A DNA stretch of 14,206 nucleotides, from positions 1 to 14,206 of IMG/VR virus record IMGVR_UViG_2609459844_000009; one strand, written 5' to 3'. The translations under genes were made by a program, and so were the position numbers. The notes under the pieces are model-generated. The model worked only from the letters and a program-made list of their open reading frames with translations. It did not search any database and had not been told where the DNA came from. Position 1 is the stretch's first letter. Every line of letters begins with the position of its first letter. The stretch comes from a virus (taxonomy: Duplodnaviria; Heunggongvirae; Uroviricota; Caudoviricetes). This document shows, piece by piece, positions 1 to 14,206 of this stretch.

Positions 1-1155
1 ATGCTCACCGTTAAGCAGATTGAAGCAGCAAAGCCGAAAGAAAAACCATACCGCCTTCTCGATGGTAATGGCCTGTACCTTTATGTTCCTGTATCCGGGA
101 AAAAGGTATGGCAGCTTCGCTACAAGATTGACGGTAAGGAGAAAATCCTGACCGTCGGAAAATATCCGCTAATGACTTTGCAGGAGGCAAGAGATAAAGC
201 ATGGACCGCGAGGAAAGACATCTCGGTTGGCATCGATCCGGTAAAAGCGAAAAAGGCTTCGTCTAACAACAATTCCTTTAGTGCGATTTACAAGGAATGG
301 TACGAGCACAAGAAGCAAGTCTGGTCAGTAGGCTATGCAAACGAACTTGCCAAAATGTTTGACGACGACATTTTACCCATCATCGGCGGCCTTGAAATTC
401 AGGATATTGAGCCGATGCAACTGCTGGAAGTAATCCGCAGATTTGAAGATCGCGGTGCAATGGAGCGAGCCAACAAAGCCCGCAGAAGATGCGGAGAGGT
501 TTTCCGTTACGCTATTGTCACCGGAAGGGCTAAATATAACCCGGCACCTGACCTTGCAGACGCCATGAAAGGATACCGCAAGAAGAACTTCCCGTTTCTT
601 CCTGCAGACCAGATCCCGGCATTCAACAAAGCACTGGCAACATTTTCAGGAAGTATCGTATCGCTTATTGCGACTAAAGTTTTACGCTACACCGCCCTAA
701 GAACGAAAGAACTTCGTTCCATGCTATGGAAGAACGTCGATTTTGAAAACAGGATTATCACCATCGACGCCAGTGTGATGAAGGGTCGCAAGATTCATGT
801 AGTACCGATGTCAGACCAGGTAGTTGAACTTCTCACTACGCTAAGCTCAATCACCAAACCAGTATCAGAGTTTGTTTTTGCCGGGCGCAACGATAAGAAG
901 AAGCCAATCTGCGAGAACGCGGTGCTACTTGTGATCAAACAAATCGGCTATGAGGGTCTGGAAAGCGGTCACGGATTCAGGCATGAATTCAGCACGATTA
1001 TGAACGAGCACGAATGGCCTGCTGATGCTATTGAAGTGCAACTGGCACATGCCAACGGCGGATCTGTGCGCGGGATTTACAACCATGCTCAGTATCTCGA
1101 TAAACGCAGAGAAATGATGCAGTGGTGGGCGGACTGGATTGATGAAAAGGCGTGA
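1..1155 (+). CDS. intS: Tyrosine recombinase, P4-family prophage integrase (IntS-like, argW-targeting)
   Basis: 384-aa ORF starting at window position 1. N-terminal arm-binding region (KQIEAAKPKEKPYRLLDGNGLYLYV) typical of P4-type integrases; C-terminal catalytic signature HGFRHEF ... LAH ... RGIYNHAQY. Recalled as near-identical to E. coli KplE1/CPS-53 IntS. A TorI-like excisionase lies at the opposite end of the element, as in KplE1. Confidence 0.9.
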   Translation: MLTVKQIEAAKPKEKPYRLLDGNGLYLYVPVSGKKVWQLRYKIDGKEKILTVGKYPLMTLQEARDKAWTARKDISVGIDPVKAKKASSNNNSFSAIYKEWYEHKKQVWSVGYANELAKMFDDDILPIIGGLEIQDIEPMQLLEVIRRFEDRGAMERANKARRRCGEVFRYAIVTGRAKYNPAPDLADAMKGYRKKNFPFLPADQIPAFNKALATFSGSIVSLIATKVLRYTALRTKELRSMLWKNVDFENRIITIDASVMKGRKIHVVPMSDQVVELLTTLSSITKPVSEFVFAGRNDKKKPICENAVLLVIKQIGYEGLESGHGFRHEFSTIMNEHEWPADAIEVQLAHANGGSVRGIYNHAQYLDKRREMMQWWADWIDEKA

Positions 1156-1244
1156 TGCTTTCCATCTTTCCATTCGGATTCCTCCTACCAGATTTACCTG
1201 GAGAGTGATATAGTTAATCTTTTAAAAAGTTACATGGGCTTTGC

Positions 1245-3080
1245 ATGTCTTCTAAATTTAGGAATGATATTAATGGGCTAAGGGCTCTAGCGGTCGCAGC
1301 TGTTATTATATATCACTTTAATAGCTCTTATATGTCAAGCGGATTTGCAGGAGTGGATGTTTTTTTTGTTATCTCTGGATACCTGATGACATCCATAATA
1401 GTTAATAAATTCAATGATGGTAATTTCAAGCTTTTTGATTTCTACCTATCCAGAGCAAAAAGAATCATACCATCATTAATAATAGTCTGCTTTGCTCTGT
1501 TGATTTTTGGTTTTTTATTAATAGAACCTGGTACTTATCAGCTAATAGGTAAGCATTCGGCAAGCTCTCTTACATTCATATCAAACTTTACCTATCTATT
1601 TGAATCTGGATATTTCGACCAATCATCCAAAGAAAAGTTTTTGCTGCACACTTGGTCACTATCTGTTGAGTGGCAGTTCTACTTGATTTATCCATTTATA
1701 ATAATATCAATTTCTAAGCTGTTTGGCATAACAAGGCTGCGAGCGGCGCTAGCGTCTCTATCGGTGATTGGATTTATAATTTCTTTAATTATATCAAAAG
1801 AAGATATATCTTTATCTTACTATATGTTTTTTAGCAGAGCATGGGAGATGATAGTAGGTGGAGTTATTTTCTTGCTTCCATCAATAATGACGCAGACAAA
1901 GAGACTGACTTTAGAAATAATAGGGTGCATTGGTATAATATTATCATTTTTTGTTTTTACTGAACAAACGTTATGGCCGGGGACTCCAACTCTAATGCCT
2001 GTAATGTTCACTGCATTGGTTATATATGCTAATAATGAAAAATCAATTCTATCTGCAAGGCCAATTCAATTAATCGGTAAGATATCATATTCTATATACT
2101 TGGTGCATTGGGTAATATTAGTATCATTAAAAAAACTGTATATAGACTTTGGGTTTGCTGCATACCTGATATCAACATTAATGCTATCTTTTGCATTATA
2201 TCACTTTGTTGAAAAAAGGCGTAGCTTTGGGAAAATATGGGTTTATTTGTATGTTTTATGTTTTCTCATTTCGCTGGCCGTCTCCTTGAATGGAGTCAGA
2301 TCGCGAACAAGTGGGTCAGATGATTACAGAATGAGCCTTCAGGAGTTCAGAGACAAGTACGAAGGAAGTGATGGAGTAAAGGATAGCCTCAAACCTATCT
2401 TCTTCAACTCTAACGAAGATGACTTTGAATATATATTAATTGGAAGTAGCCATGCAAAGCACTATTACTCATATATAAAATCAAAAGGTTTGAAAGTGGT
2501 GTCGCTTGCGCTTGATGGGTGTAACTCAACAAAAAACAGGTATACCAACTACCGTCCGGAATCATGCGCCCCTCGCTATGATCAAGTGGTAAAATTCATC
2601 AATGACCATCCTGGCAAAAAGGTAGTTTGGGCTACTTTGTGGACTTGGGTTGGGATCCCTAGAGATAGCTCCAAAAATAATAATGAGAGTACTCTAGATG
2701 TGATAAATGAAGAAGTAACTGCATTTATAGGTGACATTAATAAATCAAATAGTGACATTTATCTTATAGGTGACGTTCCGGGCACTAAGAAACTAACATT
2801 TGAATGCATGGCTAAAAATTCGCTGCCTTTGAATAGATATTTCAATTTGGGCGGATGCAGTGACAAGCAAAAGTATGAGGACGATGGTGTTGATGCAACA
2901 CTATCATCCATAGCTAGAAAATATGATAACGTTCACTTTATAGGGGCTGCAAACTCCTTGTGCTCATCAGGTGAATGCATGTTGATATCTGAAGGTAAAC
3001 CAATTTATACAGATTATGGTCACCTTTCAAAATATGGTGCAAATATAGTCGGAAAGTATATATTCAGTAAAGTTAATTAA
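1245..3080 (+). CDS. O-antigen O-acyltransferase, acyltransferase-3 (AT3) membrane domain fused to C-terminal SGNH domain (OafA/Oac-like)
   Basis: 611-aa ORF. N-terminal AT3 hallmarks (GLRALAVAAVIIYHF with conserved Arg and His; VDVFFVISGY) and many predicted TM helices; C-terminal SGNH-like motifs (ILIGSSHAKHY; DYGHLS near the end). Very AT-rich versus neighbours, no strong SD. Occupies the slot where KplE1 carries gtrABC-like genes and Sf6 carries oac. Confidence 0.85.
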   Translation: MSSKFRNDINGLRALAVAAVIIYHFNSSYMSSGFAGVDVFFVISGYLMTSIIVNKFNDGNFKLFDFYLSRAKRIIPSLIIVCFALLIFGFLLIEPGTYQLIGKHSASSLTFISNFTYLFESGYFDQSSKEKFLLHTWSLSVEWQFYLIYPFIIISISKLFGITRLRAALASLSVIGFIISLIISKEDISLSYYMFFSRAWEMIVGGVIFLLPSIMTQTKRLTLEIIGCIGIILSFFVFTEQTLWPGTPTLMPVMFTALVIYANNEKSILSARPIQLIGKISYSIYLVHWVILVSLKKLYIDFGFAAYLISTLMLSFALYHFVEKRRSFGKIWVYLYVLCFLISLAVSLNGVRSRTSGSDDYRMSLQEFRDKYEGSDGVKDSLKPIFFNSNEDDFEYILIGSSHAKHYYSYIKSKGLKVVSLALDGCNSTKNRYTNYRPESCAPRYDQVVKFINDHPGKKVVWATLWTWVGIPRDSSKNNNESTLDVINEEVTAFIGDINKSNSDIYLIGDVPGTKKLTFECMAKNSLPLNRYFNLGGCSDKQKYEDDGVDATLSSIARKYDNVHFIGAANSLCSSGECMLISEGKPIYTDYGHLSKYGANIVGKYIFSKVN

Positions 3081-3087
3081 ACCAAGA

Positions 3088-3114
3088 CCCCTCAATCCTG
3101 AGGGGCTTTTTTTT
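3088..3114. terminator. Bidirectional rho-independent terminator between convergent acyltransferase and tailspike genes
   Basis: Hairpin CCCCTCA-atcc-TGAGGGG followed by T8 on the + strand; the tailspike stop codon overlaps the T tract on the other strand. Confidence 0.8.
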
Positions 3115-5347
3115 ACGCGGTTAATATCCAGCGCTTATCATAATAATGCATTAATCCTTGTGATGTTATTTTCATATGCACGATTGCTTGAGAAAAAGCG
3201 GCGGCAGCAAAACTTACCCTAAGAAATGTTTGTGAGCCGTTATTGTATTTAGATGTGGTAATGCCGGTTAGGTTTTTACTTCCAGCAATCATATTTGACC
3301 AAACATTACTTGAAGCTAAAGTGGCTTGATCTTTTGCTGATACGCTTACCAATATAACTCCACCGGTCTCACCAGTTCCGCCCAATCCATTCTGATTAAT
3401 TGGCATAATCTTTAACTCTGCTGCGATAAAACCCCCCCCCGTATATGAAGCTTCTTCACCAATCGTTGAAATAAGAATATCAATATTTCTTCCATATGGT
3501 ACCAAAACCGTCGCATCTTCAGTTAATACCTGAGTGTATGTGGCGTTTTTAGCTTGGTGTTTAGCGGAAAGAACCACACCATCAGAACCAGTTCGAAAGC
3601 CGATTCCAGTATGTTCCCCGTAGTATTTACCGTAATAATTTATTCCTCTGACGTCAAATTCTGAAATAGCACTTCCGGTTGTGTTTTTTACGAAAATGAA
3701 CTTATCACCGAAGGTGAAACCTCGGCACTGATATTTATTCGTTGGATCGGCAATGTTTTTAAGAAAGGAAATTCCCTTATAGGCTTTAACGTACCCACTT
3801 TCGAAACGAAAGTTCACAGGACCCTTTTGTTCATTTGCTGGTAATTCAACAAAATGAGTAACCGTGGCTCCGCTAGGGTCCTGAATCCAGCAGGAAATGT
3901 TCTCAACGGTTGCAACTGATTGGCCGTCCTCTTCATTGTAATCTGCAAAATCAAGAGCGTGCGTACCATTTATCCCTTCGATACCCATACCTTTGATAGA
4001 AAGAGAGCGGAATCCATAGAACTTATGAGGTAAAGAACAACCATCTGCAGCAATATTATTTACGGCAACGTACATTAATGGCCCCGGAGCCTTTACAGGT
4101 TCATAGGTTTCTCTATCAATCACAGCCCCCCAAAGATAACCAACACCACATTGCGAAGACCAAATTGCAGAGACATCAGTACTTGTTCCCCATATTGCAA
4201 ATCCGTATGTGCAATCATACATAAAAATATTTTGTATGACGCTGACAAATGGACACGATGGGAGCGCAAATTTATAATGGTAGAAGTCTATATTAGTTAG
4301 CTTCCAGTTCTTTCCGCCACCATACGTGGTGCTAGGACCACTTAGCAAAAGTGGACACCCTGTATATTCAGAGTCAGCGTTTCTGAAACCAATATTTTCA
4401 ATATGTAAATTATGACCCCATGAGGACATGTAAAAACCGCCATTTCCTGACGTATAAATCAAACTCTGCCTCGGGTTATCACCCTTAATATTTAAGGTGA
4501 TGCCTTCCCATCTAAACTGGCTAATGTCAATTTGAGTGTTACCAATATATATAGGCTGGTCTATAAAAATAGGAAGTTTAGTTAGATAAGCTTTATTAAG
4601 TGCTAATCCATCATTTGTTACACCTGTTAAATCGACGCCACCCATGCTTGGCGCTTTTGGGTAAGGCGTTCCCTGAATAGTACTTCCATCAATATAAGGA
4701 GCATCCATCCACGCTCCAAACATACGTGGTGTTACGTACCCCTTACCTTGAAGATCACGTTTCCAGCGTTTACCACCCACAGTGACAATGACCATGCCGT
4801 TATCATCTGCAGAAGTAGAATCTGTGAAATCGGCCACAAACAGACCACCACCAGTATCGCCTGATACTGTCGGCTTCATGCCTGTGGTGTGGAAGTCGAC
4901 GAAAATCTTTTGCTGATCTCGCTCAGGCTCAATTGTCCTTAACATTGCTATATCAGGGCATGTCCCGATGTATTTAAGACCGTCTTCCCCTGATAGAGAT
5001 ACTTTAAGCTGATCAGGATCATATTTAAGAACATTCGGAAAATAGAACTGCTGTGCACCATATGCATCATAAACAGCCATAGAATGGCCTTGCACAGTTA
5101 CGAATTTAGCAATCTGCCCATTATATACCGGATATCCAGCGGCGTTAATGATGATTGGTTGCGAAACAGGAATGTGAGAGCCATCTTCGTTCTCCACATA
5201 AACCTGAATCTGGTTTTCAGGATTTACCGGGTCAGTGTCAATTTTACCGATATAAATTTTGCCATTGGCTACGGCTTTAAAAGAACGAGCCATAGTGAAG
5301 AGTTGCGATGGCATACTCACTACAACATTGGCTGTAATGTCTGTCAT
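3113..5347 (-). CDS. Tailspike protein: P22 gp9-like N-terminal head-binding domain with divergent receptor-binding/enzymatic body
   Basis: 744-aa ORF. First ~110 residues ([11 protein letters not shown] ... [33 protein letters not shown] ... [12 protein letters not shown] ... NVLKYDPDQ) closely match the recalled P22 gp9 head-binding domain; the rest is unrelated to P22 gp9 by eye and Gly/Thr/Asn-rich as expected for a beta-helix. SD GGAG ~9 nt upstream of ATG. Confidence 0.85.
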
Positions 5348-5483
5348 TTAATTTGCTCCAGATGCAAGGAATCGCCGCAGCATGGCTACGGTTGGTATTT
5401 GTTTGGTTTTTGAACTACGAAAATTTCGTAGTGCTATCCATCAAGGCCATCGCCGCTTAGTTGCTGCGGTGAATTTTGGGCAT

Positions 5484-5506
5484 AAAAAAACCCAGCCGAA
5501 GCTGGG
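5484..5506 (-). terminator. Rho-independent terminator downstream of ant (minus strand)
   Basis: On the minus strand: CCCAGC-ttcg-GCTGGG followed by T7. Lies between the ant stop and the tailspike start, like the terminator after ant in the P22 immI operon. Confidence 0.75.
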
Positions 5507-5525
5507 TCGTTGCGTTGGTTATCTG

Positions 5526-6428
5526 TCAGTAGTTATGTACTGAAGGAGGTAATTCTTTATTCTTAAGTCTCATCCATGCGGAAAGATTCGTTGGTCCGTC
5601 TGGCTCATTGATATCAACATCTCGTGAGTGATTGATTAAAACGTCTCTCGCTATATCGATAATACGGGAGAACTCATAACCGCAGTCATGACATCTGCCG
5701 GAATAGTTCGATTGAATTTGTTTCAGCGCCGGATACAGTTCGCGGAATAATGCCTGTGAACGGTTAGCATAATCCCATAGCCATACAAGGCTGTTTGCTT
5801 CTTTTTCAGAAAGCTCGTTGGTTTTCTTCTCTTGTTTGCCGATGAACTCGCCTTCAAGCACTACCCTGTGGATGTACTCTACGGCTTGCGGTATCTGAGA
5901 TGCATCAAGCTCTTCAATACTTTCCACATTGAAACGCTGATGAATCATTGCATAAGCTTCTGGGTACATTAGATGCTTTTTGCTGACCAGCATATTTACA
6001 GCATCACGAAGCGGAGTCCTGTCATCAACAGATGTTTTCTTACGTGCATTTTCTGCCTTTCCCTTTGTCCAGTAGTCATGCAGCACAGTAAAGCATTCTT
6101 CCTGGTACTGAATCAGTTTATCGCGGATGTCAGCACGAACTTTCTCAGGGTTGATGCTGAACAGCCATCCATTTAACTTCTTCAAAGGAAGGCAGAGTAG
6201 CTTACGAAGCTTACCATCAGCGGCAACCATATTCATATGAATACAGTTGAACTTATCTAGTTGTTTCATAAGTTTTTGTTGCTGAGTACCCCAGCTCATT
6301 CCGAGGTTTTCAACGATTGGCTTCATCGCAACATATGCAACTCCGGCAGCCATGGCGGTGATAATCTGCTGACCATTGAAAGGCACGTAAGAGGTGTTCA
6401 CTGCTTCTAAAATTGCTATACTATTCAT
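5526..6428 (-). CDS. ant: Antirepressor Ant (P22 immI-type)
   Basis: Start chosen at the internal ATG ([22 protein letters not shown]...) preceded by GGAGA; 300 aa, the length of P22 Ant. Position (arc ... ant, then tailspike, same strand) matches P22 immI. The ORF-track start at 6458 is a TTG without an SD. Confidence 0.8.
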
Positions 6429-6490
6429 GTTGGTTTTTCTCCAAGGATTTACCGACAACCGAAGCCCTGACTGTTACCGCAGTTGGGGCT

Positions 6491-6760
6491 TCAACGTTTT
6501 TCCACTTCATTTTGAATTTGCTTAAGTAGCATATTTGTCTCGTCAAGCCTCTTGTTAATACGGTCAAGGCTTTCTACTAAATCGTTATGTGCATGTGATA
6601 CTTCGTAATTTGAGACTGATTTCTTTTCCTCTATCGTCTTTGTCAATCGTTCCCCTGATTGATACATATTGATTAACGATGTAAAAATCACGAGCAAGCA
6701 AACTACAATGATTGCGCCAGACAAAAATTGTAAAGAACGATCAAGCAATGACACCTTCAT
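6491..6760 (-). CDS. Small membrane-anchored coiled-coil protein, function unknown (inserted between arc and ant)
   Basis: 89 aa with one N-terminal hydrophobic helix (LQFLSGAIIVVCLLVIFTSLI) then a charged helical region. Start ATG overlaps the arc stop (ATGA) and is preceded by GAGGGG, indicating translational coupling to arc. P22 has no gene at this position as far as I recall. Confidence 0.65.
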   Translation of the reverse strand: MKVSLLDRSLQFLSGAIIVVCLLVIFTSLINMYQSGERLTKTIEEKKSVSNYEVSHAHNDLVESLDRINKRLDETNMLLKQIQNEVEKR

Positions 6761-6909
6761 ACCGTAATCCCCTCTCTCTTCAGACTGTCCAGCAATCGCT
6801 TAATCACTTCCGAGTTAAACGACCGGCATTCTTCTTTGGCCTTTCCTGTAATCGCATCTTTTAGCGACTGAGGCATTCTCACCAAAATTCTGCTAACTTC
6901 TTTTTCCAT
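6757..6909 (-). CDS. arc: Arc-like ribbon-helix-helix repressor
   Basis: 50 aa from the internal ATG (MEKEVSRILVRMPQSLKDAITGKAKEECRSFNSEVIKRLLDSLKREGITV); aligns with recalled P22 Arc (RxPxxLxDxxxxxAxEExRSxNSE ... KxEG). Divergent from mnt. Confidence 0.8.
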   Translation of the reverse strand: MEKEVSRILVRMPQSLKDAITGKAKEECRSFNSEVIKRLLDSLKREGITV

Positions 6910-7018
6910 ATCGCCACCACGTGAGTTATTGTGAATCACAAACATATCACCGTGACTATATCAAGTCAAAATTTTTTTGAATACACTGTGATATCAATGT
7001 GATTATCACGGTGTAAGT
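6910..7018. promoter_or_regulatory. immI divergent promoter/operator region between arc and mnt
   Basis: Contains CACGTG (6917-6922), TGTGAATCACA (6930-6940), ATCACCGTGAC (6946-6956) and its inverted partner ATCACGGTGTA (7005-7015), and the perfect palindrome TGATATCA (6988-6995). The CACCGTG/CACGGTG core resembles the centre of the recalled P22 Mnt operator (CCACGGTGG). Confidence 0.6.
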
Positions 7019-7273
7019 ATGACGAAGGTTAGAGACATAGCCCCATATAGCGTAAGAATGCCAGATAGCCTCAAGCGCGACCTGACCATAAGAGCATCGA
7101 AAAACGGACGCTCATTAAATTCAGAAATAGTTATGATCTTGCAAGCTGCTATTGATGAAGAAAAATCACCAAGATCAATAGAAGGTTTTGCTCAACAAGA
7201 ATCTGAAAAATTTAGGGAGGCTCTTCTTAAGACTCTCAGCAGCATGTACGGAGAAGATAAAAAACCCACCTGA
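7019..7273 (+). CDS. mnt: Mnt-like ribbon-helix-helix repressor
   Basis: 84 aa; N-terminal RMPDSLKRDLTIRASKNGRSLNSEIV matches the recalled P22 Mnt RHH motif (RMPxxxxxxLxxRAxxNGRSxNSE). Divergent from arc. Confidence 0.8.
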   Translation: MTKVRDIAPYSVRMPDSLKRDLTIRASKNGRSLNSEIVMILQAAIDEEKSPRSIEGFAQQESEKFREALLKTLSSMYGEDKKPT

Positions 7274-7285
7274 CGGTGGGTTTTT
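7259..7285. terminator. Bidirectional rho-independent terminator shared by mnt and the convergent 330-aa gene
   Basis: A6 - CCCACC-tgac-GGTGGG - T5; the mnt stop codon lies in the loop and the stop of the minus-strand gene (7287) abuts the T tract. Confidence 0.8.
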
Positions 7286-7286
7286 C

Positions 7287-8279
7287 TTATTCTTTATCTT
7301 TTAAGTCTATGGTTCTTTGCCCAATAACCTTTTCATCTATGTATTTCTCATACTCTTCTCGAGTATCAGAAACCATTGCAATACCAGTAACCTTACCTAT
7401 TTGGGTTCTAAGAGCCTTAACTCCAACCTCTGATAAAAACTGGTGTATTTTATCGTTTTTGCTGCCTTTCTCTTCTTTTGAAGTTTTTGCTAAATTAAAT
7501 ACCTTTCCTTCACTTCTGGCTAATGGGTAATAAATGTGATCTATCGTAAGATATTTAAACGCCCATGGTCGCCCTCTAACTGGTTTGTCTATACCATACA
7601 AACGATACCAATGCTCATAAAGTTCAGGGGTGAACTCTCTTTCATACTCACGAGCCTCTTCAGCAACATATCGCTTATATGCTTGAATTACCTCTTCTTT
7701 TGTTCTGTCATACCCTGCCAAAGCATAAACAAGCCCCTGAATGCCCGCCTTGGCTGATGCATCAATAATGATTCTGGCTTGCTTAGCAATCCCTTCCTGA
7801 CTGGAAAGCAACTTACCTTCAGCTTTAGCATTAGAGATTGCTCGACATAAATCAATTAATATTGTTACATCGTAGCCATGTATTACAGGATTAGCTGGAG
7901 TGTTCGTGCCCGCCTGTTTGTATTGAAAAATAAGAGGATTTTCAAGTTTTGCCCTTAATTCATGCCCAATATACTGAGAAATAGTTTTCCCCTGAATAAA
8001 CTTTGGCAACCTGCTGCCACCTTCGCCAAGACCAATCGCTTCTCCCATGCCTCTCTGGCTAATAACGGCAGTTTTGTTATCATCATTTAACACATAGCAC
8101 TCAACATCAATCCCGAATTCATGCTGGAACGATCCCTTATGCGTGGCAATTAATGGTTTATCCTTCCATCTTGCAGCCGCTGCTTTCTTTGCTATTTCAG
8201 AACGCTGCTCTTTAGTCAGCGACTTTGCGCGAGCGATCCCGCCCTTAGCTTTCCCTTCACTACTTTTCTTTTCTGTCAT
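7287..8279 (-). CDS. Hypothetical protein with Lys/Ala-rich basic N-terminal tail; unknown function, possible DNA-binding regulator or exclusion/defence factor
   Basis: 330-aa ORF (MTEKKSSEGKAKGGIARAKSLTKEQRSEIAKKAAAARWKDK...). AGGTG ~9 nt upstream of ATG; TTGCTT-18 bp-TATAAT sigma70-like promoter on the minus strand (+ strand 8312-8341). AT-rich relative to early genes. I could not assign a family; there is a vague resemblance to phage Bro-N/P63C-type regions that I cannot substantiate. Confidence 0.75.
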   Translation of the reverse strand: MTEKKSSEGKAKGGIARAKSLTKEQRSEIAKKAAAARWKDKPLIATHKGSFQHEFGIDVECYVLNDDNKTAVISQRGMGEAIGLGEGGSRLPKFIQGKTISQYIGHELRAKLENPLIFQYKQAGTNTPANPVIHGYDVTILIDLCRAISNAKAEGKLLSSQEGIAKQARIIIDASAKAGIQGLVYALAGYDRTKEEVIQAYKRYVAEEAREYEREFTPELYEHWYRLYGIDKPVRGRPWAFKYLTIDHIYYPLARSEGKVFNLAKTSKEEKGSKNDKIHQFLSEVGVKALRTQIGKVTGIAMVSDTREEYEKYIDEKVIGQRTIDLKDKE

Positions 8280-8434
8280 AATGCAAGCACCTTGTTGTGA
8301 TATATGCTTGCATTATATACACTGTACACACATACAAGCAAGCATAAAAACAAAACAAAATGCTTGCATTACAACCGCGCTACTCCAACTACACATTATC
8401 ATCTGGTATCCTGCACAAAACTAAGGAGGTTGGT
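8280..8434. promoter_or_regulatory. Divergent promoter region with four copies of the 10-bp palindrome ATGC(AA/TT)GCAT (putative operator array)
   Basis: Sites at 8281-8290 (ATGCAAGCAc), 8304-8313 (ATGCTTGCAT), 8336-8345 (AAGCAAGCAT) and 8360-8369 (ATGCTTGCAT); centre-to-centre spacings ~23, 32 and 24 bp. They overlap the RBS/start, -10 and -35 of the 330-aa gene's predicted promoter. Confidence 0.6.
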
Positions 8435-8764
8435 GTGCTTGAATGGTTTCTGTTGGCTGCATTAGTCGTTTCTGGTTTGGTGTATGAGTATCGAATGCAC
8501 TCTCTAACAAAAAAAATAGGAATTCTAGAAAACGAATATTGTGCTCTCAAATCCTCACTGGAACGTGAGCAAGGGGACTTAAAAATCTCTCTGTCTAGCA
8601 TTGAGCGTTCTATAGAGAGCTTAGAGGATAAGGTTGATCGTATAAAGAATGAGGATATTCATGATATTAAGGACGACATATCCTTCTTAAAATCTTGGTT
8701 GAAAAATGTTGGGAAAATTGCCACATCAACACGAGATAAGCTCAATCCATCCATGGATGACTAA
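8435..8764 (+). CDS. Small membrane-anchored coiled-coil protein, function unknown
   Basis: GTG start 5 nt after a perfect AGGAGG SD (8424-8429); ~109 aa with N-terminal hydrophobic helix (LEWFLLAALVVSGLVY) then a charged heptad-like helical region. AT-rich. The upstream ATG at 8360 lies inside operator site 4 with no SD, so I prefer the GTG. Confidence 0.55.
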   Translation: MLEWFLLAALVVSGLVYEYRMHSLTKKIGILENEYCALKSSLEREQGDLKISLSSIERSIESLEDKVDRIKNEDIHDIKDDISFLKSWLKNVGKIATSTRDKLNPSMDD

Positions 8765-9016
8765 TTACTCCTGTGCCATTCCGCTTAGCGATGCCACAAT
8801 TCCAGCTCTTGCTAAACGCTGGAACTCTTCGTTTCCTAGTGCCTCGCGTATTGCTTTTACGGCGGCCTTATTTGCCATAAATCTGCGTTCCGCCGCCGCT
8901 AATGCACCATCACTTGCCCCAACCTTAACTGCCTTTGTTGCCTCTTGAACAGCCTTTTCAATAGCGTAACGACCGCTTCTAGTTGCGGATAATTTCGCTA
9001 TCGCTCCTTTTGCCAT
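8765..9016 (-). CDS. Ala-rich small ORF, possibly the C-terminal remnant of a larger (late/ejection-type?) gene
   Basis: 83 aa from the first ATG, but the frame stays open upstream to ~9142 with no start codon and no convincing SD, suggesting a 5'-truncated remnant. Its stop codon abuts the stop of the convergent gene at 8764. Confidence 0.3.
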   Translation of the reverse strand: MAKGAIAKLSATRSGRYAIEKAVQEATKAVKVGASDGALAAAERRFMANKAAVKAIREALGNEEFQRLARAGIVASLSGMAQE

Positions 9017-9061
9017 TGCATCAATTGCCCCACCTGCAGCGCCAACGGGCCATACGCGCCA

Positions 9062-9556
9062 GTTATTTCTATTGGGGCAGTATTCTTTGACCCGAATACC
9101 GGAGAAACAGGAGAAGAGTTCTCGGTAAATATCTCGCTTGAGTCATCAATGCGATATCGGGCGCGTCCTGACGCTTCAACGATTTTATGGTGGCTGGAAC
9201 AGAGTGAAGAAGCCAGAAAATCGCTAACCAGCAACACTCAGGAGCTTTCAACGGCTCTTTCATGGTTATCTGAATTCATCATAAAGAACGCTAACCACAA
9301 ATTCGTTCAGGTTTGGGGGAATGGAGCATCATTTGACTGCGTTATTCTCCGCAACAGTTATTCGCTGACAGGGCAGCCAGTTCCGTGGCAGTGGTGGAAT
9401 GACCGCGACGTAAGAACAATCGTCGAACTTGGGAAGGTAATAGGATTCGACCCTAAGCGAGATATGCCATTCAAAGGAACTCGCCACAACGCGCTTGATG
9501 ATGCCATTCACCAAGCCAAATACGTTTCAGCGATCTGGAAAAAGTTAGCTAAATAA
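9062..9556 (+). pseudogene. DnaQ/DEDD-like 3'-5' exonuclease (Rv2179c-like phage exoribonuclease family), 5'-truncated
   Basis: Frame is open from 8903; first ATG at 9149. Translation from ~9062 (VISIGAVFFDPNTGETGEEFSVNI ... WWLEQSEEARKSL ... VQVWGNGASFDCVILRNS ... GTRHNALDDAIHQAKYV) matches this family as I recall it, including the motif III H-x4-D. The expected N-terminal DxE motif (I.D.ET.G) is absent in all three forward frames upstream. Confidence 0.5.
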
Positions 9557-9572
9557 TCAACAGGAGAAAACC

Positions 9573-9866
9573 ATGCCAGCGCCTCTGTATGGTGCGGATG
9601 ACGCGCGCCGCTGTTCCGGCAATTCCGTATCGGAGGTGCTGGATAAATTCAGAAGAAACTACGATCGGATAATGTCGCTACCACAGGAAACGAAAGAGGA
9701 AAAGGAATTTCGCCACTGTATATGGCTTGCAGAGAAAGAAGAACGCGAGCGAATTTACCAGACATCAATCCGACCATTCCGCAAAGCCACATATACCCAC
9801 TTCCCTGAAATTGACCCGCGCCTGCGTAATTACCGCTCACGCTATGGCGCTATCAGTAATGACTGA
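9573..9866 (+). CDS. Hypothetical phage early-region protein
   Basis: 97-aa ORF with GGAGA SD 7 nt upstream of ATG; tightly packed same-strand gene array. Confidence 0.6.
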   Translation: MPAPLYGADDARRCSGNSVSEVLDKFRRNYDRIMSLPQETKEEKEFRHCIWLAEKEERERIYQTSIRPFRKATYTHFPEIDPRLRNYRSRYGAISND

Positions 9867-9876
9867 GGAATTAACA

Positions 9877-10167
9877 ATGAAAACAATGAAGCTAAACATC
9901 GACCTCGGCAAATACGTTATTACCGGAACCAAACACGACCTGATTCTTAATGAAAGAGGAATTATCAAAGAAGGTGAGAATGCAGGGAAAGAAACACTAA
10001 GCCGTATCGGTTATTACAGCAAGTTTGAGCATCTGGTCAAAGAGTTATGCAACCGTGAAATCCTGTTATCTCAGGCGCAGACGCTACAGGATATTCAGCA
10101 GCATATCGAAACTTTAGGTATGTCACTTAGCATGGCTATTGACCAGTTCGTTGAGAGTAAATCATGA
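9877..10167 (+). CDS. Hypothetical phage early-region protein
   Basis: ATG ([13 protein letters not shown]...) 6 nt after GAGGAA, immediately after the upstream stop; the longer ORF-track start at 9727 overlaps the previous gene and is less likely. Confidence 0.6.
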
Positions 10168-10331
10168 GAGGACTTGCATACAATCCCGGCATTCTTCCGG
10201 CAGAAATGATTATTCGCCAACGCGTAAAGCCAATGCCATCGAGAGAGGAATTGCTTAAAAGAAAGAGTTTCGGTTCTGTTAATGACAACAAATATCTGAA
10301 TGCTATGTGGCGCAAAGGAGGCAACCAGTGA
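10164..10331 (+). CDS. Small hypothetical protein (55 aa)
   Basis: ATG overlaps the upstream stop (ATGA) and its own stop overlaps the next gene's GTG start (GTGA), suggesting translational coupling. Below the ORF-track size cutoff. Confidence 0.4.
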
Positions 10332-10582
10332 GTAATTCAGCACGACTACAGCTTGGTTTTTCACCGCTATCAAAAACTATCATGCTGGCAAAAATGCGCG
10401 ATGTTGAAGGTGGACGTATGCGCGTTGGCAATGATCCAGGTCGTGATGTTACCAATGAGGCTGCTCAATTGGTGTGGCGACTGGTCATGGCTGAAGGTGG
10501 TGAGATCGCGCGGGAGCTGGATGATGGTTCTCGCATGGTGTTGAAGGCAGAAAAGCAGGAGGCAACCAGTGAGCCAGATTGA
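10328..10582 (+). CDS. Hypothetical phage early-region protein
   Basis: GTG start 6 nt after AGGAGG; the same 17-nt SD-plus-start block (AGGAGGCAACCAGTGAG) recurs at the start of the next gene. Confidence 0.55.
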
Positions 10583-11012
10583 TTATCAGGCACTGCGTGC
10601 TAAGGCAGAAAAAGCAACGTGTGGCGAGTGGTCGCTCGAATATGGAGAGGGCCGATTTGATGGTGATGATGCGCTAATTCATCGCGAGGCTGCTGGATAT
10701 ATTCCTATTTGCAGAATTGAAGGAGCGCATCCAGAAAGCGGTTTCGATGAAGATTTCCAAATGGAACAGCAGGCCAATGCTGAATTCATCGCCGCAGCCA
10801 ATCCGGCTACCGTGCTGACACTGCTGGACGAGCTGGAAGCAGCAAAAAAGCGCATTGCAGAACTGGAAGCACGGGAAATATCGCTCCCAGAACGTAGCAG
10901 CATGCTTCATCGAACAGATTTTCACGAGGATTACCAAACGGTAATGGCATACAAAGTTTCTGAGGTCATCGCTGCAATCCGCGCCGCTGGCATTCGCATC
11001 AAAGGAGAGTGA
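10569..11012 (+). CDS. Ead/Ea22-like early protein
   Basis: 147 aa; GTG start after AGGAGG. Contains the AANPATVL.LLDELEAA...RIAELE segment that I recall as characteristic of Ead/Ea22-like proteins of lambdoid and P22-like prophages. Confidence 0.55.
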   Translation: MSQIDYQALRAKAEKATCGEWSLEYGEGRFDGDDALIHREAAGYIPICRIEGAHPESGFDEDFQMEQQANAEFIAAANPATVLTLLDELEAAKKRIAELEAREISLPERSSMLHRTDFHEDYQTVMAYKVSEVIAAIRAAGIRIKGE

Positions 11013-11013
11013 G

Positions 11014-11205
11014 ATGAACGGACAAATCTCAATTGTTCGACCGGGAGCATGTGACGATCGCGAGATACGAATGATTATTCGTCTGGCGATGGGGAAAACA
11101 ATAACAGCTCTCATTACTCCAGAAAATCTCGCATTAGCTTTAACCGGAAAGTCAGACCTGCCAGTGGAGCTAAAACTGCGAAATGTTGAGATTAAGGTGA
11201 AATAG
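11014..11205 (+). CDS. Small hypothetical protein (63 aa)
   Basis: ATG 1 nt after the upstream stop; fills the gap in the same-strand operon. Confidence 0.45.
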   Translation: MNGQISIVRPGACDDREIRMIIRLAMGKTITALITPENLALALTGKSDLPVELKLRNVEIKVK

Positions 11206-11207
11206 CC

Positions 11208-11822
11208 ATGACCACTATTACCAAAGAACGTATTGAATTGTTCATTAAAGATCCGCTTGAAAACGGGCTTACTCGTGGCGAACAAATGGAACTGGCACGA
11301 ATTGCACTGGCATCACTGGAACGCGAACAGATTCGCCACGAGCATGCCAAATGGTCTGACTCCACATTTGGCTGCGTTGGCCCCATTGGTCCGCTGAAAC
11401 ATCTCTCAAAAGAGGCTCTGGAAGCCGCAGCCGAACCTGACGATCTCAGCGAGTGGGCTGATATGCAGTTCCTGTTGTGGGATGCACAGCGCCGTGCTGG
11501 TATCAGTGATGCTGAAATTACCGCTGCTATGGAAGATAAATTGAAGATCAACATGAAGCGCCAGTGGCCTGAACCAAAAGATGGTGAGCCTCGCTTGCAC
11601 ATTAAAGAACCCGGCAACTCTCCGGTAACTCCGGATGGTTGGATAAGCTGTAGTGAGCGAATGCCAAGCGAAGAAGATGTTTTGGTTTATTGCTCAGACA
11701 CAAAAGAGCAGATGGTAGGGTTTCACAAAGGTAAAGGGTTATTTCAATTCTTTTACATGAATGGTGTTGAGGGGGTATGTGAGCCGTCACACTGGATGCC
11801 GCTACCAGAGCCTCCACTTTGA
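11208..11822 (+). CDS. DUF550/DUF551-type prophage protein (MazG-like dATP/dGTP pyrophosphohydrolase-type N-terminal region, DUF551 C-terminus)
   Basis: 204 aa; the C-terminus (...CEPSHWMPLPEPPL) matches the recalled DUF551 ending (HWMPLPEPP); the N-terminal region resembles the DUF550 module often fused to it. Confidence 0.5.
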   Translation: MTTITKERIELFIKDPLENGLTRGEQMELARIALASLEREQIRHEHAKWSDSTFGCVGPIGPLKHLSKEALEAAAEPDDLSEWADMQFLLWDAQRRAGISDAEITAAMEDKLKINMKRQWPEPKDGEPRLHIKEPGNSPVTPDGWISCSERMPSEEDVLVYCSDTKEQMVGFHKGKGLFQFFYMNGVEGVCEPSHWMPLPEPPL

Positions 11823-11919
11823 AAGCGAAGCTTATACATATCTTTTACATCAGCAATCTATTGTTAATCTCCAATCAATGTTACGTTGTCATCTCACTCA
11901 TGCTTTGGAGGTAGTGATA

Positions 11920-12098
11920 TGTCTTGTCCAAAATGCGGTTCTGGAAATATTGCAAAAGAAAAAACAATGCGTGGATGGTCTGGTGATTATGTGTGCTGCG
12001 ATTGCGGATACAACGACTCTAAAGACGCATTTGGAGAGCGTGGTAAAAACGAGTTTGTTAAAATTAATAAAGAACGCGAAGGCAACGAAAAAAGCTAA
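11920..12098 (+). CDS. Small zinc-ribbon protein
   Basis: 59 aa from the ATG 7 nt after GGAGG (MSCPKCGSGNIAKEK ... CCDCGYND): two Cys pairs in C-x2-C ... C-x-C arrangement. The longer track ORF (11886) lacks an SD. Confidence 0.55.
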
Positions 12099-12163
12099 TT
12101 TATTTATTCATATATTAAAACAATGTAACCAATATTCGAATTGAAGAACTGAAAGAACACCAA

Positions 12164-12184
12164 GCCGCCTGATGGCGGTTTTTT
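12164..12184 (+). terminator. Rho-independent terminator ending the early-gene array
   Basis: GCCGCC-tgat-GGCGG followed by T6. Confidence 0.7.
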
Positions 12185-12194
12185 ATTGCCTGAT

Positions 12195-12210
12195 TTGCAG
12201 GTTCGATTCC
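12195..12210 (+). other. tRNA-Arg (argW) T-arm-derived 16-nt fragment just upstream of torI
   Basis: TTGCAGGTTCGATTCC matches the T-stem/T-loop part of E. coli argW as I recall it (...AATTGCAGGTTCGATTCCTGCAGGGGACACCA); similarity ends at 12211. Confidence 0.5.
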
Positions 12211-12229
12211 CTATTCGGAGATAGCACTC

Positions 12230-12430
12230 ATGCAACACGAACTACAACCTGATTCACTGGTTGATTTGAAATTCATCATGGCTGATACTGGCTTCGGTAA
12301 GACCTTCATCTATGACCGGATTAAGTCCGGCGACCTGCCAAAAGCCAAAGTTATCCACGGGCGAGCAAGATGGTTATATCGTGACCATTGTGAATTCAAA
12401 AATAAGCTCTTAAGCCGCGCCAATGGGTAA
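12230..12430 (+). CDS. torI: Excisionase / recombination directionality factor, TorI-like (AlpA/Xis family winged-helix)
   Basis: 66 aa (MQHELQPDSLVDLKFIMADTGFGKTFIYDRIKSGDLPKAKVIHGRARWLYRDHCEFKNKLLSRANG), recalled as matching KplE1 TorI. It sits at the opposite end of the prophage from int and next to the att remnant, as in KplE1. Confidence 0.8.
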   Translation: MQHELQPDSLVDLKFIMADTGFGKTFIYDRIKSGDLPKAKVIHGRARWLYRDHCEFKNKLLSRANG

Positions 12431-12503
12431 AATAGCGGGTAAAATATTTCTCACATCTAAAAAACACCATTCCAATCAATCCCCTGCTGCTTCAAGTAGA
12501 TGT

Positions 12504-12518
12504 CTGCAGGGGACACCA
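12504..12518 (+). other. argW 3'-terminal fragment (…CTGCAGGGGACACCA): candidate attR core / right prophage boundary
   Basis: Exact 15-nt match to the recalled 3' end of tRNA-Arg argW including the CCA end, with no upstream tRNA body; non-coding host-like DNA follows. Confidence 0.6.
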
Positions 12519-12958
12519 GATACCCTTCAAACGAAATCTACCTTCACCCCGTAAAAGATAGGTTTGGCAGCACACTTGCCTTATATCTACTCATTTTTAC
12601 TGCAACAGGTTGAAATCTCAGCACTGTCAGAAAGCGCTGATGACTAAACAGCCCTGGGCCGGGCGATGTAACCATCACACAGAATCCTGATAGCGAAATA
12701 TGGCGTGACTCGATACTTCACTCCGCAATGCATTCCTTGATGAATTCGCAGGACCGTGATACACGGGACAGGTCGCTGAATGACGACAATGTCCTGGAAA
12801 TCAGCGAACCGCGCATCTGAAGTACATTTGAGCGACTGTACCAGAACATGAATGAGGCGTTTGGATTAGGTGATTATTAGCAGGGCTAAGCACTTTAGTA
12901 TTATTATTTTCCGGTTGAGGGATAGGGAGATATCGACAACAACCGGAAAAGTTTACGT

Positions 12959-14206
12959 CTATATTGCTGAAGGTACAGGCGTTTCCATAACTATTTGCTC
13001 GCGTTTTTTACTCAAGAAGAAAATGCCAAATAGCAACATCAGGCAGACAATACCCGAAATTGCGAAGAAAACTGTCTGGTAGCCTGCGTGGTCAAAGAGT
13101 ATCCCAGTCGGCGTTGAAAGCAGCACAATCCCAAGCGAACTGGCAATTTGAAAACCAATCAGAAAGATCGTCGACGACAGGCGCTTATCAAAATTTGCCA
13201 CGCTGTATTTGAAGACGGATATGACACAAAGTGGAACCTCAATAGCATGTAACAGCTTCACTAATGAAATAATCCAGGGGTTAACGAACAGCGCGCAGGA
13301 AAGGATACGCAACGCCATAATCACAACACCGATAAGTAATGCATTTTTTGGCCCTACCCGATTCACAAAGAAAGGAATAATCGCCATGCATAGCGCTTCG
13401 AGTACCACCTGGAATGAGTTGAGATAACCATACAGGCGCGTTCCTACATCGTGTGATTCGAATAAACCTGCATAAAAGACAGGAAAAAGTTGTTGATCAA
13501 AAATGTTATAGAAAGACCACGTCCCCACAATAAATATGACGAAAACCCAGAAGTTTCGATCCTTGAAAACTGCGATAAAATCCTCTTTTTTTACCCCTCC
13601 CGCATCCGCCGCTACGCACTGGTGATCCTTATCTTTAAAACACATGTTGATCATCATAAATACAGCGCCAAATAGCGAGACCAACCAGAAGTTGATATGG
13701 GGACTGATACTAAAAAATATGCCGGCAAAGAACGCGCCAATAGCATAGCCAAAAGATCCCCAGGCGCGCGCTGTTCCATATTCGAAATGAAAATTTCGCG
13801 CCATTTTTTCGGTGAAGCTGTCAAGCAAACCGCATCCCGCCAGATACCCCAGGCCAAAAAAGAGCGCCCCCAGAATTAGACCTACAGAAAAATTGCTTTG
13901 CAGTAACGGTTCATAAACGTAAATCATAAACGGTCCGGTCAAGACCAGGATGAAACTCATACACCAGATGAGCGGTTTCTTCAGACCGAGTTTATCCTGA
14001 ACGATGCCGTAGAACATCATAAATAGAATGCTGGTAAACTGGTTGACCGAATAAAGTGTACCTAATTCCGTCCCTGTCAACCCTAGATGTCCTTTCAGCC
14101 AAATAGCGTATAACGACCACCACAGCGACCAGGAAATAAAAAAGAGAAATGAGTAACTGGATGCAAAACGATAGTACGCATTTCTGAATGGAATATTCAG
14201 TGCCAT
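12959..14206 (-). CDS. cscB: Sucrose:H+ symporter, LacY-family MFS permease (CscB)
   Basis: 415-aa ORF with 12-TM MFS architecture; N-terminus (MALNIPFRNAYYRFASSYSFLFFISWSLWWSLYAIWLKGHLGL) recalled as E. coli CscB. The csc locus is known to lie next to argW in sucrose-positive E. coli. The window ends exactly at its start codon. Confidence 0.85.
   Translation of the reverse strand: MALNIPFRNAYYRFASSYSFLFFISWSLWWSLYAIWLKGHLGLTGTELGTLYSVNQFTSILFMMFYGIVQDKLGLKKPLIWCMSFILVLTGPFMIYVYEPLLQSNFSVGLILGALFFGLGYLAGCGLLDSFTEKMARNFHFEYGTARAWGSFGYAIGAFFAGIFFSISPHINFWLVSLFGAVFMMINMCFKDKDHQCVAADAGGVKKEDFIAVFKDRNFWVFVIFIVGTWSFYNIFDQQLFPVFYAGLFESHDVGTRLYGYLNSFQVVLEALCMAIIPFFVNRVGPKNALLIGVVIMALRILSCALFVNPWIISLVKLLHAIEVPLCVISVFKYSVANFDKRLSSTIFLIGFQIASSLGIVLLSTPTGILFDHAGYQTVFFAISGIVCLMLLFGIFFLSKKREQIVMETPVPSAI

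Follow-up and report, generated by a model that had tools for sequence, protein, structure and literature searches.

The recombination module of the Escherichia coli K-12 prophage KplE1 is common to the phages HK620, Sf6 and CUS-3 (PMC2951348), and excision of KplE1 from K-12 has been demonstrated experimentally to depend on IntS and TorI (Panis et al. 2010, PMC2951348). On the HK620/Sf6-type map, the attL end of the prophage carries int, cargo genes, the tailspike gene and immI, and the attR end carries the distal PL operon and xis. The positions of int and torI at opposite ends follow from the location of attP between xis and int and are the normal layout of argW phages of this type (PMC2951348).

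We analysed a stretch of 14,206 nucleotides, hereafter called the window. Positions 1-12518 are a prophage remnant at argW, approximately 12.7 kb from core to core, and this remnant is a defective P22-like (Lederbergvirus, HK620/Sf6-type) prophage located beside the csc sucrose locus. An initial annotation had described a compact defective prophage with a KplE1-type recombination module, a description borne out by the gene content and coordinates obtained with Pfam and PHROG, which are as follows.

1-1155, plus strand: int, attL-proximal IntS-type tyrosine integrase, 384 aa (Pfam Arm-DNA-bind_3, Phage_int_M and Phage_integrase)
1245-3080, plus strand: AT3-SGNH acyltransferase, OafA/Oac-like, 611 aa, a low-GC moron (Pfam Acyl_transf_3 and SGNH, full length)
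3113-5347, minus strand: tailspike, 744 aa, with a P22 head-binding N-terminus and a rare receptor-binding domain (Pfam Head_binding, 1-113)
5526-6428, minus strand: antirepressor Ant, 300 aa from the ATG (Pfam P22_AR_N and P22_AR_C)
6491-6760, minus strand: 89-aa ORF between arc and ant (phrog_27312, 1-89 of 89)
6757-6945, minus strand: Arc-like repressor of immI (Pfam Arc)
7019-7273, plus strand: Mnt-like repressor of immI (Pfam Arc/RHH)
7287-8279, minus strand: P63C-domain protein, 330 aa (Pfam P63C and phrog_2384)
8435-8764, plus strand: 109-aa moron ORF (phrog_5962, 1-109 of 109)
8765-9044, minus strand: relic of gene 16 (DNA transfer/ejection protein), last 280 nt only (phrog_770, positions 623-666 of 668)
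9043-9044, no strand: proposed deletion junction, with the 2-nt microhomology CA (gp16 homology ends at 9044, exonuclease homology starts at 9043)
9043-9556, plus strand: 5'-truncated gene for a 3'-5' exonuclease, Rv2179c/RNase T-like, with a residual ORF at 9149-9556 (Pfam Rv2179c-like, profile positions 47-177 of 177)
9573-9866, plus strand: abc2, anti-RecBCD protein 2 (Pfam Anti-RecBCD_p2, 1-97 of 97)
9877-12144, plus strand: small early-left (ea) ORFs (Pfam and PHROG matches; gene calls in the identical contig L008)
12230-12430, plus strand: torI, excisionase/RDF (phrog_66, excisionase)
12504-12518, plus strand: attR core, the duplicated 3' end of argW (exact match to K-12 pawZ)
12959-14206, minus strand: host flank, cscB sucrose/oligosaccharide MFS permease (NCBIfam TIGR00882)

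The integrase is identical to K-12 IntS (385 aa) at 376 of 384 residues and has the same length in the intact-phage contigs L094 and L095, and the product of torI matches K-12 TorI at 66 of 66 residues; int and torI are thus intact at opposite ends, as had been annotated. The proposed attR proved to be real: its 15-nt core, CTGCAGGGGACACCA, lies 74 nt beyond torI, all phage homology ends at 12518, and the same core sequence is present in attP of the phage contigs L093 and L095. The cscB flank beyond it was also found in three other loci (L001, L003 and L090). The attL site and argW lie just upstream of position 1 and are visible only in the identical contig L008 (Logan, SRR1186618), where the order is yfdC, argW, attL, 176 nt upstream of the int ATG, and where int lies immediately downstream of argW and attL and reads away from the tRNA gene. 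The attL core in L008, CTGCAGGGGACGCCA, has one mismatch (A-to-G) with attR and with every other locus examined. Because int, torI and both att sites are present, the remnant may still excise as KplE1 does.

The acyltransferase gene has a GC content of 34-40% and is also present in the 40.5-kb phage contig L093; its homologues are 605-620 aa long, and just 38 members make up the nearest cluster, P0001. Judging from the sequence, the acyltransferase may still modify the O-antigen when expressed from its own promoter. The tailspike is also 744 aa long in the contigs L093-L096, and its receptor-binding part had no match of at least 85% nucleotide identity in complete E. coli genomes. The acyltransferase and the tailspike receptor module together had no near match among these genomes; they form a rare allele pair that could mark an unusual O-antigen specificity. 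In the adjacent immI region, ant has the same length in L093, the Mnt protein of L093 has 84 aa and carries Repressor_Mnt, and a terminator-like hairpin follows mnt at 7260-7285. The gene for the P63C protein, found at the same position in L005, L001 and L092, stands where other P22-like phages carry sieA, and the moron ORF is called at 109 aa in L008, L005 and L001. The reported retention of immunity genes applies only to immI (ant, arc and mnt); immC is absent.

The ea ORFs of the right arm comprise DUF5405, DUF2737, DUF7446, Ead/Ea22, a 63-aa ORF, dATP/dGTP-PPHyd with DUF551, and an Eag-like/phrog_2945 ORF. No capsid, terminase, portal, scaffold, tail-needle, lysis, replication or c2/cro immC gene was detected among the window ORFs and their Pfam and PHROG matches, and no ejection protein was found whole. 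The earlier statement that morphogenetic, lysis and replication genes are missing was thus correct, apart from the 280-nt relic of gene 16. The right-arm genes are separated from their PL promoter, which has been lost, and a search of the plus strand between 6700 and 9700 gave no sigma-70-like promoter; because PL is gone, these genes are probably silent.

The two arms meet at one clean junction, where the terminal 280 nt of gene 16 run into the exonuclease gene at its nt 36, the parental sequences being ...GCGCCA|CCCGC for gp16 and ...GGGCA|ACGGG for the exonuclease. Positions 8880-9044 match the gp16 3' ends of many prophages at 100% identity, and the relic can be aligned to 9011 in L001 and to 9044 in L005 and L092. 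On the other side, homology to the intact exonuclease gene (L001, 15626-16174) begins at nt 36 of that gene; lacking the first 35 nt, the gene in the window therefore lacks DEDD motif I. The view that the retained genes are intact accordingly holds for the full-length genes, including those for the tailspike and acyltransferase, but not for the gene 16 relic and the 5'-truncated exonuclease gene.

Outside the junction, the left arm can be aligned collinearly with intact relatives and has the gene order of prophage ON470589; identity is 98.5% to L093 across window 1-5392 and 99.5% to L005 across 6757-9044. The PL-distal regions of L001, L003 and L093 run collinear with the right arm (9043-12518), and attP of L093, between xis and int, reproduces both ends of the remnant. 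We propose that the ancestor would have been a prophage of approximately 40 kb with the order attL, int, cargo, tailspike, immI, late genes, lysis, nin, replication, immC, PL operon, xis, attR, in which one microhomology-mediated deletion of approximately 28 kb would have brought nt 36 of the PL-operon exonuclease gene up against the 3' end of gene 16, leaving the attL-proximal and attR-proximal arms. Such a single internal loss from a P22-like prophage very probably accounts for the remnant, and the surviving genes would be those nearest the two prophage ends because the middle, approximately 28 kb, was lost in one deletion. No direct parent with the same arms in undeleted form was recovered, and comparison with each intact phage that was found shows the arms to be mosaic; one deletion is therefore inferred from collinearity rather than from a parent and derivative pair. 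The intact state of the retained genes would reflect a recent deletion.

Prevalence was assessed in complete genomes and by a few contig look-ups. Neither the element (at window coverage of at least 80%) nor its junction occurred in any of 5,426 complete E. coli genomes; in these and in phages, the two halves of the junction match separately. The junction 28-mer CCACCTGCAGCGCCAACGGGCCATACGC had no exact match in the genome contigs searched, and the junction was found in only one other contig, L008, reported from two samples. The remnant is rare and is probably a recent, single-deletion derivative. Absence of the junction from complete genomes, together with a microhomology of just 2 nt, might suggest an assembly chimera, in which late genes and the PL operon of an intact prophage were mis-joined, but this is very unlikely: the independent Logan contig is 100% identical to window 1-11655, across the junction, analogous junctions occur in closed genomes (L089 and L090), and a 2-nt overlap is too short to cause a k-mer mis-join. 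It is even less credible that the window holds a purpose-built compact mobile element, satellite or PICI-like, that parasitises P22-like helpers. Although its small size, int, xis and att sites and its tailspike and antirepressor genes would suit such an element, it has truncated gene 16 and exonuclease relics at the join and no packaging, replication or capsid-redirecting genes, its arms are approximately 98-99% identical to ordinary phage arms, and it does not belong to a conserved element family.

The initial annotation had favoured domestication rather than random decay, on the ground that most surviving genes could benefit the host. On that reading, host selection would keep O-antigen acylation, the tailspike, immI, abc2 and the ea genes, and int/torI, and the composition would be non-random. 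Every retained full-length gene is indeed open and equal in length to its phage counterpart, the acyltransferase is of a moron type plausibly useful to a lysogen, and argW remnants that keep int, tailspike and torI recur. However, map position and one deletion fully predict the composition, and an apparently intact 40.5-kb phage has these genes at approximately 98.5% identity, leaving little time for decay, so that intactness is expected without invoking selection. The element is absent from the 5,426 complete genomes and so is not conserved across the strains or lineages there; its right-arm genes have no PL and no sigma-70-like promoter upstream on the plus strand, two scar genes (the gp16 relic and the truncated exonuclease gene) persist, and no known defence family is present, PADLOC giving no match to the P63C protein, the 109-aa ORF, the 89-aa ORF or the ea ORFs. 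Moreover, sister remnants retain other subsets: the left arm of L007 consists of int, acyltransferase and tailspike only, and L001 additionally keeps genes 16, 20 and 7. We therefore regard domestication as improbable and a single internal deletion as the preferred explanation; the gene set is what one such deletion leaves, and the remnant is an ordinary dead prophage without a sign of retention for host benefit. The impression that only useful genes survive can thus be an illusion produced by prophage map geometry. Codon differences between the window and L093 (synonymous/nonsynonymous) numbered 44/3 in int, 20/7 in the tailspike gene and 21/16 in ant and record evolution as phage, not evolution after the deletion; only one version of the remnant is known (window and L008). 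For the same reason, dN/dS of the retained genes across strains would not be meaningful.

At the 5' end of the exonuclease gene, a conserved phage gene, two breakpoints separated by 53 nt recur, and the right endpoint of the deletion coincides with one of them. Two events, that of the window included, end at nt 36, and nt 89-92 (ATAC) is the endpoint in 9 independent remnants, representing at least 9 microhomology-mediated deletions. The latter affected P22-like and lambdoid prophages at argW, the lambda attB, the sbcB site and other sites, and one of them extends in the other direction and reaches into the host gene torS. Exonuclease nt 88-93 and the parental left partners have 3-5 nt in common (ATA, ATAC, AATA or TAC), as is the case for TAC at the torS junction; a homology-free cut with a 4-nt stagger was withdrawn as an explanation in view of this sharing. 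We tentatively suggest, as a possibility somewhat short of an even chance, that a site-specific DNA end repeatedly forms at these breakpoints and seeds prophage-inactivating deletions. If so, prophage grounding would be partly sequence-programmed and not random, and the breakpoint, if mechanistic, would offer a concrete sequence for the experimental study of prophage inactivation.

One candidate cause is a sequence-specific nuclease, from a defence system or a homing endonuclease, possibly active in induction or superinfection; another is a structure-induced replication stall. As to a hypothetical homing-endonuclease immunity, an HNH gene lies downstream of the exonuclease gene in a single locus, L006, which has a CCTGAG variant beside the hot position; this variant had no match in IMG/VR, and no further co-occurrence of HNH and exonuclease genes was found. 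The nick motif of Gabija GajA, TNNNC^GGGNNA (PMC8136825), can be placed on the bottom strand at nt 91-81 and, if its T is disregarded, on the top strand at nt 35-45; the nicks that it predicts fall 2-4 nt off the junctions and the motif is frequent, and on this sequence match GajA/Gabija would be a lead only. Folding of the exonuclease 5' region as single-stranded DNA predicted a weak hairpin at nt 39-87 with the hot positions at its feet (z = -2.2), which as a modelled cause is not compelling. No Chi sites were found near the variable left endpoints, and inspection of the hot positions by eye gave no convincing match to a type I-E or I-F PAM, a common E. coli restriction site or an IS end or target motif.

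Among known systems, CPS-53/KplE1 of K-12 (10.2 kb) occupies the same argW site with the same 15-nt core, has intS at attL and torI at attR, is similar in size to the remnant in the window and likewise lacks immC. The two share 96.4% nucleotide identity in int and 98.5% in torI-attR and have nothing else in common, which agrees with the initial annotation that their cargo differs: CPS-53 carries gtrABC-like yfdGHI, tail-fibre fragments (tfaS, yfdK and yfdL) and yfdM-T, whereas the window carries the acyltransferase, a P22-type tailspike, immI, abc2 and ea genes. The right flank is dsdC in K-12 and cscB in the window. Whole-element alignment, proposed at the outset, thus gave only int and torI-attR for CPS-53, and any single P22-like phage matches just 14-29% of the window, because of mosaicism and the rare acyltransferase and tailspike receptor-binding domain. 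The module order xis-attP-int-O-antigen-modification gene-tailspike-ant-arc-mnt-(sieA slot)-16 is shared with the lederbergviruses HK620, Sf6, CUS-3, N7 and vB_EcoP-611R6. P22-like temperate phages have the same int, abc2 and ea genes (94-97% nucleotide identity) but are 38-46 kb long and carry full morphogenesis, lysis, replication and immC functions, all four of which the window lacks.

The metagenomic phage contig L093 (JGI 3300076355, 40,520 bp) has the same int-acyltransferase-tailspike block (98.5% nucleotide identity over 5.4 kb, with equal gene lengths) and the same attP as the module of the window. It is apparently complete, with a c2-like repressor, a Rad52-like protein, SSB, a full 182-aa exonuclease and genes 16, 20, 7 and 14, and differs from the window in carrying sieA in place of the P63C gene and in its ea set. 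Defective P22-like prophages at argW are common, and the window holds a further case, of little import as such. The argW remnants L001 (NZ_CP098183, 16.2 kb), L003 (13.3 kb), L007 and L010 (8.4 kb) and L090 (NZ_CP103329) have the same two-arm architecture, in which an internal deletion has likewise taken out immC and the genes for replication and lysis; L003, L007, L010 and L090 have a truncated exonuclease gene, whereas L001 keeps an intact one and ssb. The other argW remnants measure 8.39, 8.44, 10.2, 13.27 and 16.16 kb with internal endpoints that differ, and those with the two-arm architecture are distinguished from the window by their deletion endpoints and by their tailspike and cargo alleles.

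The window was mapped from an ORF listing together with Pfam and PHROG scans, which bore out the gene content described in the initial annotation with only small corrections.

Features of the window (coordinates, strand where assigned, description):
1-1155, + strand, int (384 aa)
1245-3080, + strand, AT3-SGNH acyltransferase (611 aa)
3113-5347, - strand, tailspike with P22 head-binding domain (744 aa)
5526-6428, - strand, ant (300 aa)
between ant and arc, 89-aa ORF
6757-6945, - strand, arc
7019-7273, + strand, mnt
7287-8279, - strand, P63C-domain gene (330 aa)
8435-8764, + strand, 109-aa moron
8765-9044, - strand, gene 16 relic
from 9043, 5'-truncated 3'-5' exonuclease gene (residual ORF 9149-9556)
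9573-9866, abc2
to 12144, a run of small 'ea' ORFs
12230-12430, torI
12959-14206, - strand, host gene cscB

No tRNA genes were found within the window, and GC drops to 34-40% across the acyltransferase gene.

The window resembles gene 16, which encodes a DNA transfer protein, as far as 9044, with 8880-9044 100% identical to many prophages, and exonuclease homology begins at 9043. In L001 (NZ_CP098183, an argW remnant), where this gene is whole and 549 nt long, that position corresponds to nt 36; the parental sequences at this join have only CA in common. The arm left of the join has collinear counterparts in intact relatives: L093, a phage contig of 40.5 kb that is apparently complete (JGI 3300076355), matches 1-5392 at 98.5% identity, L005 (a lambda attB locus) matches 6757-9044 at 99.5%, and the order of the ON470589 prophage matches this arm (int/acyltransferase/tailspike/ant/hyp/arc/mnt/P63C-like/hyp/gene 16). 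For the arm to the right, the collinear segment in L001, L003 (another argW remnant) and L093 is the distal PL operon. Judged from these alignments, one deletion would explain the gene content of the element (1-12518). With the 40.5-kb relative as a yardstick, about 28 kb would have been lost, comprising lysis, nin, replication and immC, gene 20 and the late genes upstream of it, and the proximal PL operon with N, kil, ssb and the recombinase gene, which is Rad52-like in relatives including L093; the retained genes would simply be those closest to attL and attR.

The genes int and tailspike, which had been described as intact, are full-length, as are the acyltransferase and ant: their lengths equal those in the phage contigs L093-L096, and they differ from L093 by a few codons only; acyltransferase homologues span 605-620 aa. 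Gene 16, of which a relic is left, and the exonuclease gene, in which the loss of the first 35 nt has removed DEDD motif I, are scars. With PL gone from the element, no promoter is obvious for abc2, the ea genes and possibly torI; on the + strand at ~6700-9700, a consensus scan, which is weak evidence, detected nothing promoter-like.

Public assemblies matched with the residual 135-aa exonuclease ORF, our starting sample, included numerous distinct remnants that have the exonuclease gene joined, at one and the same nucleotide, to unrelated DNA. Two less biased samples comprised 78 IMG/VR and 22 metagenome loci, anchored by a 27-28-mer downstream of the site, and 156 complete genomes with the exonuclease gene. 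The breakpoints concern the 5' end of this conserved phage gene (window 9043-9150; L001 15626-15775, where the gene is whole) and were located in the window and in the loci L002, L003, L005, L007, L009, L011, L039, L051, L089 and L090. Among the loci sampled, which included ~240 intact copies, junctions in the gene's 5'-most 98 nt fall at two positions only, nt 89-92 and nt 36; one more junction was found among the complete genomes, near nt 260 (H220). Two events used nt 36, that of the window (identical in L008; gene 16) and that of L011 (sheath gene, another integration site). Nine independent events, at several integration sites, used nt 89-92 (ATAC).

Events at nt 89-92 of the exonuclease gene:
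L002, remnant at the sbcB site
L003, left partner gene 4/10 region; argW
L005, left partner gene 20; lambda attB
L007/L010, left partner ninB; argW
L009, left partner gene 14 region
L039/L105, left partner gene 10/26; lambda attB
L051/L104, left partner portal gene
L090, left partner N gene; closed genome NZ_CP103329
L089/L123, closed genome NZ_AP027764; exonuclease 5' part retained, deletion rightwards into host torS

The undeleted versions of six left partners each continue with ATA, ATAC, ATACC, AATA or TAC, and TAC is shared at the torS junction, so the nt 89-92 events are microhomology-mediated deletions re-using one exonuclease position rather than joins without microhomology. Joins at the two breakpoints have 2-5 nt of microhomology. 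No Chi sites were found near the partner ends. The GajA nick motif (PMC8136825) overlaps both positions, yet the nicks would fall 2-4 nt off, and both positions lie at the feet of a weak ssDNA hairpin (nt 39-87, z = -2.2). The recurrence is an observation, and any mechanism for it is conjecture.

In several prophages that are otherwise intact (L004 ~6740, L006 ~6590, L055 and L065), short homopolymer runs (GGGG/TT) in the 5' region of the exonuclease gene have 1-nt indels, which likewise produce the 135-aa ORF; these could be genuine frameshifts or errors of sequencing. Where ssb meets the exonuclease gene, 46 nt (L001 15572-15617) are 100% conserved in unannotated DNA of many E. coli genomes without the exonuclease gene (H150-H159), perhaps as a mosaic boundary in lambdoid phages. 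The closed-genome argW prophages L001 and L090 have internal deletions of their own, joining a gene 14 relic to PL genes (L001 14528-15114) and a gene 4 relic to a dnaB-like gene (L090 4027-4318); at least three separate scars lie within the single L090 prophage.

Domestication, which the initial annotation had proposed from the surviving genes, is unsupported because this composition would follow from a single, recent deletion in a P22-like prophage of the ordinary kind, and we found nothing that demands such a reading. None of 5,426 complete E. coli genomes covers at least 80% of the window or carries the junction, and the element's own 28-mer had no matches in one-genome-per-species contigs; the sole other copy, L008, was reported from two samples, and the element exists in a single version. 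Remnants at argW differ in internal endpoints and size (8.39/8.44 kb in L007 and L010, 10.2 in K-12, 13.27 in L003, 16.16 in L001), the pattern that independent internal deletions would give. We infer a likely common constraint, that survivors must shed the lethal core yet keep the flanking host genes. The element itself adds little, being an ordinary P22-like prophage after one deletion; the recurrent breakpoint alone may merit follow-up.

The low-GC (34-40%) acyltransferase and tailspike receptor-binding region (1245-4360) had no nucleotide match of at least 85% in the 5,426 complete E. coli genomes, and the acyltransferase protein cluster is small (38 members). The pair is also present in L093; the next relatives of the acyltransferase have 80-86% identity, followed by others at ~53% (Dryocola, Aeromonas, Proteus). 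Between mnt and gene 16 (7287-8764) lie the P63C-domain gene and a divergent 109-aa ORF, in a slot where the P22-like phages L093 and L094 have sieA. PADLOC found no known defence families among the unassigned ORFs of the element, these two included, and a superinfection-exclusion role for them would be a guess from position.

The proposed attR was correct: the K-12 core (pawZ, CTGCAGGGGACACCA) is matched exactly at 12504-12518, and all phage homology ends at 12518. Because the window begins at the int ATG (position 1), attL lies outside it. The Logan contig L008 (SRR1186618), 100% identical to window 1-11655, extends upstream into yfdC-argW-attL, where the core begins 176 nt before the int ATG, giving an element of ~12.68 kb core to core. 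This attL core (L008 677-691) reads CTGCAGGGGACGCCA, while attR and every other attL, attR or attP examined have a core ending in ACACCA. If real, the mismatch would change the argW discriminator base (A73G) and, by making attL differ from attR, might hamper excision; a read or assembly error is the alternative.

TorI is identical to K-12 TorI at 66/66 residues, and the integrase to K-12 IntS (385 aa) at 376/384. According to Panis et al. 2010 (PMC2951348), the KplE1-type module is a conserved part of HK620, Sf6, CUS-3 and related prophages; within it, intS is driven by a dedicated promoter that overlaps attL, and torI forms a separate transcription unit. L093 has the order xis-attP-int-acyltransferase-tailspike, and its attP sequence joins both ends of the window. 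This order and that conservation argue that int and torI at opposite ends, an arrangement rightly described, is the default of the whole phage group and not a feature of remnants. As the initial annotation had stated, the cargo is unlike that of the K-12 cryptic prophage CPS-53 (KplE1), whose yfdGHI, tfaS and yfdK-T have no counterpart in the window. Only int (96.4% nucleotide identity) and the torI-attR stretch (12180-12518, 98.5%) are shared with CPS-53, so the element is KplE1-like solely in its recombination module, and to that extent its reading as a KplE1-type remnant was right.

What the first reader, a model, noticed from the sequence alone, without database searches (positions are those of the whole stretch)
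1245..5347. Convergent O-antigen acyltransferase and tailspike with a non-P22 receptor-binding body: swapped receptor-modification / receptor-recognition cassette
The element carries an AT3-SGNH acyltransferase in the slot where KplE1 has gtrABC-like genes and Sf6 has oac, right beside a tailspike whose head-binding domain is P22 gp9-like but whose body is unrelated by eye. In Sf6 and P22 the conversion enzyme modifies the O-antigen that the phage's own tailspike recognises, giving superinfection exclusion and serotype conversion. The acyltransferase is strongly AT-rich (about 30-35% G+C by hand count), suggesting separate horizontal origin. The pair predicts a specific O-antigen acylation phenotype in the host.
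Basis: partly seen in the sequence, partly recalled or inferred. Interest (0 to 1): 0.55.

Follow-up and report, generated by a model that had tools for sequence, protein, structure and literature searches.

The report
Prophage acetyltransferase–tailspike surface-sugar cassette
A defective P22-like prophage of E. coli carries, between its integrase and tail genes, a 3.8-kb two-gene unit (a membrane sugar O-acetyltransferase plus the sugar-recognising body of the phage tailspike); this is a new allele of a well-known serotype-conversion arrangement, and the same unit also turns up in unrelated phage backbones.

Summary
An intact AT3-SGNH acyltransferase gene (1245-3080, +) lies convergent with an intact 744-aa tailspike gene (3113-5347, -). 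A conserved hairpin terminator sits in the 32-nt gap between them.

Only tailspike residues 1-~115 are P22/Sf6-like. The rest is a beta-helix depolymerase body, 15% identical to its nearest solved structure (CBA120 TSP2).

Homology to other E. coli argW/IntS prophages stops at 1150 and resumes at ~5004. Window 1185-4990 recurs as one gapless 85%-identical block in a YeP4-like podophage contig whose flanks are unrelated, so this is a discrete mobile cassette.

All residues shown to be essential in OafA are conserved in the acyltransferase. Its G+C is 35.4%, but other genes found in this slot run 29-42%, so the low G+C says little about origin.

The architecture matches Sf6 oac, BTP1 gtrC, CUS-3 neuO and Uetakevirus acetylases: a new member of a known kind.

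Three things are not shown:
- which glycan is targeted,
- that the enzyme acetylates it,
- that acetylation blocks this tailspike.

Two caveats apply. Tailspike relatives at 72-74% identity pair with unrelated AT3-only acyltransferases. And the prophage in this window is a deletion remnant that cannot make virions.

The parts
1..1155 (+). IntS-type tyrosine integrase. It forms the conserved left flank of the cassette. In the source contig the argW/yfdC side lies just upstream of the window.
   Evidence: Pfam Phage_integrase, Phage_int_M and Arm-DNA-bind_3. About 96% nt identity to int of Sf6, HK620, CUS-3 and 2621 E. coli genomes. Homology to those elements stops at 1150-1152.
1185..1244 (+). 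Upstream leader that belongs to the cassette. It contains an extended -10-like TGATATAGT at 1206-1214, the inferred promoter of the acyltransferase gene.
   Evidence: The shared block with L021 starts at 1185. The TGATATAGT is conserved there while the sequence upstream of 1185 is unrelated. The consensus promoter scan did not call it, because there is no -35 at the right spacing. Promoter function is inferred only.
1245..3080 (+). AT3-SGNH fused membrane O-acyltransferase (611 aa), OafA/OafB architecture. It is identical to NCBI E. coli protein P0256.
   Evidence: Pfam PF01757 plus PF19040. PHROG 6705 'O-antigen acetylase', 1.4e-137, full length. Functional residues R13, H24, G33, F34, D38, R70, R73, S113, E323, S402, D590 and H593 are conserved. 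A profile of homologues aligns to the OafB SGNH structure 6se1. Hydrophobic segments end at about aa 353.
3088..3112 (+). Intrinsic terminator in the 32-nt gap between the convergent genes: CCCCTCA-ATCC-TGAGGGG followed by a T-rich tail, C then T8 (CTTTTTTTT), on the + strand. The same hairpin reads on the - strand with a weaker tail.
   Evidence: Terminator scan and sequence. In L021 the stem is conserved while the loop differs. Sf6 has an annotated terminator in the same position.
3113..5003 (-). Tailspike receptor-binding body (aa ~116-744). It comprises a small N-proximal domain (aa ~118-213) shared with CBA120 TSP2 and WceF, a right-handed parallel beta-helix, and a C-terminal beta domain.
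5004..5347 (-). Tailspike N-terminal head-binding domain (aa 1-~114). It belongs to the P22-like backbone, not to the cassette.
   Evidence: PF09008 over aa 1-113. phmmer aligns the first 116 residues to Sf6 gp14 (7sg7) at E 1e-64, nearly identical by eye. Nucleotide homology to Sf6 and 611R6 resumes at 5004-5009.

Best explanation
This is the surface-polysaccharide 'specificity module' of a P22-like (Lederbergvirus-type) prophage integrated at argW.

The tailspike joins a backbone-specific adaptor, the head-binding domain, to an exchangeable beta-helix depolymerase body. That body binds, and probably cleaves, a particular host O-antigen, or less probably a capsule.

The convergent moron gene has its own promoter and terminator and is expressed from the prophage. 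Its product works in two steps. The AT3 membrane domain passes an acetyl group from cytoplasmic acetyl-CoA across the inner membrane. The periplasmic SGNH domain (Ser402/Asp590/His593) transfers it onto the same polysaccharide. The result is serotype conversion and blocked adsorption of phages that carry this tailspike body.

The leader, acyltransferase gene, terminator and tailspike body (window ~1185-4990) form a 3.8-kb unit. This unit recombines into different phage backbones at the adaptor/body junction.

Shown: domain architecture, intact catalytic residues, beta-helix fold, module boundaries, presence of the unit in several backbones, purifying selection on both genes.

Inferred: the identity of the glycan, acetyl as the acyl group, that enzyme and tailspike act on the same glycan, and that acetylation blocks binding.
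For: - Architecture and catalytic motifs.
- Full-length match to the phage 'O-antigen acetylase' family: PHROG 6705. 42-43% identity to the Uetakevirus acetylases of Tyrion and PAS61, which also sit next to the tailspike. 29.5% identity, E 6e-53, to the gene annotated gtrC / O-polysaccharide acetyltransferase in Salmonella phage BTP1.
- Beta-helix depolymerase fold of the tailspike body.
- Breakpoints at 1150 and ~5004 against Sf6, 611R6 and E. coli prophages.
- One gapless 3806-nt block (1185-4990, 85.3% identity) shared with L021. There the neighbours are holin and endolysin on one side, and a different tailspike N-terminus plus a YeP4-like terminase on the other.
- A third context, L010: acyltransferase 80% identical, tailspike C-terminus 87% identical, with a UmuD-like gene upstream.
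- Synonymous exceeds non-synonymous change in both genes: 157:79 and 164:64.
- Terminator stem conserved.
- The int-tailspike slot holds other glycan-modifying genes in sister prophages: Sf6 oac, EpsG, a small 'acyltransferase' ORF beside a 981-aa tailspike, and AT3-only enzymes.
- The literature places seroconversion genes near int/att (PMC8787464). The OafA/OafB mechanism is described in PMC7448272.
Against: - No experiment or serotype information links either protein to a defined glycan.
- The closest tailspike relatives in P22-like prophages (72-74% identity) pair with unrelated AT3-only acyltransferases. The pairing is therefore replaceable, and adjacency could be positional rather than functional.
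- Sharing between backbones could reflect only one or two transfer events followed by common descent.
- Block I of the SGNH domain reads G-S-S rather than G-D-S, although 5 of 22 homologues do the same.
- The promoter was not called by the consensus scan.
- The prophage here is defective, so any exclusion benefit accrues to the host only.
Confidence: 0.62

Rival explanations
1. The two genes are neighbours only because the int-tailspike interval is a recombination-permissive moron slot. On this view the acyltransferase decorates some surface glycan for the host's benefit (immune evasion, resistance to other phages), with no specific relation to what this tailspike recognises.
For: The slot holds many unrelated genes, or none, in sister prophages. 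Tailspike relatives at 72-74% identity carry unrelated AT3-only enzymes. The acyltransferase stays intact in many decayed prophages where the tailspike has lost its head-binding domain or is cut by IS1. Related enzymes occur without any tailspike in the Dryocola and Proteus chromosomes.
Against: The same leader-enzyme-terminator-body block, with the same ends, is found in at least two other contexts, with co-divergence and purifying selection on both genes. In the characterised analogues, Sf6 (oac, from established knowledge and the annotation) and Hf4s (gtr cluster), the conversion gene does target the phage's own receptor. The look-up by exact acyltransferase sequence is biased towards intact enzyme genes.
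Confidence: 0.22
2. The target of both proteins is a capsular (K-antigen) or other exopolysaccharide rather than O-antigen. CUS-3 is the precedent: an endosialidase tailspike is paired with the K1 O-acetyltransferase NeuO at the same argW site.
For: The structural neighbours of the body include many capsule depolymerases and WceF. One phage carrying a 52%-identical body (YX22) was isolated on the APEC strain IMT5155, which from memory is an O2:K1 strain. Sister prophages in APEC O1:K1 and O2:K1 strains, and L031/L032, carry a 981-aa tailspike and a small 'acyltransferase' ORF in this slot; its identity with neuO is my recollection, not tested here.
Against: The top structural hit is CBA120 TSP2 from an E. 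coli O157:H7 phage; that it is an O157 O-antigen hydrolase is established knowledge, not shown here. All annotated phage relatives of the enzyme are named O-antigen acetylases. The functionally studied AT3-SGNH enzymes of enterobacteria (OafA, OafB) act on O-antigen (PMC7448272).
Confidence: 0.13
3. The pair is a decaying, non-functional relic. The prophage is dead and neither gene does anything now.
For: In this window gp16 is cut to a fragment and all morphogenesis, lysis and immunity genes are deleted. Other carriers show further decay.
Against: Both ORFs are full length and 99.99% identical at DNA level to those of an apparently complete prophage (L008). All catalytic residues are intact. 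The enzyme gene has its own terminator and conserved leader, and it is the part that persists across independently decayed prophages.
Confidence: 0.03

Closest known systems
Shigella phage Sf6 oac-gene 14 (tailspike) region
   Same: The backbone is the same: int 96% and head-binding domain 88% nt identical. The order is the same: int, then a convergent O-acetyltransferase and tailspike with a terminator in the gap. The attP/TorI region is also shared (window 12125-12518, 98.7%).
   Different: Sf6 Oac is a 333-aa AT3-only enzyme that shares only the FFxISG/RxxR motif region with this protein. The Sf6 tailspike body (endorhamnosidase) has no sequence similarity beyond aa ~116.
Salmonella OafA / OafB (family II GtrC, e.g. 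phage BTP1 gtrC)
   Same: AT3-SGNH fusion of ~610 aa. The R-X10-H, GF-x-GVD and RxxR motifs, S112 and E325 equivalents and the Ser/Asp/His triad are all conserved. BTP1 is a Lederbergvirus (P22-type) phage.
   Different: Only 29.5% identity to BTP1 GtrC. The profile match to the OafB SGNH structure is weak (E 0.0016). Block I reads GSS. Acceptor sugar unknown.
Uetakevirus (epsilon15-like) tailspike + O-antigen acetylase pairs (Enterobacter phage Tyrion gp22/gp23, Escherichia phage PAS61)
   Same: These are the closest enzyme relatives in isolated phages: 42-43% identity, full length. They lie directly next to the tailspike, and in Tyrion they are convergent with holin/endolysin beyond, as in L021.
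   Different: Different virion backbone and a different tailspike body. In PAS61 the two genes are co-directional.
CBA120 TSP2 (PDB 5w6p / 6w4q), tailspike of an E. coli O157:H7 phage
   Different: 15% identity over the helix. Different adaptor (Ackermannviridae branched spike complex). Specificity not transferable.
CUS-3 prophage neuO + endosialidase tailspike (argW, E. coli K1)
   Same: Same integrase family (97% nt) and same idea: a polysaccharide O-acetyltransferase gene beside the tailspike that recognises that polysaccharide. This comes from established knowledge of CUS-3; the locus shape is seen.
   Different: NeuO is a soluble hexapeptide-repeat enzyme acting on K1 capsule, not an AT3-SGNH membrane protein.

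Membership tests
AT3-SGNH fused carbohydrate O-acyltransferases (OafA/OafB type) | N-terminal Acyl_transf_3 (PF01757) membrane domain above the Pfam gathering score | tested here: met
   106.8 bits against a cut-off of 31, aa 7-319. Hydrophobic segments up to aa ~353.
AT3-SGNH fused carbohydrate O-acyltransferases (OafA/OafB type) | C-terminal fused SGNH domain (PF19040) with Ser (block I) and Asp-x-x-His (block V) triad | tested here: met
   87.8 bits against a cut-off of 27, aa 393-604. S402, D590 and H593 are invariant in 22 homologues and align to the GDS and DxxH blocks of OafB 6se1. Block I is G-S-S here.
AT3-SGNH fused carbohydrate O-acyltransferases (OafA/OafB type) | AT3 residues essential in OafA: R14, H25, F35, D39, R69, R72, S112, E325 | tested here: met
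   The equivalents R13, H24, F34, D38, R70, R73, S113 and E323 are present and conserved in 21 or 22 of 22 homologues. They were mapped by motif and position, not by direct alignment to the OafA sequence, which I did not have.
AT3-SGNH fused carbohydrate O-acyltransferases (OafA/OafB type) | Demonstrated O-acetylation of a defined sugar of the O-unit | not testable with these tools
   Needs LPS NMR/MS or serology.
P22-like (Lederbergvirus) tailspike | N-terminal head-binding domain PF09008 | tested here: met
   222 bits, aa 1-113. Aligns to Sf6 and P22 structures.
P22-like (Lederbergvirus) tailspike | Right-handed parallel beta-helix receptor-binding body | tested here: met
P22 gp9 / Sf6 gp14 endorhamnosidase body | Sequence homology of the body to P22 or Sf6 endorhamnosidase | tested here: not met
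   phmmer alignments to P22 and Sf6 chains end at aa 116-137.
Phage serotype-conversion moron at the int-tailspike slot (Sf6 oac type) | Located between int and the tailspike gene of a P22-like prophage, transcribed independently (own promoter and terminator) | tested here: inconclusive
   Position met. Terminator found and conserved. Promoter only inferred from a conserved extended -10 and not called by the scan.
Phage serotype-conversion moron at the int-tailspike slot (Sf6 oac type) | Product modifies the receptor used by the phage's own tailspike and blocks re-adsorption | not testable with these tools
   Supported only indirectly, by co-transfer of the two genes.
gtrABC glucosylation cassette (P22, KplE1/CPS-53) | GtrA flippase and GtrB bactoprenol glucosyltransferase genes | tested here: not met
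   The only ORF of at least 60 aa with any domain hit between int and the tailspike is the acyltransferase; the one other ORF of that size (1820-2011, -, 63 aa) lies antisense inside it.

The most novel reading that the evidence does not exclude
The leader-acetyltransferase-terminator-tailspike-body block may be a co-selected, self-contained 'recognise and mask' cassette. On this reading it moves as a unit between unrelated temperate phage backbones: a P22-like phage, a YeP4-like podophage, and a third context next to a UmuD-like gene. Receptor specificity and the matching superinfection shield would then be inherited together. After prophage decay the host keeps only the masking half.
Probability: 0.4. 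Interest if true: 0.45.

Novelty: new member of a known kind. Interest (0 to 1): 0.3.

Why it matters
It predicts an unrecorded O-acetyl (or other acyl) decoration on the surface polysaccharide of a set of E. coli, and at least one Shigella flexneri, isolates. This is relevant to serotyping, vaccine epitopes and phage host-range prediction.

It also gives a clean natural example of the receptor-binding body and its matching receptor-modifying enzyme being exchanged as one block at the adaptor/body junction of tailspikes. That is useful for engineering phage host range and for annotating prophage 'specificity modules'.

It does not reveal a new mechanism.

Tried and rejected
- Megablast and blastn of the cassette against 5426 complete E. 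coli genomes and 50,697 phage records found no close copy. So no serotype or host-range annotation could be transferred.
- A PDB sequence search with the single enzyme sequence found nothing. Only a profile reached OafB, and weakly.
- I tried to infer tailspike specificity from phages that carry related bodies. The best are only 46-52% identical, come from hosts of different or unknown serotype, and some belong to multi-spike phages. I rejected this as uninformative.
- I considered that L021 might be an assembly chimera joining a podophage to a P22-like prophage through the shared body. I rejected this because the enzyme gene's far side in L021 is holin/endolysin, not int, and the tailspike ORF is intact.
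- I considered that L009's '564-aa' acyltransferase was a variant. It is only a different start-codon call on DNA identical to the window.
- My early note that P0001 is the exact protein was wrong. P0001 differs by 2 residues; P0256 is exact.
- AT-richness as evidence of a particular donor was rejected. The other slot genes measured are 29-42% G+C.
- The serotype of the source strain (GCA_000703525.1) could not be obtained with these tools.
Full report
**What is there**

The window is 100% identical to E. coli assembly GCA_000703525.1, contig JNPF01000047.1 (L007). It starts at the ATG of an IntS-type integrase (1-1155). The next two ORFs are the finding:
- a 611-aa protein on the + strand (1245-3080),
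- a 744-aa protein on the - strand (3113-5347), convergent with the first and separated from it by 32 nt.

Pfam places Acyl_transf_3 (106.8 bits) and the AT3-associated SGNH domain (87.8 bits) on the first protein. On the second it places only the P22 head-binding domain (222 bits, aa 1-113).

Downstream lie ant (5526-6428) with its sar antisense RNA (6429-6496), arc/mnt-like genes and a P63C-domain gene. This is the immI region of a P22-like phage.

**The acyltransferase**

Pearson et al. (PMC7448272) identified the residues whose mutation abolishes or strongly reduces OafA activity: R14, H25, F35, D39, R69, R72, S112, E325, and the SGNH triad S412, D587, H590.

- The equivalents here are R13, H24, F34, D38, R70, R73, S113, E323, S402, D590 and H593.
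- Each is conserved in 21 or 22 of 22 homologues that span 38-80% identity.
- A profile of those homologues aligns to the crystal structure of the OafB SGNH domain (6se1, E 0.0016). The GDS and DxxH blocks are in register.
- Block I reads G-S-S rather than G-D-S, as it does in 5 of the 22 homologues.
- Hydrophobic segments stop at about aa 353, consistent with a membrane domain followed by a periplasmic domain.
- The protein matches PHROG 6705 ('O-antigen acetylase') over its full length at 1.4e-137.
- It is 42-43% identical to the acetylases of the Uetakeviruses Tyrion and PAS61 and 29.5% identical to BTP1 GtrC.
- With Sf6 Oac it shares only the motif region.

**The tailspike**

- Against PDB sequences only aa 1-116/137 align to Sf6 and P22.
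- Residues 118-213 match a small domain of CBA120 TSP2 and of Pantoea WceF.
- An AlphaFold2 model built from 26 homologues is confident over the body.
- The body is therefore an ordinary right-handed beta-helix polysaccharide-binding or polysaccharide-cleaving module with no close solved relative.
- In isolated phages the best body relatives are only 46-52% identical. They occur in Kagunavirus-, Ackermannviridae- and ~40-kb phage genomes with other N-terminal adaptors. Specificity cannot be read off from them.

**Is it a swapped cassette?**

Yes.
- Int, the head-binding domain and ant are ~96% identical to thousands of E. coli argW prophages and to Sf6, HK620, CUS-3 and 611R6. The interval between them matches none of 5426 complete E. 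coli genomes at megablast level.
- Pairwise BLAST puts the breakpoints at 1150-1152 and 5004-5009. The latter is tailspike codon ~114, the classical adaptor/body junction.
- A Logan contig (L021) carries an 87%-identical acyltransferase and a tailspike whose body from aa 116 is 89% identical.
- At DNA level this is one gapless 3806-nt block, window 1185-4990, 85.3% identical, with unrelated flanks.
- In L021 the block sits between holin/endolysin on one side and, on the other, a different tailspike N-terminus, a terminase 78% identical to Yersinia phages YeP4-6, and a T7-type internal virion protein. That is a different phage backbone.
- A third contig (L010) has an 80%-identical enzyme and an 87%-identical tailspike C-terminus, with a UmuD-like gene upstream.
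- Within the block, synonymous changes outnumber non-synonymous ones in both genes (157:79 and 164:64). The terminator stem (3088-3105) and an extended -10-like TGATATAGT (1206-1214) are conserved.

**Limits on the 'matched pair' reading**

- P22-like tailspikes 72-74% identical to this one (P0123, P0124; L012, L013, L016, L017) lie at the same locus. They sit next to 332-aa AT3-only acyltransferases that are unrelated to this enzyme and only 55% identical to each other.
- In other sister prophages the slot holds an EpsG-family gene, nothing, or a small 'acyltransferase' ORF beside a 981-aa tailspike.
- So tailspikes of this family are regularly accompanied by some acyltransferase, but the partner is replaceable. 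The cross-backbone sharing may rest on only a few transfer events.
- Which glycan is involved, whether the acyl group is acetyl, and whether modification blocks this tailspike are all inferred by analogy. The analogues are Sf6, Hf4s, Kapi1 and others and the OafA/OafB mechanism.

**G+C**

The enzyme gene is 35.4% G+C, against 47.8% for int. The other genes measured from this slot and the enzyme's relatives elsewhere are also mostly low:
- AT3-only enzymes 29-31%,
- EpsG 32%,
- Tyrion acetylase 35%,
- Dryocola homologue 35%,
- Proteus homologue 27%,
- Sf6 oac 42%.

Because low G+C is so common among these genes, it does not point to a particular donor. The enzyme also travels with the tailspike body rather than separately.

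**State of the prophage and population picture**

An apparently complete prophage (L008) matches window 1-9044 at 99.99% identity. Beyond 9044 the window jumps from the 3' end of gene 16 into the early-left operon.
- All morphogenesis, lysis, replication and immunity genes are therefore deleted.
- The remnant ends at an Sf6-like attP/TorI segment (12125-12518), next to cscB (12959-14206).

The exact enzyme (P0256) and near-identical alleles occur in many E. coli draft genomes and in one Shigella flexneri.

For allele P0255, all ten distinct contexts examined have a damaged tailspike. Homology to the window ends at 4986, so the head-binding domain is missing, or it ends at 4562 next to IS1. This suggests hosts keep the enzyme after the phage dies. 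The caveat is that the look-up required an intact enzyme sequence.

**Verdict**

This is a new allele and combination within a well-known kind of lysogenic-conversion/tailspike module (Sf6 oac, BTP1 gtrC, CUS-3 neuO, Uetakevirus acetylases). The mildly interesting extra is the clean evidence that enzyme and tailspike body move together between phage backbones.

Noticed in passing
window 8765-9556 (joint at ~9043/9044): Large internal deletion of the prophage. The last ~93 codons of P22 gene-16 homologue (- strand) abut codon ~12 of an Rv2179c-like exonuclease gene of the early-left operon. An intact relative (L008) matches the window only up to 9044 at 99.99% identity, so the deletion looks recent. 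L009 shares the same joint.
   Followed up: partly
window 12125-12518 and 12959-14206: The right end of the remnant is an Sf6-like TorI/xis and attP-core segment (98.7% to Sf6). It is followed by a LacY-family permease gene with a PfkB kinase gene beyond it in the source contig; from memory these look like the cscB/cscK sucrose genes that lie near argW in some E. coli, but I did not check this.
   Followed up: partly
window 6429-6496 (+): sar antisense RNA (Rfam RF00262, 93.6 bits) overlapping the start of ant (5526-6428, -). Ant therefore starts at the ATG at 6428, not at the upstream TTG listed by the ORF finder.
   Followed up: yes
window 6491-6760 (-), 7287-8279 (-), 8435-8764 (+): The immI/sieA neighbourhood differs from related prophages (L001, L002). 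Where those have a 193-aa ORF and SieA, this element and L008 have an 89-aa predicted membrane/coiled-coil protein, a 330-aa P63C-domain protein and a 109-aa ORF. Possibly alternative exclusion or defence cargo.
   Followed up: no
L021 1-8562 (Logan ERR11042089 contig): Phage contig with no megablast match in 50,697 phage records. Gene order: T7-type internal virion protein, terS-like gene, terL (78% to Yersinia phages YeP4-6), tailspike, convergent O-antigen acetylase, holin, endolysin. It carries the same cassette as the window.
   Followed up: partly
L033-L042 (E. coli drafts and metagenomes carrying allele P0255): Series of independently decayed argW prophages that keep int and an intact acyltransferase. 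The tailspike either lacks its head-binding domain (homology to the window stops exactly at 4986, the module junction) or homology ends at 4562 next to an IS1 InsA fragment.
   Followed up: partly
L024 (Dryocola sp. CP150452.1, 3047675-3061510): A 53%-identical AT3-SGNH gene, preceded by a second AT3-only gene, sits at the same mlaA-yfdC chromosomal position but with no integrase or tailspike. Possibly a fully domesticated remnant of a similar prophage.
   Followed up: no
L027/L028 (E. coli, GCA_024685585.1): Another small integrase-bearing element with a Tail_spike_N-type tailspike, a 45%-identical AT3-SGNH gene and a SASA (sialate O-acetylesterase-like) gene in a row. This is a different flavour of tailspike-plus-acyl-modification grouping.
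   Followed up: no

Follow-up and report, generated by a model that had tools for sequence, protein, structure and literature searches.

Does a run of nine identical bases inside a phage tailspike gene act as a phase-variation switch, does it mark the site at which a defective prophage decays, or is it a position prone to sequencing errors? These three options were raised by the original prediction for a homopolymer in the window, i.e., the whole stretch of 14,206 nucleotides analysed here (positions 1 to 14,206 of IMG/VR record IMGVR_UViG_2609459844_000009). Comparison with related loci revealed a series of tract alleles, a concentration of changes at this one site, a restriction of frameshifts to prophage remnants, and a lack of conservation of the run. 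The tract probably represents an ordinary slipped-strand hotspot in a P22-like tailspike gene, which was exposed by relaxed selection in decaying prophages and does not form a programmed switch.

The window prophage and its tailspike

The window contains a broken P22-like prophage remnant of E. coli with a size of 12.7 kb. Around the tailspike gene, the following features were annotated:

1..1155, plus strand: IntS-type prophage integrase, at the prophage end
1245..3080, plus strand: AT3-SGNH O-antigen-type acyltransferase, 611 aa, with a coding T8 run at 1360-1367
3088..3114, plus strand: stem-loop with a T8 run (3107-3114), between the convergent O-acetyltransferase and tailspike genes
5489..5508, minus strand: terminator-like hairpin, between ant and the tailspike start
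5526..6458, minus strand: antirepressor Ant (P22_AR_N and P22_AR_C domains)
6757-6945, minus strand: arc, forming the immI region with ant and the mnt-like gene
7019-7273, plus strand: mnt-like gene, in the immI region with ant and arc
8765..9044, minus strand: 3' fragment of the gp16 ejection-protein gene
12959..14206, minus strand: cscB-like sucrose/oligosaccharide permease of the chromosome, outside the prophage on its right side

The integrase end presumably lies beside argW, judging from E. coli annotations and knowledge of the K-12 map; argW itself was not located in the window. At a deletion joint (9044/9045) the gp16 fragment is fused to early-left DNA; the virion genes are all missing. 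A fuller prophage (locus L002) is identical to the window over 12.7 kb up to this joint, except for one SNP and one base in a chromosomal G-run. The gene order mnt-arc-ant (immI), tailspike, O-antigen modification gene, and int is P22-like and is the same in a 40.5-kb complete phage contig (L023).

The tailspike gene and its parts are located as follows:

3113..5347, minus strand: P22-type tailspike gene, intact, encoding a 744-aa protein identical to NCBI WP_248699835.1 / KDW00965.1
5009..5347, minus strand: N-terminal head-binding domain (aa 1-113), to which DNA similarity with the HK620, Sf6, and CUS-3 tailspikes is restricted
3116..3526, minus strand: predicted C-terminal beta-sandwich domain (aa 608-744), based on the AlphaFold2 model and fold matches to tailspike depolymerases
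3432..3440, minus strand: G9 homopolymer (C9 on the plus strand), covering the last base of the Thr636 codon, the full codons of Gly637 and Gly638, and positions 1 and 2 of the Gly639 codon
3428..3431, minus strand: T4 run adjoining the G run on its 3' side in coding-strand orientation (A4 on the plus strand); alleles G9T4, G8T5, G7T5, G8T4, and G9T3 occur in related loci

The Pfam domain Head_binding (PF09008) covered residues 1-113 (E = 1.6e-66), and residues 1-116 matched Sf6 gp14 (PDB 7sg7, E = 1e-64) in a PDB sequence search that returned no relative beyond residue ~216 and thus none for the tract region. The locus resembles the Lederbergvirus members P22, Sf6, and HK620 in its head-binding domain, whose first ~340 nt share 91-95% nucleotide identity with E. 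coli P22-like phages, in the placement of the tailspike, which follows ant and precedes the O-antigen modification gene and int, and in the predicted beta-helix depolymerase-like fold. It differs from them in the receptor-binding part of the window tailspike, for which the phage records and the PDB searched here gave no sequence-level relative. Among 50,697 phage records only the first ~340 nt (the head-binding domain) had a DNA match, and no megablast match to the receptor-binding part was found in 5,426 complete E. coli genomes. Since neither search yielded this part, the tract comparison had to rely on draft and Logan assemblies, from which the loci were drawn through exact-protein look-ups.

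The AlphaFold2 model had pLDDT values mostly >80 at residues 130-530 and in the greater part of 610-734, whereas confidence was low at 566-601. Its best Foldseek matches were phage tailspike depolymerases (E 1e-15 to 1e-11), and it predicts a depolymerase body in the centre, built as a parallel beta-helix, and a C-terminal domain after it. In the model the last 105 residues belong to the beta-sandwich domain. Because the tract codons lie immediately before strand 639-650, a frameshift would remove six of the eight beta-sandwich strands listed in the model.

The tract and its alleles

Nine consecutive C on the plus strand (3432-3440), corresponding to G9 on the coding strand, lie inside the minus-strand tailspike ORF and form the sole G/C run longer than six in the window. 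The tract starts at CDS position 1908, where the codons ACG GGG GGG GGT TTT ATC encode T636-G-G-G639-F-I, and 105 residues follow C-terminal to G639. The original prediction had described the run, its Gly-Gly-Gly peptide context, and its distance of 105 codons from the stop correctly. In dinucleotide-preserving shuffles the expectation for G8 was 0.17 per window, and at least two overlapping G8 matches (the equivalent of G9) occurred in 9 of 200 shuffles, so that a run of this kind is uncommon by sequence alone, without being exceptional. The total length of G(n)T(m) sets the reading frame, with 13 bases being in frame and 12 giving a -1 shift, and the mutable unit is this composite, i.e., G9 together with the adjoining T4, so that the window allele is denoted G9T4. 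Slips by +1 or -1 are predicted to yield products of 644/645 or 649/650 aa, in which 5-11 missense residues are followed by a stop. The C-terminal ~105 residues would thus be lost by truncation and not replaced, as had been assumed originally, and the suggested check of the +1 and -1 frames revealed no long alternative ORFs, the out-of-frame tails being just 5-11 residues long. Downstream of the -1 stop, gene callers found a 97-aa in-frame remainder ORF.

The comparison set consisted of the DNA of 33 related loci. The alleles observed in these loci were G9T4 (window lineage, haplotype A), G8T5, G7T5, G8T4, G9T3, and an interrupted form, G6-T-G-T5. Among relatives with at least 97% identity the commonest state was G8T5, which encodes Gly-Gly-Val and is in frame, and the -1 alleles found there, G7T5, G8T4, and G9T3 each yield a predicted 644-aa truncation. 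The proposed proneness to slippage is supported, as these natural alleles in public E. coli assemblies have exactly the product predicted for a one-base loss. Apart from the tract, the tailspike of haplotype C was identical in carriers of G8T5, G8T4, G9T3, G9T4, and G7T5, as judged from the DNA of the gene (2,235 bp) for all but G7T5 (P0111), which was compared by exact protein match only. Six 21.7-kb loci of the haplotype C lineage differed at just four sites outside the tract, and the per-base excess of change at the tract was roughly thousand-fold in this lineage. Haplotype B occurred with G8T5, G7T5, and G8T4, and G9T4 was present on two backgrounds, A and C.

Several alleles were replicated within their sample groups (haplotype B with G7T5 in seven contigs, haplotype C with G9T3 in six and with G8T5 in eight), and C with G7T5, B with G8T4, and B with G8T5 were each known from a single Logan contig. 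The reproducibility of the alleles in independent sample groups, and the same local context across groups, argue that they are real and heritable and speak against one systematic error. A repeat within an ORF with locally raised length-changing mutation, as is characteristic of contingency loci, is present. Exact look-ups detected no +1 (650-aa) alleles, haplotype A frameshifts, or the combinations A with G8T5, B with G9T4, and B with G9T3 in the collection. Scans with tract patterns of variable spacing returned nothing from JGI metagenome contigs or GTDB species genomes, and from IMG/VR only the already known contig. A G12T2 tract (CP141656.1, L018) was considered as a natural +1 allele and rejected, as this assembly contains many one-base indels compared to a near-identical strain.

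Other runs served as controls. Coding A/T runs of 6-8 bases and a C6 run were invariant in 18-28 loci, and the coding T8 of the acyltransferase gene (1360-1367) was unchanged in 24 of 24 loci. Two intergenic runs were variable in the related loci, the unconstrained T8 at 3107-3114 with lengths of 7 to 10 and a chromosomal G-run with lengths of 8 to 10. One-base length changes in the long run, with the nearby shorter coding runs being stable, are the pattern of a mutational hotspot. The acyltransferase T8 had been suspected to be a second variable run because of gene calls of 564 and 611 aa; as it was invariant in all loci, this difference is attributed to the choice of the start codon.

Origin of the run and context of the frameshifts

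In eight loci with a 99%-identical tailspike, including the 40.5-kb complete phage contig, the run is interrupted as GGG GGT GTT, and a 70% homologue reads ACT GGT GGT GTT and has no run. Maintenance of the tract across relatives, which would indicate selection for mutability, was thus not observed. The synonymous interruption in so close a relative and the lack of the run in the 70% homologue speak against phase variation. In 24 homologues position 639 is occupied by Val, Cys, Asn, or Thr and adjoins an invariant Phe640, so the Gly639 of the window (an in-frame Val639Gly change) appears to be derived. Stepwise exchange of T for G at the border of a Gly-Gly-Val stretch would have lengthened the run, from GGG GGT GTT (complete phages) via GGG GGG GTT (G8T5, several haplotypes) to GGG GGG GGT (G9T4, window). 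The original prediction had overlooked that G9 appears to be a Val-to-Gly allele derived from a G8T5 tract, that the T run participates in the length changes, and that the last 105 residues fall into a predicted beta-sandwich domain. Alternatively, G8T4 could have regained its frame by the addition of one G, giving G9T4, as would be expected under reversible switching; the allele network is compatible with such a reversal (G8T4 to G9T4), and equally with a single substitution.

Frameshifted (OFF) alleles were confined to remnants without virion genes, namely haplotype B near argW, haplotype C at the lambda attachment site, and the IS1-truncated D', whereas all loci that keep gp4, gp10, gp7, gp20, and gp16 were in frame. 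In-frame alleles were also found in remnants. The other remnants have deletion joints that differ from that of the window, or an IS1 truncation. An OFF state in a functional genetic context was thus not found among these loci, and inactivating alleles occurred where the gene has been released from selection. As the sampling is clonal and non-independent, few lineages underlie this pattern: OFF alleles occur in three remnant lineages, and none were found in the three lineages that retain virion genes.

These observations agree best with the second of the three options, a decay hotspot in a defective prophage. Once the run had reached 8-9 bases, replication slippage in the G or the T run would lead to one-base losses, each of which would result in a 644-aa tailspike ending just inside the C-terminal beta-sandwich domain. 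Selection would purge such frameshifts from virion-making prophages. A deleted remnant, by contrast, would have no further use for a tailspike and could keep and collect frameshift alleles, with neutral decay affecting the most mutable site. We infer slippage or dislocation as the mechanism, the direction of the changes, and a loss of function of the 644-aa product.

Alternative explanations and known systems

T-to-G exchange after GG is the dominant systematic error of Illumina sequencing and is replicable between runs (PMC3295828), so the G9-versus-G8 calls could be partly technical. If the true sequence of the window were G8T5, the ninth G would be a GGT-to-GGG miscall, and much of the public tract diversity would be technical as well. 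G9T4 and G8T5, and likewise G9T3 and G8T4, differ by exactly such a T-to-G change; loci L019 and L020, compared over 11 kb, are distinguished only by a single G in a different G-run, which implies instability of such runs, be it in sequencing or in biology; G12T2 stems from an indel-rich assembly, and three alleles are known from single Logan contigs. An artefact of this kind is nevertheless unlikely, because G9T4 is present in an NCBI assembly (L001) and an independent Logan assembly (L003) that are identical over 18.5 kb, and also in another isolate with a much fuller prophage (L002). Moreover, with the same flanks in all loci one systematic error should yield one wrong call, but five alleles were found despite the common flanks, each reproducible within its own sample group. 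One-base deletions are also atypical of systematic Illumina errors, and the acyltransferase T8 was called as eight bases throughout (24/24 loci). For SNP or indel typing and for calls of prophage completeness, the tract site calls for caution.

That the tract is kept as an adaptive contingency locus, i.e., as a reversible ON/OFF switch of the tailspike that serves bet-hedging of the phage or the lysogen, is very unlikely. A benefit of this type has been suggested for the polyG tracts of Campylobacter phages, located in receptor-binding genes, and for T-even phage SSRs. The multiple independent length changes on identical backgrounds would suit such a locus, as would the single one-base steps that connect all alleles, with G9T4 readable as a frame-restoring +G after -T that arose on backgrounds A and C, and phage contingency loci have recently been described (PMC12633550). 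Yet the run is interrupted in complete phages despite 99% protein identity and missing in the 70% homologue, OFF alleles occur only where virion genes have already been deleted and never in loci with virion genes, no alternative long ORF exists, an unconstrained intergenic run of similar length is equally variable, and only deletions were seen, one unreliable assembly aside. Furthermore, the tailspike is the sole receptor-binding protein seen in these loci, so an OFF state should give non-infectious particles. It is hence highly improbable that a temperate P22-like coliphage here operates a working contingency locus, in which reversible slippage among G8T5, G8T4, G9T4, and G9T3 would alternate between full-length and 644-aa tailspikes and the G9T4 of the window would be an "ON-prime" state; if it did, switching would diversify virion infectivity, or the release of free depolymerase, within a lysogen population. 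The phase-variation switch considered in the original prediction is thus not favoured.

In E. coli, transcription can slip on long homopolymers. Slippage of the RNA polymerase or the ribosome on the G8-9/T4-5 tract might accordingly produce both full-length and truncated tailspike from each allele, in which case the "frameshifted" alleles would be leaky and the in-frame alleles would give a second, shorter product. Apart from this general behaviour of homopolymers, the 97-aa in-frame remainder ORF past the -1 stop would fit such recoding. Given the lack of tract conservation and out-of-frame tails of only 5-11 arbitrary residues, recoding at the level of expression is extremely improbable.

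Homopolymer-based phase variation is not known for E. coli. Tracts in Campylobacter phages are reportedly conserved in lytic phages and create functional phenotypic diversity. The polyG tracts that Sorensen et al. (2021, Cell Rep 35:109214; cited in PMC10877375) described as hypermutable in Campylobacter Fletchervirus genes for receptor-binding proteins resemble the tract studied here as G homopolymers in a phage receptor-binding gene with frame-switching length differences between close genomes. In contrast to these, the window run is lineage-specific, interrupted in complete phages, and OFF only in dead remnants. Homopolymer phase-variable genes of Neisseria, Campylobacter, and Bordetella, in the outline given by PMC1891110 and PMC5084427, likewise have intragenic G/C tracts of 8-9 bases with ON/OFF alleles among near-identical isolates, but the tract of the window is not conserved and a tailspike has no evident role in the lysogen. 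For the phages T2 and T4, Gomez, Barrick and Waters (bioRxiv 2025; PMC12633550) described putative contingency loci across all functional gene classes. Common to these and the present locus are a mononucleotide repeat of at least six bases in a coliphage gene and frameshift alleles from polymerase slippage. The T2/T4 loci, however, were demonstrated by read-level frequencies and selectable reversion in a replicating lytic phage (PMC12633550), whereas the comparison made here is one between strains carrying host-replicated prophages, with no selectable benefit evident. If the tract were indeed such a locus, the concept of phage contingency loci, proposed only recently, would then also cover a temperate coliphage and its receptor-binding protein.

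The slipped-strand hotspot corresponds most closely to Streisinger slippage and to dislocation (slip-realign) substitutions at homopolymer ends (PMC3105016). As in these processes, one-base changes occurred in a run of at least 8 bases, the flanking T changed to G (G8T5 to G9T4, G8T4 to G9T3), and shorter runs were stable; the difference is that we infer the mechanism here, and a two-step change, -T followed by +G, would also give G9T4. The locus would thus provide a clean natural case of a homopolymer that grows by edge substitutions and then breaks first once the prophage gene is no longer under selection. The 644-aa "tailspike" entries in public E. coli annotations would then be frameshift pseudogenes of one gene.

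The homopolymer run and the tailspike

Nine consecutive C occupy positions 3432-3440 of the plus strand. The coding strand across this run reads ACG GGG GGG GGT TTT ATC (Thr636-Gly-Gly-Gly639-Phe-Ile), with 105 residues remaining after Gly639, as described in the original prediction. All remaining G/C runs in the 14.2-kb window comprise six bases or fewer. Dinucleotide-preserving shuffles gave an expectation of 0.17 G8 runs per window and reached the equivalent of G9 in 9 of 200 cases; the run therefore is uncommon, yet unremarkable as a bare sequence feature. The window corresponds to contig JNPF01000047.1 of the E. coli assembly GCA_000703525.1 (locus L001) and contains the following features.

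Gene map of the window
1-1155, plus strand, intS
1245-3080, plus strand, AT3-SGNH acyltransferase
3113-5347, minus strand, tailspike (744-aa ORF enclosing the C9/G9 run)
5526-6458, minus strand, ant
6757-6945, minus strand, arc
7019-7273, plus strand, mnt-like gene
8765-9044, minus strand, 3' fragment of gp16
about 9045-12500, early-left genes
12959-14206, minus strand, chromosomal cscB-like permease

The prophage of another isolate (L002; ERR3328380) has the same tailspike and keeps coat, gp4, gp10, gp7, gp20, and the full gp16. It matches the window over 12.7 kb up to a joint at 9044/9045, differing only by one SNP and by one base in the length of a chromosomal G-run. The prophage in the window is thus a remnant whose virion genes were lost by deletion. 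At 5489-5508 (minus strand), ant is separated from the tailspike start by a terminator-like hairpin with a T7 tail; in such a remnant, which lacks the late-gene region, the hairpin would probably allow only little transcription of the tailspike.

Residues 1-113 of the tailspike contain the P22 head-binding domain (Pfam PF09008, E = 1.6e-66), and the N-terminus matches Sf6 and P22 entries in the PDB. An AlphaFold2 model, calculated with 25 homologues as input, has a beta-helix body and a C-terminal beta-sandwich (approximately residues 608-744), with phage tailspike depolymerases as top fold matches. Searches of 5,426 complete E. coli genomes and of 50,697 phage records gave no DNA match to the receptor-binding part (3113-5008). 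Beyond a group of approximately 97-100% identity, the closest proteins are E. coli tailspikes at 70% and 68% identity, followed by relatives of about 50% identity that have different N-terminal adaptors, one of them annotated as a Klebsiella phage tail spike.

Tract alleles in related loci

In the 90%-identity protein clusters around the tailspike, intact members of 744 or 745 aa read ...SYTGGVFIAAELK, and 644-aa members end ...TGGVLSQQS, ...TGGGLSQQS or ...TGGFLSQQS. On the DNA level, the variable unit in 33 related loci combines a G-run with the T-run next to it, written G(n)T(m).

Tract alleles (haplotype A is that of the window)
G9T4, in frame: haplotype A (L001-L003) and haplotype C (L021, L022)
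G8T5, in frame: L012-L015, L031-L033
G7T5, -1: L004-L008, L019, L020
G8T4, -1: L011
G9T3, -1: L009, L010
G6-T-G-T5 (GGG GGT GTT), in frame, interrupted run: L023-L030

Exact matches to predicted products revealed four more combinations (G8T5 and G8T4 on haplotype B, G9T4 and G7T5 on haplotype C) and no 650-aa (+1) allele. Haplotypes A, B, and C are 30-38 SNPs apart within the tailspike gene. Among the tailspike genes of haplotype C the tract is the sole difference, and six C loci of 21.7 kb have just four differing sites outside it; with at least four events in 13 bp versus four in 21.7 kb, the per-base frequency is about three orders of magnitude higher in the tract. The G12T2 allele of L018 was discounted because this assembly is full of one-base indels. 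This "complete" genome (CP141656.1) has many of them compared to the near-identical L019, several of its genes are uncalled, and its homopolymer lengths (G12T2, G10) are unreliable.

All A/T runs of 6-8 bases in coding DNA, and one C6 run, were invariant in 18-28 loci of the same set, including a T8 in acyltransferase codons 39-41 (1360-1367, plus strand; eight bases in 24 of 24 loci). The acyltransferase is called with 564 or 611 aa on identical DNA; a frameshift as the cause was rejected since this T8 is invariant, and the difference reflects start-codon choice. An intergenic T8 (3107-3114, plus strand), which forms the terminator tail behind the acyltransferase stem (3088-3105) and overlaps the tailspike stop codon, had 7 (eight loci), 8 (four), 9 (six) or 10 bases (one) among 19 related loci and varied even inside the near-clonal lineage C. 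Likewise, a chromosomal intergenic G-run between a 352-aa gene and a fadL-like gene (L001 position 19003, beyond intS and some 3.6 kb to the left of the window start) is G8, G9 or G10 depending on the strain. Over 11 kb, L019 (GCA_900449785.1) and L020 (ERR3372551) differ in this run alone, reflecting either real microvariation or sequencing discordance at G-runs. With coding runs stable and intergenic runs variable, the behavior of the tailspike tract is therefore that of a long homopolymer free of constraint.

The characteristic systematic error of Illumina sequencing is T-to-G after GG (PMC3295828), so the ninth G of the window calls for caution. However, two assemblers agree on G9T4 in sequences identical over 18.5 kb (L001 and L003), the independent isolate L002 has the same allele, and the flanks are the same in all loci, yet five alleles occur, each reproducible in its own sample groups. 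A technical origin of the ninth G is considered unlikely.

Proposed origin of the run and predicted consequences of slippage

The homologous sequences show that the run is not a conserved device. In P0066, a 99%-identical tailspike present in eight loci (one a 40.5-kb contig in circular phage gene order), a synonymous GGT breaks the run, and the 70%-identical E. coli homologue spells Thr-Gly-Gly-Val-Phe as ACT GGT GGT GTT TTT. Among 24 homologues, residue 639 is Val, Cys, Asn or Thr beside an invariant Phe640; Gly639 is confined to the G9T4 allele. The series from GGG GGT GTT to GGG GGG GTT to GGG GGG GGT suggests growth of the run through T-to-G changes at the 3' edge, and G9T4 would be the most derived in-frame state.

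The predicted products are 644 aa long after a one-base loss and 650 aa long after a one-base gain; neither the +1 nor the -1 frame offers a long alternative ORF. In the AlphaFold2 model the frameshift stop falls just ahead of strand 639-650 of the beta-sandwich, and six of the eight strands listed for residues 608-744 are lost. Trimer maturation of the P22 tailspike requires the C-terminal part, and by analogy the 644-aa product is probably non-functional. The single-base losses in the G or T run would fit Streisinger slippage. The boundary T-to-G changes (G8T5 to G9T4, G8T4 to G9T3) would fit slip-and-realign "dislocation" mutagenesis, which is known from homopolymer ends (PMC3105016), or could alternatively have arisen by loss of a T and subsequent gain of a G.

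Frameshift distribution and contingency loci

All -1 alleles sit in remnants without virion genes. Those of lineage B share the chromosomal neighborhood of the window, those of lineage C lie at the lambda attachment site (ybhC/bioA interval) with a lambda-type integrase, and in the IS1-truncated lineage D' the 5' half of the gene was already gone. The loci that keep tail and ejection genes (L002, L023, L025-L027, L031, L032) are all in frame, and in-frame alleles occur in remnants, too (L001, L013-L015, L021, L022).

The closest functional analogues are the recently proposed T2/T4 contingency loci (PMC12633550), the polyG tracts that Campylobacter phages carry in receptor-binding genes (Sorensen et al. 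2021, cited in PMC10877375), and bacterial homopolymer phase variation. The tract shares with such loci a local hypermutability, but it is not conserved among relatives (interrupted in P0066, absent from the 70% homologue), and in the 33 loci its OFF states were found only in remnants and not in functional contexts. The most fitting classification is therefore a slipped-strand hotspot in neutral decay; that the tailspike of a temperate coliphage contains a working contingency locus is very unlikely. The original interpretation is partly supported: of the options offered, a decay hotspot in a defective prophage agrees with the remnant state of the window prophage and the distribution of -1 alleles, and a phase-variation switch is not supported.

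At least four independently deleted P22-like remnants keep one block consisting of the O-antigen acyltransferase, the tailspike, immI (ant/arc/mnt), and often sieA, as seen by comparing window positions 1-9044 with L004-L005, L009-L015, L018-L020, and L024. They differ in their deletion joints, or carry an IS1 truncation, and reside at two chromosomal sites, one beside intS/yfdC and the other the lambda attachment site, where the integrase is of the lambda type. Selection for the acyltransferase and for the exclusion genes may explain why the block was retained, the tailspike being a passenger.

Follow-up and report, generated by a model that had tools for sequence, protein, structure and literature searches.

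Gene content and boundaries of the element

The window, i.e. the whole 14.2 kb (14,206 nt) stretch of DNA analysed here, begins at the start codon of a gene for an intS-type integrase and ends with the sucrose permease gene cscB. Outside its immI module, the following features were identified (positions are those of the window):

1–1155, plus strand: intS integrase gene, left end of the element
1245–3080: AT3-SGNH O-acetyltransferase gene, left arm
3113–5347, minus strand: intact tailspike gene (744 aa; Pfam P22 Head_binding domain)
5489–5508, minus strand: terminator-like hairpin in the interval between ant and the tailspike gene (pattern scan)
7287–8279, minus strand: gene for a P63C-domain protein, left arm
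8360–8764: small membrane/coiled-coil ORF, overlapping an epsilon34 gene annotated as a homologue of HK620 hkcB
8765–9044, minus strand: final ~92 codons of gene 16, left as a remnant (DNA transfer protein; phrog_770)
9043–9045: deletion junction with a 2 bp overlap, placed by the homology limits of both arms
9045–9556, plus strand: 3′–5′ exonuclease gene (Rv2179c-like domain) lacking its first ~12 codons
Right arm, 3′ of the exonuclease gene: abc2 (anti-RecBCD) and DUF5405, DUF2737, DUF7446 and Ead/Ea22 genes
Right arm, further on: dATP/dGTP pyrophosphohydrolase-DUF551 gene and a zinc-ribbon ORF
12230–12430, plus strand: torI/xis-type excisionase gene (66 aa), right end
12504–12518: attR core CTGCAGGGGACACCA, matching the 3′ end of argW with one mismatch
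12959–14206, minus strand: cscB, sucrose permease gene

The att repeats were missed by a 12-mer search and were recovered from a 9-mer seed as a 15 nt core with one mismatch, the counterpart of the attR core being the 3′ end of tRNA-Arg(CCU), located 162–176 nt upstream of the window start on the source contig. The argW tRNA gene lies directly upstream of intS in GCA_000703525.1, and homology to an intact relative (L012) stops at position 12518, which is also the end of the attR core. For the torI assignment, the syntenic 66 aa gene directly before cscB carries a torI annotation in relatives. The match of the att core to the argW 3′ end indicates that the element is an argW-integrated remnant of ~12.7 kb, which by its sequence derives from a P22-like (Lederbergvirus) prophage of Escherichia coli. 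The same site is used by vB_EcoP-611R6 (611R6). The defective argW prophage KplE1/CPS-53 of E. coli K-12 has the same integrase/excisionase pair (intS...torI) at its two ends; this K-12 remnant contains gtr and tail-fibre-assembly genes and is not known to carry immI. The hairpin at 5489–5508 occupies a place equivalent to that of an annotated terminator in epsilon34.

Organization of the immI module

The region between the tailspike gene and the P63C gene was found to contain a compact set of genes with homology to the immI module of P22:

5526–6428, minus strand: ant, P22-type antirepressor gene, 300 aa, full length (Pfam P22_AR_N and P22_AR_C)
6429–6496, plus strand: sar antisense RNA (Rfam RF00262)
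6491–6760, minus strand: 89 aa ORF in the interval between arc and sar/ant (phrog_27312, E=6.5e-61, unknown function)
6757–6909, minus strand: arc-like gene, ribbon-helix-helix repressor, 50 aa (Pfam Arc, E=5.6e-11)
7019–7273, plus strand: mnt-like repressor gene of 84 aa, transcribed divergently to arc and ant (Pfam matches: Arc, FitA-like RHH)
7260–7285, plus strand: terminator hairpin after mnt (pattern scan)

Domain and homology evidence confirmed the original prediction that three immI genes, ant and its arc-like and mnt-like companions, are present at full length, each where it had been placed. Both domains of Ant score above the Pfam cut-off, and the protein is, in ungapped comparison, 85% identical to Ant of P22, 95% to that of epsilon34 and 99% to that of vB_EcoP-611R6; an identical Ant is also encoded by the prophages of GCA_016857025.1 and ERR3328380. 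The mechanically called ORF begins at an upstream TTG, giving an end at 6458, and the ATG equivalent to that of P22 is located at 6428.

The sar RNA matches the full Rfam model (93.6 bits, gathering score 43; E=2.4e-19) and is complementary to the ant ribosome-binding site. It begins one base past the ATG of ant, an arrangement also seen in P22. It is preceded by a −10 element (TATACT, 6417–6422) and is predicted to fold into two hairpins (−32.4 kcal/mol, z=−5.5), with its terminator at 6461–6492. This RNA had not been listed in the original prediction, although it lies within the coordinates covered.

The Arc-like protein shares 39% identity with P22 Arc over 38 aa, and its gene is the first of the ant operon, so that homology and position both assign it to immI. 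PGAP annotates arc at 50 aa in every relative. A longer form of 62 aa, extending to 6945, was rejected, as it would have to start within the −10 element of the promoter (Pant-like) described below. The Mnt-like protein aligns along its whole length with P22 Mnt (33% identity; E=1e-13) and has 1mnt as its best match among solved structures (PDB). It gave no match to the Mnt C-terminal model of Pfam (PF11423), and tetramer formation by this protein is therefore something that we can only infer.

In the DNA-contacting β-strands, the Arc-like and Mnt-like proteins carry RILVRM and PYSVRM, respectively, compared with QFNLRW and HFNFRM in P22. As these residues differ from those of P22, another operator specificity is expected, and the Arc/Mnt pair, as judged from its sequence, is expected to represent an uncharacterised immI immunity specificity, distinct from that of P22, with candidate operators that can be tested directly. 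The arc-mnt type of the window was found in only four phage records.

Promoters and candidate operators between arc and mnt

The 109 bp spacer between arc and mnt, which was scanned for dyads, contains a promoter-like sequence and several symmetrical elements:

6941–6969, minus strand: Pant-like promoter, TTGACT-17 nt-TATGTT, with TG before the −10 (pattern scan)
6929–6941: perfect 13 bp dyad TTGTGAATCACAA over the predicted start of Pant, equivalent in position to P22 Omnt
6947–6955: dyad TCACCGTGA within the spacer of Pant, equivalent in position to P22 Oarc
6982–7015: 34 bp inverted repeat TACACTGTGATA-N10-TATCACGGTGTA, 92% complementary, with inner dyads, over a putative Pmnt

The motif GTGAT/ATCAC is present in five copies in this 109 bp, against 0.34 expected (P=3e-5), and the summed dyad arms of the spacer exceed those of 99% of shuffled sequences and of 97.6% of other 109 bp windows. 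The operator palindromes put forward in the original prediction correspond to these dyads, whose content is significant. These dyads are candidate Mnt/Arc operators by analogy with P22, and we infer from position only which of the two proteins would bind which dyad; in sequence, none of the spacer dyads resembles P22 Omnt or Oarc. The −35 hexamer of the Pant-like promoter is invariant across seven relatives. A second arc-mnt subtype, observed in EC.P3, S.Kent 1-2-1, 400660 and SW070919, retains this −35 and the central TGATATCA, with the other dyads altered.

Comparison with the immI regions of related phages

The module of the window has the same genes, order and orientation as immI of P22, and is inserted at the same site, between gene 16 and the tailspike gene. 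Its sar sequence and the ribosome-binding site of ant hardly differ from those of P22, and the putative divergent promoters, as in P22, have a dyad within the spacer of Pant and another at its start. Differences from P22 comprise the diverged Arc and Mnt proteins, the unrelated operators, the additional 89 aa ORF and the lack of immC in cis.

Gene content and order also match those of epsilon34 immI, and the ant-sar stretch is 95% identical to that phage. In P22-like phages, gene 16 and the tailspike gene are separated by a block of variable content, described for epsilon34 as the 'ant moron', which often combines immI with unrelated small genes (PMC2629481); the extra small genes in the window are the hkcB-like and P63C genes, and the arc/mnt type and cargo ORFs differ from those of the epsilon34 moron. 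Phage 611R6 and the prophage of E. coli VR50 share the argW site with the window, as do the prophages of GCA_016857025.1 and ERR3328380, and are 99.6% identical to it across the arc-mnt region. The 611R6 record is complete (~46 kb) and includes immC, with cI, cro, cII, N, O and Q; it differs from the window in its tailspike and in the ORF found between arc and ant.

A fifth locus with an identical Ant (L005) has as neighbours a P22-type Arc of 53 aa and an Mnt that matches PF11423, and its homology to the window stops at 6499, at the sar 3′ end. The combination of a shared ant-sar unit with another arc-mnt unit indicates that the two units recombine independently of each other.

A central deletion separates immI from immC

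In agreement with the original prediction, Pfam, PHROG and tblastn searches of the window were all negative for a cI/c2-type repressor or cro. Domain and family searches of every sizeable ORF between int and attR returned no cI/C2, Cro or cII protein, and tblastn with ten cI/C2, Cro, cII and N proteins of three immunity types gave a best E-value of 0.084.

Relatives were taken from the five places at which an exact-sequence look-up located the Ant protein. GCA_000703525.1 is 100% identical to the whole window, and a contig of SRR1186618, a second and independent read-set assembly, is 100% identical over positions 1–11655, junction included. GCA_016857025.1 and ERR3328380 carry the same arm of int, acetylase, tailspike, immI and P63C genes, followed by a full gene 16 (710 aa) and, beyond it, by gene 20, gene 7, tail accessory and coat genes; these two prophages are known here from the head-side neighbours of their immI arm. 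Across positions 1–9044, they differ from the window by one base, at 3821 in the tailspike gene, and across 5526–7273 by none.

The gene 16 remnant is collinear with the full 710 aa gp16 up to 9044, where left-arm homology ends. Right-arm homology to intact relatives begins at 9043, 35 nt into their 182 aa exonuclease gene, and the right arm (9043–12518) shares 99.8% identity with L012. The last part of gene 16 is thereby fused to an early-left exonuclease gene at codon ~12 of the latter, and both sides of this single junction are collinear with intact relatives, which is the pattern of a prophage with an internal deletion. In these intact relatives and in 611R6, the cI-cro-cII region is located ~4 kb upstream of the exonuclease gene. 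Since homology extends to 9044 on the left and from 9043 on the right, these comparisons show a single deletion of ~30 kb, with a 2 bp overlap, that removed the head, lysis, replication, immC and recombination genes. It is because of this central deletion at 9043–9045 that immC is absent, and on this comparison the immI module is orphaned from immC in a degraded prophage, as had been proposed for the element.

As the source is a draft assembly, the deletion could in principle be an assembly artefact, with the prophage being complete in reality; this is exceedingly unlikely, given that the same junction occurs at 100% identity in the independent SRR1186618 assembly and in GCA_000703525.1, and that the flanks are collinear on a 619 kb contig. 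The window very probably carries a complete P22-type immI module (mnt, Pmnt/Pant, arc, a small cargo ORF, sar and ant) that has been stranded in a freshly made prophage remnant.

Age of the deletion and retention of immI

Retention of the module in a degraded element had been taken in the original prediction to suggest selection, an argument that fails in view of the near-identity of the left arm to intact prophages. One SNP in 9,044 bp, and none in immI, means that the deletion is too recent for decay: the module has simply not had time to be broken, and it owes its survival to a location on the int-proximal arm, which the deletion did not reach. The tailspike gene, whose product has no virion to join, is as intact as immI and provides an internal control for a gene that is intact without use. 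By this sequence comparison, the deletion is very recent, the intactness of the module is what neutrality predicts, and it says nothing on selection. An intact gene in a degraded element is, more generally, no sign of selection until the degradation has been dated, which is settled here by a sibling that differs by one base. A dN/dS analysis of ant was considered and rejected, as the gene is identical in the intact sibling, and the changes that are older date from a time when the phage still worked.

Six other argW remnants without immC were compared with the window. They were ranked by their coverage of the window and are therefore biased toward the same retained parts, so that no frequency is drawn from them and they do not constitute a decisive test of selection. 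In this biased sample, ant, arc and mnt are kept in four of the six (Survcare253, Z0117EC0133, B4103-1 and strain 124), which could be a hint of retention. The O104:H4 2009EL-2050 remnant has lost everything beyond the tailspike gene, immI included, at an IS1, and 1EC187 retains the tailspike gene with only the C-terminal two-thirds of ant. All seven remnants, the window counted, keep int and the tailspike gene. Their deletions are central and nested, with differing endpoints, and this loss from the centre implies that retention follows position.

These observations bear on the possibility that selection maintains the orphan Ant for an effect in trans on other lambdoid prophages of the host, which it would induce or whose induction it would couple. 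We consider this very unlikely for the present element: several independent argW remnants do contain intact ant, arc and mnt, but others have lost or truncated immI and yet keep the tailspike gene, which in the window is no less intact than the module. With the module identical to that of intact prophages, and a single difference over 9 kb, selection has had no time to act, and the exact remnant was found in 0 of 5,426 complete E. coli genomes.

Predicted working of the orphaned module

In P22, Mnt represses Pant in the prophage state, Arc lowers Pant and Pmnt after a burst, sar blocks ant translation, and Ant binds the immC repressor non-covalently (PMC2629481, PMC7380047, PMC11016777). By analogy, the Mnt homologue of the window would be made constitutively and bind the dyad at the Pant start, with arc, the 89 aa ORF and ant staying off. 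If Pant were to fire, the Arc homologue would turn it down again and the sar RNA would block translation of ant. Any Ant that was made would be predicted to bind C2/cI-type repressors, which, as there is no immC in cis, it could find only in trans.

The expected state of the remnant, on the P22 model, is Mnt on and Ant off, with no SOS input visible: a search for LexA boxes (CTGT-N8-ACAG, at most one mismatch) returned four sites in the window, a count not above chance, and none is located within 1 kb of immI. In lysogens of Kapi1, a P22-like phage of E. coli, mnt transcripts were not detected (PMC12922286), so that the 'Mnt on, Ant off' rule of P22 may not carry over in every detail.

P22 Ant is reported to be active on the repressors of L, lambda and 21, and Lemire et al. 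have already suggested that P22 induction may be coupled to that of other prophages via Ant (PMC3121763). As Ant of the window is 85% identical to P22 Ant, its activity in trans on C2/cI-type repressors is plausible and may fairly be predicted. Both the identity and the reported range, together with the proposal of Lemire et al., would also favour selection on the orphan Ant, against which stand the intact Mnt homologue and the lack of a visible LexA box or other inducing input at the module.

Antirepressor-mediated cross-induction between Salmonella prophages, cited as a precedent in the original prediction, has indeed been described, with the Gifsy/Fels antirepressors acting on repressors encoded elsewhere (Lemire 2011; PMC3121763). 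The precedent holds for small, LexA-controlled, Tum-like antirepressors and not for P22-type Ant, as these are not P22_AR-domain proteins under Mnt/Arc/sar control; SOS-controlled antirepressors of the Tum/Gifsy type have a LexA box upstream, unlike immI of the window. Rem, encoded on the cryptic prophage Qin, relieves DicA repression within Qin (PMC10448788); this antirepressor likewise has no P22_AR domain and is not under Mnt/Arc/sar control.

Mnt rather than Ant might be the functional part, in an immI immunity exerted in trans by which it would repress Pant of superinfecting phages of the same type, and so shield resident prophages from induction by Ant or bias the lysis-lysogeny decision of the incoming phage. 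P22 Mnt is indeed a prophage-expressed maintenance repressor of ant, deletion of immI alters lysogeny frequency in P22 (PMC11016777), and sibling phages with identical operators circulate (GCA_016857025.1, ERR3328380, 611R6 and VR50). Expression of mnt in the remnant is, however, an assumption, one that the Kapi1 lysogens do not encourage (PMC12922286), and the recency of the deletion applies equally here, so that the sequence gives no sign of selection; this role for Mnt is accordingly held to be highly doubtful.

Orphan Mnt/Arc/sar/Ant cassettes, which recur at argW, could be pictured as a host-resident switch acting on prophages, with features resembling addiction or abortive infection and with Mnt also silencing the Ant of siblings, although we regard this as improbable. 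If true, once Mnt was lost or titrated away, as might happen on superinfection by a phage with the same operators, a broad-range Ant would be free to induce resident lambdoid prophages. Siblings entering the cell would have their Ant silenced by Mnt in trans, and the variable ORF of the arc-ant slot would be cargo released together with Ant. The preferred reading, that of a complete module recently stranded by deletion, has little importance beyond annotation. The occurrence of orphan immI cassettes in several E. coli argW remnants raises the question of whether antirepressor-repressor pairs outlive their phages.

A variable ORF between arc and ant

The ATG of the 89 aa ORF overlaps the arc stop codon (ATGA), and the deduced protein consists of one N-terminal hydrophobic helix followed by a charged, coiled-coil-like tail. 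Searches of PHROGs, PADLOC, NCBIfam and a large protein database returned only 'unknown function' families for this ORF, as they did for the P63C protein and the hkcB-like ORF. Its matches comprise only eight protein clusters, all from E. coli. The ORF was absent from the original prediction, though it lies inside the coordinates given there. The slot that it occupies is empty in P22 and epsilon34, and elsewhere holds a different ORF of 73 aa (611R6 and SW070919), one of 63 aa (P393-F10) or one of 80 aa (B4103-1).

Variable cargo between arc and ant

The slot between arc and sar/ant was found to be a variable cargo site, with occupants differing among relatives and consisting of mutually unrelated small ORFs, each of which starts at the arc stop codon:

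Window 6491-6760, minus strand: 89-aa ORF of no known function, with one hydrophobic helix and a coiled-coil-like tail
L001 6966-7187: 73-aa ORF, as in 611R6 and SW070919
L027 (P393-F10) 1166-1357: 63-aa ORF
L021 (argW remnant of B4103-1) 4605-4847: 80-aa ORF

In contrast, this slot is empty in both P22 and epsilon34. An Ant protein identical to that of the window is encoded by L005 (9429-10903), another prophage at a different site, where its neighbours are a 53-aa Arc of the P22 type and an Mnt matching PF11423. Similarity between L005 and the window (5442-6499) stops precisely at the 3' end of sar, suggesting that a recombination boundary lies at the sar terminator.

Genes flanking the immI module

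Two genes occupy the position that is held by sieA in P22:

7287-8279, minus strand: 330-aa P63C-domain protein
8360-8764, plus strand: membrane/coiled-coil ORF, overlapping a gene that is annotated in epsilon34 as a homologue of hkcB

Neither was matched by PADLOC or NCBIfam, and where cI/Cro queries aligned with the P63C protein (residues ~72-105), the similarity was insignificant (E about 0.6-0.8). Both genes may have exclusion or regulatory roles.

The left arm encodes a likely pair for O-antigen recognition and modification:

1245-3080, plus strand: AT3-SGNH O-acetyltransferase, adjoining the tailspike gene
3113-5347, minus strand: 744-aa tailspike, with a conserved head-binding N-terminus

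No close match to the receptor-binding part of the tailspike was present among the phage relatives fetched (611R6, P22, epsilon34 and L005). The sole SNP relative to the intact sibling prophages (position 3821) is located within the tailspike gene.

Deletion junction, excision and other argW remnants

The exonuclease gene (within 9020-9556, plus strand) lacks its first ~12 codons, which were lost at the deletion junction. Its frame is open upstream to 9020, within gene-16 antisense sequence, and contains no canonical start ahead of the ATG at 9149; despite this, a 178-aa chimeric product was reported by one gene caller.

Att core repeats of 15 nt, with one mismatch, are located at 12504-12518 and, as observed in L006 (GCA_000703525.1, 100% match to the window), 162-176 nt upstream of position 1. 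As intS and torI are also intact, the 12.7-kb remnant may still be able to excise. Excision of the KplE1 remnant has been described.

All six independent argW remnants (L017, L018, L019, L020, L021 and L022, from six E. coli genomes) have kept int, the tailspike gene and torI. Their internal deletion endpoints differ, being represented by needle joined to exo, DUF2824 joined to the ssb side, IS1 after the tailspike gene, a position inside ant, and multiple fragments. The recurrent pattern among these remnants, in which the centre is lost and both ends are kept, is possibly of interest for an unbiased survey of argW.

Follow-up and report, generated by a model that had tools for sequence, protein, structure and literature searches.

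We analysed a window of 14,206 nucleotides (the whole stretch of DNA under study, positions 1 to 14,206 of IMG/VR virus record IMGVR_UViG_2609459844_000009), which contains an immI unit of the P22 type: an Arc-family gene lies below a Pant-like promoter, an Mnt-like repressor is divergent from it, the antirepressor Ant carries both of its domains, and the antisense RNA sar lies over the ribosome-binding site (RBS) of ant. The unit consists of the following features:

5489-5508, minus strand: terminator-like hairpin after ant
5526-6428, minus strand: ant antirepressor, 300 aa from the ATG at 6428 (P22_AR_N, 152.2 bits; P22_AR_C, 98.2)
6429-6496, plus strand: sar antisense RNA (RF00262, 93.6 bits, E = 3.4e-20; gathering score 43)
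6461-6492, plus strand: stem of the sar terminator, followed by a T-tract to ~6501
6757-6909, minus strand: arc, 50 aa, Arc/RHH family (PF03869), its last ~40 nt forming the 5' boundary of the slot described below
6941-6969, minus strand: Pant-like promoter (TTGACT, 17-nt spacer, TATGTT, TG extension), a consensus match only
7019-7273, plus strand: divergent mnt-like repressor (PF03869, 35.8 bits; phrog_2685, E = 9.6e-38)

The Arc-family reading frame extends over 6757-6945 and scores 42.6 bits against PF03869 (cutoff 20.4). The most likely start of arc is the ATG at 6909, which gives 50 aa, rather than position 6945, because the -10 element of the Pant-like promoter ends at 6941 and both RefSeq and the annotation of phage EC.P3 use the 50-aa form. 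The unit departs from the P22 type in one respect: arc is not followed directly by the sar terminator and ant, and a 270-nt open reading frame (ORF) intervenes. The elements of this ORF are:

6491-6760, minus strand: 89-aa ORF of the phrog_27312 family, ATG start and TGA stop, the cargo cassette that extends from arc to the sar terminator
6757-6760, minus strand: ATGA, in which the ORF start lies on the arc stop, read from the sequence
6769-6774, minus strand: GAGGGG Shine-Dalgarno (SD) sequence, 8 nt upstream of the ATG and inside arc codons R-E-G
6665-6733, minus strand: predicted transmembrane (TM) segment, codons 10-32, with the invariant LSGAIIV motif (hydropathy and homologue alignment)
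6620-6664, minus strand: conserved juxtamembrane motif SGERLxxxIE, codons 33-47
6617-6631, minus strand: A-rich tract within the juxtamembrane codons, from which frameshifted variants originate
6500-6583, minus strand: predicted heptad coiled coil, codons 60-87, poorly conserved in sequence with the heptad core kept

The ORF is uninterrupted over its 89 codons. Its ATG is the reverse complement of 6758-6760 and the TGA of arc is the reverse complement of 6757-6759. The first-pass annotation had reported an 89-codon ORF with this overlap and a GAGGGG SD, and all of these could be read directly from the sequence. At the other end, the sar terminator stem contains the TGA of the ORF (6491-6493) in its base, and the T-tract of sar is complementary to the last three ORF codons (E-K-R). 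A further 62 nt, with no coupling, separate the ORF from ant.

All canonical parts of the immI of P22 and epsilon34 are shared with the window in identical order and orientation, and the ant and sar DNA of the window is ~85% identical to P22 and ~95% identical to epsilon34. The window differs by the additional 89-codon gene between arc and the sar terminator and by the C-terminus of Arc, ...LKREGITV compared to ...KKEGRIGA in P22, the window variant carrying both the SD and the overlapping start. In P22 and epsilon34, only 6 nt and no gene separate the end of arc from the hairpin, and the homology of these phages to the window, which covers ant and sar, stops at 6498/6499, at the ORF stop. The statement in the first-pass annotation that P22 has no gene at this junction was correct.

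The ORF product is, as predicted from its sequence, a ~10-kDa single-pass inner-membrane protein. It has a single strongly hydrophobic segment (best 19-residue Kyte-Doolittle mean 2.79, residues 12-30), the AlphaFold2 model consists of one continuous helix over residues 3-88 (mean pLDDT 90), and hydrophobic residues recur at a regular spacing of 3-4 across residues 61-86. These features bear out the earlier proposal of a single-TM, coiled-coil architecture. The window protein has 2 lysine or arginine residues flanking the TM segment N-terminally and 4 C-terminally, compared to 3 and 2-4 in its homologues, a distribution that favours neither topology. From its N-terminus, the protein would have a short tail, the TM segment (~10-32), a juxtamembrane helix that is conserved, a linker that varies and a coiled coil of leucine-zipper type. 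A cleavable signal peptide was considered and rejected, because the hydrophobic stretch, at ~22 residues, exceeds what such a peptide would have and contains no AxA-type site. The small protein encoded at 8435-8764, to which a resemblance in architecture but not in sequence had been ascribed, indeed showed no sequence similarity to the 89-aa protein (BLASTP E = 2.7).

Database searches placed the ORF in a known family of hypothetical proteins of Enterobacteriaceae. The protein matches the phrog_27312 profile over its full length (E = 6.5e-61, residues 1-89 of 89 aa), and at least 1000 E. coli and Salmonella contigs encode the identical protein, annotated throughout as hypothetical except where automated annotation assigned a few spurious names ('YoxC', 'MtrG'). 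Among 5,426 complete E. coli genomes, 14 carry the 89-aa gene, as do two phage isolates, Escherichia phage EC.P3 (PQ657771) and Salmonella phage S.Kent 1-2-1. Searches with phmmer and a profile recovered three 83-aa homologues of 40-49% identity (P0009, P0011 from Serratia marcescens, and P0012), whose genes are in every case preceded by an Arc-family gene, with the identical 4-nt overlap, and followed by an antirepressor gene of the P22_AR_N type; a distant 83-aa homologue also matches phrog_27312 (E = 4.8e-19). Exhaustive phmmer of 1.84 billion cluster representatives returned only one real distant relative, and a scan of species-representative genomes gave none.

Several observations bear on whether the ORF is a real gene. 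First, in a sample of 30 family loci, which counts some contigs twice, all 30 had a full-length copy in the arc-ant position with the 4-nt overlap (ATGA, or GTGA in one). Second, the 89-aa and 83-aa size classes are separated by an in-frame 7-codon indel, exactly one heptad, which lies just upstream of the coiled coil and preserves its register. Third, dN/dS was 0.28-0.56 between diverged pairs, which places the family below 1 only moderately. The closest informative relative (P0003, locus L128), 91% identical, differs by 6 synonymous and 8 non-synonymous substitutions (binomial P = 0.058), a comparison that is suggestive of constraint and non-significant by itself. Lastly, the gene is not generally disrupted in close relatives: most copies are full-length, and a minority of the database entries carry a frameshift at the A-tract that gives 60-aa forms (P0005, P0007, P0008). 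Given the conserved position and overlap in homologues, the in-frame indel and a dN/dS below 1, the 89-codon ORF is, on sequence evidence, a genuine conserved protein-coding gene.

Conservation is distributed unevenly along the protein. Over columns 1-51, in which LSGAIIV, FT and SG.RL...IE are invariant, the window protein shares 57-69% identity with the three distant 83-aa homologues, and over columns 52-90 it shares 23-26%. In these homologues, only ~25% identical over the coiled-coil half, 8 of 8 positions of the heptad core are nonetheless hydrophobic. Because the TM and juxtamembrane half is well conserved and the coiled coil only in its heptad pattern, we propose tentatively that the coiled coil most likely serves for oligomerisation and that the TM region most likely contacts a specific partner in the inner membrane.

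We then considered how the ORF would be expressed. Terminators were located only after ant and after mnt, none was found between arc and the ORF, and the only terminator near the ORF is that of sar, on the opposite strand. A consensus scan found no above-chance promoter upstream of the ORF except Pant (5 sites compared to 4.6 expected from shuffled sequence). A promoter-like site at 6754-6727 on the minus strand was set aside, as it lies inside the ORF and the number of such sites equals the shuffled expectation. Since no separate promoter or terminator was found, we infer from the sequence anatomy that the ORF is co-expressed with arc from Pant, translationally coupled to arc and outside the control of sar. 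In P22-like phages, Mnt represses Pant in lysogens and Arc does so during infection, sar blocks the translation of ant, and transcription of the late operon continues across the region as far as the tailspike gene (PMC2629481; PMC12111858). The cargo would share the mRNA of Arc and be produced when DNA has just entered the cell or Mnt is lost, in a burst from Pant that Arc limits; late-operon read-through would probably supply it a second time in an intact phage. Because the ORF lies upstream of the sar target, the cargo would escape the control that sar exerts on ant. Control by sar in the manner of a type I toxin was rejected, since sar overlaps the ORF only in its last 6 nt and does not touch its RBS. 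Since the prophage in the window is a remnant left by deletion and retains an intact mnt, its copy of the ORF may be silent.

The first-pass annotation had described the ORF as an extra gene inserted into the immI operon. It is indeed a genuine gene within a complete immI unit; comparison with related loci indicates, however, that it is not an idiosyncratic insertion and instead occupies a polymorphic slot. Loci were collected by a scan of IMG/VR that required an exact sar-terminator pattern, which yielded at least 120 loci and makes the sample a biased one; the slot was analysed at 131 sar-terminator loci among the matches listed. An arc gene ending in ...LKREGxxV together with a cassette was found at 64 of these 131 listed loci. 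The other 67 listed loci have no cassette, and their arc ends either in ...EGRIGA (P22-type) or at the terminator TGA. The cassettes, with the number of loci among the matches listed, were:

67 aa, with CxxC...CxxC: 19 loci
89 aa, phrog_27312 family: 14 loci
57 codons, GTG start, putatively coding: 11 loci
39-nt remnant, a deletion remnant of the 57-codon ORF: 3 loci
73 aa: 10 loci
63 aa, with CxxC: 2 loci
80 aa: 2 loci
74 aa, with CxxC: 2 loci
60 aa, passing the Pfam threshold for the ClpX zinc finger (PF06689, 43 bits): 1 locus

Cassettes of all types start with ATGA or GTGA on the arc stop and end at the TGA of TGAAGCCCC, and in every cassette an A-rich codon pair, K-[S/Q/R] or E-S, precedes the terminal TGA. 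Every arc allele that bears a cassette has the GAGGGG SD, and P22-type arc lacks it. Arc alleles that share only 39-56% identity over their first 110 nt agree at 72-95% over their last 40 nt. Two genomes form reciprocal mosaics with the window. In phage vB_EcoP-611R6, the Arc protein is identical and the flanks are 97.5% (5449-6501) and 99.6% (6755-7283) identical to the window, with a single segment exchanged between them:

6502-6754, minus strand: exchanged segment, replaced in vB_EcoP-611R6 by an unrelated 73-aa ORF that likewise starts with ATGA on the arc stop

Conversely, a prophage of APEC E19035 shares only 6458-6818 with the window, comprising the cassette, 58 nt of arc and the sar terminator, while its arc body and ant differ. 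Alleles that occur together with the 89/83-aa cassette number at least 7 for Arc and at least 6 for Ant.

Judged from these alignments, the 89-aa ORF is one allele of a polymorphic slot that holds at least 8 unrelated families of predicted small ORFs in many P22-like phages. The slot would be bounded upstream by the ...LKREGxxV 3' end of arc, with its built-in SD and ATGA/GTGA overlap, and downstream by the sar terminator, whose TGA would serve as the stop codon of the cargo. Unrelated small genes would be swapped through recombination in two short conserved flanks, as suggested by the conservation of arc 3' ends despite divergent arc bodies; the exchange probably takes place at the 3' end of arc and at the 35-nt sar terminator.

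Part of this was known. The gene is catalogued as hypothetical (phrog_27312), and the region between gene 16 and the tailspike gene of P22-like phages has been described as the hypervariable 'ant moron' (Villafane et al. 2008, PMC2629481). Regarding a gene between arc and ant, the literature yielded only this general variability, and neither PMC2629481 nor the other searchable literature describes the arc-sar slot or the series of cassettes in it. Our analysis adds a precisely bounded series of cassettes whose translational coupling is deduced from their anatomy. Morons are polymorphic in presence or absence between otherwise syntenic phages, as is the 89-aa gene; classical morons (Hendrix/Juhala), however, have their own promoter and terminator, and the cassette has neither by consensus scan. 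The slot also resembles the boundary sequences of lambdoid and P22-like phages, in which short conserved sequences flank exchangeable modules.

If the slot reading is true, it provides a natural experiment in which at least 8 unrelated small proteins are placed under identical transcriptional and translational control, and in which cassettes can be swapped in a classic, well-understood regulatory unit with nothing else touched. The slot would help to find what several small orphan proteins do, among them a membrane protein whose gene is present on thousands of contigs of E. coli and Salmonella, and it bears on how promoterless cargo genes spread through recombination in very short conserved flanks.

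Searches for function returned no assignment for the 89-aa protein. Pfam gave sub-threshold matches of coiled-coil type only (DUF1664, 16.5 vs a threshold of 34.6 bits; DUF948 (YoxC), 15.9 vs 37.2; DUF2096_N; DUF4446), NCBIfam gave no match, and no PADLOC-DB family matched at E <= 0.1. A PDB profile search found only designed coiled coils, chemoreceptors and similar noise (E >= 0.03), and Foldseek found 0 matches in BFVD, a single long helix carrying no fold information. DUF948/YoxC, DUF1664, i-spanins and FtsB/FtsL likewise have an N-terminal TM segment followed by a helical coiled coil. Among these, the i-spanins are compatible in architecture and were rejected, because other frames contain no lipobox ORF that could encode an embedded or adjacent lipoprotein partner, and because the locus is immI rather than a lysis cassette.

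Taking these results together, we lean towards a genuine membrane-protein gene in a fixed immI cargo slot, with Arc-linked expression and a role in envelope conflict, as the explanation that probably accounts best for the data. Our best guess at the role, which is tentative, is that the protein acts in an envelope-level conflict of the infecting phage with the host or its resident prophages, by exclusion or counter-exclusion.

A further reading, which we regard as speculative and rather unlikely, draws on an analogy. In anti-CRISPR/aca operons, diverse small cargo genes are found beside a small autorepressor that ends a strong early burst of expression. The arc-sar slot could similarly be a dedicated 'burst-expression' cargo site, and the 89-aa protein a new membrane-acting counter-defence or exclusion factor. 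Arc would be the autorepressor that limits a strong immediate-early promoter, and the phages would have collected interchangeable small weapons that are needed at the same moment as Ant, which disarms the repressors of resident prophages. The 89-aa protein might then neutralise a membrane-bound abortive-infection effector of a resident prophage, and the ClpX-zinc-finger-like cassettes might be decoys for host proteolysis adaptors. The analogy has two differences: Arc, which at Pant would play the part of the aca autorepressor, lies upstream of the cargo, and no cassette matches a known anti-defence protein.

Other explanations were weighed against the envelope-conflict explanation. We consider it unlikely that the protein is a host-takeover factor comparable to P1 Icd, a bitopic protein that would disturb the divisome or envelope synthesis, for example by mimicking FtsB or FtsL. 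FtsB and FtsL are built from a short tail, a TM segment and a leucine zipper, an architecture that the 89-aa protein recalls, and its conserved TM face (LSGAIIV) suggests a specific membrane partner; however, it has no Pfam match to DivIC/FtsB or any division family. The organisational precedent is icd of P1, a 73-aa gene in the immI operon with ant, whose product blocks division by binding FtsZ (PMC11897509; PMC8201110). Like the window ORF, icd is a small accessory gene in an antirepressor operon regulated by an antisense RNA, and its product acts on host division and not on the immunity circuit. The likeness is in operon position only. Icd is described as a soluble alpha/beta protein (PMC11897509), in contrast to the predicted TM helix and coiled coil of the 89-aa protein, and the two are probably not homologous. 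Moreover, icd is tied to the expression of ant, whereas the window ORF is tied to arc and uncoupled from ant.

It is quite unlikely that the protein is made in the prophage for superinfection exclusion, blocking DNA entry at the inner membrane as SieA does. SieA resides in the inner membrane, and its gene in P22 lies in the variable 'ant moron' region that also holds the ORF for the small, predicted inner-membrane protein; no sieA homologue is present in the window. These points would suit such a role. SieA, however, is expressed from the prophage and has 162 aa, three TM segments and the motif FxRYPxEAxxFNK, whereas the window protein has 89 aa, one hydrophobic segment, no such motif and no sequence similarity to SieA, and PADLOC gave no match. 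The timing of expression also counts against exclusion by the lysogen. The sole promoter placed to drive the ORF is Pant, on which its expression appears to depend and which Mnt represses in lysogens (PMC2629481), and within arc there is no above-chance promoter-like site upstream of the ORF; phage exclusion, which the first-pass annotation proposed to test, therefore suits the 89-aa ORF poorly when understood as protecting the lysogen.

Very unlikely, too, is a role directed not at the host or another phage but at immI itself, in cis or in trans, by modulating the translation of ant, the pairing of sar or the activity of Arc or Ant. The geometry at the end of the ORF could allow this: because the stop codon sits in the base of the terminator stem and the last codons are complementary to the sar 3' end, ribosomes terminating on the ORF would open the structure with which sar pairs. 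A parallel exists in P1, where icd has been reported as required for ant expression (PMC8201110). The same stop-to-hairpin geometry is, however, kept by all eight unrelated cassettes and by empty P22-type junctions, the arc stop of P22 being only 6 nt further upstream, and any cis effect would thus be independent of the 89-aa protein. A cis effect would also need no membrane anchor, and the context of the ant RBS is the same as in P22.

Finally, it is highly improbable that the ORF is a non-functional frame persisting in recombinational 'boundary sequence' between immI modules, as the annotation of CUS-3 would imply and as the lack of a known function for the family and the few frameshifted copies might suggest, given that the frame is retained at 40-49% protein identity across genera, with an indel that is a multiple of three nucleotides and of seven codons, hydrophobic and heptad patterns kept, dN/dS below 1, and the start overlap, SD and an intact copy at all 30 loci. 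In CUS-3, the equivalent region is recorded as 'bsq2; boundary sequence' with no CDS and has been treated as non-coding. We found that it contains an arc allele and the ORF of the 67-aa cassette together with sar, which corrects that annotation.

The arc-sar junction, the slot that the 89-codon ORF occupies here and in which unrelated small cassettes replace one another among P22-like phages, carries marks of exchange in the adjoining arc gene. In the APEC E19035 prophage (locus L004, 4300-4458) and similar loci, Arc is chimeric: from the N-terminus through the centre it is of P22 type (MKGMSKMPQFNLRWP...), and it ends in the slot-type C-terminus (...DSLKREGITV). The chimeric proteins indicate that recombination took place within the last ~40 nt of arc.

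Several of the alternative cassettes in the IMG/VR loci are small CxxC...CxxC proteins:
60 aa, in loci L047 and L073
67 aa, in L016 and others
63 aa, in L006 and L027
74 aa, in L042 and L051
The 60-aa cassette matches the ClpX C4 zinc finger in Pfam (43 bits against a threshold of 27). Free ClpX-zinc-finger-like proteins encoded in the slot would be co-expressed with Ant. The 67-aa Cys-rich ORF is also found by tblastn, at 100% identity, in CUS-3 (CP000711) within 2277-2758, a stretch whose sole annotation in that record is 'bsq2; boundary sequence'. Comparison with the IMG/VR loci shows that the same stretch also includes sar and an Arc allele of 46 aa that the record does not annotate, and the published claim that CUS-3 has no arc may reflect an annotation gap.

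Among the matches listed from IMG/VR, a 57-codon GTG-start ORF fills the slot in 11 loci, and three have a 39-nt remnant there (L010 compared with L026). A deletion between short direct repeats (TTGGATGC) could have left this remnant, and the difference between L010 and L026 at the arc-sar junction looks like cassette loss caught mid-process.

The 89-codon ORF itself contains an A-rich tract:
6617-6631 (-), AGGAAAAGAAATCAG, codons 44-48
In some relatives this tract contains an unbroken run of eight A. The frameshifted 60-aa database variants (P0005, P0007 and P0008) diverge at the tract and, although truncated, retain the conserved half with its TM and juxtamembrane segments. These forms may stem from decay, from slippage or from errors in sequencing.

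Two further accessory genes lie inside the same variable region:
7287-8279 (-), P63C-domain protein of 330 aa (phrog_2384)
8360/8435-8764 (+), small TM-plus-helical protein, the second such in the region (phrog_5962)
The phrog_5962 gene takes the position occupied by hkcB in epsilon34 and CUS-3. In other ant morons (L004, L005 and L128), YafO-family toxin modules occupy the corresponding place.

At the integrase end, the tailspike gene is convergent with an acyltransferase gene directly following the integrase:
1-1155 (+), integrase
1245-3080 (+), AT3-SGNH O-acyltransferase
3113-5347 (-), tailspike
No tRNA gene was found across the whole window (1-14,206), so an attachment site is not evident.

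The prophage looks like a deletion remnant. Homology of the gene-16-type DNA-transfer protein gene to intact relatives stops at ~9044, leaving its last ~280 nt, and among complete E. coli genomes none had at least 80% of the window covered. The gene-16-type fragment (within 8765-9148) abuts early-left genes, followed by a host gene:
8765-9016 (-), 83-aa ORF, leftover 3' end of the gene-16-type gene
9149-9556, Rv2179c-like exoribonuclease, early-left
9573-9866, Abc2 anti-RecBCD, early-left
within 9149-14,206, Ead/Ea22, early-left
within 9149-14,206, dATP/dGTP pyrophosphohydrolase-DUF551, early-left
12,959-14,206, cscB, host gene

What the first reader, a model, noticed from the sequence alone, without database searches (positions are those of the whole stretch)
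7287..8764. AT-rich two-gene module (330-aa basic-tailed protein plus small membrane coiled-coil protein) at the sieA-equivalent slot: candidate undescribed exclusion/defence system
Between mnt and the late-gene remnant, where P22 carries sieA, sit a 330-aa protein with a Lys/Ala-rich N-terminal tail (7287-8279, minus) and a divergent ~109-aa single-TM coiled-coil protein (8435-8764, plus). The module is AT-rich by hand count on sample 60-nt lines (about 35-42% G+C versus about 48-53% in int and the early genes), suggesting separate acquisition. It has its own terminator, promoter and operator array. I cannot assign either protein to a known defence, toxin-antitoxin or exclusion family. A soluble factor paired with a small membrane protein next to a prophage immunity region is a recurring layout for abortive-infection and exclusion systems (for example lambda RexAB).
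Basis: partly seen in the sequence, partly recalled or inferred. Interest (0 to 1): 0.8.

Follow-up and report, generated by a model that had tools for sequence, protein, structure and literature searches.

The report
Two independent prophage cargo genes, one self-regulated
The two genes are real, but they are separately inherited prophage cargo cassettes rather than a two-gene defence system, and the larger one (a P63C-family protein of unknown function) carries a strikingly conserved four-box control region that probably lets it switch off its own promoter.

Summary
Both ORFs exist as described: a 330-aa protein (7287-8279, minus) and a 109-aa protein (8435-8764, plus, GTG start). They lie between mnt and a remnant of ejection gene 16 in a decayed P22-like prophage.

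They are not a module. The 330-aa protein belongs to Pfam P63C (PF10546), a large family (1,898 cluster representatives) found in prophages of many Proteobacteria and never with the small gene. The small protein is a homologue of HK620 HkcB. It sits in the P22 sieA position, behind the same 34-bp leader. At least seven different genes, including genuine sieA, follow that leader next to the same P63C allele.

The main new result is cis-regulatory. Four ATGCAAGCAT boxes in alternating orientation embed the P63C promoter and overlap its start codon. The array is conserved in 52-58 of 71 distinct upstream regions, down to 33% protein identity. All 55 exact matches in IMG/VR abut a P63C gene. The array is present exactly when the basic N-terminal motif is present, so I infer negative autoregulation.

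No known defence model matches either protein. P63C genes often lie just downstream of cI (19 of 85 loci), the rexAB/BstA position. A defence role is therefore plausible but untested.

The parts
7260..7285 (.). G+C-rich stem-loop with A and T runs on both sides. Probably a bidirectional terminator shared by mnt (stop codon inside the loop) and the P63C gene.
   Evidence: 11-bp stem, 4-nt loop, T-run; scored on the + strand only. Sequence. Equivalent tMNT terminators are annotated in P22, HK620 and epsilon34.
7287..8279 (-). P63C-family gene (330 aa), full length and intact.
   Evidence: Pfam PF10546, E=1.2e-8, residues 202-289. phrog_2384, 5e-103. 2,766 homologues, 60-70% identical over the full length in Burkholderiales, Azotobacter and Ralstonia. 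1,898 cluster representatives.
8163..8252 (-). Codons 10-39: basic two-helix N-terminal motif GGxARAxxL..R..IA.KAA.ARW. Inferred to be the box-binding module.
   Evidence: AF2 helices 10-20 and 23-39. G13, A30 and R37 are invariant. The motif and the array co-occur in 68 of 68 loci, and both are absent in 5 loci.
7869..8153 (-). Codons 43-137: mixed alpha/beta domain, possibly Bro-N/KilA-N-like (weak evidence).
   Evidence: AF2 secondary structure. About half of the top 50 BFVD Foldseek hits are Bro-N or antirepressor proteins, each at E 0.02-0.5. hhalign comparisons were not significant.
7413..7676 (-). Codons 202-289: the Pfam P63C domain, inside an all-helical C-terminal half.
8281..8290 (-). 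Box 4 (GTGCTTGCAT on the gene strand). It overlaps the Shine-Dalgarno sequence AAGGTG and ends 1 nt before the ATG.
   Evidence: Family consensus aGGgTGCTTGCATG.
8304..8313 (-). Box 3 (ATGCAAGCAT). Its first two bases are the last two of the -10 hexamer TATAAT (8317..8312).
8336..8345 (-). Box 2 (ATGCTTGCTT; a one-mismatch variant). It contains the -35 hexamer TTGCTT (8341..8336). The spacer to the -10 is 18 nt.
   Evidence: In most homologues the -35 is TTGCAT with a 17-18 nt spacer.
8360..8369 (-). Box 1 (ATGCAAGCAT), the upstream end of the P63C cassette.
8370..8404 (+). Junction between the P63C cassette and the sieA-type leader. A possible weak hkcB promoter lies here (-10 TATCAT 8397-8402, no good -35).
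   Evidence: Conserved in all E. coli variants aligned. The promoter is read by eye; the consensus scan found none here. In P22 and HK620 the PsieA promoter lies inside hkcC, which is absent here.
8404..8434 (+). Leader and Shine-Dalgarno sequence (AAGGAGG 8423-8429), shared with P22 sieA and HK620 hkcB.
   Evidence: 34 bp (8404-8437) identical to P22. The same leader precedes seven different genes.
8435..8764 (+). hkcB homologue (109 aa, GTG start): N-terminal membrane anchor (residues 2-19) followed by a long coiled-coil helix. The most conserved part is the C-terminal 45 residues.
   Evidence: 97.5% nt identity to HK620 hkcB; phrog_5962.
8765..9016 (-). Context: C-terminal 83 codons of ejection gene 16. 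The rest of the late region is deleted, so the prophage is defective.
   Evidence: phrog_770, residues 623-666 of 668, E=7e-9. 100% identical to the end of gene 16 in intact relatives.

Best explanation
The interval holds two independent cargo ("moron") cassettes. They occupy two adjacent variable slots between mnt and ejection gene 16 of a defective P22-like prophage.

(1) Bases 7260-8369 form a self-contained P63C-family cassette.
- A sigma-70 promoter is embedded in four 10-bp ATGCAAGCAT boxes in alternating orientation. Box 2 supplies the -35, box 3 abuts the -10, and box 4 covers the Shine-Dalgarno sequence and start codon.
- The 330-aa gene follows, ending at a stem-loop terminator that is probably bidirectional.
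- Shown: the architecture, its conservation, and its exclusive association with P63C genes.
- Inferred: the basic two-helix N-terminus of the protein binds the boxes and represses its own promoter. This would hold the protein at a low, steady level in the lysogen.
- Inferred more weakly: the body of the protein (a possibly Bro-N-like domain plus the helical P63C domain) is a DNA- or protein-binding effector expressed from the prophage. It may act on competing phages in a BstA-like way, or on phage repressors in an antirepressor-like way.

(2) Bases 8404-8764 hold hkcB behind the same leader as P22 sieA.
- Shown: it is one of at least seven alternative genes in this slot, most of them small membrane or secreted proteins, and one of them is genuine sieA.
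- Inferred: HkcB is a single-pass inner-membrane protein with a cytoplasmic coiled coil, made by the prophage, that interferes with superinfection at the cell envelope.
For: Independence of the two genes:
- HkcB occurs with hkcC (HK620), with gp15 (epsilon34) and with a 199-aa protein plus a YafO-like protein (CUS-3).
- The same P63C allele occurs with SieA, HkcB, a 62-aa two-TM protein, a 129-aa signal-peptide protein, a 149-aa one-TM protein, a 75-aa two-TM protein, or a 140-aa soluble protein.
- A 52%-identical P63C allele occurs with identical hkcB.
- This P63C allele is in 3 of 5,426 E. coli genomes, and hkcB is in 117.
- HkcB has 26 homologues, all enterobacterial. P63C has 2,766.

The box array:
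- All four boxes are present in canonical register in 52 of 71 distinct upstream regions, and three or more in 58. Spacings are 22-24, 31-32 and 23-24 bp. This holds across host G+C of 37-65% and down to 33% protein identity.
- The boxes are invariant islands in otherwise unconserved spacer, with no compensatory changes.
- The exact three-box pattern occurs 55 times in IMG/VR, and all 55 abut a P63C gene. My estimate of the chance expectation is below 0.1.
- The N-terminal motif and the array co-occur in 68 of 68 loci. Five loci lack both, and three of those lie directly downstream of cI on the same strand.

Expression in the lysogen:
- A cI-like repressor is the immediate neighbour in 24 of 85 loci. 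In 19 it lies upstream on the same strand. ST104 ORF23 lies between cI and gene 24.
- In a Streptococcus satellite the homologue lies between the XRE repressor and int.

HkcB:
- It shares the sieA slot, strand and leader. Its model is a single helix with a hydrophobic N-terminus.
Against: - There are no experimental data for either protein.
- Neither protein matches a PADLOC defence model.
- Box binding by the P63C protein is inferred from co-occurrence only. The five loci lacking both motif and array represent about three lineages, so the association rests on few independent events.
- The promoter in this window has a weak -35 (3 of 6 matches), and the consensus scan did not report it.
- The Bro-N resemblance is not statistically significant. 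The AF2 model is of moderate quality only (pLDDT 72.6, pTM 0.52).
- This P63C allele is rare in E. coli, and one of its three copies is disrupted by IS5, which argues against strong selection.
- HkcB's membrane segment is of borderline hydrophobicity (Kyte-Doolittle 1.48 over 19 residues), and HkcB has no sequence similarity to SieA.
- One occupant of the sieA slot (the 140-aa protein in strain M15) looks soluble.
Confidence: 0.6

Rival explanations
1. One reading: the 330-aa soluble protein and the small membrane protein form one two-component exclusion or abortive-infection system of the RexAB type.
For: They are adjacent and divergently transcribed from one about 155-bp control region, next to the immI region. 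Box 1 lies about 30 nt upstream of the possible hkcB -10, so some regulatory coupling in this particular arrangement is not excluded.
Against: The two genes assort independently in phages and prophages. The P63C family is about 100-fold larger and taxonomically far wider than HkcB. The array travels with P63C alone.
Confidence: 0.04
2. The P63C protein is a regulator rather than a defence effector. It would be an antirepressor-like or Stl-like DNA-binding protein that cross-talks with other prophages or satellites, for example by inactivating a heterologous repressor, and it happens to be autoregulated.
For: Weak structural resemblance to Bro-N and antirepressor proteins. The Pfam P63C domain was defined among domain-shuffled phage regulators (from my own knowledge of Iyer et al. 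2002; the paper was not available). One representative joins P63C residues 1-122 to a P22 Ant C-terminal domain (P0206). The window gene lies in immI beside ant, arc and mnt. A homologue lies in the lysogeny module of a Streptococcus satellite.
Against: No box sequences occur elsewhere in the window, and there is no excess elsewhere in the other loci, so no regulon is visible. P0206 may be an assembly or gene-calling chimera. The position just downstream of cI fits defence cargo at least as well.
Confidence: 0.25
3. The four boxes are not a protein operator. They would be an RNA element (two hairpins controlling translation) or the ends or target of a mobile or homing cassette.
For: The boxes form two inverted-repeat pairs, and box 4 covers the ribosome-binding site. 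The cassette is found at many genomic positions and is highly conserved across hosts, as selfish elements are.
Against: The conserved -35 and -10 place the inferred start at the end of box 3, so boxes 1-3 would not be transcribed. The predicted 30-nt leader is unstructured (-0.8 kcal/mol, z=+1.1). The bases themselves are invariant, with uncompensated mismatches, which is not what a helix under structural selection shows. All four boxes lie on one side of the gene, so they are not flanking ends. No nuclease motif was found.
Confidence: 0.08
4. HkcB is not an exclusion factor. It would be some other small envelope protein, for example one that modulates lysis, membrane stress or lysogenic conversion, or a dispensable filler kept by linkage to the end of gene 16.
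For: No similarity to SieA. The strongest conservation is in the C-terminal 45 residues, next to the end of gene 16. This could reflect a recombination linker rather than protein function. The family is very narrow.
Against: HkcB alternates with genuine sieA behind the same leader, and most alternatives are small membrane or secreted proteins. It is intact in a prophage that has lost its whole virion module.
Confidence: 0.3

Closest known systems
BstA (Salmonella prophage BTP1) with its aba DNA element (Owen et al. 2021, PMC8585504)
   Same: A single prophage protein of about 300-330 aa with an N-terminal DNA-binding-type domain and a second C-terminal domain. It is found across alpha-, beta- and gamma-proteobacterial prophages, often directly downstream of cI. 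A short repeated DNA element spans the upstream region and the start of the gene.
   Different: No sequence relationship: the PADLOC BstA model scores BstA at 1.9e-124 and gives nothing for P63C, and hhalign is not significant. The P63C boxes lie upstream of, and overlap, the promoter, so they look like a classical autoregulatory operator. Whether they give self-immunity as aba does is untested. In this window the gene lies in immI, not downstream of cI.
P22 SieA (Leavitt et al., PMC10461980)
   Same: HkcB occupies the same slot, strand and 34-bp leader between gene 16 and mnt, and it alternates with genuine sieA in otherwise identical flanks. Both are predicted membrane proteins.
   Different: No sequence similarity. 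HkcB is 109 aa with one predicted membrane segment and a coiled coil. SieA is 164 aa and its sequence shows several hydrophobic stretches. The FnRYPnEAnnFNK motif of SieA is absent from the HkcB sequence. Its function is untested.
Bro-N / KilA-N / Ant-type domain-shuffled phage regulators
   Same: A two-part architecture of an N-terminal alpha/beta domain followed by a helical C-terminal domain. The beta-hairpin-helix pattern VECYVLNDDNKTAVISQRGMGEAIGL resembles the start of Bro-N and KilA-N domains. There are many weak Foldseek hits to Bro-N proteins.
   Different: No significant sequence or profile match. The extra N-terminal basic motif and the dedicated four-box array are not features of those families.
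Lambda RexAB
   Same: Prophage-expressed cargo next to an immunity region. P63C genes often occupy the same cI-N slot in other phages.
   Different: RexA and RexB are an obligate, co-inherited pair. P63C and HkcB are not co-inherited.
Autoregulated single-gene cassettes with operators overlapping -35 and -10 (antitoxin- or C-protein-type control)
   Same: Inverted-repeat boxes over the promoter of the gene that encodes the presumed binding protein. This design suits tight dosage control.
   Different: There is no partner toxin or enzyme gene under the same control. The binding module is a short N-terminal extension fused to the effector itself.

Membership tests
Pfam P63C (PF10546) / PHROG 2384 | Match to the family profile above the curated cut-off | tested here: met
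   35.9 bits against a 26.1 cut-off, residues 202-289. phrog_2384, E=5e-103 over residues 6-328. RefSeq names close relatives 'P63C domain-containing protein'.
HK620 HkcB / PHROG 5962 | Full-length similarity to HK620 hkcB and the same genomic position (convergent with gene 16) | tested here: met
   98% amino-acid and 97.5% nucleotide identity to HK620 hkcB. phrog_5962, 2.8e-61. Position confirmed.
P22 SieA superinfection-exclusion family | Sequence similarity to SieA types A, B or C, including the FnRYPnEAnnFNK motif | tested here: not met
   BLASTP of HkcB against P22 SieA gave no alignment at E<=100. The motif described in PMC10461980 is absent from the HkcB sequence.
P22 SieA superinfection-exclusion family | Location between genes 16 and 9, with its own promoter and leader, in a P22-like prophage | tested here: met
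   Same slot and strand, and a 34-bp identical leader.
P22 SieA superinfection-exclusion family | Blocks DNA injection by P22-like phages | not testable with these tools
   Needs plating and DNA-entry assays.
BstA abortive-infection family | Match to the BstA profile / KilA-N-like N-terminal domain | tested here: not met
   The PADLOC BstA model gave no hit for P63C, while the positive control BTP1 BstA scored 1.9e-124. hhalign probability 0.5%.
BstA abortive-infection family | Gene directly downstream of the prophage repressor | tested here: inconclusive
   Not so in this window (immI). True for 19 of 85 P63C loci and for ST104 ORF23.
BstA abortive-infection family | A cognate DNA element at the 5' end of the gene that suppresses the protein's activity (aba) | not testable with these tools
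   A conserved four-box DNA array exists at the 5' end. Its function needs experiments.
RexAB-like two-gene exclusion system | The two genes are co-inherited as a pair | tested here: not met
Known anti-phage defence systems (PADLOC-DB 2.0) | Any protein-model match | tested here: not met
   No hit for P63C. The only HkcB hit is a 15.6-bit coiled-coil match to DpdH.
Bro-N / KilA-N DNA-binding domain | Significant profile or fold match of residues about 43-137 | tested here: inconclusive

The most novel reading that the evidence does not exclude
The P63C cassette is a widespread single-gene prophage defence that works like BstA. The protein would be kept low by binding its own four-box array in the lysogen. 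It would act on the replicating DNA or proteins of an infecting phage. It would be titrated or neutralised by the multiplying box arrays when its own prophage replicates, so that one DNA element serves as both operator and 'self' signal. HkcB would be a separate, new type of SieA-like injection blocker in the neighbouring slot.
Probability: 0.2. Interest if true: 0.8.

Novelty: new variant of a known kind. Interest (0 to 1): 0.5.

Why it matters
P63C-domain proteins are a large family: about 1,900 clusters at 50% identity. About 13% of complete E. coli genomes match some part of this locus (mostly its shared control region and hkcB), and I found no functional study of the family.

Three results turn an anonymous 'hypothetical protein' into a set of bench experiments (binding assays, reporter fusions, phage challenge):
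- The gene travels as a self-contained unit with an almost invariant four-box operator and promoter.
- The array is tied one-to-one to a short N-terminal motif.
- Variants without the array sit in the cI operon.

The work also maps two adjacent cargo hotspots at the gene 16-mnt junction of P22-like phages. One uses a shared leader in front of at least seven alternative small envelope proteins, including SieA. That is a compact place to look for new superinfection-exclusion factors. Finally, it removes a false lead: the two genes are not a RexAB-like pair.

Tried and rejected
- PADLOC, NCBIfam and Pfam on both proteins gave only the P63C hit. The coiled-coil hits for HkcB (DpdH, SMC-like, Rad50) were discarded as compositional.
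- A profile search of PDB sequences gave only a spurious summed-repeat match to designed Kelch proteins.
- hhalign of the family profile against a Bro-N protein, the window's Ant and BstA was not significant in any case.
- I looked for a PD-(D/E)xK reading of D247...E257-x-K259 and rejected it. The region is helical in the model, and E257 is not conserved.
- The sigma-54 and LexA-box readings of the repeat were rejected by eye, because the spacing and bases do not fit.
- Odd fusions among remote representatives (ABC_tran+P63C, Nramp+P63C, RelB) were treated as probable metagenomic gene-call chimeras.
- Counting the box motif over the whole window is not significant on its own (3 found against 1.7 expected). 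The evidence lies in the clustering and the cross-genome conservation.
- Literature searches for 'P63C', 'P63C domain' and 'hkcB' returned nothing functional. The Iyer et al. 2002 paper was not held.
- Base composition as evidence of joint acquisition was rejected.
Full report
**Setting**

The window is a decayed P22-like prophage. In order it holds:
- int (1-1155);
- a low-G+C ORF that looks like an acyltransferase (1245-3080);
- tailspike (3113-5347, minus) and ant (5526-6458, minus);
- an 89-aa ORF, then arc (6757-6945, minus) and mnt (7019-7273, plus);
- the two genes of the finding;
- the last 83 codons of ejection gene 16 (8765-9016, minus);
- early genes, xis, and a chromosomal permease gene.

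This rests. The whole virion module is missing. sar RNA is present at 6429-6496.

**The observation**

Both ORFs are present at the stated coordinates. The small gene starts at GTG 8435, as in HK620 and RefSeq. The N-terminal 40 residues of the large protein hold 12 K/R and 8 A.

The small protein has a hydrophobic N-terminus (Kyte-Doolittle 1.48 over 19 residues, which is borderline). It is modelled as one continuous helix, residues 2-103, at pLDDT 87.

A stem-loop with A and T runs on both sides (7260-7285) separates mnt from the large gene. It is probably a bidirectional terminator, although the scan scored it on the + strand only. The intergenic region contains a repeat array.

The AT-richness is modest. 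The pair is 39.6% G+C, against 42.7% for the window. Its immI neighbours are similar at 40.8-43.4%. Composition therefore says nothing about joint acquisition.

**Identity of the two proteins**

The 330-aa protein is a member of Pfam P63C (PF10546, above the curated cut-off) and of phrog_2384 (5e-103). The family is large: 2,766 homologues at E<=1e-5, and 1,898 representatives of 50%-identity clusters. Full-length relatives in Burkholderiales, Azotobacter, Ralstonia and Laribacter are still 60-70% identical.

The 109-aa protein is a homologue of HK620 HkcB (98% amino-acid identity; phrog_5962). It has only 26 homologues, all enterobacterial.

Neither protein matches any PADLOC model. The BstA model used as a positive control scores BTP1 BstA at 1.9e-124. 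I found no functional literature on either family.

**Are they a module? No.**

- HkcB occurs without P63C. It is found next to hkcC in HK620, next to gp15 in epsilon34, and next to a 199-aa protein plus a YafO-like protein in CUS-3. SEN22 also carries HkcB, but I did not examine its neighbour.
- Only vB_EcoP-611R6 and some E. coli prophages combine HkcB with a P63C gene, and then with alleles only 52% identical to this one.
- The same roughly 100%-identical P63C allele is followed, behind the same leader, by seven different genes:
  - genuine SieA (92% identical to P22 SieA);
  - HkcB;
  - a 62-aa two-TM protein;
  - a 129-aa protein with a signal peptide;
  - a 149-aa one-TM protein;
  - a 75-aa two-TM protein;
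  - a 140-aa soluble protein in strain M15.
- In 5,426 complete E. coli genomes this P63C allele occurs 3 times (once with hkcB, once with the 140-aa gene, once disrupted by IS5). hkcB occurs 117 times.

The region therefore contains two adjacent cargo slots:
- Slot A lies next to gene 16. It holds sieA, hkcB or others, all behind the shared leader GGTATCCTGC.CAAAACTAAGGAGGTTGGTG.
- Slot B lies between that leader and the mnt terminator. It holds P63C, hkcC, gp15, a YafO-like gene and others.

**The P63C cassette and its box array**

Read on the gene strand, the window has these elements:

| Element | Sequence | Position |
|---|---|---|
| Box 1 | ATGCAAGCAT | 8369..8360 |
| Box 2 | ATGCTTGCTT | 8345..8336 |
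| Box 3 | ATGCAAGCAT | 8313..8304 |
| Box 4 | GTGCTTGCAT | 8290..8281 |
| Start codon | ATG | 8279 |

The same four boxes turned up upstream of the Azotobacter, Ralstonia and Burkholderia homologues, in the same order, in the same alternating orientation, and at -85, -61, -30 and -7 from the ATG.

I then fetched 80 IMG/VR loci and surveyed 71 distinct upstream regions.
- 52 have all four boxes (at most one mismatch each) in canonical register, and 58 have at least three.
- Most of the rest are start-codon misassignments by my script or rearranged variants.
- Box spacings are 22-24, 31-32 and 23-24 bp.
- Box 2 contains the -35 hexamer (TTGCAT).
- A TAnnAT -10 hexamer shares its last two bases with box 3, with a 17-18 nt spacer.
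- Box 4 overlaps the Shine-Dalgarno sequence and usually the start codon itself (consensus aGGgTGCTTGCATG).

This holds across host G+C of 37-65% and down to 33% protein identity. It includes ST104 ORF23, where the array points to a start downstream of the annotated one. In the alignment the boxes are near-invariant islands in otherwise random spacer.

A scan of all IMG/VR for the exact three-box pattern gave 55 stretches. Every one abuts the 5' end of a P63C-family gene (13 of them needed strand conversion by hand). By my estimate chance would give fewer than 0.1 matches.

**Who binds the boxes?**

The only conserved trans factor linked to the array is the P63C protein itself. Its N-terminal motif GGxARAxxL..R..IA.KAA.AR(W/H), modelled as two helices at residues 10-39, is present in all 68 loci that have the array. 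It is absent from the 5 loci that lack the array. Those five represent about three lineages, so the association rests on few independent events.

Three of those five lie directly downstream of a cI-like repressor on the same strand. There they can be transcribed with cI and need no promoter of their own.

In E. coli, alleles that are only 52% identical overall share identical first 35 codons, the array and the leader.

I therefore infer that the N-terminal module binds the boxes and represses the promoter. This is inference, not demonstration.

An RNA-hairpin reading is unlikely, for three reasons:
- The inferred transcription start lies at the end of box 3.
- The remaining 30-nt leader is unstructured.
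- Box mismatches are not compensated.

**What does the rest of the protein do?**

The AF2 model (pLDDT 72.6) shows a mixed alpha/beta domain (residues 43-137) and a helical C-terminal half that contains the Pfam domain. I found no solved relative, by sequence or by fold.

Against viral models, the best hits are an unnamed protein (4.7e-6) and Mx8 p63 (1e-3). After these, roughly half of the top 50 are Bro-N or antirepressor proteins, each at a non-significant E-value. Profile comparisons with a Bro-N protein, P22-type Ant and BstA are not significant. The Bro-N likeness is a lead, not a result.

**Genomic position as evidence**

P63C cassettes sit at many positions, with no conserved partner:
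- next to a ParE/Phd pair and an endonuclease;
- next to an Mrr-type nuclease;
- after a tape-measure gene;
- among early recombination genes.

Among 150 distinct flanking ORFs from 85 loci, the commonest neighbour by far is a cI-type repressor (Peptidase_S24 in 21, HTH_3 in 19). A cI-like gene is the immediate neighbour in 24 of 85 loci. In 19 of these it lies upstream on the same strand.

That is the rexAB/BstA slot. The BstA paper stresses the same location, and describes a DNA element spanning the 5' end of bstA (PMC8585504). ST104-type Salmonella phages carry their P63C gene between cI and gene 24. A Streptococcus satellite carries one between its XRE repressor and int.

Taken together, this points to expression in the lysogenic state. 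It makes a defence or exclusion role plausible, and an antirepressor-like regulatory role is the main alternative.

**HkcB**

HkcB lies where P22 has sieA, on the same strand and behind the same leader. It alternates with genuine sieA and with other small envelope proteins.

[quoted passage not shown] It is present in only 22 of 66 P22-like phages (PMC10461980). HkcB has no sequence similarity to SieA and a different predicted shape.

By the positive-inside rule (my inference), its coiled coil would face the cytoplasm. An exclusion function is a reasonable guess from position, and nothing more.

**Verdict**

The two-gene system is not supported.

The most valuable result is the P63C cassette: a family-wide, almost invariant four-box promoter and operator tied to an N-terminal motif. 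It has not been described in anything I could search, and it is directly testable.

Function is still unknown for both proteins. I put the chance that P63C is a defence or exclusion effector at about one in three, and the same for HkcB.

Noticed in passing
window 6491-6760 (minus): An 89-aa ORF between arc and ant with a strong N-terminal membrane segment (Kyte-Doolittle 2.79) and a coiled-coil tail (phrog_27312, 6.5e-61). It is a second small membrane/coiled-coil protein in immI. P22 and epsilon34 have no gene at this position. Its 3' end overlaps sar RNA by a few bases (6429-6496, Rfam 93.6 bits).
   Followed up: partly
L001 3136-3501 (HK620 hkcC) and L004 about 2135-2501 (P22): HK620 hkcC (121 aa) contains an HExxH motif (AHECAHM). 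A nearly identical ORF is present but unannotated in the P22-pbi record, and the annotated PsieA promoter lies inside it. It has no Pfam, PADLOC or NCBIfam hit.
   Followed up: partly
L016-L023, L027, L014 (the slot behind the leader AACTAAGGAGG): One conserved leader and Shine-Dalgarno sequence drives at least seven unrelated genes in different P22-like prophages: SieA, HkcB, a 62-aa two-TM protein, a 75-aa two-TM protein, a 149-aa one-TM protein, a 129-aa signal-peptide protein and a 140-aa soluble protein. This is a compact hotspot of candidate exclusion factors.
   Followed up: partly
L010 1972-2975 (CUS-3); L003 7441-7977 and L014 3441-3977 (E. coli MS 21-1 and M15): Other cargo lies between mnt and the sieA slot. 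CUS-3 has a 199-aa protein plus a YafO-toxin-like protein (PF13957, 3.2e-11). MS 21-1 and M15 have a gene annotated as a ClpP-like protease subunit directly after mnt.
   Followed up: no
window 8765-9556: This is the deletion junction of the defective prophage. Only the last 83 codons of gene 16 remain. The next ORF (9149-9556) matches only positions 47-177 of the Rv2179c-like exoribonuclease profile, so it may be truncated at its 5' end.
   Followed up: no
L012 3417-4496 (ST104 ORF23): The annotated start of this P63C homologue is probably too far upstream. The conserved four-box array points to a start codon further downstream, which would give a protein of the usual ~330-aa length.
   Followed up: partly
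P0206 (277 aa): This representative joins P63C residues 1-122 (60% identity) to a P22 antirepressor C-terminal domain (PF10548, 5.5e-30). It is either a real domain-shuffled protein or an assembly chimera of neighbouring immI genes.
   Followed up: no
window 1245-3080 (plus): A 611-aa ORF at 35% G+C between int and tailspike. It is the most AT-rich gene in the window. By eye it looks like an O-antigen acyltransferase-type membrane protein, but I did not run it against any library.
   Followed up: no
NZ_CM142774.1 (E. coli GPEC1405), hit H27: One of the only three E. coli copies of this P63C allele is split by an IS5 insertion.
   Followed up: no

Follow-up and report, generated by a model that had tools for sequence, protein, structure and literature searches.

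The window analysed here, by which we mean the whole stretch of 14,206 nucleotides, belongs to an E. coli prophage of the P22-like kind (Lederbergvirus, HK620-type). Its genes and the region under study are arranged as follows:

1-1155, plus strand: integrase
1245-3080, plus strand: AT3-SGNH acyltransferase
3113-5347, minus strand: tailspike
5526-6458, minus strand: ant
6757-6945, minus strand: arc-like gene
7019-7273, plus strand: mnt-like gene
7287-8279, minus strand: gene for a 330-aa P63C-domain protein (Pfam P63C, E = 1.2e-8), the gene under the proposed control of the array
8280-8434: 155-bp intergenic region with the array
8435-8764, plus strand: hkcB-like gene, 109 aa, with a GTG start and an N-terminal membrane helix
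8765-9016, minus strand: 3' remnant of gene 16, 83 codons

From about position 9044 to the window end, lambdoid early genes are matched. At 9043-9044, the stretch homologous to the HK620 gene 16 3' end gives way to one homologous to the exoribonuclease region of the lambdoid phages mEp235 and mEpX2; since only the 83-codon remnant of gene 16 is left, a deletion or mosaic junction is placed at this point, with the virion genes absent. At positions 1-3080, the integrase is followed 90 bp on by the acyltransferase on the same strand, with which the tailspike gene is convergent. The acyltransferase is probably an O-antigen-modifying conversion gene, and the contiguity of integrase and conversion genes is the order of the phage map across attP, unlike that at the end of an integrated prophage.

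The P63C gene sits in the variable region adjoining the immI genes of P22-like phages, which in P22 is occupied by the superinfection-exclusion gene sieA; in the window, the arc and mnt homologues lie 1 kb from the array. HK620 carries hkcB and lacks both the P63C gene and the array. The hkcB-like gene (PHROG 5962) is 97.5% identical to the HK620 hkcB region from 8404 onwards, and the gene found beside the array varies among other E. coli prophages, so that on these comparisons we regard it as a neighbour of the array and not as a conserved partner. The length of 155 bp given for the intergenic region assumes that the hkcB-like gene starts at the GTG at 8435, behind AAGGAGG at 8423-8429, and the RefSeq start of its homologue in strain MS 21-1 is this same GTG. 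In phage vB_EcoP-611R6 (locus L001), where positions 4340-4744 correspond to 8360-8764 of the window, the deposited start is an ATG within the outermost site of the array, giving a protein of 134 aa; this is probably a start-codon misannotation.

Four sites on the P63C promoter

The four sites of the array, O1 to O4, and the predicted signals of the P63C gene are located as follows:

8360..8369, minus strand: O1, the site farthest from the gene, ATGCAAGCAT on the gene strand and ATGCTTGCAT on the plus strand, core TGCAAGCA, exact match
8336..8345, minus strand: O2, ATGCTTGCTT on the gene strand, one mismatch, containing the predicted -35
8336..8341, minus strand: predicted -35 TTGCTT, a consensus match with an 18-nt spacer to the -10
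8312..8317, minus strand: predicted -10 TATAAT, the last two bases of which are the first two of O3
8304..8313, minus strand: O3, ATGCAAGCAT on the gene strand, exact match, covering the end of the -10 and the predicted transcription start
8290..8293, minus strand: Shine-Dalgarno-like AAGG, directly 5' of O4
8281..8290, minus strand: O4, GTGCTTGCAT on the gene strand, one mismatch, between the ribosome-binding site and the ATG at 8279

Read along the gene strand, the upstream half runs from O1 (ATGCAAGCAT) through 14 AT-rich nucleotides to O2 (ATGCTTGCTT) and across the 18-nt spacer to TATAAT, and the downstream half from O3 (ATGCAAGCAT) through 13 nucleotides ending in AAGG to O4 (GTGCTTGCAT), a single T and the ATG.

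The sequence-only reading had described these sites as four near-perfect copies of a 10-bp palindrome, two of them perfect, and a motif scan for ATGCWWGCAT bears this out, with ATGCAAGCAC at 8281 and AAGCAAGCAT at 8336 carrying one mismatch each and ATGCTTGCAT at 8304 and 8360 carrying none. Only one further site with up to one mismatch, at 7679, is present in the 14.2-kb window, and the overall count (5 against 3.4 expected) is not unusual. What is unusual is the clustering: four sites within 90 bp were never reached in 3000 first-order Markov windows, 13 of which contained three, and shuffling of the 155-bp intergenic region gave four sites in 0 and three in 2 of 200,000 trials. The background in E. 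coli was low, with no exact match and five unclustered one-mismatch matches in 50 kb of chromosome, and a 41-kb P22-like prophage carrying the same allele held the array, two scattered one-mismatch sites and nothing more. Chance clustering was rejected on the basis of the shuffles and this background, in agreement with the earlier claim that the sites are too many to be accidental.

The description of the single site as a palindrome had to be given up. ATGCTTGCAT and ATGCAAGCAT are mutual reverse complements with an asymmetric central AA/TT, and the orientation of the sites alternates on the plus strand (-,+,-,+), an alternation that is near-invariant in the 53 loci described below. The unit is an asymmetric 8-bp core, TGCAAGCA, and not a true palindrome. 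Because the core is asymmetric and its orientation alternates, the sites form two inverted pairs, 8281/8304 and 8336/8360. The members of each pair (O3/O4 and O1/O2) lie 23-24 bp apart, and O2 is separated from O3 by about three helical turns. The symmetric dimer that had been envisaged for each site loses its basis in the two-fold symmetry of that site, and two inverted pairs of an asymmetric core take its place. An exact 12-mer, ATGCTTGCATTA, is repeated at 8304 and 8360, and ATAATGCAAGCA (8278-8289) and TGCTTGCATTAT (8305-8316) form a perfect 12-bp inverted repeat.

The elements listed above have the layout of a sigma-70-type promoter, with TTGnnn and TAnnnT 16-19 nt apart and a ribosome-binding site and start codon downstream; a strict promoter scan omitted this promoter because its -35 agrees with the consensus at only three of six positions. 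The overlap of the sites with the -35 (TTGCTT, 8341-8336), the -10 (TATAAT, 8317-8312) and the stretch between ribosome-binding site and start of the 330-aa gene was confirmed, and the repeated sites cover the core promoter elements of the regulated gene, as in an operator array. The claim that the array blankets a divergent promoter stood only in part: the P63C promoter is covered, but a promoter for the hkcB-like gene was undetectable in the scan of the window, and a candidate using O1 as its -35 was rejected as it finds no acceptable -10 at 16-19 nt. The array follows a terminator on the same strand in Providencia and lies between divergent genes in the IS1-family transposon described below; judged from these contexts, it is not inherently a divergent-promoter element.

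Conservation of the array and its association with the P63C gene

The P63C family is large, with 2766 homologues, 60-70% identity across Proteobacteria and 55-70% identity across phyla. We collected 80 genome loci via protein alignment and analysed 79, made up of 78 analysable loci and the window. The same four sites, in the same order, orientation and spacing, precede the P63C-family gene in 53 of the 79. Protein identity in this set is 50-68%, and the conserved sites are taken as a genuine footprint because the coding DNA is just ~65-70% identical to that of the window. The hosts belong to the Alpha-, Beta-, Gamma- and Deltaproteobacteria, Myxococcota, Acidobacteriota, Firmicutes and Abditibacteriota.

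In the 53 loci, the sites are placed at about -87 (O1), -64 (O2), -32 (O3) and -8 (O4) from the start codon, in the order AA, TT, AA, TT and at spacings of 21-25, 30-33 and 22-25 bp. This orientation pattern holds at each site in 51 to 53 loci, a central AT replacing AA or TT only twice, at one site each in L044 and L054. Core positions (TGCAAGCA or TGCTTGCA, according to orientation) carry about 2 bits each in all four sites and the flanks about 0 bits; outside the cores, conservation is limited to a TA, belonging to the -10 immediately ahead of O3, and a GG in the ribosome-binding site that precedes O4. Promoter signals are embedded in the same way throughout the set. Bases 5-10 of O2 read TTGCAT or TTGCAA in 48 loci, TAnnnT exactly abuts O3 in 38, and the O2-O3 spacing of 31-32 bp therefore sets TTGCAT and TAnnnT 17-18 nt apart; the spacer measures 17 nt in 28 loci, 18 nt in 17 and 16-19 nt in 50. 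A purine-rich ribosome-binding motif precedes the O4 homologue in 47 loci, and in 37 the start codon forms the end of this site (ATGCTTGCATG). Between -100 and +10 there are 183 copies of the core 8-mer, and the remaining 285 kb contain ten, where 8.7 were expected.

A reverse search was made with a pattern of DNA alone, TGCAAGCA-N12-18-TGCTTGCA-N18-27-TGCAAGCA. It matched 57 viral contigs, in 56 of which a P63C-type gene with the N-terminal module described in the next section adjoins the array; the 57th is cut by its contig end. Among metagenome contigs, 103 of 120 carried a P63C-type gene and tblastn added two more (at least 105 of 120), the remainder being mostly cut by contig ends or low-complexity chance matches. 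Array and gene are thus inherited together, both as islands of sites in diverged DNA and as neighbours in the two pattern searches. The proposal that the sites are selected cis-elements tied to the 330-aa gene is upheld by the comparison across phyla and by this reverse search, and we have little doubt that selection maintains the array as a cis-regulatory element of the P63C gene.

The N-terminal module and the transposon form

The 330-aa protein matches PF10546 at residues 202-289 with 35.9 bits (cut-off 26.1) and belongs to PHROG 2384, of unknown function. Strong conservation marks its body, in which many acidic residues and a histidine are invariant (D58, E208, E211, E213, H279); no defence-system assignment was obtained from PADLOC or NCBIfam. 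The remaining feature of interest is found at its N-terminus:

8166..8255, minus strand: basic two-helix module GKAKGGIARAKSLTKEQRSEIAKKAAAARW, codons 9-38, proposed as the DNA-reading head

The module, which in the window is carried by one frame only, has the 30-residue consensus GGxARAxxL[TS]xExRxxIAKKAAxARW and found no match in Pfam, NCBIfam or PDB searches. AlphaFold2 places helices at residues 10-20 and 23-38 with modest confidence (pLDDT 63 overall, 63-70 over the module).

Across loci, the P63C protein is the only constant partner of the array, and the module is the only segment of that protein conserved wherever the array occurs. Viral P63C proteins with as little as 22-33% identity in the body keep a module that is 52-72% identical (other segments 13-41%) and the same array. 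E. coli alleles that are 52-54% identical overall have 37 of 38 N-terminal residues and the array in common. Six proteins without the module are also without the array. Joint loss or transfer is partly to be expected, as the module coding sequence lies directly beside the array. The earlier suggestion that the 330-aa protein is the regulator gains from these comparisons, in which its basic N-terminal segment appears as the sole candidate that constantly travels with the array. One of the loci without module and array, L067, derives from an L040-like locus by a 351-bp deletion that removed exactly the array and the first 48 codons; its P63C gene, with neither promoter nor module, is probably a pseudogene.

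In an acidobacterial clade, the module differs at positions 10, 34 and 39 and is preceded by an N-terminal extension, position 34 being I or V in ten of ten proteins against A in 94 of 95 elsewhere, and a different inverted repeat, TATACTTGCYCGRGCA, occupies the same promoter position. The module of this single lineage is 52-66% identical, as similar overall as some array-bearing modules, and specificity would for this reason have to rest on few positions. Other inverted repeats at the same promoter position, all with a CTTGC/GCAAG kernel, were observed in diverged P63C subfamilies, L053 among them. In Acidobacteriota loci (L023, L026, L030, L031, L035, L036, L047, L049, L057 and L068), TATACTTGCYCGRGCA and its complement flank TTGAC(T/A); in L084 the repeat reads ATGCTTAGCA / ATGCTTGACA-N16-TGTCAAGCAT / TGCTAAGCAT, with a related form in L066, and L045 has TGCTTGC-N3-GCAAGCA.

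The module is also frequent outside the P63C family. A single 48-residue query returned 405 clusters at 50% identity, mostly proteins of 50-130 aa and often with tandem copies. Basic proteins of 60-180 aa with two to four tandem modules and no other domain were seen in P0124, P0126, P0127, P0135, P0147, P0204 and P0242, and a sub-threshold resemblance to the KGG / LEA_5 repeat was noted. Rather than being a sequence-specific head, the module could serve in nucleic-acid binding or protein interaction more generally. The central domain of P63C weakly resembles winged-helix folds and could be the reader of the array instead.

In many bacteria, a 2.5-2.8-kb transposon of the IS1 family, delimited by perfect terminal inverted repeats of 20-22 bp, GGTAGTGGGTCAGTTTGAA, carries the P63C gene and the array as passengers (copies at L024 1535-4061, L029 1501-4019, L058 777-3534 and L070 1171-3806); near-identical locus pairs were too few to give element boundaries. 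Of the 78 genome loci, 41, from several phyla, have an IS1-like transposase divergent to the P63C gene. The order of the element is transposase, array, P63C gene and a convergent ORF of 72-90 aa. The transposase is a DDE enzyme (Pfam DDE_Tnp_IS1), apparently leaderless and in some copies equipped with an InsA-type zinc ribbon. The small ORF, found in 71 loci immediately downstream of the P63C gene (for instance L029 3472-3720, L058 3018-3242 and L070 3493-3747, minus strand), has an N-terminal part reading MPKGPKGEKRPADVIxNAVxVMRIATGE or a variant and ends in the GGxARA...ARW module; since it carries the same module as P63C, two proteins of one element would have one putative head. In the window, the prophage copy is limited to P63C gene plus array, with small ORF and transposase both absent.

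Enrichment at the promoters of the transposase and of the small ORF was also seen for a second word, TGCTTGAGCGG, which in the latter promoter lies between the -35 and the -10. It often forms an inverted pair around the transposase start codon and has ATGCTTG in common with the main site. Measured from the P63C start, it is found at about -138 and -106 in L034 and at about +1190 to +1250 in L008, L013, L020, L024 and L025. The TGCAAGCA core was rejected as an element of the small-ORF promoter, with ten matches of up to one mismatch against 9.7 expected.

A proposed autoregulatory loop and its alternatives

We propose that the four sites are promoter-embedded operators read by the product of the P63C gene itself, in an autoregulatory loop to which we assign a probability of roughly 0.6. 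That the array is read by the gene's own product appears probable to the same degree, and there is about an even chance that it would be read through the N-terminal module. Judged from the positions of the sites, the autoregulation would probably be negative. One module head would contact each 8-bp core, and a two-fold symmetric oligomer would span each inverted pair; occupation of O2 and O3 would exclude RNA polymerase, and at the 5' untranslated region occupation of O4 would impose a further block.

The array might instead be read mainly by another protein bearing the module, namely the 72-90-aa protein of the transposon, the true regulator having been lost from the prophage or lying elsewhere in the genome. 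IS1 offers a precedent in the regulatory logic of InsA and InsAB', two proteins with one common DNA-binding head, and both the small ORF behind P63C in the 71 loci and the frequency of the module in small stand-alone proteins would fit. We nevertheless consider it unlikely, as the window and all P22-like prophage copies are without the small ORF and yet keep their sites at 0-1 mismatches, at least 20 genome loci without the transposase retain perfect arrays, and sites without a reader would be expected to decay. In the transposon form, however, the second small protein may be the main regulator. The IS1-like transposase was itself rejected as reader, being absent from at least 20 loci with intact arrays and from the window, and so was the array as transposon ends, since it is internal and the ends carry the different 20-22-bp repeat. 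It is also quite improbable that P63C acts on the sites in a DNA transaction such as recombination, nicking, iteron-type replication or partition, with only a secondary effect on transcription. The invariant acidic residues and histidine of the conserved body do hint at an enzyme, the gene is mobile between phages and transposons, and in iteron plasmids, too, Rep proteins bind to repeats that lie over the promoters of their own genes. Against this stand the fixation of the sites base for base relative to -35, -10, ribosome-binding site and ATG in all lineages, as a transcriptional operator needs, the alternating orientation in place of direct iterons, the lack of extra core copies elsewhere in the elements (10 against 8.7 expected) and the transposon's possession of its own, different terminal repeats. 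Replication iterons in particular were rejected on the alternating orientation and on the absence of rep or DnaA-box features from the neighbourhood.

A host or prophage transcription factor such as CytR, LexA or a phage immunity repressor is a very improbable reader, even though CTTGCATT within the 12-mer matches the CytR octamer, GTTGCATT, at seven of eight positions, and CTGT-N8-ACAA at 8322-8337 resembles a LexA box. Hosts from several phyla in which these factors are missing or have other specificities carry the identical array, and the phage and transposon contexts around it differ widely; a host-specific factor is made unlikely by the span of the hosts over several phyla, and CytR and other host factors were rejected on this ground. 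The LexA look-alike, CTGTACACACATACAA (8322-8337), lies in the spacer between -35 and -10 and is shared by near-identical E. coli copies. Its last base breaks CTGT-N8-ACAG, and it was rejected as probably due to chance because it is absent from Providencia, Serratia and other phyla. We give scarcely any credence to the view that the inverted repeats serve secondary structure, be it attenuator-like 1:2/3:4 versus 2:3 hairpins, a 3:4 hairpin hiding the start in read-through transcripts, or a cruciform. Pairing is open to every combination of an AA with a TT site, and Rfam gave sub-threshold matches to generic miRNA-type hairpin models over 8270-8379, the best match over the array scoring 27.5 bits against a gathering score of 140, with no family reached. 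As transcription is predicted to start at the end of O3, however, O1 to O3 are outside the gene's own mRNA. There is no covariation, base 10 of site 3 (T/C) and base 1 of site 4 (A/G) varying independently (TA 24, TG 11, CA 11, CG 5), a G-to-A change in site 4 is uncompensated in six loci, and the sequence is conserved beyond mere pairing; hairpin and attenuator were rejected on these grounds.

Autoregulation by P63C would resemble several known systems in kind. Like lambda OR/OL and the Arc/Mnt operators of P22 immI, the array sets several short sites over the -35, -10 and +1 of a putative regulator's own promoter, lies between divergent genes in the ancestral arrangement and would allow cooperative occupancy, and in the E. 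coli alleles the putative DNA-binding end and the operators are exchanged as one mosaic module, as in phage switches. It differs in sequence, TGCAAGCA having no known relation to the lambda and P22 operators, and in its protein, the P63C module being without a Pfam-recognised helix-turn-helix, Cro-type or ribbon-helix-helix domain. Each of its sites is an asymmetric core of 8 bp, and paired sites stand inverted at a distance of 23-24 bp, whereas phage switches use a 17-21-bp two-fold operator; what is regulated is a 330-aa protein of unknown function and not a small dedicated repressor; and its operator sequence is unchanged across phyla, whereas immunity operators diversify.

The occurrence of two element proteins with the same module in many IS1-family loci recalls InsA/InsAB' of IS1 and OrfA/OrfAB of IS911. 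InsA binds the terminal inverted repeats of IS1, where the promoter lies. In contrast, the present array is internal and absent from the ends (GGTAGTGGGTCAGTTTGAA), the module is neither a zinc finger nor a helix-turn-helix, and the window has no transposase. In the autorepression of plasmid Rep proteins (pSC101 repA, F repE), inverted repeats lie over the rep promoter, and here too related short repeats overlap the promoter of the gene for the putative binding protein; unlike the Rep systems, the array alternates in orientation and comes without direct-repeat iterons, origin features or a replication gene. The CytR operator, pairs of GTTGCATT in direct or inverted order at variable spacing, is approached by CTTGCATT and by the flexible spacing of the pairs. 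The array differs in being unchanged in phyla without CytR and in having TGCAAGCA as its core, not TTGCATT, with flanking T/A of little information.

Full-text searches of the literature gave nothing on the motif, on P63C function or on such a passenger of IS1. According to one paper (PMC6536676), a P63C protein connects phages of Paracoccus with gammaproteobacterial ones in a protein-sharing network. The kind of mechanism proposed, promoter-embedded autoregulatory operators, is known; new here are the uncharacterised putative head, the asymmetric 8-bp word in inverted pairs and an operator sequence kept across phyla. We tentatively extend the proposal, at somewhat less than even odds, to the module as a sequence-specific head that has escaped recognition, with TGCAAGCA as its word. 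Together with the P63C gene it would form a self-regulating cassette that spread across several phyla with its operator sequence unaltered, carried as a passenger of the three-gene IS1-family transposon and as a moron of P22-like and other phages, and together with the small protein and TGCTTGAGCGG a circuit coupling passenger expression to transposition.

Promoter-overlapping operators are in themselves ordinary. Here, one 8-bp word and one four-site geometry stand before one family from E. coli to Acidobacteriota and Firmicutes, and cis-regulatory DNA is seldom so durable. The array is a precise marker of the true P63C start codon for genome annotation, and its conservation offers a ready-made, testable protein-DNA pair. 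If the module does bind TGCAAGCA, this would annotate a large set of small basic proteins, and the control region and mobility of P63C provide an entry point to the function of the family.

Follow-up and report, generated by a model that had tools for sequence, protein, structure and literature searches.

The junction at positions 8765-9556 of the stretch studied here raised a simple question. How did an exonuclease gene of the early-left operon, lacking its 5' end, come to adjoin an oppositely oriented, Ala-rich ORF? The stretch, which we call the window, was 14,206 nt of Caudoviricetes DNA (IMG/VR record IMGVR_UViG_2609459844_000009). A first-pass annotation, made from its sequence without database searches, had proposed an illegitimate deletion by which the remnant of a late gene became joined to the early-left operon. 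We concluded, with a probability of about 0.93, that 8765-9556 marked the place where one internal deletion had occurred in a P22-like (HK620/Sf6-type) prophage at argW. Comparison with other genomes then showed that the exonuclease side of such deletions ended repeatedly at the same nucleotides.

Layout of the prophage remnant

The ORF listing, Pfam scans and DNA comparison with phages and E. coli genomes were used to assign the features of the window (Table 1). It was composed of one defective P22-like (HK620/Sf6-type) prophage and one host gene. The argW gene (attL) was located just upstream of the window. In a Logan contig from run SRR1186618 (L011), which was 100% identical to the window over 11,655 nt, the DNA ran on leftward into tRNA-Arg(CCT), 162 nt 5', and yfdC. 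The layout of the intS side agreed with that of an annotated E. coli locus (L004), and the order argW-intS...torI-attR-cscB was confirmed in annotated E. coli genomes as well as in L011. Phage homology stopped at 12518. In the KplE1/HK620/Sf6 module, the int and xis genes are found at opposite ends of the integrated element (PMC2951348). The window had the same arrangement, with an IntS-type integrase directly 3' of argW and a TorI-type recombination directionality factor together with the argW core at the opposite end.

Table 1. Features of the window (positions in nt; empty cells, no entry)
Feature	Position	Strand	Basis and remarks
intS, tyrosine integrase (KplE1/HK620/Sf6-type module)	1..1155	+	Pfam Arm-DNA-bind_3, Phage_int_M, Phage_integrase
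Acyltransferase-3/SGNH protein, 611 aa	1245..3080	+	Pfam PF01757 and PF19040
P22-type tailspike, 744 aa, apparently intact	3113..5347	-	Pfam Head_binding 1.6e-66; tailspike in related records
immI region	5526..7273	mixed	Pfam P22_AR_N/P22_AR_C, Arc; gene order as in 611R6
ant (immI)	5526-6458	-	Pfam P22_AR_N/P22_AR_C
89-aa ORF (immI)			listed between ant and arc
arc (immI)	6757-6945	-	Pfam Arc
mnt-like gene (immI)	7019-7273	+	
P63C-domain protein, 330 aa	7287..8279	-	Pfam PF10546; also in 611R6 and L004
hkcB-like AT-rich ORF, 134 aa	8360..8764	+	no Pfam match; native neighbour of gene 16
Gene 16 3' remnant (DNA transfer/ejection protein)	8765..9044	-	last 93 codons and stop
Deletion junction, CA dinucleotide	9043..9044		three-way alignments, BLAST
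5'-truncated Rv2179c-like DEDD 3'-5' exonuclease (exo'), exo nt 38-549	9045..9556	+	Pfam, alignment
Site B (exo A91/C92, GAATA^CCGGAG), intact in the window	9098..9099		breakpoint in other genomes
abc2, anti-RecBCD protein, intact	9573..9866	+	Pfam PF11043, 1.9e-62, full length
Early-left 'ea' genes: DUF5405, DUF2737, DUF7446, Ead/Ea22, 63-aa ORF, dATP/dGTP pyrophosphohydrolase-DUF551 protein, 127-aa ORF	9877..12144	+	Pfam; L011 gene calls
torI-type excisionase (recombination directionality factor)	12230..12430	+	position equals torI in L004 and L120; weak HTH_17 match
attR core CTGCAGGGGACACCA	12504..12518		identical to the last 15 nt of argW
Host cscB (sucrose/oligosaccharide MFS permease), outside the prophage	12959..14206	-	annotation of L004, L006 and L120

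The 611R6 homologue of the acyltransferase gene was annotated as 'Peptidoglycan/LPS O-acetylase', and its product in the window was a probable OafA-like O-antigen acetylase encoded by a lysogenic-conversion gene. The hkcB-like ORF had a hydrophobic N-terminus, and the rest was coiled-coil-like. Its position was conserved in 611R6, and HK620 had a shorter form of 109 aa. Within the ea genes, a single 204-aa ORF (11208-11822) combined the dATP/dGTP pyrophosphohydrolase domain with DUF551; its counterpart in L004 consisted of two pyrophosphohydrolase genes, one partial and one complete.

The junction and the two genes it joined

A BLAST search of 8300-9900 against phages returned two pieces that met at query positions 744/745. 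Up to 9044, gene 16 and its downstream neighbours matched 611R6 (99.5%, 8303-9044) and HK620 (97.5%), and from 9043 on the exonuclease gene and abc2 matched mEp235, mEpX2 and Bas106 (97-98%). BLAST and three-way alignments placed the junction at 9044/9045 (here and below, a slash marks a breakpoint), with a 2-bp microhomology, CA (9043-9044), that was common to both parents. The crossover interval extended from 9042/9043 to 9044/9045, that is, from exo nt 35/36 to 37/38. At the joint, the gene 16 parent read ...GCAGCGCCA/CCCGC, the exo parent ...ATGGGCA/ACGGGCC and the window ...GCAGCGCCA/ACGGGCC; around the CA, four of six bases also matched between the parents. The first-pass annotation had placed the truncation of both genes within 9017-9142, and the mapped break fell inside this interval.

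The Ala-rich ORF (8765-9016, - strand), described earlier as open upstream of its ATG, was indeed still open 5' of that codon and turned out to be the 3' end of gene 16. Among the P22 proteins that had been suggested as its source (gp16, gp20 and gp7), gp16 was the match. The remnant kept 280 nt of 2169. It was assigned by its DNA identity, which was 99.6% to the annotated 611R6 gene and 95.4% to gene 16 of HK620, and gave no Pfam match itself. Full-length gene 16 encoded 722 aa, and the break was at codon ~629. The remnant lacked the length (~610-830 aa), the start codon and the PF26808 region of a complete gp16. The first-pass annotation had also taken a step in G+C content at 8765 as consistent with the deletion. 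The step was real (~0.38-0.40 to ~0.50) and was made by the 3' end of the AT-rich hkcB-like ORF, but in 611R6 and HK620, both of them intact phages, an hkcB-like gene and gene 16 met at the same boundary. Thus, it was a native boundary and did not originate from the deletion.

On the other side of the junction, the + strand frame 9020-9556 matched the Pfam family PF16473 (Rv2179c-like) with E=1.6e-65, only over profile positions 12-177 of 177. The N-terminal D-x-E (Exo I) motif, whose absence had been noticed in the first pass, was missing, and so was the native start. Intact exo homologues started with MNHLMVDLETMGNGPYAPVISIG, and the window gene kept only the part from ...NGPYAPVISIG onward, so that the D-L-E motif was lost. 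The gene was truncated, as had been claimed, but to a small extent: exo nt 1-37 (12 codons, MNHLMVDLETMG, holding the D-x-E of the DEDD fold) were replaced by gene 16 antisense sequence. Intact exonucleases of this DEDD family are encoded by lambdoid phages between ssb and abc2. Residues 13-182 of the window protein were 97-99% identical to the E. coli prophage protein, whereas the first 12 codons, the native start codon and the upstream region were gone. Since full-length homologues of both ORFs existed, neither start point was native.

The first in-frame start codon of exo' was the ATG at 9149, giving a 135-aa product. A scan of 8700-9650 for promoters and terminators found nothing, including near this ATG. 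Without catalytic motif I, start codon and promoter (PL was deleted), exo' is a predicted pseudogene. Both ORFs at the junction are probably dead, gene 16' having no native start.

The exo gene was also inactivated in the otherwise intact early-left operons of four other loci (L007, L009, L080 and L090). These lesions were located at nt 59-97 and consisted of 1-nt indels, two of which fell in homopolymer runs, or of a nonsense change, GGA>TGA. They suggested that lysogens can do without exo or that selection acts against it in them, or else that sequencing errors accounted for some of the four lesions.

Deletion of the central 30 kb

The flanks of the junction were collinear with intact P22-like phages, they shared only 2 bp, and a repeat scan of the junction detected neither IS ends nor att sites nor long repeats. 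These are the features of an illegitimate (microhomology) deletion. Moreover, the late operon (...7, 20, 16) and the early-left operon (...erf, ssb, exo, abc2...) had the orientation that a simple deletion needs. HK620, Sf6, vB_EcoP-611R6 and CurroJimenez_Bas106 showed 95-99.6% DNA identity to the window arms and had the same gene order within each arm. In intact P22-like phages, gene 16 was full length (722-830 aa), exo, where present, encoded 182 aa, and ~30 kb lay between the two genes, which was missing in the window. We mapped both breakpoints on the intact genome of Bas106 (39,042 bp) and found 29.9 kb between them, via late, lysis, nin, replication, immC and PL-proximal genes. The genes absent with these ~30 kb were the rest of gene 16, genes 20, 7, 14, 26, 10, 4, 5, 8 and 1, and those for the terminase, lysis and replication, together with Q, the nin and immC genes, N, kil, erf and ssb.

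The proposed fusion of a late-gene remnant to the early-left operon was thus upheld by the collinear flanks, the full-length homologues and the expected orientation. The accompanying claim, that the virion, lysis, replication and immC regions had been removed, held for most of these genes, but the tailspike, immI (mnt/arc/ant) and the P63C gene survived. The ORF listing and Pfam revealed no head, lysis, replication or repressor genes among the window ORFs. Of the P22-like (Lederbergvirus) virion set, the window had the tailspike and the final 93 codons of gene 16 and nothing else, and no window ORF corresponded to immC (c2/cro), a replication gene, Q or a gene of the lysis cassette.

The left arm was closest to 611R6 and the right arm to mEp235/Bas106. 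Since no closely related strain with an intact ancestral prophage was identified, the deletion was deduced from mosaic relatives. Other strains had independent central deletions at the same argW/cscB locus, for example gp14'/...ssb in Z0117EC0133. In strain 2017.18.04CC, a DNA-transfer gene adjoined erf, according to the feature list under a two-piece 2.2-kb match. P22-like remnants with differing, independent central deletions at argW/cscB were observed in L004, L006, L010/L013, L120, L125-L128 and H26. Some of them stacked several junctions (e.g., tailspike/ninB'/exo'), and the int, tailspike, abc2, ea and torI genes were retained repeatedly.

In the mechanism that we propose, the joint would have been made by RecA-independent illegitimate (microhomology-mediated) end joining or by template switching. 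The outcome would be a 12.7-kb KplE1-like cryptic prophage, unable to form particles or to kill the cell, and still holding the O-antigen acyltransferase, tailspike, immI, abc2 and ea genes. Excision might be possible since intS and torI were kept and looked intact. As a more speculative element, the break on the exo side was perhaps not random.

Recurrent breakpoints in exo

A look-up of the exact 135-aa exo' product returned many contigs with differing upstream partners. When these contigs were aligned, exo homology began at only two places, which we designated sites A and B. The look-up could only detect endpoints within exo nt ~34-138. Because of this bias, we took three samples that were independent of truncation.

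Site A (exo A37/A38, with homology from nt 36; CA/ACGGG) was the junction of the window. It was also found in L014, where an SfI-type myovirus prophage, integrated at another att site, had its tail sheath gene as the partner. Positions 404-410 of L014 and 9043-9049 of the window had the same CA microhomology, and both partners read CACC. The L014 deletion was independent of that in the window and ended at the same exo nucleotide. A scan of viral contigs gave no further A-type junction, and site A was represented by two events.

Site B was located 54 nt downstream of the window junction and was intact in the window (9098/9099). At least 13 independent deletions ended there, with unrelated partners, in both directions and with 0-10 nt of microhomology. 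Eleven distinct partners were joined to a right-hand fragment that always started at C92 (L005, L006, L008, L010/L013, L012, L019/L076, L020/L064, L120, L129, L130 and L131). In the opposite direction, the left part of exo was kept up to A91/C92 and joined to the host gene torS (L118/L119) or to the ea region (L121). Besides these two, the partners included gene 20, gp10, gp26/14, ninB, N and tail genes. Between -260 and +150, no further illegitimate joints were observed.

The first of the three samples comprised ~100 loci from metagenomes, IMG/VR and GTDB, chosen by a 37-mer to the right of B; from -260 to +94 it contained just two illegitimate joints, each with a new partner and each at B. 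The second was selected by the first 34 nt of exo and included one locus, L118, which kept exo to nt 92 and then changed. A closed genome showed this change to be a deletion that ran rightward through int and attL into torS. The third sample was 5,426 complete E. coli genomes, in which 154 records had exo nt 1-201. Four of the 154 were partial, and the three of these that were examined all broke at B: N'/exo (ZY22049), exo/ea (EC24) and exo/torS (2017-02-2CC). In addition, a protein search revealed three in-frame fusions, all at B and with further partners.

In E. coli 2017-02-2CC (L119, 12001-12460), the site B deletion took the rest of the prophage arm, int, attL and the 5' part of torS. A truncated Hpt-domain pseudogene was left, that is, a host sensor kinase was inactivated by a prophage breakpoint.

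The microhomology in seven intact partner genes was 3-10 nt (ATAC, ATACC, ATA, ATA, TAC, AATA and ATgCCGGAGA). Three other B junctions had ATG, TTA or CTG in place of the exo ATA (nt 89-91). A91/C92, within GAATA^CCGGAG, was the sole crossover position compatible with every B event. Complete genomes also had exo endpoints at nt 260, 352, 432 and 450 (19 of 171 records, many of them clonal), and B was thus a strong hot spot rather than the only breakpoint. The endpoints at nt 260, 352 and 432 (L124-L127) began with TAT or AATA (/TATCTG, /TATTCG and /AATAGG), and B with /ATACC. Three of the four other endpoints thus resembled B, and the joints may favour A/T-rich steps. A literature search for a description of the site A and B breakpoints found none.

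What could break exo at these positions

One explanation was that a sequence-specific nick or break determined the exo-side end. A nuclease or a DNA structure would cause it at A37/A38 and A91/C92, and the broken end would then be joined to any available end or single-stranded region. The recurrence described above spoke for it: gene 16 in the window and the tail sheath gene in L014 were joined to exo at the same nucleotide, 11 partners met C92 and two opposite deletions stopped at A91/C92, and the joints in both the 37-mer sample and the examined complete genomes lay at B. On the other hand, site A was known from two events in a search limited to nt ~34-138 and gained none in the viral contigs, and complete genomes had four further endpoints. 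The individual agents that we considered (see below) also fitted poorly. We regard a specific break as possible, although the balance is somewhat against it. It refines the mechanism of the deletion and does not contradict it. With the same reserve, we tentatively propose that the first 100 nt of exo contain two nucleotide-precise fragile points, and that deletions in P22-like, SfI-like myovirus and HK022-att prophages start there in either direction. The simplest description would be that the top strand was nicked or broken at A^C and that the end was then joined with low homology.

A DNA structure was the first candidate agent. Site B was part of an inverted repeat, (A/G)GTATTC-N8-GAATACC (9079-9100), and fell within its 3' arm. 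However, this 7-bp repeat did not fold significantly better than shuffled sequences (z = -1.4), which makes for a weak hairpin, and site A had no comparable structure.

The second candidate was a 159-aa Cys-rich HNH protein (phrog_2340, no Pfam match), whose gene lay between ssb and exo in ~22 of 111 loci (about 20%). The boundary of this gene was 52-53 nt upstream of the exo start (e.g., Bas106, L122, 23095-23574, and L007, 6169-6648). The protein looks like a free-standing homing endonuclease. However, the exo 5' haplotypes with and without the HNH gene were identical at A and B, and thus there was no sign of target immunity. Other HNH genes (NUMOD4-HNH_3 and HNH_3-AP2) were present elsewhere in the operons of L005, L009, L119 and L130.

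GajA, the Gabija nuclease of B. cereus, has the nicking motif TNNNS^RGGNNA (PMC8136825). This motif fitted the bottom strand at exo nt 91-81 (TATTC^GGGTCA), but the predicted nick was at 86/87, 5 nt away from 91/92. An 18-nt polypurine tract (GGAGAAACAGGAGAAGAG) was located at 9101-9118, starting 2 nt after site B. Either this tract or the fit to the GajA motif could be relevant to fragility, or the two could be coincidental.

A staggered cut at B with the overlap ATAC was rejected: the ATA(C) that intact partners showed was microhomology, and it was absent from three partners. By inspection only, the junction sequences did not fit the classical gyrase consensus, Chi, lambda-type core sites, integron R boxes, IS91/ISCR and pC194-type nick motifs, WCCGGW-type restriction sites or the PAM geometry of Cas9, Cas12 and type I systems. 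Selection was also rejected as a cause, being not nucleotide-precise; the events had no commonly kept or lost gene except exo.

Other origins of the joined sequence

Returning to the deletion itself, two further readings of the junction were considered. Because the arms were best matched by different phages (611R6/HK620 on the left, mEp235/Bas106 on the right) and no intact ancestor was found, the junction could in principle have brought together two elements by illegitimate recombination, either two lambdoid prophages resident in the same cell or a prophage and an infecting phage. However, mosaicism is normal in this phage group, and Bas106 had both arm types in one genome. Moreover, the two ends of the remnant were matching halves of one module (argW/intS, and torI with the argW core) between yfdC and cscB. 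We therefore consider an origin from two elements very unlikely.

The junction 35-mer had no matches in GTDB species representatives and IMG/VR, and no complete E. coli genome spanned the junction. The only other contig that carried it was L011, which was probably from the same strain as the window and therefore did not confirm the assembly independently. That the junction was an assembly chimera is the least credible reading of all: lambdoid prophage segments do repeat within genomes and can mislead short-read assemblers, and L011 may come from the same reads, but the structure was a coherent att-bounded element, equivalent junctions were present in closed long-read genomes, and flanks that share only 2 bp are joined in a k-mer graph only by reads that span the junction.

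Comparison with known systems and implications

The remnant resembled KplE1 (CPS-53) of E. coli K-12 in its argW site, in the location of intS by attL and torI by attR, in its size (~10-13 kb) and in the loss of the cI/immC region and the morphogenesis genes (PMC2951348). The deletion junction of the window was different and independent. The cargo also differed: the window had the acyltransferase, an intact tailspike, immI, gene 16', exo', abc2 and ea genes, whereas the K-12 KplE1 cargo is presumably composed of gtrABS, tfaS and the yfdK-T genes.

Short-homology-independent or microhomology-mediated illegitimate recombination in E. coli is behind the lambda bio/Spi- transducing phages and alternative end joining. 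The junctions studied here resembled its products: the joints had 0-5 bp of homology, the deletions were large, neither IS nor att sites took part, and there were hot spots. In contrast, the endpoint at site B was one and the same phosphodiester bond in at least 13 events and in both directions.

The junction in the window is a product of ordinary prophage decay, a deletion scar of an already known kind. It represented a textbook path from a temperate phage to a cryptic, harmless remnant, in which the genes for killing and for particles were lost and the genes for conversion, exclusion and the recombination module were kept. The unexpected part was the recurrence of the exo endpoint, chiefly the 13-fold recurrent breakpoint at B. 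If a specific nuclease or structure were responsible, the domestication of prophages would be in part a directed process instead of a random one, and exo would provide a hot spot at which illegitimate recombination in E. coli is accessible to experiment. In that case, a sequence-specific nick or break would repeatedly trigger prophage decay, sometimes deleting host genes such as torS.

Follow-up and report, generated by a model that had tools for sequence, protein, structure and literature searches.

Introduction

Phages that target tRNA genes commonly carry a contiguous tRNA 3' half in attP. The KplE1/HK620/Sf6 recombination module, in which attP lies between the genes of the integrase and the excisionase, is a model for the control of these two proteins, and a 16–17-nt duplication of argW has already been published as its att core (PMC2951348, which gives a 16-nt core; PMC8787464). 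Lysogens produce the integrase IntS constitutively, in low amounts; the mapped TorI sites lie on attL and have the cores GTTCG, GATCG and GTCCG, often with CAG before them; the arm-type sites of the P' arm have TAAA in common; and the torI promoter, PtorI, was described as 'non-characterized' (PMC2951348). Excision in vitro with IntS, TorI and IHF works on a 135-bp attR (PMC3509656).

Results

Two argW matches on either side of torI

The window, that is, the whole stretch of 14,206 nucleotides that was analysed, covers the right end of a P22-like prophage of the HK620/Sf6 type together with its early-left and immunity part; the integration site is argW of a csc-positive Escherichia coli. The match to B7A and to many O104:H4 genomes is ~99%, and in B7A, the closest complete genome, the other prophage end lies ~39.5 kb away and consists of an intact argW followed by intS. 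ARAGORN found no tRNA gene in the window; argW itself and attL therefore lie outside it, in agreement with an earlier note on this DNA. The right end of the window carries the following features.

12162–12189, plus strand: intrinsic terminator after the Eag gene, a AAGCCGCC-TGAT-GGCGGTTT hairpin followed by a T run (terminator scan)
12195–12210, plus strand: 16-mer TTGCAGGTTCGATTCC, equal to argW nt 46–61
12230–12430, plus strand: torI (hkaC of HK620, gene 18 of Sf6), from the ORF list and the RefSeq annotation of matching genomes
12504–12518, plus strand: attR core 15-mer CTGCAGGGGACACCA, equal to argW nt 61–75, pawZ in K-12
12519–14206, no strand assigned: host flank of csc-type strains, different from both K-12 and the phages right after ...CCA
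12959–14206, minus strand: cscB (oligosaccharide MFS transporter), in the host flank (ORF list)

The product of torI, which sits between the 16-mer and the 15-mer, is a 66-aa excisionase, or recombination directionality factor (RDF), that is 100% identical to TorI/HkaC. To its left, the strong terminator at 12162–12189 closes the Eag mosaic module just before the integration module begins, and homology of the Eag module with Sf101, HK629 and Salmonella P22-like phages stops at 12188–12192. The terminator hairpins differ among E. coli variants, and TTTTTATTGCCTGATTTGCAGG is common to them.

The earlier note had matched 16 nt to the argW T-arm and 15 nt to the argW 3' end. Checked against argW of the K-12 and B7A genomes, whose 3' sequence reads ...GGGCTAATTGCAGGTTCGATTCCTGCAGGGGACACCA, the argW sequence used there proved right and both matches were confirmed. 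The 16-mer is made up of 2 nt of the variable region, the 5' strand of the T-stem, the T-loop and the first 2 nt of the 3' strand of the T-stem, and on argW it abuts the 15-mer, nt 61 being common to both. Each of the two is single-copy in the window with up to 3 mismatches allowed. A sequence of the window's size is expected to hold ~4e-4 exact argW 16-mers, and when the window was shuffled 300 times (first-order Markov), no exact argW match was longer than 13 nt; together these results rule out a chance argW match.

The 15-mer is the attR core

The 15-mer at 12504–12518 is the attR crossover core of an HK620/Sf6/KplE1-type prophage in argW. Homology to the free HK620 and Sf6 genomes ends exactly at 12518, with csc-type host DNA next to it; the 15-mer equals the 3' end of argW, the target gene, through CCA; and its sequence is found again at attL, within the intact argW next to int (B7A and K-12; outside the window). 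The records of HK620 and Sf6 list it as their attP core, and in K-12 it bears the pseudogene name pawZ. The proposal that one of the two pieces is the true attR core thus held, with the 15-mer as that piece. Around it we placed the sites listed here.

12408–12427, plus strand: left end of the 135-bp attR fragment, primer attR-IHF2 CTCTTAAGCCGCGCCAATGG (primer from PMC3509656, placed on the window by eye)
12425–12433 and 12437–12445, plus strand: two direct GGGTAAAAT repeats, putative IntS arm-type sites of the P arm
12495–12504, plus strand: phage-side AGTAGATGTC, putative core-type half-site C, from the inverted symmetry of GATGTC and GACACC around TGCAGGG
12505–12511, plus strand: putative overlap region O, TGCAGGG
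12512–12518, plus strand: putative B' half-site, GACACCA

From this layout we infer a core made up of C (GATGTC), O (TGCAGGG) and C'/B' (GACACC), in which C and C' would form an imperfect inverted repeat. In relatives the C half-site reads ATTCGATGTA, ATTAGGTGTC or ATTAGATGTC, followed by TGCAGGG, and is a diverged copy of the T-loop; the argW counterpart of the attP C half-site plus overlap is GTTCGATTCC followed directly by TGCAGGG. The GGGTAAAA/TTTTACCC repeats, the same as the P-arm pair, also occur in the P' arm of attL (K-12 and B7A), and in the g341c clade the arm-type repeats are exchanged for GGGCATA.

The 16-mer belongs to the phage

Far from being missing from related attR regions, a case that had been considered earlier, the 16-mer is identical in the free phages HK620 and Sf6, in KplE1 of K-12 and in the window. 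Being present in free phage genomes, the 16-mer cannot have been left behind by a second integration into this chromosome. Between the two origins that the earlier note had offered for it, a relic of an earlier or tandem integration is therefore excluded, and an ancestral attP feature, that is, phage DNA, was the right one. Among the sampled E. coli modules the 16-mer varies in one leader variant only, GGTTAGATT.

We also considered the 16-mer as a second att core and rejected this, as it ends ...TTCC and is followed by CTATTCG, the overlap TGCAGGG being absent. Recombination between the leader T-arm and the core was likewise discarded, since a search of 5426 E. coli genomes for natural deletion joints found no leader fused directly to the core.

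A T-loop copy is conserved upstream of excisionase genes

Excisionase homologues were gathered from genomes, phage records and viral contigs, which gave 64 distinct leaders picked by excisionase homology alone (identity down to 39%). The leaders were scored by their best match to GTTCGATTCC within −50 to −9 of the start codon. Two parts of the torI leader stood out as conserved.

12201–12211, plus strand: conserved element core GTTCGATTCCC, kept throughout the module family ~28 nt before the excisionase ATG
12217–12222, plus strand: torI Shine-Dalgarno sequence GGAGAT, conserved

The element, (CAG)GTTCGATTCC(C), travels with the xis-attP-int module, and the 16-mer is its form in the E. coli lineage. 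No mismatch to GTTCGATTCC was found in 31 of the 64 leaders; another 6 had one mismatch, each being the GATTTCC variant with an inserted T; a single leader had 3; and 26 had 4–5, the same level as shuffled sequence. One mismatch or fewer was reached by 0.16% of shuffles and by 37/64 real leaders, the other 27 (3–5 mismatches) matching at the level of shuffles.

The element lies upstream of TorI homologues in prophages of Enterobacter, Citrobacter, Serratia, Pantoea, Edwardsiella and Hafnia, and Erwinia phage Midgardsormr38 has it twice in tandem, with a period of 16 nt. Erwinia phage phiEt88 and Salmonella phage g341c, whose excisionases are 39% and 52% identical, respectively, carry it too, and it is found in 38 of 58 distinct leaders of the g341c/phiEt88 clade. 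Its surroundings are less constant. The nucleotides 5' of GTTCG vary (CCAG, CCCT, CTCA, CCAA, ACAG, CTAG), and so does the 5-nt spacer between element and Shine-Dalgarno sequence, with ...TTCC and GAGAT 7 nt apart in most lineages; in non-lambdoid contexts, where the element was found too, the upstream DNA is unrelated. About 40% of the leaders are without the element, including those of the isolated phages Chronis and EhrS_49, and its absence from these two phages indicates that it is dispensable. This all-or-none distribution, in which the element is either kept essentially unchanged or replaced wholesale, points to selection, the pattern being the one expected under purifying selection.

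When viral contigs were scanned for GGTTCGATTCC followed by a Shine-Dalgarno sequence and ATG, the matches listed were mostly real tRNA genes, together with three TorI-family leaders, and no other excisionase family was among them. We also looked for a leader motif that follows another target tRNA in the distant P4-like modules of Pseudomonas VW-6S, Yersinia YeP5, Acinetobacter AM106 and Klebsiella Kp4866-6, the arrangements of which differ, and found no second T-loop copy there.

Promoter and RNA-level readings of the leader

The only existing annotation of this stretch is the putative pI ('promoter, phage integration') of the HK620 record, the window equivalent of which is 12185–12223. It comes with a cII-type site.

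12186–12198, plus strand: TTGCCTGATTTGC, equivalent of the HK620 'cII protein' site (HK620 annotation mapped onto the window)

If this were a CII-activated integration promoter, the 16-mer would be spacer and −10-proximal DNA. Besides the promoter and cII site of HK620, the pI annotation given to Sf6 by homology speaks for it. However, the TTGC repeats are spaced N5 rather than N6 as in lambda CII sites, K-12 and about a third of the E. coli modules have TTAC in place of the first TTGC, other genera retain the element but not the second repeat, and promoter prediction found no sigma-70-like hexamer pair at the site; the occurrence of the element in non-lambdoid contexts with unrelated upstream DNA is a further argument against it. 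With the spacing wrong and the pattern not conserved outside E. coli, we rejected a CII/pI promoter, which we regard as very improbable. The pI annotation of HK620 and Sf6 is reportedly older than the recognition of hkaC as an excisionase gene.

The place of the element immediately 5' of the Shine-Dalgarno sequence, at fixed spacing, would also suit an RNA-level role, in which GUUCGAUUCC in the xis mRNA is either a weak anti-Shine-Dalgarno sequence (UUCC:GGAG) or a T-loop mimic subject to recognition of the TruB/TrmA type, and either form tunes excisionase translation or mRNA stability. RNAalifold paired UUCC with GGAG in 14/14 leaders, and fuller T-arm hairpins are found in Edwardsiella (GACAGG...CCTGTC), Serratia (CAGG...CCTG) and phiEt88 (GCTAGG...CCCAGC). 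However, the consensus structure comprises just 4 bp at −1.68 kcal/mol, and compensatory changes are absent from all four pairs; anti-Shine-Dalgarno pairing accounts for UUCC but not for GUUCGA; and the T-stem is not conserved, being ≤2–3 bp in E. coli and the g341c clade. A match in Rfam was lacking as well, the search at the element returning nothing with an E-value <0.3 and nothing tRNA-like. A conserved RNA structure was therefore rejected, given a 4-bp UUCC/GGAG helix without compensatory change and an empty Rfam result, and the weak anti-Shine-Dalgarno and the T-loop mimic both seem quite unlikely to us. Long-range pairing of a 'split T-stem', leader GCAGG with core (U)CUGC, was dismissed by inspection, because the T-stem 5' nucleotides vary without matching changes in the core.

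The element is constant where RDF specificity changes

The earlier note had suggested that the layout could matter for TorI binding and excision. The 135-bp attR starts at window position 12408, 197 bp to the right of the 16-mer, and as this fragment suffices without the element, the element is dispensable for excision in vitro. This, together with the location of the mapped TorI sites on attL, leaves the suggestion unsupported.

The pentamer GTTCG at 12201–12205 nevertheless allows a reading in which the element is an operator of TorI, and torI regulates itself. The TorI cores of attL, GTTCG/GATCG/GTCCG, often follow CAG (PMC2951348; attL of K-12 and B7A), and CAGGTTCG is within the element; in several TorI-clade leaders (L009, L016, L017) a further GTTCG or GTCCG follows at a distance of 12 nt downstream; the tandem element of Midgardsormr38 would fit as well; and in 2010 the torI promoter and its regulation were uncharacterised (PMC2951348). 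The recognition helix of the RDF, however, co-varies with the P' arm repeats next to the int promoter, as follows.

RDF helix GKTF: P' arm repeats of the GTTCG type
RDF helix T(S/A)KY: P' arm repeats RTTACC
RDF helix TDRY: P' arm repeats inverted CGAAC

The element is the same with all three types, and GTTCGATTCC stays unchanged where helix and P' repeats have switched to RTTACC or inverted CGAAC. Likewise, the integrase arm-type sites switch between GGGTAAAA and GGGCATA, and the element does not change. That it stays constant while RDF sites and integrase arm sites both differ between modules is evidence against a TorI operator, as is the inclusion in the conserved stretch of ATTCC(C), which the attL sites I1–I5 do not share. 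We therefore consider a TorI operator improbable, and the absence of co-variation with RDF site specificity also tells against the role in TorI binding that had been envisaged for the element.

A second copy of the T-loop region rather than one split fragment

In the earlier note the two matches were taken as complementary pieces of one argW 3' half, split by torI. The attP C half-site, however, is already a T-loop copy of its own, and the block conserved in relatives is GTTCGATTCC(C), with variable nucleotides on its 5' side, so the split does not describe the locus. Since attP carries its own diverged T-loop copy beside the core, torI did not split one fragment. The T-arm match of the Serratia and Pantoea modules extends as far as CCTG, and its overlap with the first nucleotides of the core implies duplication rather than a split; the Edwardsiella element is a full hairpin, GACAGG-TTCGATTC-CCTGTC, and the TorI-clade pattern is TTNCAGGTTCGATTCCC. 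The upstream element therefore duplicates the argW T-loop region a second time, apart from the diverged C half-site, and the exact abutment of 16-mer and 15-mer in E. coli is partly coincidence.

A related alternative is that the element has no function and is a scar, left when torI and the P arm were inserted at the half-site/overlap boundary of a contiguous argW 3' half running from T-arm to CCA, so that the T-arm piece was stranded upstream of torI. The E. coli pieces do abut exactly at argW nt 61, the element is located at a mosaic junction, and it is often absent and hence dispensable; moreover, a contiguous T-arm-to-CCA attP exists in the same integrase superfamily, e.g. in Kp4866-6, with an ssrA-type 3' end. 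But a neutral 11-mer would not persist across excisionases that are 39–52% identical while spacer and upstream flank diverge, and the distribution is all-or-none, with no graded decay. The T-loop-derived C half-site already present beside the core, the duplication seen in Serratia and Pantoea, where the T-arm match overlaps the core (CCTG), and the count of un-split joints (0/5426 E. coli genomes) weigh against it too. A functionless scar is thus unlikely in our judgement.

A putative integrase half-site

Across the modules that carry the element, the sole constants are the target tRNA, argW, and the sites of the core (O TGCAGGG, B' GACACCA), and the conserved block equals the 10–11 bp directly left of the overlap in attB; on this basis we propose an element read by the integrase. 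The element core is identical (10/10) to the GTTCGATTCC that abuts the overlap region TGCAGGG in argW, the putative left (B) half-site of attB, and has TTNGRT in common with the C half-sites. The reading that we favour, tentatively and as possible though short of probable, is that the element is a core-type half-site of the integrase that mimics the left half of attB. The core-binding and catalytic domains of the integrase would then read it as DNA, and a protomer would be held beside the xis ribosome-binding site. Bound there, the integrase might act as a roadblock or operator that damps read-through expression of the excisionase in lysogens, or the attP intasome might use the element as an accessory site when the phage integrates. 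Mimicry of the attB half-site would also explain why the E. coli block ends where the core begins.

Several observations limit this proposal. An isolated core-type half-site, with neither overlap nor partner, is normally a weak target for a tyrosine integrase, and we know of no accessory core-type site far out in the P arm for lambda, P4 or KplE1. The candidate half-site is not followed by the overlap TGCAGGG, and the downstream GAGATA, which is the Shine-Dalgarno sequence, matches GACAYC at 4/6 positions. The C/C' half-sites have the putative consensus GRTGTC; the element retains GATTCC, as in the tRNA, with no drift toward that consensus. The common GATTTCC variant, with its inserted T, would shift the half-site relative to anything downstream, and the ~40% of leaders that are without the element allow it at most an accessory role. 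A factor that recognises T-loops, or an RNA process, would fit the invariance across modules equally well. Taken one step further, to integrase core recognition that doubles as a xis operator or an extended attP intasome, or else to a T-loop RNA mimic in the xis leader, the reading becomes doubtful.

Discussion

We have high confidence that the element upstream of torI is phage-borne and conserved, that it is a second T-loop copy, and that excision in vitro can proceed without it. The attR core was already known; what is apparently new is the conserved T-loop copy before torI. The open-access literature, which was the scope of our search, held no mention of a conserved T-loop copy in an excisionase leader, and a full-text search with the motif string returned papers on eukaryotic tRNA vectors only.

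Whether read by the integrase or acting as a T-loop RNA mimic, the element would add a new regulatory part to a recombination module that has been studied in depth. Its 11 nt before torI, strongly conserved and the same as the attB half-site, make a concrete candidate, easily mutated, for the missing control point of torI. Should it be functionless, the finding would come down to the well-known attR core and a curiosity. The torI element also carries a caution, namely that a tRNA-like fragment close to an att site need not be the scar of an earlier integration.

Compared with described systems, the 15-mer is the familiar part of the locus. The attR cores of KplE1/CPS-53, HK620, Sf6 and Kapi1 have the same sequence, the same place after torI and the same host junction as 12504–12518, whereas identity with attL extends over 15 nt here (...CCAg) and over 16–17 nt in those four, because the host flank is that of a csc-type strain. 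The 'pI' of HK620 and Sf6 (GenBank AF335538 and AF547987) has the same coordinates as the element, but the TTGC-N6-TTGC that defines such a site is not what the sequence holds. With the TorI sites I1–I5 on attL, the element has in common the pentamer GTTCG and the preceding CAG; in contrast to them, it lies on the attR side, 5' of torI, is conserved over 11 nt rather than 5–7, and does not change when RDF specificity changes.

Like the tRNA 3'-end segments that tRNA-targeting phages and islands have in attP, the upstream element derives from a tRNA, belongs to the phage DNA and points the same way as the core. Unlike the attP segments that restore a tRNA gene, it is ~300 bp from the crossover, without an overlap, and is not joined to the tRNA on integration; it duplicates the T-loop, 5' of the crossover, a part of the tRNA that the phage need not supply. 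The core half-sites of lambda-type modules (B, B', C, C') offer the remaining comparison: the element stands alone, without overlap or partner, but it is the same 10–11 bp as the putative B of attB(argW) and, like a lambda-type B half-site, it ends where the overlap would begin.

Excisionase recognition helices co-vary with P' arm repeats

Excisionase recognition helices were compared with the repeats of the P' arm, the DNA between att core and int, at ten loci: HK620 (L001), Erwinia phage Midgardsormr38 (L104), Salmonella phage g341c (L107), L108, L244, L248, L250, L256, L273 and L285. Across these loci, the repeats lie by the -35 element of the int promoter in 4–5 copies, and their sequence co-varies with the type of recognition helix, in the following pairs.

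Recognition helix types of the excisionase and P' arm repeats
GKTF: G(T/A)TC(G/T)
T(S/A)KY: RT(T/A)ACC
TDRY: (C/A)GAAC, inverted

This is a clear case in which the recombination directionality factor (RDF) and its own P' arm sites switched specificity jointly inside one module family. Two further contigs, L010 (labelled 'Actinomycetes bacterium MAG') and L023 ('Parachlamydiaceae MAG'), have torI modules of the usual enterobacterial kind, argW core included, and both are probably mis-binned or contaminant.

The T-loop element and DNA upstream of torI

The T-loop element, whose E. coli form is the argW-matching 16-mer upstream of torI, occurs in two tandem copies in Midgardsormr38 (L104, 2155–2186), CAGGTTCGATTCCCGT followed by CAGGTTCGATTCCCAC, immediately 5' of the Shine-Dalgarno sequence of xis. 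Between E. coli modules, the base 3' of the 16-mer (window 12211) varies, giving TTCCC or TTCCA, and one E. coli module has GGTTAGATT within the motif. In K-12 KplE1 (L003, 10180–10260), the DNA upstream of torI is the ypdJ region (...CAGCCTCACACTCGATGAGGCCTGT...), which is common to the region 5' of the g341c excisionase (L107, 2090–2140); this is a further mosaic joint, ending just before the T-loop element. An exact 12-nt match to the argW D-arm (argW nt 9–20), AGTTAAATGGAT, was also found at window 6167–6178 on the minus strand, and it is at chance level, because the longest exact argW match reached at least 12 nt in 26 of 300 shuffled windows.

The attR core and the host flank

Features at the attR end of the window
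12423–12554, plus strand: 43-aa ORF, overlapping the torI end and crossing the attR core
12495–12518: core as read from the sequence, AGTAGATGTC, TGCAGGG and GACACCA in direct succession
12519–14206: host flank, csc sucrose locus
12959–14206, minus strand: cscB

In the core, a 7-bp candidate overlap region lies between GATGTC and GACACC, which are imperfect inverted repeats of each other. The attR/attL identity extends over 15 nt in the window (...CCAg) versus 16 nt in K-12 (...CCAT). The host flank is the known variable argW-dsdCXA island, with dsdC in K-12 and the csc sucrose locus in the window. The 43-aa ORF corresponds to HK620 hkaB and Sf6 gene 17, except that its 3' part in the window is host DNA, and it probably does not represent a real gene.
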